Source of the DNA: Chiloscyllium plagiosum
Lineage: Eukaryota
Length of the DNA: 32,591 bases
Direction: 5' to 3'
Assembly: GCF_004010195.1 (NCBI RefSeq)
Contig: NC_057756.1
Location: 131,719 to 164,309, forward strand
Part shown: positions 1 through 32,591 of the stretch, one piece after another
How positions within the stretch are numbered: the stretch's first letter is position 1
Layout of the letters: every line of letters begins with the position of its first letter
Translations under genes and position numbers: made by a program
Notes under the pieces: generated by a model
What the model was told of the DNA's origin: nothing
The model's database searches: none
The model's input: the letters and a program-made list of their open reading frames with translations, nothing else

Positions 1-661
1 AGGGGGTAGAACCGGGCAGTGCGGGGTTCCCGGACTATGAGGTTGGAAGCTGTGGGTGGGAGATCTCCTGAGGTGATGAGGTTCTGTATGGTCTGGGAGA
101 TAATGGTTTGGTGTTGGGGGTGGGGTCATGGTCAAGGGGGCGGTAGGAAGAGGTGTCCTCGAGTTGGCGTTTGGCTTCAGCGATGTAGACGTCAATGTGC
201 CAGACTACCACTGCGCCCCCTTTGTCCGCTGGCTTGATGGTGTGGTCAGGATTGGGGCAGAGGGATTGGAGGGCTGCGCGTTGTGAGGGTGAGAGGTTGG
301 AGTGGTGGAGGGGGGTCGACAGGTTGAGGCGGTTAATGTCCCGGCGGCAGTTGGAAATGAAGAGGTCGAGGGCAGGTAATAGGCCAGCGCGTGGTGTCCA
401 GGTGGATGCAGTGTGTTGGAGGTGGGCGAGGGGGTCCTCGGAAGGTGGGCGGGAGTCCTGATTGTGAAAGTAAGCTCGGAGGCGGAGGCGACGGAAGAAT
501 TGTTCGATGTCACGGTGTGTATTAAATTCATTGATGCGTGGACGGAGGGGGACGAAGGTGAGTCCTTTGCTGAGGACCGATCGTTCGTCCTCAGTGAGGG
601 GGAGGTCTGGGGGGATGGTGAAAACTCGGCAGGGCTGGGAGCTGGGAGCTGGTGTGGGTGT
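1..661 (-). mobile_element. Penelope-like retroelement ORF fragment (region N-terminal to the RT core), continues beyond window start
   Basis: Translation has LSKGLTFVP, FFRRLRLRAYF, SNLSPSQRAALQSL and IKPADKGGAVVVW. A frameshift near 116-120 moves QTIISQTIQNLITSGDLP...PRTARFY into another frame. Confidence 0.92.
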
Positions 662-699
662 AGTATAGCACTCAAGGCCATTCAAGTTGGAAGGTACCT
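662..699 (-). CDS. Ly6/uPAR-family gene, exon 4 5' part (start of LU domain 2), interrupted by a Penelope insertion
   Basis: CTTTTCAG acceptor (AG at 701-700), phase 1, reads EVPSNLNGLECYT, the typical NGLxCY start of a second LU domain. Sequence switches to Penelope where the next Cys is expected. Confidence 0.85.
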
Positions 700-721
700 C
701 TGAAAAGTTGGCACAGAATAT

Positions 722-1396
722 TGTTATGAAGGTGTAGTTGTGAACTGTACCTTTTTGAGAGAGAGGAAGCTGGCAAGGACTGAAAGCACAGGGTGTGCTG
801 AACAATTTAAAAATGTACTTCTGGTTGACACAAATAGCTGTGCCGTGTTGCCATGGTACATAAACAAATTCAAATTTAGCCAATCAGTTTAAGTAATGCC
901 CCAGAGACCAAAATCCAATCTAATTTGAATTTAATGTTTTGATGACATTAAACCAATGAAATGGTCCGATGTTTTGAGGTCTAAAACTGGACATTTTGAA
1001 CTGTTAGGGAGAGAACGGCTTAGAACACCAACAAGTATAGATTGCTAGCTGAATAGCTGTCTGTTCAGGTGTCTGTCCATAAGAAATTTGTACAGCAGAA
1101 GACCGAAGAAAACCGACTTAGAAATATCTACAGAGGAAAATGACTTTTTTTATTTGTAAATCTTAATTTTTTTTTAATCAGACTTGTAGAGTGGGAGTAA
1201 AAGATAGGTTTAAGACAAAGGTGTTGTAAGTAGTTGTCTCATGTTCTCTTTTGGACTTAAAAATTGACAATTTTTATTCTTTACTTTAAATAGTGACCTC
1301 TAGGAAAGTTCTTTGCCTCTCCAAATGTAACAGATTATGGGGCGAAGTGAGCTGTTGGGTTTAAATTTGCAGAGGAGTTTACCCCATGTTGTAACA
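722..1396. mobile_element. Solo LTR (675 bp)
   Basis: TGTTA...TAACA termini with a perfect 4-bp TSD ATAT (718-721, 1397-1400). Confidence 0.85.
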
Positions 1397-1669
1397 ATAT
1401 TTAACTTTAGGTAAACTTTGGCTGCACACACATGGGCTGGAAGACTTTGCGGTAAACGTTACATCTCAGCATTTCAAATACAACATGCGCAGATATGTGA
1501 AGCTTCTCACAATCCGTGCTGAAGTAGGACATGGCTAGATCTTTGAACTTGCTCTGCCATTCAGTACAACCGTGGCTGATCTTGTGTATGAGCTCCAAGC
1601 TGTTTCTCATATCCTTGAGAGATTTAAAACTCTCTTGAGATCTGACTGAAATATACTCACATTGAAACT

Positions 1670-2460
1670 CTTATTGCAGATGTACTGAGATACAGTGAAA
1701 GATATTGTTTGCGTGCTCTCCAGACAAATCCTACCTTGCACAACTACACCCGGGTAGTAGAACAGAATGCAGAATGTAGTGTTACAGCTACAGAGAAGGT
1801 GCAGAGAAAGGTAAAGTCTAATATGAGAGGTGTATTCAAAAGTCTGATTACAGTGGGGGTGGCGGGGTGGCGGGAGGAAACTGTTCTTGAATCTGTACAT
1901 ATTTTCAAACTTTTGTATCTTCTGCATGATGGAAAAAAGTATAACTGGGTTGGGAGGGATATTTGAATAAGTTGGCTGCTCTGCCAAGTCAGAGGCATGT
2001 ATAGACAGAGTCACTAGTTGGAAGGCTGATTTGCGTGATGGACTGCATTCACAGCTTTCTGTAATTTCACGTGGTCATGTGTAGAGCAGTTGCCATACAA
2101 AGTTGTGATGCATCCAGATAGCACACTTTCTATGGTGCAGTTAGAAAAAAATCAATTAGAGCAGTGGTGAATTTCCTTAGCCCTCTGAGGAAGTAGAGGT
2201 GTTAGTCTGTTTCCTTAACTGTAGCATCAATGTGAATGGGCCAGAATTGATCATTTGGTGATACTTGTCCCTCTCGACCATCTCCTTCTCAGCACCATTG
2301 ATACATACAGGAATGTGTCCTCCACTCTACTTGCTGAAGTCAATGATCAGATCCTTCATTTTGCTGACATCAAAGGAGAGGTTATTGTCTTTACAGCATG
2401 CCACTAAGCACTTTCTCTTTACTAACTTGTCTCATCGTCGTTTAAGATCCAATCCGTTAT
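1670..2460 (-). mobile_element. Rex1/Babar-like LINE 3' fragment, decayed
   Basis: Shares sequence with 14055-14560 (gagcagttgccatac...tgtgat.catcc...ctttct.tggtgca) and a tail like 11975-12135. Family assignment from recollection. Confidence 0.65.
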
Positions 2461-2737
2461 GGCCATGGTTGTATTGAATGACAGAGCAAGTTCAAAGATC
2501 TAGTTCTATTCCAATTCATATATCCTTGGAGCATGGGTGTACCCAGTGCTTGCTTCTTAATTGTCAGAGAGAAGACAATGTAATCCCAATTCTTGGTAAT
2601 GAATTTCATTTGCTTTCCCTCCTATTCCCTCACTGCACTTAACTGTAGCACAGGCTGCTGTCATTTTTGTGAGTACACACACCTAAAATGCTCGGAGAAA
2701 GTCAAGACTGCAGATGGAATGCCCTTCATCAGGAATG

Positions 2738-3282
2738 ATTTGGAGATGCCGGTGTTGGACTGGGGTGTACAAAGTTAAAAATCTCACAACACCAGGTTAT
2801 AGTCCAACAGGTTTAATTGGAAGCACACTAGCTTTCGGAGCGACGCTCCTTCATAAGGTGATAGTGGAGGGTTCAATCCTAACACAGAATTTATAGCAAA
2901 AATTTATAGTGTGATGTAACTGAAATTATACGTTGAAAAATTGATTGTCTGTTAAGCCTTTCATCAATTAGAATACGGTGATAGTTTCACTTTTTTCATG
3001 TGTAAATCACAAAACCTTTTTTTTAAAACGTTGTATTCTCGGGTTAGCTGTTAACAATGGTGATAGCTAGACAATATGTTGAAGGTGTTGGCCCCCTGTG
3101 TTCTCTGTCTATGCCATGATGCTTAGATTGATTCTAATCTAAGCATCATGTAAATTTTTGCTCTATATTCTGTGTTAGGATTGAGCCCTCCACTATAACC
3201 TGATGAAGGAGCGTCGCTCCGAAAGCTAGTGTGCTTCCAAATAAACCTGTTGGACTATAACCTGGTGTTGTGTGATTTTTAA
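2738..3282. mobile_element. Penelope pLTR-derived element with inverted arms
   Basis: ~2773-2916 is the reverse complement of ~3146-3284. A 14-bp duplication CTTCATCAGGAATG flanks it (2724-2737, 3283-3296). Near-identical to 32047-32470. Confidence 0.85.
3196..3233 (+). ncRNA. Minimal type-I hammerhead ribozyme motif (Penelope pLTR)
   Basis: CTGATGA (3200-3206), A, stem II GGAGC-gtc-GCTCC, GAA, palindromic AGCT, A (CUA cleavage triplet). Confidence 0.7.
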
Positions 3283-3478
3283 CTTCATCAGGAATGTATT
3301 TTGCCTGAAACGTTGACTCTCCTGCTCTTTGGCTGCTGTTTTTTCCATCACCACAATCTTTAACTCCTAAAACGCTGACAGTGTACAGCGCTATGAAGAT
3401 ATTTTATCTGAAATATTAATTTAGAATATCATTGACTAATTTTTAGACATTCTAGAAAGCACTCTTTTTGCAAAGTGA

Positions 3479-3854
3479 CAAATCACACCGTCAGATTATA
3501 GTCCAACAGGTTTATTTGGAAGCACTAGCTTATTAAGCACTGCTCCTTCATCAACCACCTGATAAAGGAGCAGCACTTCAAAAGCTAGTGCTTCCAAATA
3601 CAGAGGAACCTTGATTATCTGGCATTCAATTAAACAATTTTGGATTATCAGAACAAGATTGCAAGGTCCCAATGCTTGGCTAACTGTTGTCTGGCATTCG
3701 ATTCTCTGGAATTTGATTAACCGAACAAAATACTTCCCATCTGTGCCCTTCGGGTAATCAAGGTTTCATCTGTAAACCTGTTGGACTATAACCTGGTGTT
3801 GTGATTTTTAACTTTGTCCACCTCAGTCCAAAACTGGCACCTCCAAATCATGAC
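3479..3854. mobile_element. Older palindromic Penelope pLTR element containing a MITE
   Basis: Inverted arms centred near 3555 with degenerate hammerhead cores; 12-bp duplication TTTGCAAAGTGA at 3467-3478 and 3855-3866. Confidence 0.8.
3601..3772. mobile_element. Tc1/mariner (Tigger-like) MITE
   Basis: TIRs CAGAGGAACCTTGATTATC / GGTAATCAAGGTTTCATCTG with TA duplication (3599-3600, 3773-3774). Removal restores the host aaataaacctg. Confidence 0.85.
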
Positions 3855-4729
3855 TTTGCAAAGTGAAACAGATTAGCTGCAGTATCCCAACTTGCAAAGC
3901 TGTTTGACTGGACTGAGTGTTCAAAATGTTCAGAGAGAGGTAGTTGTGGGTTTGAAGTTTTGGATTTGAACACAATCTGAGCAATCCTGTCTCCCTCTTG
4001 CATGTTTATTTTTCTCTTAAAACTTTTGTTATTAATGTTTGAGTTGATCTCTCATCTGAAGTGCTCGAGGGGAATTTGGAATACAGTGCCACTACCTTCA
4101 GAGAAAGCATGTTCAGCCAGCCACAACTGAGCCAGGAAGACATATTATGGATTGTGTGCAAAGTGACTTTGGCTGCAGTTGGGCATTTGATTTCACAATT
4201 TTTTTTTCTTTCTGACACTTGGCAGAATTGTACTTCCAAGATCACATTTTTATATGTTTTCACCTGAACCAGAGATGCTGTGTGCGCATGTTGGTCAGTA
4301 TGACTTTGTGCAGCATTGTCTGTGTTGTGTTGAATTTGTATAATAGTGATCCAACATATACTTGCAGTTCACCCTTACTGAATTATTTCTAAACTTTGTT
4401 CCTAGAGTAATTTTTGTTTGCAATCCGCTAATTCTTCATTTGAAACCAAAACAAAATGCTGTAGATGCTGCACTTCTGAAATGAAAACATTTGGCACCTC
4501 AGTCTTTGGGAAAGTAGGCAGTACCACTCAGCCAATGTAAACCCTATATCTTTAATGGTGGCTGGGCTGGATGGGCCGAATGGCCTACCTCTGCTCCTAT
4601 TTTCTACGTTTTGAGAGAGGTTGAAAACCAGAATGTGAGGACTGTTTAAACTTCGAAGGATGTACCACAAAGGGTATAGTTTTGCGACAGTGAAGATTTT
4701 GGTTTGTTCGTCTGCACATTTCTGCTCAC

Positions 4730-4867
4730 CTGTGAAAGGCTCATTGTTACACAGATTAGTATTGCAGTTTTTGCGTGTCTGTTTGACATTCTTGAAACCA
4801 AAATGCATTGATATGTTTCCTTCACATGTTCCACAGTCTTTAAAAAGTGTGGTTTGCTTAATTCCAG
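4730..4867 (-). CDS. Ly6/uPAR-family gene, exon 3 (second half of LU domain 1)
   Basis: TTTGCAG acceptor, 138-nt phase 1-1 exon GIKQTTLFKDCGTCEGNISMHFGFKNVKQTRKNCNTNLCNNEPFT ending in the CxxxxCN LU motif, GTGAG donor. Confidence 0.9.
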
Positions 4868-5334
4868 CTGCAAACATAAAGAACATGGTTCACCTTCCAA
4901 TATTTAAGGTACGTCCTTCATCACTTTACAACAATGTGTTTACTCCACCCGTTTCCCATCCATCTATCCACCTATTTGTTGATTATACCTGTTCATTAAT
5001 GTATTTGTTTGCCTATTTGATTAGTAACTCTCCAAATTACTTCATCCATTTGTGAATTGATAAATATGTTTTATAGCATACCTTTGAGGTAAACTTGCTC
5101 TTGTCCCAGCAGAGCTTCAGGCTGCTCAATAATCTAAAAGGCATTTGAATCAGTGCCAACACAGAGCTGAGGAAAGCCGTTTGGGGGGACTGGCATTAAT
5201 CGTTCAAAAACCGCGCACACAGATGAAAGATATTAGAGGCATTCAGTTTTGGCAAAGAGGAGGGAGGGGCAGAGAGAGAGAGAGACTGACTGACTGTGTT
5301 ACCCCAATTTTTCATGACAAATTCATGTACTCTG

Positions 5335-5830
5335 CATATCCCTGCACACTATGGGGCAATTTATCTTGGCCAATACACCTAACCAGCACATGTTTGGACT
5401 GTATGAGAAAACCAGAGCACCCAGAGGAAACCCACCCACACACCGGGCAGCACGGTGGCACAGTGGTTAGCACTGCTGCCTCACAGCACCAGAGACCCGG
5501 GTTCAATTCCCGACTCAGGCGACTGACTGTGTGGAGTTTGCACATTCTCCCCGTGTCTGCGTGGGTTTCCTCCGGGTGCTCCGGTTTCGTCCCACAGTCC
5601 AAAGATGTGCTGGTCAAGATGTGCTAAATTGCCCGTAGTGTTAGGGAAAGGGGTAAATGTAGGGGAATGGGTGAGTTGCGGGTCGGTGTGGACTTGTTGG
5701 GCCGAAGGGCCTGTAAGTAATTTAATCTAAGTAATCTAATCTAATCTAATCAAACACCACACACAGCCACCTGAGGCTGGAATCTAACCTGGGTCCTTGG
5801 TGCTTTAAGGCAGCAGTGTTAACCACGGAA
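5335..5830 (-). mobile_element. Older HE1-type SINE split by a younger opposite-strand SINE
   Basis: 5335-5444 and ~5755-5830 are reverse-complement SINE body and head. Confidence 0.75.
5445..5751 (+). mobile_element. HE1-type tRNA-derived V-SINE
   Basis: A box TGGCACAGTGG, B box GGTTCAATTCC, core GTGGAGTTTGCACATTCTCCCCGTGTCTGCGTGGGTTTCC, (TAATC)n tail. Confidence 0.9.
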
Positions 5831-5879
5831 GTTACATGGAAGTCATTAGGGTAAATATTAATGGGTCTGGCCCTAATTG

Positions 5880-6380
5880 TGTTACTATACATTCTAGATC
5901 AAGAATCCCCAACCAATTGAAATAGTTTATCTTTATTTACATTGTTTTTTCCTGTTGCTATCATAAAGATTTGAAACAGATTGCCCTTTAACTTCCTAAG
6001 TTCTATAGAAAATGGGCCTGGTTTGCAATTTCTCCTCATAATGTAACTCCTAAAGGTCAGCTATCATCTTGTAAACCTATGTTGTACTCCCTTCAAGGCC
6101 ATCTATCCTTCCTAAGGTCTGGTAGTCAGATCTGGTCACAGAGCTCCAAGTAGAGTCTAACCAGAATTTTGTATAATTACAGCATAACTTCTGCATCCTT
6201 ATACTCCAGTCTTCTAGATACAGCATTTCATTGGCTTTCTTTCTATTTTCTATATCTGTTCATGGCATTTTAACTGCCAAATCTCTTAGGACATTCACTG
6301 TATTTAACTTCATAGTATCTTAAAAAGTATCCCATCTATCCTTTTTATGTCTACAATGGATAACCTCACATTGCATGTTA
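5880..6380 (-). mobile_element. Old CR1 LINE ORF2 3' fragment
   Basis: Degenerate reverse-complement similarity to the CR1 at 20735-21922 (RxxLEYxxQxW region). Confidence 0.6.
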
Positions 6381-6816
6381 ACTTTACATACTAGCTTGTG
6401 TAACATATAATACAATGATTGGGTTCTTACTGAGACAGAGATATCTTGAAGTTTTTTTTGCACTATTTATATTTCTATATGACCTCAGACTTCGAACATA
6501 AAACATAGAAAAGTACAGCACAGAACAGGCCCTTCAGCCCACGATGTTGTGCCGACTTGTGTATAGAATGTGTTCTATTCTTACTGATATTACTGTAGGT
6601 TGTATGCACATAACTGACTGAACACACTCCACTGACCCCATTATACTCCAATAGTGACTGAAACTGAGGCTAATGCTTTTATACTGCAATGTCACATGTT
6701 GTCATGACATAGAACTGTCTTTAAATGTACACTGCCTCTCTGACCTATAAGCTATGCTTGACACAACAGATTCAATCAATGACAACAAGCAAAAGTTAGA
6801 ATCTCCAGAAAATTAC

Positions 6817-6933
6817 CAGCCCTTATTGAGATTGAAATTGTCTTGCAGCTGTTGATTCCAGAGACCCAAGTGATTTGTTTGGTCATGCATGTACGCCCTT
6901 GGGCGTTGCAAAAGTAACAGGTGAGAGATTGCA
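6817..6933 (-). CDS. Ly6/uPAR-family gene, exon 2 (first half of LU domain 1)
   Basis: (TC)n-TTTCCAG acceptor, 117-nt phase 1-1 open exon QSLTCYFCNAQGRTCMTKQITWVSGINSCKTISISIRA with the LxCxxC start motif, GTAATT donor. Confidence 0.9.
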
Positions 6934-6999
6934 CTGGAAAGAGAGAGAGAGAGACAAATTTAGCCAGTTAAATACTGTGGCTACAGGAGCAGGTCAGAG

Positions 7000-7280
7000 A
7001 CAAGGAATGCTGCTGCATGTAACTTGCCTTCTGATTCCCCAAAGCCTGCCGCCATCAACAAGGCACAAGTCAGGATGTGATGGAATATTCCCCAATTGTC
7101 TGGATGGATGCAGTTCCAATGACACTCAAGAGACTTGACACCATCCAGGACAAAGCATCCACTCCTTCCACCATCGATGCTCAGAAACAGCAGTGTGTAC
7201 CATTGACAAGACATTAAGCATTGTTCCTTAGCTAGCACTTTCCAAAGCCACAGCTACCATCATTCAGAAGGACGAGGGGT
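7000..7280 (+). mobile_element. L2/Crack-like LINE fragment
   Basis: Decayed reading LIPQSL...KAQVR..MEYSPIVWM.A.P.TLKRLDTIQDKA. Confidence 0.6.
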
Positions 7281-8132
7281 CAATCCTTCATTTAAAAAAA
7301 ACATGGTGCAGCCAATTTAAGACAGGGATGCATTAGTTTATGACTTGGAAGAAGAAAACAAATGTACCACAGCAAAATTTGCAAAACTAGGTGGAAAATA
7401 GTTTGAGAGAGGCAGACACATAATTTACAGAGAAATATTGAGAGATGAGTTGCAGGACTCTAAATCTTAACTACTAACAATTTCTGTTTTTGGCCTACTC
7501 CTGTTCCTATTTCTTATGGTCATATTGTCTTAATATAGAGTAAAAAGGAACAAAAAAAATCAGGAAAGGAACAGGCCCTCTAAGCTTGCGCAACACATTT
7601 TACCCTTCTATATTAAAGCTGTCTTCAGTTACAGGATCTGTATTCCTCCGATCCTTTCCTATCCATGTGTTCATCCAGGTGCTACTATATCAGCTTCTAC
7701 CAACTCCTGGAGGAGCAACTTCCATGCACTCACCATACTTTGTATAAAAAGACCTGTGTTAATTTTTAAAATGGCTTCTAAAGGGATGGTGGGCCAATTT
7801 GAGGTAATTGTCATCCTAGGCGGACTAGTTTCCTCTTCTAAGTGAACTTGGGACCTTTGGAACATGCTTCATGGAGTCTTTAAACTTTCTGGTGGAGTAA
7901 AGGCACACATAATGGCCTGGTTTCTGCAGTGATGATTCATCTGTCTCCTGTCACAAAGCAGGCAGAACCTTGTAAAGTCATAAGGTTTTCAAAATTTGAA
8001 CATTTTTCTCCATTGATTCATCATGCCATGACAAACCATTGACACACAATGGAGAGCGATTGATAGCACCTGTTCCTACTCACAAGGGCTCTGATTGAAG
8101 TGCGCAAAGGTCTGAGGGTCATAGACTGAGTA

Positions 8133-8276
8133 CACAGGAACCTCGATTTTCCAGCATTCAATTATCTGAATATCAGATTATCCGGCAAGATCGTAAGGTC
8201 CCGATGCTTGGCTAAACTATGTTATCTGGAAGTCAATTATCTGGAATTCAATTCACCAAATGAAATACTCCCTGCC
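8133..8276. mobile_element. Truncated second copy of the 3601-3772 MITE
   Basis: TA + CACAGGAACCTCGATT start and shared internal aaggtccc.atgcttggcta. Right TIR missing. Confidence 0.75.
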
Positions 8277-8277
8277 T

Positions 8278-8610
8278 ATGATAAATGGATAAATGATAGG
8301 GAGAATCCTTTCCCATTAATAGAAGGGCCAATAACCAGGTGGCACAGTTTTATGAAAAAGAGCAGGAGTGTTTGAGGGGATTTGAGGAATTTTTTTTTCA
8401 CCCAGAGGATGATAGGAATCTGGTATATACTGCCTCCAAAGGGTGGTAGTGACAGGAATCCTTGCAACATCGAAGAGTATTAGGTGTACAATTCAATCAT
8501 CACAGCATACAAAGACTATAGACCAAGTGCTGGAAAATATGATTAGAATAGATAGGTGTTTGATGACCAGTACAGCCATAATTGGCTGAAGGGCCCCCTT
8601 CTGAGTTTTA
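8278..8610 (+). mobile_element. CR1 3' end fragment
   Basis: TRGH.F...NFF.QR...IWY.LP-like reading followed by CR1 3' UTR. Confidence 0.65.
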
Positions 8611-8619
8611 AAATAATCT

Positions 8620-8900
8620 TCGACCATCTAGAAGCACAAGGGCAGCAAATAAACAGGAACGTTATGCCCTGTAAGATCTCCAAGCCATTCAACATCCACA
8701 CTTGGAAATATGTTACCTTTCCTTCAATGTCACTGGATCAAAATCCTGGAATTTCTCCCCTAAGGACGTTGTAAGTCAACCCACAGCATATGAACTGCAG
8801 AGGGTCAAGAAGACAACTTGCCAACACCTTCTCAAGGGGCAACTAGGGATGGGGCAATAAATTCTGGCTGAGTAAGTCATATGCACATTCCACAAATGAA
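8620..8900 (+). mobile_element. L2/Crack-like LINE 3' end
   Basis: Tail ctcaaggggcaactagggatggggcaataaa. The start resembles the end of 7000-7280. Confidence 0.6.
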
Positions 8901-8999
8901 GTGAAGTTGCTGAGTTTCAGCCCACTTCCATCAACTGAATAAACCATGATTTACAACACCTGTATTGAGCATTTCCCAATGTTCTCAGGCTACTGCCAT

Positions 9000-9720
9000 C
9001 ATTCAAGAAGACTGGCACGCTAGCACTGTGCTGCTGTTTCGAAAAGAGAGAACTGGACAGTTTGAGTTACCCGAAGCAGACTGCCCTCACCTCACTGCTG
9101 GGCAAATAGTAGGTCACATTGCTGCATAAGTCATCCCTTCAAAAGGCACACATTAGCATTAAATGTCGGCAGGGTTTAGTCAAATGAAAGTCAAATCTGA
9201 TGAGTTGGATTGAATTTTTCAAGCAAGCTCACAATGAGAGCCAATGAAAGTCAGGCATTTAACATGAGAAGTTGACCTTAGCAAGGCTTTGGCACAGAAG
9301 GTTATAATCTTCTGTCTGGACTGGGAAAGGACTAAAAATGCAGGTCTTTCAGTATCCAAAATAAAAAGTAACAGTTGACAGGGGGTTTCCACCAGGATTT
9401 CAGTACTTGCTGTTTTCCTGCCATAAAGCAGGATGAAGAATCTTTCTGACAATCTGGGAGTTGGTTACATGGTTAACAATGAGGAACAAGTTGTGGACTT
9501 CAGGCTTGTTACAGGAGACTGAACGGAGTAGGCTGAAGTTGTCTCTCAGGAAAACAGAATTGAAATTTGTGACCTGTAAAATTACAAGGAAACACATGAA
9601 GTGGATAAAAAGGACTTATTTCTGTTAGCAGGATGGTCAAAGCAATTCATAGAGGTTTTGGAGGGATGTTGAGGGGAGTCTGTGAGCGTAGAGTAAGTCC
9701 ACTAACTCAATGGGTGGCCA
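9000..9720 (+). mobile_element. Ancient CR1 RT relic
   Basis: Remnants of EDW...LF.K, SLTS..GK and GVPQGSVL motifs in the expected order. Confidence 0.5.
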
Positions 9721-10031
9721 TGTGAGAAACCATCAACACACTTCAATAACCCTCATTTGCACATTTGACATCCCTGAACCTTTGAGATTTTAGAGCAAAG
9801 GGGATATTGAAAACTTTAACACTTCTCTGAACAGTACTTGATATCCACCAGATTCAGAAACTGGCACAAGGGAAGAGGCAGTCACCTCACTTCAAGGTTA
9901 AATGTAGCCGTGTGACTGAATCTTGAATACAGTTATACAAATTCTGATTGCCCAAGACTACAAGAAAGTATAAGAGAGTTGTGAATGCAGCCCATCATGC
10001 AAACCAGCCTTCTGTACATTGACTCTGTCTA

Positions 10032-11970
10032 GAGTCGTAGAGTTATACAGCATGAAAACAGACCCTTCAGTCCAACCAGTCCATGCCGATCATAATCTCA
10101 AACTAAACTAGTATCACCTACCTGCGCTTGGCCCAGATCTCTCCAAACATTTCTTTTCGTGTATTTCTCCAAACATTTTTTGAACATTTGTAACTGTACC
10201 CGGATCAACCACTTCCTCTGGAAGTTCATTCTACATGAAACACTTCATATGTAAAAAGGTTGCCTTGGCTGAGGGATGACCTTATAGAGGCTTATAAGAT
10301 CATGAGGGGCATGAATAAGATAAATAGAGAAAGTCTTTTCCCTGATGTGGGTGAGTCCAGAACTACAGGCCATAGGTTTAGGGGAAAGATATAAAAGGGA
10401 CCTAAGGGACAACTTTTTCACACAGAGGGTGTGTGTGTATGGAATGAGCTGCCAGAGGAAATGGTGGAGGTTGGTACAATTGCAGCATTTAAAAGGCATC
10501 TGGATGGGTATATGAATTGGAAGGGTTTAGAGGGTTATGGGCCAAGTGCTGGTAAACAAGACTATATTAGGGTGGGATATCTGGTCGGCATGGACGAGTT
10601 GGACCGAAGTGTCTGTTTCTGTGCTGTACATTTCTATGACTCTGTCTCTTTTGAATCATTCTCCTTTCACCTTAAAAGTATTCCCCCAGACTTAAAATCT
10701 CCCAACATGGGAAAGACATCTGTCATTCACCTTATCTAACCCCTCAAGATTTACAAACATCTATAAGGCCACCGGTCAACCCCTATGCTCCAGTGAAAAG
10801 GTTCCAACCTCTGCTTATAACTCGATCCTTCCATTCCCAGCAACATCCTGGTAAATCTCTTCTGAACCCTCTCCAGCTTCCTAATATCCTTCCTGTAACA
10901 GAACTGCAGGTACTACTCCAGAAGAGGCCTCACCAACGTCCTGTACAACTTAGCATAACCTCCCAACCCCGATTCACAAATGTCTGAGCAATGAAGGCAT
11001 GCACTAAATGCCTTCTTAACCACCCTGTCTATATGTGATGCAAATTTCAAAGAATTATGAACCTGAACTCCTCGGTCTCTCTGTTTTACAACACGACCCA
11101 ATGCCCAACTTCTAATGGTATAAGCCCGACCCTTGTTTGTTGTACCAATTTGCATTTGCCCAAATTAATCTCCATCTGCCATTCCTCAGCCCATTAGGAC
11201 TCTTGATCAAGTTCCATCTTTAAGCTTTTATCATTTTCTTCATTGTCCTGTCATGATGCTGTTCCTTTAAGAAGGTTATGTTGTCCTTAGTTTTTTTTTT
11301 GGTGCAGCTATAAAAACACAGGCTCCAGGAGGCCTAGGTTTGAAGGGTTTCAGTGCCAATTTGATTATATCTAACAGATACTGCTGTAGGTAAAAGGCTT
11401 TCAAGTTTTTTTTAAAAAGTGTACAATGAAAGGGGAATGGTCAGTTCTCCCAGCTCAGCTTTTATCTGGGTTTGGTCTTGGTTTTAGCAGGCAGAGTTGT
11501 GAAGTTGCTGGATCCAAAGAAGCAAATCCATGCTGATCCTCCTTGTCCTTGACATCTCTCCTGTAAGACCCTGTGTTTGATTTTTACCTTTTTTGCCAAG
11601 GGGTGTTTATGGGGATTGTTGCAAATATTTGGAACAGCATCATTAAATTGGGATAATCTGTTGGGTTTTTGGATAGGTTTAGTTATTCTATATACTGTTC
11701 CATTTTGTTCGCGTTTCATTCAGTAATCTTGCAAATAAATTCTGTTTTGTTTAAAACTAAGTGGTTGGGTCAGCTGCATCACTCCTGGGATATCCACTGT
11801 ACACCTGCTTAAAACAATGAGTAAAGTTACGGTCTGAGCTACTTTCTTGAAATGTTTTGATGGGGTCTAGCCTGGCCTGATCCATAACAGTTCACTATAC
11901 CACAATTTTGGTGTCATCCACAAACATACTAACCAGGCTTTCGATATTTTCATCCAAGTCATTTACATAA
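10032..11970 (-). mobile_element. CR1 3' fragment containing an opposite-strand CR1 (~10270-10645) and a solo LTR
   Basis: Minus-strand IDRVVKKAF, LYRTLVRPLLE and DDTKI motifs. The plus-strand insert reads WNELPEEMVEVGTIAAFKRHLDGYM. Confidence 0.8.
11249..11889 (+). mobile_element. Solo LTR (641 bp) inside CR1
   Basis: TGTCATG...CATAACA termini, GTCC/GTTC flanks (1 mismatch), AATAAA near 11735. CR1 rejoins across it. Confidence 0.85.
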
Positions 11971-11974
11971 ATGT

Positions 11975-12135
11975 TATCAGACTTGTGAATGGACCTCTTG
12001 TATATTAGACTTGATCTTTCTCCACCCCTTCTTTGTAGCTGCAACATTATATTCTGCATTCTATTCTGTTACCCTGATGTATGATTTGTCTGGTTAGCAT
12101 GCAAAACAATACTTTTCACTGTATTTCACTGTACT
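11975..12135 (+). mobile_element. Rex1/Babar-like LINE 3' tail
   Basis: Reverse-complement match to 1670-1850. A further piece lies at ~9945-10031. Confidence 0.6.
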
Positions 12136-12141
12136 TTTCAT

Positions 12142-12450
12142 GGGCAGTGCGTGGTTAGCTGCTCATACCACCAGGGACCCAGGTTTGATTCCAGTCTTAG
12201 GCAACAATCTATGTGCAGTTTTCACACTCTCCCCATGTCTGTAGGGGGGTTTCCTCTGGGTGCTGTGGTTTCCTCCGCACTCCCGAGATGTGCAGGTTTG
12301 GTGGATTGGCTATGCTAAATTGCCCATATTGCCCAGGCATGTGCAGACTAGACGGGTTACAGGGTTAGGATGGTGGGAGTGGGATACTCTTCAAAGGGTC
12401 GTTGTGGATTGAATGGGCCAAATTGCCTACTTCCACAATGTAGGGATTCT
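12142..12450 (+). mobile_element. HE1-type SINE (diverged)
   Basis: tRNA-like head, V-SINE core and CR1-like tail similar to 5445-5751. Confidence 0.8.
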
Positions 12451-12479
12451 CTGTATATCGATACATGTTGCAGTAGTGA

Positions 12480-14050
12480 ATGCAGGAACAAGATTAGACT
12501 CAGCCTCTTCAGCCTTCACCACCATTCAGTGTTGTTCTGGATCTAGCCTCAAATCCACATTCCCAATTACCCCTCATAACCTTTCACCCCTTTGATTAAC
12601 AAGAATCTATTCACCTCTGCCTTAAAAAGAGAAAAATGAAACTTGCCCAATCTCCGGTTTAAATGGCTGAGCTTTGATTTCGAAACAGTAGCTGCTTTTT
12701 CTCCCAGCAGAGGAAGTATCCTCTCCACAGCTGCTCTGTCAAGAACCCTCGGGATCTTTTTATGGTTCCTTCCAAGCCACTCACCATACTGATTTGGAAG
12801 TTTTTTGCTGTTCCTGCAGTGTCACCGGGCCGAACTCCTGGAGGTCTGTTCCTAAGTCATGGAGTGGTTTGAGAAGGTCCGTTTTAATCGATGCGCCACA
12901 TTATGGATTGGCACTGCACCTGTCCAGTGACAACCTCTTCCTATGACAGAATTTAAAAACAATGTTCCAATCGAGTCACTTCTTATTCTTTGAAAGTCCA
13001 GCAGATACAAGCCTGGCCTGTCTTGCCTTTCCTCATAAGATAGCAGACTCACTCCCAGTCCACCGAACCTTCTTTGAACAGCCTTCAACATGTGAGAAAC
13101 AAAAGCTCACTCACTGTAATAATTTCAGTCCGAGACTAATTTCTGATCAGCCATTTATTTGTACACCTATAGATGGGTGCTTTGTCTAATTACCTGGTAA
13201 GGTAATGACAAAATGCACACCAAATCCAACAAACTCTCGAAATTTATACAGTTTGAATCCCCATATTTTTCCTTATTCCATTGTTTGTTCCCTGCTTCGC
13301 TTACGTCACAGATTTACTTAAGACTGATCCCACAACTTCTGTTTATCCTGTCTTGTCCGTGACAAACTCTTATCTCTGACTTCCATAAGGGTGTTTTACG
13401 TCAGTCTATTGTAGATTATTGATTAGGCATATCTTTTCTTCTATCAGCATCTATTTCCATCCAGAGGCCACTTTGACCTCTTTGATTAGGGTTTGTTCCT
13501 GTGTCCCCGTGTAAGGGGGAAACAGATGCTTTCCTGTTTGCCCATATATCCACCATTGTTCTGTATTCACGTCTCATGCTAACATATCCTTTCTTTTTGC
13601 TGAATATGTATTTCTCATTCCTATTCTGTATCAGAATTTATACTTGCAGAAATAACATTAATTCATTTATATCCCACAAATATATTTATATTGTCCCATA
13701 AATCAAACACCTAAGGCTCTATCCAGTACTCCATGTGTGGTTTCACTTGTATAACAAAAGCATAACTTCCTAATTTTTGTATTCAATTCCCCCCACATTA
13801 ATTATAACACCCTATTCGCTTTCCTGGCCATTTGCCTGATATGCACAGTACCCTTTTGTGCTTCAAGCAGGACAACATGCTTCTATCTAAGTGGGCAGTT
13901 GCACATTTCCAACACCTTTGTGCACACCCATGGCTTATCTGTATTGTTTTTGGAAATGTCCTTATCGCCACTTCGCCGCTTTCCTTCCTCATCATTCTTT
14001 GTGTGATCCGTAATTTTCTCAACCATGCCTTCCATTCTTGCATCTAGTCT
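12480..14050 (-). mobile_element. Old CR1 fragment interrupted by a solo LTR
   Basis: LKAVQRRF...LSYEER.DR.GLY.L reading and a decayed KFADDTK region near 14000. Confidence 0.65.
13091..13678 (-). mobile_element. Solo LTR (588 bp) inside CR1
   Basis: TGTGAGA...TCCCACA termini, AACA/AATA flanks, TTTATT near the left end (minus-strand polyA signal). CR1 continues on both sides. Confidence 0.75.
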
Positions 14051-14054
14051 TTTT

Positions 14055-14560
14055 GATTTTATTTCATTTAATTTACTGTTGTCACATGTACTGCGAAGCA
14101 GTGATAAGTCTTGTTTTGCATGCTCCACACAAAGTACTTCAGGGAAGCAGAACAAAGTGCAGAATACAGTGCCCCAGCCACAGAGGAGGTCAGAGAGAGA
14201 TCAACATTAACACTTGAGAGGTTTATTAATAAGTTTGATAACAGTGGGGATGAAGCTATTCTACGTGTGTTCAAACTTTTAGATCTTCAGCTCAATGTGA
14301 GAGGGTGAAAGAACGTTTAATTGGGTAGGAAGGGTCTTTGATTTTGTTAGTTGCAGTGGGAACTATAGACAAGAGTCAATGGGAGAAAGGCTAGTTTGTG
14401 TGACGGACTGGATTATGTTCACAAATTCTCTGGAGTCTCTTGCAGTCTTGGGAAGAGCAGTTGCCATACCACCCTGTGATACATCCTGTGCTTTCTGTGG
14501 TGCATCTATTAAAACTGGCAAGTGTCTTTGTGGATATTGAAAAGTCCACTTCTTTGAGGC
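14055..14560 (-). mobile_element. Rex1/Babar-like LINE 3' fragment
   Basis: Colinear similarity with 1670-2200. Confidence 0.65.
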
Positions 14561-14869
14561 TTTTTCAATCCAGAAGTGATATCACTTCAACTGTCTCTAC
14601 CCCTCACCGCAGTAAATTGCTGGTGTCTCCCACCCAATAAATTACAGACACTCTCCGACATAAATGATCTCTTGCCTTGGTTCTCACTGCATGCTGTGAT
14701 AAGCAATGCCCTCACTTCGAGGAACTGCCTATTATTCAGTTTGAATATTGTCTAAAGTTTAGACATTTTAGGACATATCTCCAATTAAGCAATTGAGCAT
14801 AATTACAGTTATTCAGCTTTATCAGTAGCACACAAATTGCAATCACTAATTTAATTAATAAACTCTCAC

Positions 14870-14915
14870 TTTCAGCAACAAAAATACTGATAAGAATGCT
14901 TTCAAACAGCTGCAT
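14870..14915 (-). CDS. Ly6/uPAR-family gene, exon 1 (signal peptide MQLFESILISIFVAE)
   Basis: Minus strand aaaATG at 14915, 15 mostly hydrophobic codons + 1 nt, then GTGAG donor at 14869. Phase 1 joins exon 2 to give ...VAEMQS|LTCY. Confidence 0.75.
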
Positions 14916-14959
14916 TTTGAACTGTTACTTTATCAGAGCAGAAGTCCCTCCTTCTGAAC

Positions 14960-15135
14960 TAACGAACCAGAGATCAGAAACTGCTGGTTCACAGCAATTT
15001 ATTGAAAGCTTGCTTGAAATGTCAATGTCAGCGGAGCAAGAGGATGTCTTCATGAAACAGGGTGGTTGTTTTTTCCGGTGGCAAATGCTTTAAATTGGTT
15101 GAATAAGAGAAGAGAAAGAAGTTTCAGTTTGCACA
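14960..15135 (-). promoter_or_regulatory. Candidate promoter of the LU gene
   Basis: Unique sequence upstream of the ATG with TATA-like AATAAAT near 15003-14997 and ISRE-like AGTTTCAGTTT at 15120-15130. Confidence 0.3.
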
Positions 15136-15192
15136 CAGGATGTCTGAAAGGCTGGAGGTTATGAGACTTTACACAAGTAAATAGTTGGTGCT

Positions 15193-15427
15193 AGGAGAAA
15201 GCGAGGACTGCAGGTGCTGGAGACCAGAATCGAGAGGGTGGTGCTGAAAAGCACAACAGGTCAGGCAGCATCCGAGGACCAAGAGAATTGATATTTCGGG
15301 CATAAGGAAGGGCTTATGCCAGAAACGTTGATTCTCCTGATCCTCGGATGCTGTCTGACCTACTGTGCTTTTCCAGCACCACCCTCTCGACTCTGGTCTC
15401 CAGCACCTGCAGTCCTCGCTTTCTTCT
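15193..15427. mobile_element. Palindromic Penelope pLTR-derived element (~235 bp)
   Basis: Two ~114-bp inverted arms around GAAGGG. The right arm matches the pLTR end at 23620-23736. Confidence 0.88.
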
Positions 15428-15968
15428 ATAGGAGTTGGGACGTTATGTTGAGGTTGTAGAGGACGTTGGTGAGGCCTCTTCTGGAATGTTGTGTTATAGG
15501 AAGGATATTACCAAGCTGGAGAGGGTTCAGAAGAGATTTACTAGAATGTTTCTGGGTATAGAAGGTTTGCCTTATAAAGAAAAGCTGGATAGACTAGGAC
15601 TTTTTCACTGGAGTGTAGGAGGTTGAGGGGCAACCTGATAGAAGTTTATACAATAATGAGGGATATATTTGATTTAATGATAGTTGTCTTTTCCCTAGGA
15701 TGGGGGATTTCAAGATTAGGGTACATGTTTTTAAGGAGAGAGAATTAAAAAAGACGAGAGGCAAATTTTTGTGGAATGAACTTCCTGAGGAAGTGGGGGA
15801 TATGGGTACAATTACAGTGTTTAAATGAAATCTGGATAGATACACGAATAGGAAAGTTTTGGAAGGATTTGGGCCAGGAGCAGATAGGCAGGACTTGTTT
15901 AATTTGGGATTGTGTTTAGCATGGACTGGTTGGACCAAAGGGTCTGTTTCCGTGCTGTATGACTCTAT
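15428..15968 (+). mobile_element. CR1 3' fragment
   Basis: YRKDITKLERVQKRFTRM...LDRLGLF plus CR1 3' UTR ending tatgactcta. Confidence 0.85.
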
Positions 15969-16459
15969 GGCTTTATGATCATCCTCAATTCCATTTTCCC
16001 AAGAACCTTTTGATTCCCTTGCAGATTCAAAATCCATCTTGAATGTACTGGACGATGGACCCTCGTCAGCCTTCTGCAGCAAAGAATTCCAGAGACTCGC
16101 TCCCCTCTGAGTGAAGAAATTCCCCTCATCTCTGGATCATGGGTGATCCTTATTCTGAGATTAGAACATAGAATATTACAGTGCAGTACAGGCCCTTCGG
16201 CCCTCGATGTTGCGGTGACCAGTGAAACCAATCTGAAGCCCATCTAACCTACACTATTCCATTTTCATCCGTATGTTTATCCATTACACCCTCTGGTCCT
16301 AGCCACTCTCACATGGGGAAACAACCTTTTCATATCTACCCTGTCAAGTACCCGAAGAATCTCGTATGTTTCAAGAAGGTCTCCTCTCATTTTTCTAAAT
16401 TTCAGTGAGTCCAGGCCCAATCTCAAGGCATCATAAAATTTGTAGGGGGGTAAATACAG

Positions 16460-17985
16460 AAGGATATAGATGGGCTGATCAGTGGCTCATGGAATTCAAT
16501 CCAGATGAATGTGAGGTGATGCACTTGGGCAGGACAAAAAAAACGACAAAGGAATATATAATGGGCCGTAGGACCCTGGAAAGCATTGAGGATCAGAGGA
16601 ACCTTGGTGTGTCTGTCCACCGATCCCTTGAGGTATCAGGTCAGGTAGATAAGGTGGTTAAGAAGGCACATGAGATACTTGCCTTTATTAGTTAAGGCAC
16701 AGAGTTGAGGAGCTGAGTGGTTATGCTGGAACTGTATAAAACTTTGGTTAGGCCACAGTGACAGTATTGTGCACAGTTCAGGAATCTACATTATAGGCCG
16801 GATGTGATAGCACTGGAGAGATTTCAGCAGGAGATTGTGGGAGAAAATCCGCTTCCCTGTCCACCCACAGCATGGCCACAAAGAGCAGAAGGAACCATGT
16901 CTGCGTGAGCCACAACAGAAACTACCCAGAGTGCTTCAGTCTTGACCAAACAGGCTAGCTAAGACACAAGGCAGCAAACAGGAGATGACTCAAGCCACTT
17001 CCAGACTGGGGAATACACTTCCCGAGACAGCCTGACAATAGAGTTCCTAGCACTCAGTAAGCACAACTGTTCCTGAAGCCCTAAGGGCAGCCTCACTTCT
17101 CACACGTACTGGAACTCCACAAAGGATGCTCAGACTGAAAGGTACCTTGCTTGCAGACTAACTACAATGGAAACCCATTGATGCCAGGATGAGAGACATT
17201 AGCACCTGCACTCACAGAGGATCGGGATCTTCTAACTCAATCATGGACGGATTGCTGCTCCTGGATGGCTGATTGTCCTCCCATTGATTGTGCTTTACTC
17301 TTGATTGTACTGTAATTCACACCACATTACCCCTGTAAAACTGCCTGTGCCCACTGCTCAGGGAAGAGAACCCTTGATCTACCTGTAGAGACCCTCAGTT
17401 CTGTGTCAGCCTAGTCAATTTCTCTTCCAGCCATATCGCTTGTAATAAGCAGCTTGCCAATTTCACCCGATCTGTGCTTGTGTGGTCTCTGTTCAATTGG
17501 GCTCAATTCTCTGACAGAGATTGACAGGGCATAGCCTGGGCTGGAGAGTTTCAGTCATGACGAGACATTGGACAGACTGGGGTTGTTATCCTTAGAGCAG
17601 AGGAGGTCAAGAGAGAATATATTGAGAAGTATAACGTCAGAAGAAACATATATAGGGTAGAGAGGAAGAAGCTTTTCCCTTGATGGATGGATCAATGAAC
17701 AGGGGACAAAGGTTTAACTTAAGGGGCAGAAGGTTGGAGGAGATGTGAGGATAACTTGATCACCCAGGGCTGGTGGGAATCTGGAACTCACTGCTTAAAA
17801 GGGTGGGAGAGGCAGAAACCCTCATCATCTTGAGGAAGTGTTTGAATATGCATTGCAATGTCAAGGCACACAGGGCTATGGGCTGGAAAATGGGATTTGA
17901 ATAGTTAGTTAGTTGCTTTTGACCAGTATTGACTGGATGGGCTAAAGGGCCCTTTTCGGTGCTGTCGGTCTCTGTGACTCTATAT
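16460..17985 (+). mobile_element. CR1 3' fragment interrupted by a solo LTR
   Basis: WADQWLMEFNPDECEVMHLGR...QVDKVVKKA. It resumes after 17517 and runs to the 3' UTR. Confidence 0.85.
16836..17516 (+). mobile_element. Solo LTR (681 bp)
   Basis: TGTGGGAG...CTCTGACA termini with a perfect 5-bp TSD GAGAT (16831-16835, 17517-17521). Confidence 0.9.
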
Positions 17986-18204
17986 TCATTTCCTCTGCTG
18001 ATAAAAGCCAGTTTGGCCTTTCAGAAGTGCAGCAACAAACTAACTGCAAAATTAAGATAGAGTTGAAAGAATTCAGTTGATTAGTTTGTGGTTCAACACA
18101 TTTAAACAGAAACTAATACCTGGAAGTTAGCTTTCGATTCATCCCTTCACTTTTGATTTCTCAGATGCTACTTCTCTCAATTCTGATTATGTAAGTTTTA
18201 ATTC

Positions 18205-18580
18205 TCCAGTTTCAAGGTACTTGATGTGGTGTCACATGGGAGGCTGGTTAGCAAGTTTGAAATGCTTGGGATTGATGGATTCTTGGCAACATGGATTAGA
18301 AGTTGACTAGACAACAGGAGATGGAAGGGAGGTGTTGATTGGCATTTCTCAAACTGGTTGATGTTCCCAAGGGAATGGTGTTGAGGCCCTTGCTTTTTCT
18401 GATTTGTATGGAGATTGGTGTTGAGGGCAAAATCTCTAAATTTGCAGATGACACTAAGCTAGGAAGAACAGTGAGGATGATGCTGAGTGACATCAGAGGG
18501 ACATTGACAAGTTGGTCAAATGGGCAGACACCAGCCAGAGAAATGTGAGGTGATGCATTTCAGTAGAAGAAACATGGAGT
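18205..18580 (+). mobile_element. CR1 RT fragment
   Basis: VPKGMVLRPLLFLI...ISKFADDTKLG. Confidence 0.8.
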
Positions 18581-18667
18581 AGGCAAGACAATGCAGATAA
18601 ACATTTGTAAACCGTTTGCTTATCACACTATGAGCTAAAACTCTAATCCTGTCATAAATTCACCCTT

Positions 18668-18765
18668 ACACACATCTACATGTGCACACACACACTAACA
18701 CAGAGTCATATACACACACGTGCAAATGCGCACACATACACGCACACACATACTTGCAAACGTGG
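18668..18765. repeat. Degenerate (CA)n microsatellite
   Basis: Interrupted CA/CG/TA dinucleotide run. Confidence 0.7.
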
Positions 18766-18922
18766 ACAAAAACATAGGTGTAATGGATAGTGGGAAAGAC
18801 TAGGGAAGCAGTATTGGTGGTTCCTGTTTACACGATCTGCTGGGTTGGTTCTTGTGCTGGTCAGAATGCAGCTTTGAGATGATGATTATCAGATCAGCCT
18901 TAATCTCATTGAATGGCTGAGC

Positions 18923-19222
18923 AGATTAGATTGGATCAGATTACCTACAGTGTGGAAACAGGTGTTCAGCCCAACAGGTCCACACTGACCCTCCGAAGAG
19001 TAACCCACCCAGACCCATTTCCCTCTGACTAATGCACCTTGCACTATAGACAATTTAGCATGGCTAATCCACCTGACCTGCACATTTTAGGACTGTGGGA
19101 GGAAACCGGAGCACCCACACGGGGAGAATGTGCAAACTCCACACAGACAGTCGCCAGAGGTTGGAATCGAACCTGGGACCCTGGTGCTGTGAGGCATCAG
19201 TGCTAACCACTGAGCCACCGTA
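18923..19222 (-). mobile_element. HE1-type SINE
   Basis: Reverse complement of SINE head (ggtggctcagtggttagcac, ggttcgattcc), core and tail. Confidence 0.9.
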
Positions 19223-20257
19223 CCGTAATGAGTCAATTTGTCCAGCTTGGTAAATGGTGAGTGAAATGTTGCTTTGATGTCAAGGACAGTCACTGTTTGA
19301 TTTGTCATGTTTGTGCCAAGAGATGCCTGGGGTGAGTGGTTCTAGTGGAACCCAAACTAAATGTCGGAGAACAAATAATTGGTGTGTGGCTGAGAGTATG
19401 TACTAATAGGATGGGAATTTGCTGCTTTTGATTTCTCTGAATTGTATGGCCTGATCGATTGGCCATAACTGGGCAGTTTCCACATTCTCAAGCAGATACC
19501 AGCTGGTCCAGCTGTACCACAGGCTGACCCCAGGGAAGGGGAGTGAAGAAGTGGGTATGGGAGATGGATTGTTCTAGAGCATTTTGAGGAGATGCCATTG
19601 GAGTCTTTGCTGCTTCAACCACTTCCAGCGATTGGATAGAACTGATGAAGATCGGCAGTTGCGACAAAGAAGGCTGATGTGAATCATTCAGTTTGCATCT
19701 GGTCCTGAGGGAACTGGTAACTATTTCCACCTTAACATTTGGGCAAACATCATCATCGCACCTTTCTCTTCTCGGTTGTGTAATTGTCCGCTATCGTTCT
19801 CGATTGGAAATGTCCAGTGAAGAAGATTGCCTTAGAGTACAAGGGGACCTTGATCACATGGGCCAATGGGTCAAGGAGTTTAATTTGGACAAATGTGAGG
19901 TGTTGCTTTTTGGTAAGGCAGACAGGGTTAAACTTATACTGTAAATGATAGGGCCCTGGGAAGTGTTGCTAAACAGAGAAACCTTGGGGTGCAGGTGCAT
20001 AGTTCCTTGAAAGTGGAGTCACAGGTAGACAGGGTAGTGAGGAAGGCATTTGGCATATTTGCCTTCATTGGTCAGTACATTGAATATAAGTATTGGAATG
20101 TCATGTTGCGACTGTGCAGGATATTGGTGAGGCCACCTTTGGAACACTGCATACCGGTCTGGTCCCCCTACTGTAGGGGGACGTTGTTAAATTTGAGAGG
20201 GTGCAGAAAAGATTTATAAGGACGTTGCTGGGACTGAAGGGTTTGAGCTATAGGGAG

Positions 20258-20605
20258 AGCTGCATGGTTACATAGTGGTTCGCACTGCTGCCTCACATTT
20301 CTAGGGATCCGGGTTCAATTCCAGCCTCGGGTACTGTGTGGAGTTTCCACGTTTTCCATGTAGCTACATGGGTTTCCTGCAGGTGCTACAATCTCCTCCC
20401 ATAGTGCAAAGATGTACAGATTAGAGTGGATTGGCCGTGCTAAATTGCCAATAGTGAGCAGGGATGTGCAGGCTAGGTCAGTCAGCCATGAGAAATGCAG
20501 GGTAGCTGGGACAGCGTCGGGATGGATGGATCTGGGTAGGATGATCTTCAGAAGGTTGGTGTGGACTTGGTGGCCAAGTGACCTGCTTCCACACTGTAGG
20601 GATTC
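20258..20605 (+). mobile_element. HE1-type SINE
   Basis: B box GGTTCAATTCC, V-SINE core, tail ccacactgtagggattct. Confidence 0.85.
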
Positions 20606-20734
20606 TGAGAGAGGCGGAATAGGCTGGGTTTTTTTTCCCTCGAAGTGGTTTATAAAAATGAGAGGTCCCGATAAGGTATTTTTTTCAAGGATGGGGCGGA
20701 GATGGGGTGCAAAACTAGAGGGCATGAGTTTAAG

Positions 20735-21922
20735 AACAAAGAAAATCTACAGCCCAGGAACAGACCCTTTGGCCCTCCAAGCCTGAGCCGATCCAAATGT
20801 ACTGTCTAAATCTGTCGGTCAGTTCCTAAGCATTTGTATCCCTCTGTTCCCCACCAACTCATACATCTGTCCAGACGCATCTTAAATTAATCTACCGTGC
20901 CTGCCTTTACCACCTCTGCTGGCAGCATGTTCCAAATGCCCACCACTCTCTGTGTGAAGTACCTGCCACATGTATCCCCCTTAAACTTTCCACCTCTCAC
21001 CTTGAAAGCGTGACCTTTCGTTATTGAATCCTTCACCCTGGGAAAAAGCTTGGCTCTCTCCACCCTGTCTATACCCTTCATGATTTTGTAAACCTCAATC
21101 AGGTCCCCCCTCAAACTCTTTTTTTCTAGTGAAAATAAACTTAACCTACTCAACCTCTCTTCATAGCTAGCACCTTCCATACCAGGCAGTATCCTTATAA
21201 ACCTTCTCTGCACCCTCTCCAAAGTGTCCATATCCTTTTGGTAATGTGGCGACAGGAACTGCACACAGTATTCTAAATGTGGCCGAACCAATGTCTTGTA
21301 CAATGTTAACATGACTTGCCAGCTCTTATACTCAATACCCCGTCCAATGAAGGCAAGCAAACTATATGCCTTCTTGACCACTCTATCCACCTGTGCAGCA
21401 ACCTTCAGGGTACAATGAACCTGCACTCCCAGATCTCTTTCCCCATCAATTTTTCCCAAGACTCCTCCATTCATTGTATAATTCGCTCTATAATTAGACT
21501 TGCCTAAATGCATCACCTCATATTTGTCTGGATTGAAAGCCACCTGCCACTTTTCCGCCCAACTCTCCAGTCTATCTATATCCTCCTGTATTCTCTGACA
21601 GTCCGTTATGCTTTCTGCTACTCCACCAATCTTTGTGTCATCTGCAAACTTGCTGATCGTACCAACAGTCCCCTCATCAGGATCATTTATGTATATCACA
21701 AACAACAGTGGGCCCAACACTGACCCCTGTGGAACACCACTGGTCACCTTTCTCCATTTTGAGAAGCTCCCTTCAACTACTGCTCTCTGTCTCCTGTTGC
21801 TCAACCAGTTCTTTATCCACCTAGCTAGAACACCCTGCACACCATGTGACTTCACTTTCTCCATTAGTCTACAATGCCTTACTAAAGTCCATGTATATGA
21901 CATCAACAGCCCTTCCTTCATC
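20735..21922 (-). mobile_element. Relatively young 5'-truncated CR1 (HER1-like) LINE, ORF2 RT C-terminal part
   Basis: 344-aa ORF 21921-20887 with SGVPQGSVLGPLLF, ISKFADDTKIGG, LVRPHLEYCVQF. TAAG on both flanks (20731-20734, 21923-21926). Confidence 0.95.
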
Positions 21923-22973
21923 TAAGGTTAAGAAGGGAAGGATTTAAAAGGATCTGAGAGACAACATTTCCAGAGATCACAGCAGGTCACAATTTTAGCT
22001 TGCTATCTCTCCATGGATGCTGGCTGACCCACTGTCATCTCCAGCATTTGTTGTTTTCAATGCAGATTGCAGTGTCTGTGGTAATTTGCTCCTTTTTCAC
22101 ACAAACAGTGGTGTATTCATGGAACGAGCGAAGAGGTGGAAGCAGATACAATGACAACATTTAAAAAGCATCAGGATGGGTATATGAATAGAAAGGGTTG
22201 AGAGGGATATGGGTCAAGTCCTGGCAAATGAGTCTAGGTCAGATTGGGATGTAGACGTGGATAATTTGGACCAAAGGGTCTGTTTCCATGCTGTATGACC
22301 CATGTCTATATGTCCATCTAATCTGCTAGTTATCAAGTTGCTGTTTTATCTGGACCTTTAAGTACACCCACTGCTGCTCTTGACATTGTCTCCTATAGAA
22401 CTTGTCGAGTCAATATTGATCCCAGGCTCGATGGCAGTCAGAGAGTGAGAGATGGAAGGAGTAACAGGAATGCACACTACTGGGCTAATGGTAAGATTCT
22501 TGGTCGTGTAGATGAGCAGAGAGGTCTCAGTGTGCATGTACATAGATCCCTGAAAGGTTGATAGGGTTGTTAAGAAGACATACATTGTGTTAGCTTTTAT
22601 TGGTAGAGGGGATTGAGTTTTGGAACCGAGAGATCATGCTGCAGCTGTGCAAAACTCTGGTGTGGCCGCACTAAGACTAATGCGTACAGTTCTGGTGACC
22701 GCATTACAGGAAGGATGTGGAAGCTTTGGAAAGGATTCAGACGAGATTTACTATGATGTTGCCTGGAATGGAGTGAAGCTTTTAACGAGGAAAGGCTGAG
22801 GGACTTGAGGCTGTTTTTGTTAGAGAGAAGAATGTTGGGAGGTGACATACTTGAGACATATAAGATAATCAGAGCGTTAGATAGGTTGGACAATGAGAGC
22901 CTTTTTCCTCAGATGGCAATGGCTAGCACGAGGGGACATAGCTTTAAAGTGAGGGGTGATAGATGTAGGACAA

Positions 22974-23054
22974 CAGTGAGAGGCTGTGGGACCCTGTCCC
23001 AGTTAGAGTCAGTGTGTGTGTTGGAACCTGTCCCAGTAAGAGTCAATGTGTGTG
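22974..23054 (-). repeat. About two inverted orphan units of the 35-bp satellite
   Basis: tgtgggaccctgtcccagttagagtcagtgtgtgtg matches the reverse complement of the satellite unit. Confidence 0.8.
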
Positions 23055-23236
23055 ATAGGGGCAGTGTCGAGGGGTGAGGTATCTGAGGTAGTTTCTTTAC
23101 TCAGAGCAGTAGGGGCATAGAAAGCACTGCCAGCAACAGTAGTAGACCCGCCAGCTTTAAGGGCATTTAAATGGCATTGGATCGGCATCTGGACGAGAAT
23201 GGAATAGTGTAGGTTAGATGGGCTTCAGATTGGTTC

Positions 23237-23736
23237 AACACTTCAACTCCCCCTCCCACTTCACCAAGGATATGCAGGTCTTTGGACTCCTCCATCGCCA
23301 GACCACAACAACACGACGGTTGGAGGAAGAGCGCCTCATCTTCCGCCTAGGAACCCTCCAACCACAAGGGATGAACTTGGATTTCACCAGTTTCCTCATT
23401 TCCCCTCCCCCCACCTTGTCTCAGTCAAATCCATCGAATTCAGCACCGCTTTCCTTACCTGCAATCTTCTTCCTGACCTCTCCGCCCCCACCCCAGTCTG
23501 ACCTATCACCCTCACCTTGACCTCTTTCCACCTATCACATTTCAGACGCCCCTCCCCCAAGTCCCTCCTCCCTACCTTTTATCTTAGCCTGCTGGACAAA
23601 CTTTCCTCATTCCTGAAGAAGGGCTTATGCCCGAAACGTCGATTCTCCTGTTCCCTGGATGCTGCCTGACCTGCTGCGCTTTTCCAGCAACACATTTTCA
23701 GCTCTGATCTCCAGCATCTGCAGTCCTCACTTTCTC
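23237..23736 (+). mobile_element. 5'-truncated Penelope element: GIY-YIG C-terminus plus pLTR
   Basis: HFNSPSH...RRLEEERLIFRLGTLQPQGMNLDF; perfect 14-bp TSD CTTCAGATTGGTTC (23223-23236, 23737-23750). Confidence 0.92.
23609..23644 (+). ncRNA. Minimal hammerhead ribozyme motif (Penelope pLTR)
   Basis: CTGAAGA (23613-23619), A, GGGC-ttat-GCCC, GAA, palindromic ACGT, C (GUC triplet, cleavage predicted after 23640). Confidence 0.75.
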
Positions 23737-23972
23737 CTTCAGATTGGTTCCACAAGTTGGCGCAACATCGAGGGCAGAAAGGCCTGTATTGCGCTGTAAT
23801 GATCTATGTTCTAGATGTGTCGAGCCATGAGGTGGCAAAGCATGCTGCAGGGGAGTTGCTGTTAAATGATGGCCACGGCACTGACCGGATGCCTAGTTTT
23901 GATTCATGACCTGTTTTCTGTGGTTAAAGCTTTTATTGGTGGTGGCACACAACATGATCATGTCCTCAATGT

Positions 23973-24268
23973 TGATTAGATTACCTACAGTGTGGAAACA
24001 AGCCCTTTGGCCCAACAAATACACACCGACACTCCGAAGAGCAACCCACCCAGACCCATTCCCCTCCATTTTCCTCTTCACCTAACACTATGGGCAATTT
24101 AACATGGCCAGTTCATCTAACCTGCATATTTTTGGACTGTGGGAGGAAACCGGAGCAAACCCACGCAGACAGGGGGAGAATGTGCAAACTCCACACAGTC
24201 AGTTGCCTGAGGTAGGAATTGAACCCGGATCTCTGGCGCTGTGAAGCAGCAGTGCTAGCCACTGTGCT
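23973..24268 (-). mobile_element. HE1-type SINE
   Basis: Reverse complement of the 5445-5751 type. Confidence 0.9.
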
Positions 24269-24392
24269 GCTTGTGTTGAGACAGAAGTTTGTTTCTGGAA
24301 GGATTTGTGCGCTCATCAGTCTTGATGGTACTGTCAAGCACAGAGGCATCAATCAGCAAATGACTGAGGATCACGTCAAATAGGATTATCCA

Positions 24393-27300
24393 ACACTGGG
24401 GTACGGCTCCCACACAAATGCTGTCTCTCACTGAGGTATGGGTCCCACACACACTGACTCTCATTGGGGTACAGGTCCCACACACACACTGACTCTTACT
24501 GGGGTATGGGACCCACACGCACTGACTTTCACTGGGGTACGGGTCCCACACACACATTGATTCTTACTGGGGTATGGGACCCATACGCACTGACTCTCAC
24601 TGGGGTACAGGTCCCACACACACACTGACTCACTGGGTATGTGTCCCACACACACACAGTCTCTCACTGAGGTATGGGTCCCACACACACACTGACTCCC
24701 ACTGGGGTTTGGGACCCACACACACTGACTCTCACTGTGGTATAAGTCCCACACCCACACTGTCTCTCACTGAGATACAGGTCCCACACACACACTGACT
24801 CACACTGGGGGTACGGGTCCCATACACACTGACTCTCACTGGGGTACGGATCTCACACACACATTGGCTCACACTGGGGTACGGGTCCCACACACACACT
24901 GACTCACACTGGGATAAGAGTCCCACACACACTGACTCTTAGTGGGGTACAGGTTCACCACACCCTGACTCTCACTGGTGTAGGGGTCCCACACACACAT
25001 TGACTCTCACTGGGGTACAGGTTCAACCCACCCTGACTCTCACTGTGGTACAGGTCCCACACACACTGACTCTCACTGGGGTACAGGTGCCACGCATACA
25101 CTGACACTCACTGGGGTACAGGTTCCACACACACATTGACTCTCACTGTGGTACATGTCCCGCACACACACTGTCTCTCACTGAGTTACGGGTCCCACAC
25201 ACCACTGACTCCCACTGGGATAGGGGTCCCACGCAGACACTGACTCTCACTGTGGTACGGGTCCCACACACGCACACAATCTCTCACTGGGGTACAGCTC
25301 CCACACACACACACTGACTCTCACTGGGGTTTGGGATCCACACGCACTGACTTGCACTGTGGTACAAGTCCCACACCCACACTGTCTGTCACTGAGGTAC
25401 GGGTCACACACACACACTGACTCTCACTGGGGTAAGGGTCCCACACACACACTGACTCTCACTGGGGTACAGGTTCCACACACACACACACTGACTCTCA
25501 CTGGGGTACAGGTGCCACACACACACTGACTCTCACTGGGGTACAGCTCCCACACACACACTGACTCTCAGTGGGGTTTGGGACCCACACACACTGACTC
25601 TCACTGTGGTACAAGTCCCACACCCACACTGTCTCTCACTGGGGTACGGTTCCCACACACCGACTGACTTACTGGGGTACAGGTACAACCCACCCTGACT
25701 CTCACTGGGGTAGGGGTCCCACATACACACTGACTCTCACTGTGGTACAAGTCCCACACACACATTGACTGTCACTGGGGTATAGGTTCCACACATACTG
25801 ACTCTCACTGGGATACAGGTCCCACACACACACTGACTCTCACTGGGGTACAGGTCCCACACACACACTGACTCTCACTGGGGTACGGGTCCCAGACACA
25901 CACTGACTCTTACTGGGGTACGGGTCGCACACACACACTGACTCTCACTGGGGTACGGGTCCCGCACACACACTGTCTCTCACTGTGTTACGGTGCCACA
26001 CACCCACTGACTCCCACTGGGATAGGGGTCCCACACACACACTGACTCCCACTGGGATAGGGGTCCTATGCACACACTGACTCTCACTGGGGTACAGGTT
26101 CCACACACACACTGACTCTCACTGGGGTACAGGTGCCACACATACACTGACTCTCACTGGGGTACAGGTCCCACACACACACTGACTCTCACTGTGGTAC
26201 AGGTTCCACACACACATTGACTCTCACTGGGGTACAGGTCCCACACACACACTGACTCTCACTGGAGTACGGGTCCCACACACACACACAGTCTCTCACT
26301 GAGGTATGGGTCCCACACACACACACTGACTCCCACTGGGATAGGGGTCCCACACACACACTGACTCCCACTGGGATAGGGGTCCTACGCACACACTGAC
26401 TCTCACTGGGGTAGGGGTCCCACACACACATTGACTCTCACTGGGATACAGGTTCCACACACACACTGACTCTCACTGGGGTACAGGTGCCACACATACA
26501 CTGACTCTCACTGGGGTACGGGTCCCACACACAACTGACTCCCACTGGGGGTACGGGTCCCATACACACACTGACTCACACTGGGGGTAGGGGTTTCATA
26601 CACACTGACTCTCACTGGGGTATGGATCTCGCACACACATTGGCTCACACTGGGGTACGTGTCCCACACACACACTGACTCTCACTGGGGTACAGGTTCA
26701 ACATACACTGACTCTCACTGGGGTACAGGTTCAACACACACTGACTCTCACTGGAGGTACGGGTCCCATACACACTGTCGGACACTGGGGTACAGGTCCC
26801 TCACACACACATTGGCTCACACTGGGATAAGAGTCCCACACACACACTGACTCTTAGTGGGGTACAGGTTCAACACACACTGACTCTCACTGGGGTATAG
26901 GTTCCACACACACATTGACTCTCACTGTGGTACAGGTCCCACACACACGCTGACTCTCACTGTGGTACGGGTCACACACACTGACTCTCATTGGGGTACA
27001 GGTCCTACACACACACTGACTCTCACTGGGGTACAGGTGCCACACACACACACTGATTCTCACTGGGGTACAGGTGCCTCACACACACACTGATTTTCAC
27101 TGGAGTACAGGTCCAACACACACACTGACTGTCACTGTGGTACAGGTCCCACACACACACTGACACACACTGGGGTAAGGGTCACACACACACACTGACT
27201 CTCACTGGGTTACGGGTCCCACACACACACTGTCTCTTACTGGGGATACAGGTCCCATACACACTGACTCTCATTGGGGTACGGCTCTTACACACACACA

Positions 27301-29643
27301 CATTGGCTCACACTGGGGTACGGGTCCCACACACACACTGACTCTCACTGGTGTACAGGTCCCACACACTGACTCTCACTGGGATACAGGTGCCACACAC
27401 ACACACTGACTCTCACTGTGGTACAAGTCCCACACCCACATTGCCTCTCACTGGGGAACGGGTCCCACACACACACTGACTCACAGTGGGGTGCTGGTCC
27501 CACACACACTGACTCACACTGGTGTACAGTCCCACACACACGCTGACTCTCACTGGGGTACGGGTCACACACACACACTGACTCTCATTGGGGTACAGGT
27601 CCTACACACACACTGACTCTCACTGGGGTACAGGTGCCACACACACACACACACACACACACTGACTCTCACTGGGGTACAGGTGCCTCACACACACACA
27701 CTGATTCTCACTGGAGTACGGGTCCCACACACACACTGACACACAATGGGGTAAGGGTCACACACACACACACTGATTCTGACTGGGGTATGGGTCTCAC
27801 ATACACACACACTGACTCTCACTGGGGTATGGGTCCCACACACACACTGTCTCTCACTGGGGTACGGGTCCCACACACACACTGACTCTCACTGGTGTAC
27901 AGGTCCCACACACACAATCTCTCACTGAAGTATGGGTCCCACACACTGACTCTCACTGGGGTACGGGTCCCACACACACACAGTCTCTCACTGGGGATAC
28001 AGGTCCCATACACACTGACTCTCACTGGGGTACGGGTCCCACACACACACACACACACACATTGGCTCACACTGGTGTACAGGTCCCACACACACACTGA
28101 CTCTCACTGGGATACAGGTGCCACACACATACACTGACTCTCACTGTGGTGCAAGACCCACACCCACATTGCCTCTCACTTGGGTACGGGTCCCACGCAC
28201 ACACTGACTCACACTGGGGTACTGGTCCCTCACACACTAACTCACACTGGTGTATAGTCCCACACAAACACTGACTCTCACTGGGATATGGCTCCCACAC
28301 ACACACACTGACTCACACTGGGAAAGACGTCCCACACACATTGACTCTCACTGGGGTACAGGTTCCACACACACTGACTCTCACTGGGGTACAGGTCCCA
28401 CACACACAGACTCTCACTGGGGTACAGGTTCCACACACACTGACTCTCACTGGGGTACAGGTCCCACACACACATTGCCTCTTACTGGGGTACAGGTCCC
28501 ACACACACACTGAATCTCACTGGGGTACAGGTTCCACACACACACTGAATCTCACTGGGGTACAGGTCCCACATACACACTGTCTCTCACTGGGGTACGG
28601 GTCCCACACACACACTGACTCTCACTGGTGTACAGGTCCCACACACACAGTTTCTCACTGAAGTATGGGTCCCACACACTGACTCTCACTGGGGTACGGG
28701 TCCCACACACACACTGTCTCTCACTGGGGATACAGGTCCCATACACACTGACTCTCACTGGGGTACGGATCTTACACACACACATTGGCTCACACTGGGG
28801 TACGGGTCCCACACACACACTGACTCTCACTGGTGTACAGGTCCCACACACACAGTCTCTCACTGAAGTATGGGTCCCACACACTGACTCTCACTGGTGT
28901 ACAGGTCCCACACACACACTGACACTCACTGGGGTACAGGTGCCACACACACACACTGACTCTCACTGTGGTACAAGTCCCACACCCACATTGCCTCTCA
29001 CTGGGGTATGGGACCCACACACACACTGACTCACAGTGGGGTACTGGTCCCACACACACTGACTCACACTGGTGTACAGTCCCACACACACTGACTCTCA
29101 CTGGGATATGGGTCCCACACACACACACTGACTCACACTGGGGTAGGCGTCCCACACACACTTACTCTCACTGGGGTACAGGTTCCACACACACTGACTC
29201 TCACTGGGGTACGGGTCCCACACACACATTGACTCTCAGTGGGGTACAGGTTCCACACACACACTGAATCTCACTGGGGTACAGGTTGCACACACACACT
29301 GACTCTTACTGTGGTACAGGTTCCACACACACTGACTCACTGGGATGTGGGCCCCACACATACACAGACTCACACTGGGGTAGGCGTCCCACACACACAG
29401 ACTCTCACAGGGGTACAGGTTCCACACACACTGACTCTTACTGGGGTATGGGTCCCACACACACACTGACTCACACTGGAGTACAGGTCCCACACACACA
29501 CTGACTCTCACTGGGGTACGGGGACCACACACACACTGACTCACACTGGGGTACAGGTTCCACACACACACTGACTCACACTGGGGTATGGGTCCCAAAC
29601 ACACACTGACTCTCACTGGGGTACGGGTACCACACATACACTG
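24393..29643. repeat. Tandem satellite/minisatellite, ~33-37-bp unit, roughly 150 copies
   Basis: Consensus CTGACTCTCACTGGGGTACAGGTCC(CA)n, with a variable CA tract. Confidence 0.98.
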
Positions 29644-29780
29644 TGGCTGGTTTGAGTGAATGGCTAGTGAATAACAAAGTATATAATGTGTGAAAGCTCA
29701 GAGGCTGTCACATTGGCAGGAAGATTGGTGCACCACAATGTTATTTCAAGCGAAAGAGAAAGCAGAGTGTGGCCTTTAGT

Positions 29781-30470
29781 ACATAGAACGTTACTGCACG
29801 GTACAGGCCCTTCAGCTCTCGATGTTGTGCTGGCCTTTTATCCTACTCTATGTTCAAATTAACCTACATACACTTCATTTTACTATCGTCCATGTACCTA
29901 TACAAGAGTCGCCTATATGTCCCTAATGTATCTGTCTCTGCTACCACCGCAGGGAATGCATTTCATGACCGACCACTCTCTGCATAAAGAACCTAACTCT
30001 GACATTTCCCCTCAACCTTCCTCTAATCACCTTAAAATTATGCCCCCTCATGATCGACATTTCCGCCCTGGGAAAAAGTCTCTGGCTATTCACTCTATCT
30101 ATGCCTCTCATCATCTTATACATTTCTATCACGTCACCTCTCATCCTTCTTCACTCCAATGTGAAAAGCCCGAGCTCCCTCAACCTTTCTTCATAAGATA
30201 TGTCCTCCAGTCCAGGCAGCATCCTGGTAAATCTCCCCTGCACCCTCTCTACAGTTTCCACATCTTTCCTATAATGAGGCAAACAGAATTGAACACAAAG
30301 TTCCAGGTGTGGTTGAACCTCATGGCTCTTCAACTCAATCGCCCCATTAATGAAAGCCAGTACACATACGCCTTCTTAACAATCATATCAACTTGGGTGG
30401 CAACTTTGAGGGATCTATGGACATAGACCCCAAGATCCCTCTGTTCGTCCACACTGCTAAGAATCCTGCC
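29781..30470 (-). mobile_element. CR1 3' fragment
   Basis: PHLELCVQFCLPHYRKDVETVERVQGRFTRMLPGLE and RGDVIEMYKMMRG. Confidence 0.88.
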
Positions 30471-31499
30471 TGAGGGATTTCTGAGGGATCAACTATGACA
30501 CAAGGAAATGTTGGGACAACTGACTGGAAGCATTGGTCAATATTTGATTTATTTAGTGTCACATGTATTTTGTTACAAAATACAGTGAGACATGTTGTAT
30601 ACTGTCATCGCTCTCCCGTGACTTCTTAGAACTCAGAAAAATAAACCAAAATATAGAAGTAAAGGCAGAAAAATAAAGACCTGGTGTTCACCTTTACAGT
30701 CTTTGTTAAGTGCTGGGCCATGGGCCGTGGTCAGGCACGAGTCCCCTCTGCCAATGGAGTGAAGGTTGCCCGTTCTTCGGTGCCATCTCGCCTCCACCAA
30801 TGCCCTTGACACAGACTCCTCGCTGGACCTCACCAATGCAGATGGTACCGGGTACCGCACCAGCTCAAACCCAACTCCACCACCACCACGAGTCCACTTC
30901 AGGTCCACCTCACTGATGCTGCCAGGTCTCCTCTCATGAGCCTACACCTGAAGCTCTGCATTGCAGTTGGGTCTCCTTTCTAAAGAAGCAGTTCAGAGAA
31001 GCTTTATTCAGCTGATTCTTGGTGTGGTGATGCAGTGTGTCCCCACAGAGCTGAAACAAATGTGAGATCACAGTGGAAGACATAGGGGCCTTGTTGGGAT
31101 TGATGATGACAGAATGCTCTTCCTCTTGGTGAGAAGCTCCAATGAAGGGGTTCATTTCTATGTGACCTTACATTCACCTCTTTGTTTCCTTCTCCCCAAC
31201 TCTAAACTAGGGTAGAGTTTGTCCCAAGTGTTAGATTGGTTAGAACCATTGGAATGGGGTCAGTGGACTTTTCATTTGCCAGGCAACACATAGAATGAGA
31301 AAGCCCCTATACCCAAAGGAATTGGCCAGAATAAAACCAAGGACAGCGCAGATACAAAAAAAAAGAAAGATAGAAAGTTCTGGAGGAATTCAGCATCTGT
31401 GGGGAGAGAGAGAGAGAGCGAGAGAGAGAGAAAACAGTGCTAAAGTTTGAATTACTGTTCTGATGAAAGTGTTGCAAAATGAGGCGAGCAAGGAAACAA

Positions 31500-31900
31500 A
31501 GCCATCAACTAAATTCAGGGAAATATTTCCAACTCCCCAGAAGGAAATGATAGCTGCTGTTAATTGTCAGAAATAATCCACTTGAATCACTAAGGTCTTT
31601 CAGAGAAGAACCTTAGGAACGGCCTGAAGAGAGGAAGTATGATATTGTTGACAGATTTTGCTTCAAGGTATTTTTTTTCCCCTGGAGCTCAGATTTTTTT
31701 AAAAAAACAACCTTTTCTGTGCCTGGCAATTGCCTGGGAACATTCCTAGTCTCCCGCCCACTGGAAATACGTAAACAGAATGTATCTAATTCTGGAATGT
31801 TCCAATTCAACATGAAACTTAGCGAGAAACGAAACTAATGACTTTTATCAGTAGTTTACAGAGTCCAAGTTATCTCACTTCACTTCCCTTCCCTCACTAC
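31500..31900. promoter_or_regulatory. Candidate immune-responsive enhancer
   Basis: ISRE, two GAS-type, ETS/PU.1 and kB-like motifs in ~400 bp of non-repeat sequence. Confidence 0.35.
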
Positions 31901-32066
31901 TTTTCTGCCACCAATTCTGTAAAAGGTTTCACTTCCCATTCCTGTTGTATTTTTACAAACCAAATTTAGCACTTAAAACATATTTTTGGGTACATGTTCT
32001 GAATAGCTGTAGAGGATGCAGACTCTGTATTGGATAGGAAAGCCATCAGACAATCTAATTAAAATT

Positions 32067-32470
32067 GTGATTTGGAGATGCCGGAGTTGGACTGGGGTGT
32101 ACAAAGTTAAAAATCACACAACACCAGGTTATAGTCCAATAGGTTTAATTGGAAGCACACTAGCTTTCGGAGTGATGTTCCTTCATCAGGTTATAGTGGA
32201 GGGCTCAATCCTAACACAGAATTTATAGCAAAAATTTACAGTGTGAAGTACTTTGCTCAAAAACTGCATGCATTCATGTAGAACTCTGAGCTCAAAAACT
32301 GCATCAATTTATGTAAAACTCCATTATCTCTCTTTTTAGATAGAATCAATCTAAGCGTCATGGCATAGACAGAGAACACAGGGGGCCAACACCTTCAACA
32401 TATTGTCTAGCTATCACCATTGTAAACAGCTAACCCGAGAATGCAACTTTTTCAAAAAAAGGTTTGTGAT
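32067..32470. mobile_element. Penelope pLTR element with internal inversion
   Basis: 32067-32245 matches 2736-2915, while ~32335-32470 is the reverse complement of ~3005-3140. Minus-strand CTGATGA...GAAAGCTA motif near 32160-32190. Confidence 0.85.
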
Positions 32471-32591
32471 TCAAAGTTTGTGCAAAGATTTGTAGCTCGG
32501 GTGCTCGTTGTTGTGGTTCTGTTCGCCGAGCTGGAAGTTTTTGTTGCAAACGTTTCGTCCCCTGGCTTCACAGGAGGCTCCCAAGCACTGA
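32471..32591 (-). mobile_element. pLTR end of a different Penelope family (runs off window)
   Basis: Minus strand GGGGACGAAACGTTTGC half-hammerhead motif; sequence unrelated to the other pLTRs. Confidence 0.55.

What the first reader, a model, noticed from the sequence alone, without database searches (positions are those of the whole stretch)
35..14915. Hidden Ly6/uPAR gene whose fourth exon fuses in frame to a Penelope retroelement ORF
Seen: four exons with canonical GT/AG sites, all phase 1. After EVPSNLNGLECYT (699-662) the frame runs without a stop into Penelope protein (TPTPAPSSQPCRVFTIPP...KPADKGGAVVVW...) until TAG at 37-35. Splicing gives 46+117+138+665 = 966 nt, a 321-aa signal peptide + LU domain + ~200-aa Penelope chimera. 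Known: multi-LU uPAR/PLA2-inhibitor-like genes use phase-1 half-domain exons. Inference: either an insertional knockout of a paralog or a new secreted chimera. An in-frame, same-strand insertion has about a 1 in 6 chance, so it does not itself imply selection.
Basis: partly seen in the sequence, partly recalled or inferred. Interest (0 to 1): 0.78.

Follow-up and report, generated by a model that had tools for sequence, protein, structure and literature searches.

The report
Penelope insertion in decayed shark gene
A young Penelope-type retrotransposon sits inside exon 4 of a bamboo-shark Ly6/uPAR gene copy that carries several other breaks, so the open in-frame fusion is likely a chance by-product in a dead duplicate and not a new secreted protein.

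Summary
In detail: four GT/AG phase-1 exons give a 966-nt, 321-aa frame that runs from a Ly6/uPAR (LU) gene into Penelope protein. It is an insertion. The rest of exon 4 lies 2.8 kb left, beyond an assembly gap, and a perfect 16-bp target-site duplication frames the element. The host is one of three tandem copies of a two-LU, GPI-anchored PLA2-inhibitor-like gene; copy C equals an annotated Chiloscyllium plagiosum protein. This copy (A) is broken beyond the insertion: 2 of 10 LU1 cysteines lost, an 11-nt frameshift in exon 5, exon 6 (GPI signal) deleted, and a 9.9-kb LTR element in intron 5. The Penelope part is 98.5% like its sister copies and stops before the RT core at a frameshift that 6 of 29 sisters share. 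Its changes look neutral (7 nonsynonymous, 2 synonymous), and 14 of 29 sisters stay open as long. Verdict: an ordinary insertion into a probable pseudogene, in frame by chance. Side finding: the insertion holds 258 bp of unique flank from another Penelope site, either captured or misassembled.

The parts
14870..14915 (-). Exon 1 of LU gene copy A (signal peptide); one codon shorter than in paralogs B and C
6817..6933 (-). Exon 2, first half of LU1; fourth Cys changed to Trp (TGC>TGG)
4730..4867 (-). Exon 3, second half of LU1; eighth Cys changed to Arg (TGC>CGC)
660..699 (-). First 40 nt of exon 4 (start of LU2). The other 83 nt lie left of the window at G000:C47:129559-129477
660..675 (-). 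Upstream copy of the 16-bp target-site duplication TTGAGTGCTATACTAC; second copy at G000:C47:129575-129560; last 4 nt are microhomology with the element
1..659 (-). 5'-truncated Penelope-like ORF fragment: Pro/Thr linker end, N-terminal region and DKG motif, then a 1-nt frameshift that ends the fused frame at TAG 37-35. The insertion continues left through a 1121-N gap, a captured or misjoined flank and three partial pLTR units (2802 nt between the TSDs)

Best explanation
A 5'-truncated Penelope-like element sits in exon 4 of one of three tandem two-LU gene copies, framed by a 16-bp target-site duplication, and this copy was likely already a decaying pseudogene, so the in-frame fusion is likely chance. 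Inferred mechanism: the element's GIY-YIG endonuclease nicked the exon, reverse transcription started at the pLTR end, copied (probably with template jumps) and stopped inside the ORF's Pro/Thr linker, and it joined the target through 4 nt of microhomology. Strand and phase happened to match (about 1 in 6). The frame stays open because the copy is young, and it ends at a frameshift inherited from the source lineage. Any fused mRNA would encode a mis-disulfided LU1 plus a Penelope fragment without RT or endonuclease core, and would likely be a nonsense-mediated-decay target if exon 5 is spliced on.
For: TSD 16/16 and rest of exon 4 found; uninterrupted exon 4 in paralogs B and C. CTAC shared by target and element. 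The junction is seen in another data set: X14 contig 637-783, 147 nt, 0 mismatches, though only 23 letters lie on the element side, under the tool's 31-letter bar. Other lesions: C39W and C87R, both Cys kept in 6 of 6 other rows; 3-nt deletion in exon 1; exon 5 is 130 nt against 141 in C, a frameshift with stop; 354-bp deletion of exon 6 with its acceptor and GPI signal; 9.9-kb LTR element in intron 5 whose LTRs differ at 9 of 173 sites, against 1.5% for the Penelope copy and its nearest sisters. Penelope part: 9 differences from both nearest sisters, 7 nonsynonymous and 2 synonymous; terminal frameshift shared by 6 of 29 sisters; 14 of 29 sisters open for 200+ codons from the same base. An intact paralog C exists, identical to annotated P0027, with 80-84% relatives in two other species.
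Against: Exons 1-4a keep an open frame and canonical splice sites, and the signal peptide is still hydrophobic (best 8-residue mean 3.16, against 3.06-3.54 in three homologues). The A-branch ratio upstream of the insertion is 0.57 (8.5 nonsynonymous of 99.7 sites, 3.5 synonymous of 23.3), no higher than for B (0.92) or intact C (0.75), so dN/dS does not show decay. Two Cys losses after the insertion have a rough 5% chance, so 'dead before' is likely, not shown. One X1 contig lies exactly on exon 5 with unlaid ends on both sides, so part of the locus is probably transcribed and spliced. One exon-5 Cys loss is polymorphic (X1 and X11 carry the Cys letter), so less damaged alleles may exist.
Confidence: 0.86

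Rival explanations
1. The insertion itself knocked out a working gene; all other lesions came afterwards or are private to this haplotype, and intact empty alleles may still segregate.
For: The element is young (16/16 TSD, 98.5% to sisters). The exon-5 Tyr/Cys site differs between samples. The X14 junction contig has low depth (7.07), which could mean heterozygosity.
Against: Five further lesions in about 630 coding nt are many for 1.5% divergence. The intron-5 LTR pair is more diverged (5%) than the Penelope copy. The X1 exon-5 contig has no gap, so it shares the frameshift.
Confidence: 0.09
2. The fusion is expressed and kept: a secreted protein with one altered LU domain and about 180 aa of Penelope N-terminal domain, a new host-transposon gene.
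For: Open 321-aa frame with intact splice sites and a plausible signal peptide. Loss of the GPI exon would not matter to it.
Against: Two disulfide partners lost singly; neutral-looking changes in the Penelope part; 26-aa out-of-frame tail inherited from the family. X1 and X11 contigs run unspliced through the exon 3 donor (records 8 and 16; neither run is on record as RNA). None of 40 hits to the exon 4a+Penelope peptide (121-385 aa searched) carries an LU domain.
Confidence: 0.03
3. The junction at 660 is an assembly artefact beside a gap.
For: The window ends at an N gap. Penelope tandem structures are known to trouble short-read assemblies (PMC8557442, passage). The interior of the insertion holds DNA from another contig.
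Against: The exact TSD on both sides and the independent X14 contig across the junction.
Confidence: 0.02

Closest known systems
Shark two-LU PLA2-inhibitor-like genes (P0021 Stegostoma 'phospholipase A2 inhibitor CNF-like'; P0027 C. plagiosum 'phospholipase A2 inhibitor 25 kDa subunit-like'); mammalian counterpart in architecture: PINLYP
   Same: Signal exon plus four phase-1 half-domain exons; 58-60% identity over exons 1-4; same tandem cluster as P0027's gene (paralog C).
   Different: Copy A lacks 2 of 10 LU1 cysteines, LU2 is split and frameshifted, and the GPI exon is deleted.
Endonuclease-containing Penelope-like elements, likely Neptune clade
   Same: DKG motif, 5' truncation, partial tandem pLTRs with minimal-hammerhead-like motifs, TSD (features as in PMC8557442 and PMC4209133, passages). 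Sister copies carry RVT_1 and a GIY-YIG-type motif preceded by a Cys motif.
   Different: This copy's RT and endonuclease region is frameshifted and falls in a gap; it holds a 258-bp foreign flank.
Penelope-mediated capture of unrelated DNA in Adineta vaga (PMC3846280, passages)
   Same: Unrelated sequence between Penelope parts and inside one TSD; read-through transcripts and template jumps are proposed there.
   Different: Here the passenger is a short non-coding flank of another insertion, and misassembly is not excluded.
Host-transposon fusion genes such as SETMAR (recalled, from no call)
   Same: Host exons joined in frame to transposon protein.
   Different: Those are fixed, expressed and under purifying selection, and typically arise by splicing into an intronic or downstream element. 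Here the element splits an exon, and neither selection nor expression is shown.

Membership tests
Two-LU PLA2-inhibitor-like (Ly6/uPAR) gene, by descent | Homology to LU proteins and phase-1 half-domain exons | tested here: met
   57-60% identity to four shark proteins with PF00021; exon sizes match paralogs
Functional two-LU GPI protein | Ten paired cysteines in LU1 (or a whole pair lost together) | tested here: not met
   C39W and C87R; by the recalled LU pairing each belongs to a different disulfide
Functional two-LU GPI protein | Complete second LU domain | tested here: not met
   Exon 4 split by the insertion; exon 5 short by 11 nt with a stop
Functional two-LU GPI protein | C-terminal GPI signal exon | tested here: not met
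   354-bp deletion relative to paralog B removes exon 6
Functional two-LU GPI protein | Cleavable signal peptide | tested here: inconclusive
   Hydrophobic core like homologues, one codon missing; no signal-peptide predictor available
EN+ Penelope-like element | pLTRs in partial tandem, 5' truncation, TSD | tested here: met
EN+ Penelope-like element | DKG motif, RT and C-terminal GIY-YIG endonuclease | tested here: met
   DKG in this copy; RVT_1 E 6.5e-08 in sister L047; GIY-YIG-type motif by pattern in 2 of 29 sister loci. RT and EN of this copy are not visible (gap)
EN+ Penelope-like element | Minimal hammerhead motif in pLTR | tested here: inconclusive
   CTGATG(A/G)..GAAAC core with a GGGC/GCCC stem three times; no Rfam hammerhead match; cleavage untested
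Neptune clade | [quoted passage not shown] | tested here: inconclusive
   A Cys/His motif lies upstream of the GIY-YIG in L061 and L071; no tree with named clades was built
Domesticated host-transposon fusion gene | Purifying selection on the transposon part | tested here: not met
   7 nonsynonymous and 2 synonymous of 9 differences; small counts
Domesticated host-transposon fusion gene | Spliced fusion transcript | tested here: inconclusive
   No contig or read showed it, but the runs are few and of unknown tissue
Domesticated host-transposon fusion gene | Fixed in the species and shared with relatives | not testable with these tools
   No relative genomes are held; lays could not genotype

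The most novel reading that the evidence does not exclude
The locus makes a secreted LU1-Penelope N-terminal-domain protein: a duplicate that lost its GPI anchor and two disulfides was reused, giving a host gene built from a Penelope-like ORF. Four paper searches listed no such case.
Probability: 0.03. Interest if true: 0.7.

Novelty: new member of a known kind. Interest (0 to 1): 0.2.

Why it matters
As it most likely stands, it is a clean worked example of Penelope integration in a vertebrate exon (16-bp TSD, 4-nt microhomology, partial tandem pLTRs) and of birth-and-death turnover in a shark Ly6/uPAR cluster: one intact copy, two broken. It also warns that young Penelope copies make long in-frame 'chimeras' by chance. 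If the 258-bp passenger is real, it would be a traceable case of flank capture by a vertebrate Penelope element, with a known donor site. A functional chimera would matter much more but is improbable.

Tried and rejected
Pfam on single exons: no LU hit for 3 of 3 pieces, too short. Word-based protein search with exon 3, longer proteins: nothing; the HMMER profile search found the family. No RNA holder was listed for window 600-4900; this is no evidence on expression. X15 (single-cell raw reads, about 2% of the run read) laid nothing on the bins of exons 3 and 5; X1 and X13 had no contig over 665-712. These holes prove nothing and are not counted. No empty-site joint or loose end was listed, but 291 joints and 1548 + 33 loose ends were hidden by repeats, so polymorphism is untested; of 24 listed runs only X1, X11, X13, X14 and X15 were laid. 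dN/dS between paralogs (0.69-1.04; branch values) does not separate live from dead copies. The 7-row protein tree groups C with the Hemiscyllium and C. punctatum proteins but leaves A unresolved. No protein of copy A and no chimera was among 4 hits to P0021 (113-363 aa searched), which is weak evidence. Rfam found no hammerhead in the pLTRs. Earlier scan notes: none. The idea that X1's exon-5 contig comes from another assembled paralog was rejected: B and C match far less (C 73%; B only in two short pieces). The idea that it is an exon 3 > exon 5 skip is unlikely: the exon 3 end would match 4 more bases than were laid. No structure was predicted, because the spliced domain is not an unchanged stretch of the window.
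Full report
Observation. The window is G000:C47:131719-164309. On the minus strand, exons at 14915-14870, 6933-6817, 4867-4730 and 699-35 have GT donors and CAG acceptors, are all phase 1, and give 966 nt = 321 aa + stop. Residues 1-114 are host; 115-321 come from a Penelope-like element.

It is an insertion. Left of the window lie a 1121-N gap, 258 bp of non-Penelope DNA, three partial pLTR units and then the rest of exon 4, which ends at a GT donor. The 16-mer TTGAGTGCTATACTAC stands at window 675-660 and at contig 129575-129560; 2802 nt including the gap lie between. Sister copies continue upstream in a Pro/Thr-rich linker and share CTAC with the target, a 4-nt microhomology, so the element is 5'-truncated inside its ORF; one sister reads about 275 codons further upstream (L044). 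A contig of run X14 covers 637-783 with no mismatch. It has 23 letters on the element side, below the tool's bar of 31, so it supports but does not formally bridge the junction.

The host gene. Exon searches found two paralogs on the same contig: B at 207.5-184.5 kb (minus) and C at 354-371 kb (plus), both with an uninterrupted exon 4. A profile of exon 3 found 20 proteins; the 10 looked up are all named shark proteins, several as uPAR-like, LYPD8-like or PLA2-inhibitor-like. P0021 from zebra shark has two LU domains and a hydrophobic tail. Paralog C is identical over exons 1-5 to P0027, a Chiloscyllium plagiosum 'phospholipase A2 inhibitor 25 kDa subunit-like' protein, with 80% and 84% relatives in Hemiscyllium and C. 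punctatum. The genome is therefore most likely C. plagiosum. Two-LU proteins are what cartilaginous fish were reported to have in place of three-LU uPAR (PMC6337849, passages).

Copy A is broken in many places. Exon 1 lacks one codon. LU1 has Cys>Trp and Cys>Arg where 6 of 6 other rows keep Cys; by the usual LU pairing (recalled) these break two different disulfides. Exon 5 is 130 nt against 141 in C and runs into a stop. A 354-bp deletion with ATC microhomology removes exon 6, its acceptor and the GPI signal. A 9.9-kb LTR element with a 4-bp TSD sits in intron 5; its LTR ends differ at 9 of 173 compared sites. Paralog B is broken too: a GG acceptor at exon 2 and a 2-nt deletion in exon 4.

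The Penelope half shows no sign of selection. It is 98.5% and 98.3% identical to the two nearest of 29 fetched sisters (40 matches scored of 6380 candidates). At 9 sites it differs from both: 7 nonsynonymous, 2 synonymous, about the neutral ratio, on small counts. The 1-nt deletion that ends the frame 26 codons later is shared by 6 of 29 sisters, so it was inherited. From the same base, 14 of 29 sisters stay open for 200 codons or more. The fused part ends shortly after the DKG motif and before the RT core; a sister has RVT_1 further on and two sister loci show a GIY-YIG-type motif behind a Cys motif, which suggests the Neptune clade (PMC8557442, passages). None of 40 hits to the exon 4a+Penelope peptide carries an LU domain.

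Order of events (inferred). At 1.4% divergence, two or more hits among ten Cys codons have about a 5% chance, and three indels plus an older-looking LTR insertion add to that. The gene was likely decaying before the element came. Against this: dN/dS on the A branch (0.57) is no higher than on intact C (0.75), the signal peptide is still hydrophobic, and one exon-5 Cys loss is polymorphic, since X1 and X11 carry the Cys letter at L028:66.

Transcripts. Run X1 (RNA by guess only) has one contig, depth 5.5, laid exactly on exon 5 (L028:25-155, 4 differences, no gap) with 16 and 13 unlaid letters at its ends. This looks like spliced RNA that shares the frameshift; I did not see the unlaid letters. 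Its upstream end fits exon 4b better than exon 3, so an RNA starting in the 3' pLTR is possible (inference; Penelope pLTRs hold the start site, PMC8557442 passage). X1 and X11 contigs run unspliced through the exon 3 donor. No spliced exon 3-4a-Penelope piece was listed, but the data are too thin to count this as absence.

Side finding. Just after the gap, 516 nt of the insertion match C33:7250585-7251100 at 98.45%, including 258 nt of flank that occurs only at these two places. At C33 that flank borders another short Penelope insertion with its own 15-bp TSD. The 1.55% difference equals the difference between this copy's ORF and its sisters, which fits real capture from a read-through transcript with a template jump better than a misjoin (my odds about 0.6). 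Capture of unrelated DNA between pLTRs is known in Adineta (PMC3846280, passages). A misassembly beside the gap is not excluded.

Literature seen: passages of PMC8557442, PMC3846280, PMC4209133 and PMC6337849; search listings only for the rest. No supplements were read; those of PMC6337849 may list shark two-LU genes. No listing described this locus or an LU-Penelope fusion, within a library that lacks most subscription papers.

Verdict. Interest 0.2; a functional chimera has a probability of about 0.03.

Noticed in passing
L006:8597-8340 (G000:C47:130596-130339) and L073 (G000:C33:7250586-7250843): 258 bp of unique flank from another Penelope insertion site, plus that site's pLTR start (516 nt, 98.45%), lies inside this insertion: flank capture by template jump, or misassembly.
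   Followed up: partly
G000:C47:123329-113392 (L006-L007): A 9.9-kb LTR element (TG..CA, 4-bp TSD GTAG, two gaps) in intron 5 of copy A. The bases after the first LTR resemble a tRNA primer site of retrovirus-like elements (recalled, not tested). Described only.
   Followed up: partly
G000:C47:207525-184512 (L015-L018): Paralog B: six exons, GG in place of AG at the exon 2 acceptor and a 2-nt deletion in exon 4, so a second probable pseudogene; it keeps the GPI-signal exon.
   Followed up: partly
G000:C47:353963-371194 (L023-L025): Paralog C is intact over exons 1-5 and equals P0027; its exon 6 falls in an N gap (373914-374413). Its intron 5 end is 96.7% identical to B's, far closer than their exons, which suggests gene conversion or a misjoin.
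   Followed up: partly
L028:2987-3742 (pLTR units): Three minimal-hammerhead-like cores (CTGATG(A/G)..GAAAC with a GGGC/GCCC hairpin) in tandem, as described for Penelope pLTRs; Rfam gave no match.
   Followed up: partly
L028:25-155 (exon 5): An X1 contig bounded exactly by exon 5's splice sites, although exon 6 is deleted in this assembly; its flanking exons are unknown.
   Followed up: partly
window 24258-29697: Long tandem array of short degenerate units; not examined.
   Followed up: no
window 21921-20890 (-) and 23218-23517 (+): A 344-aa open frame that looks like a CR1/L2-type reverse transcriptase end (by eye), and a 100-aa fragment like the end of a Penelope endonuclease (no Pfam hit).
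   Followed up: no
G000:C47 near 8.01 Mb and 10.30-10.36 Mb; C68099: Further LU-type exon matches on the same contig and an unplaced one, pointing to a larger LU gene family.
   Followed up: no
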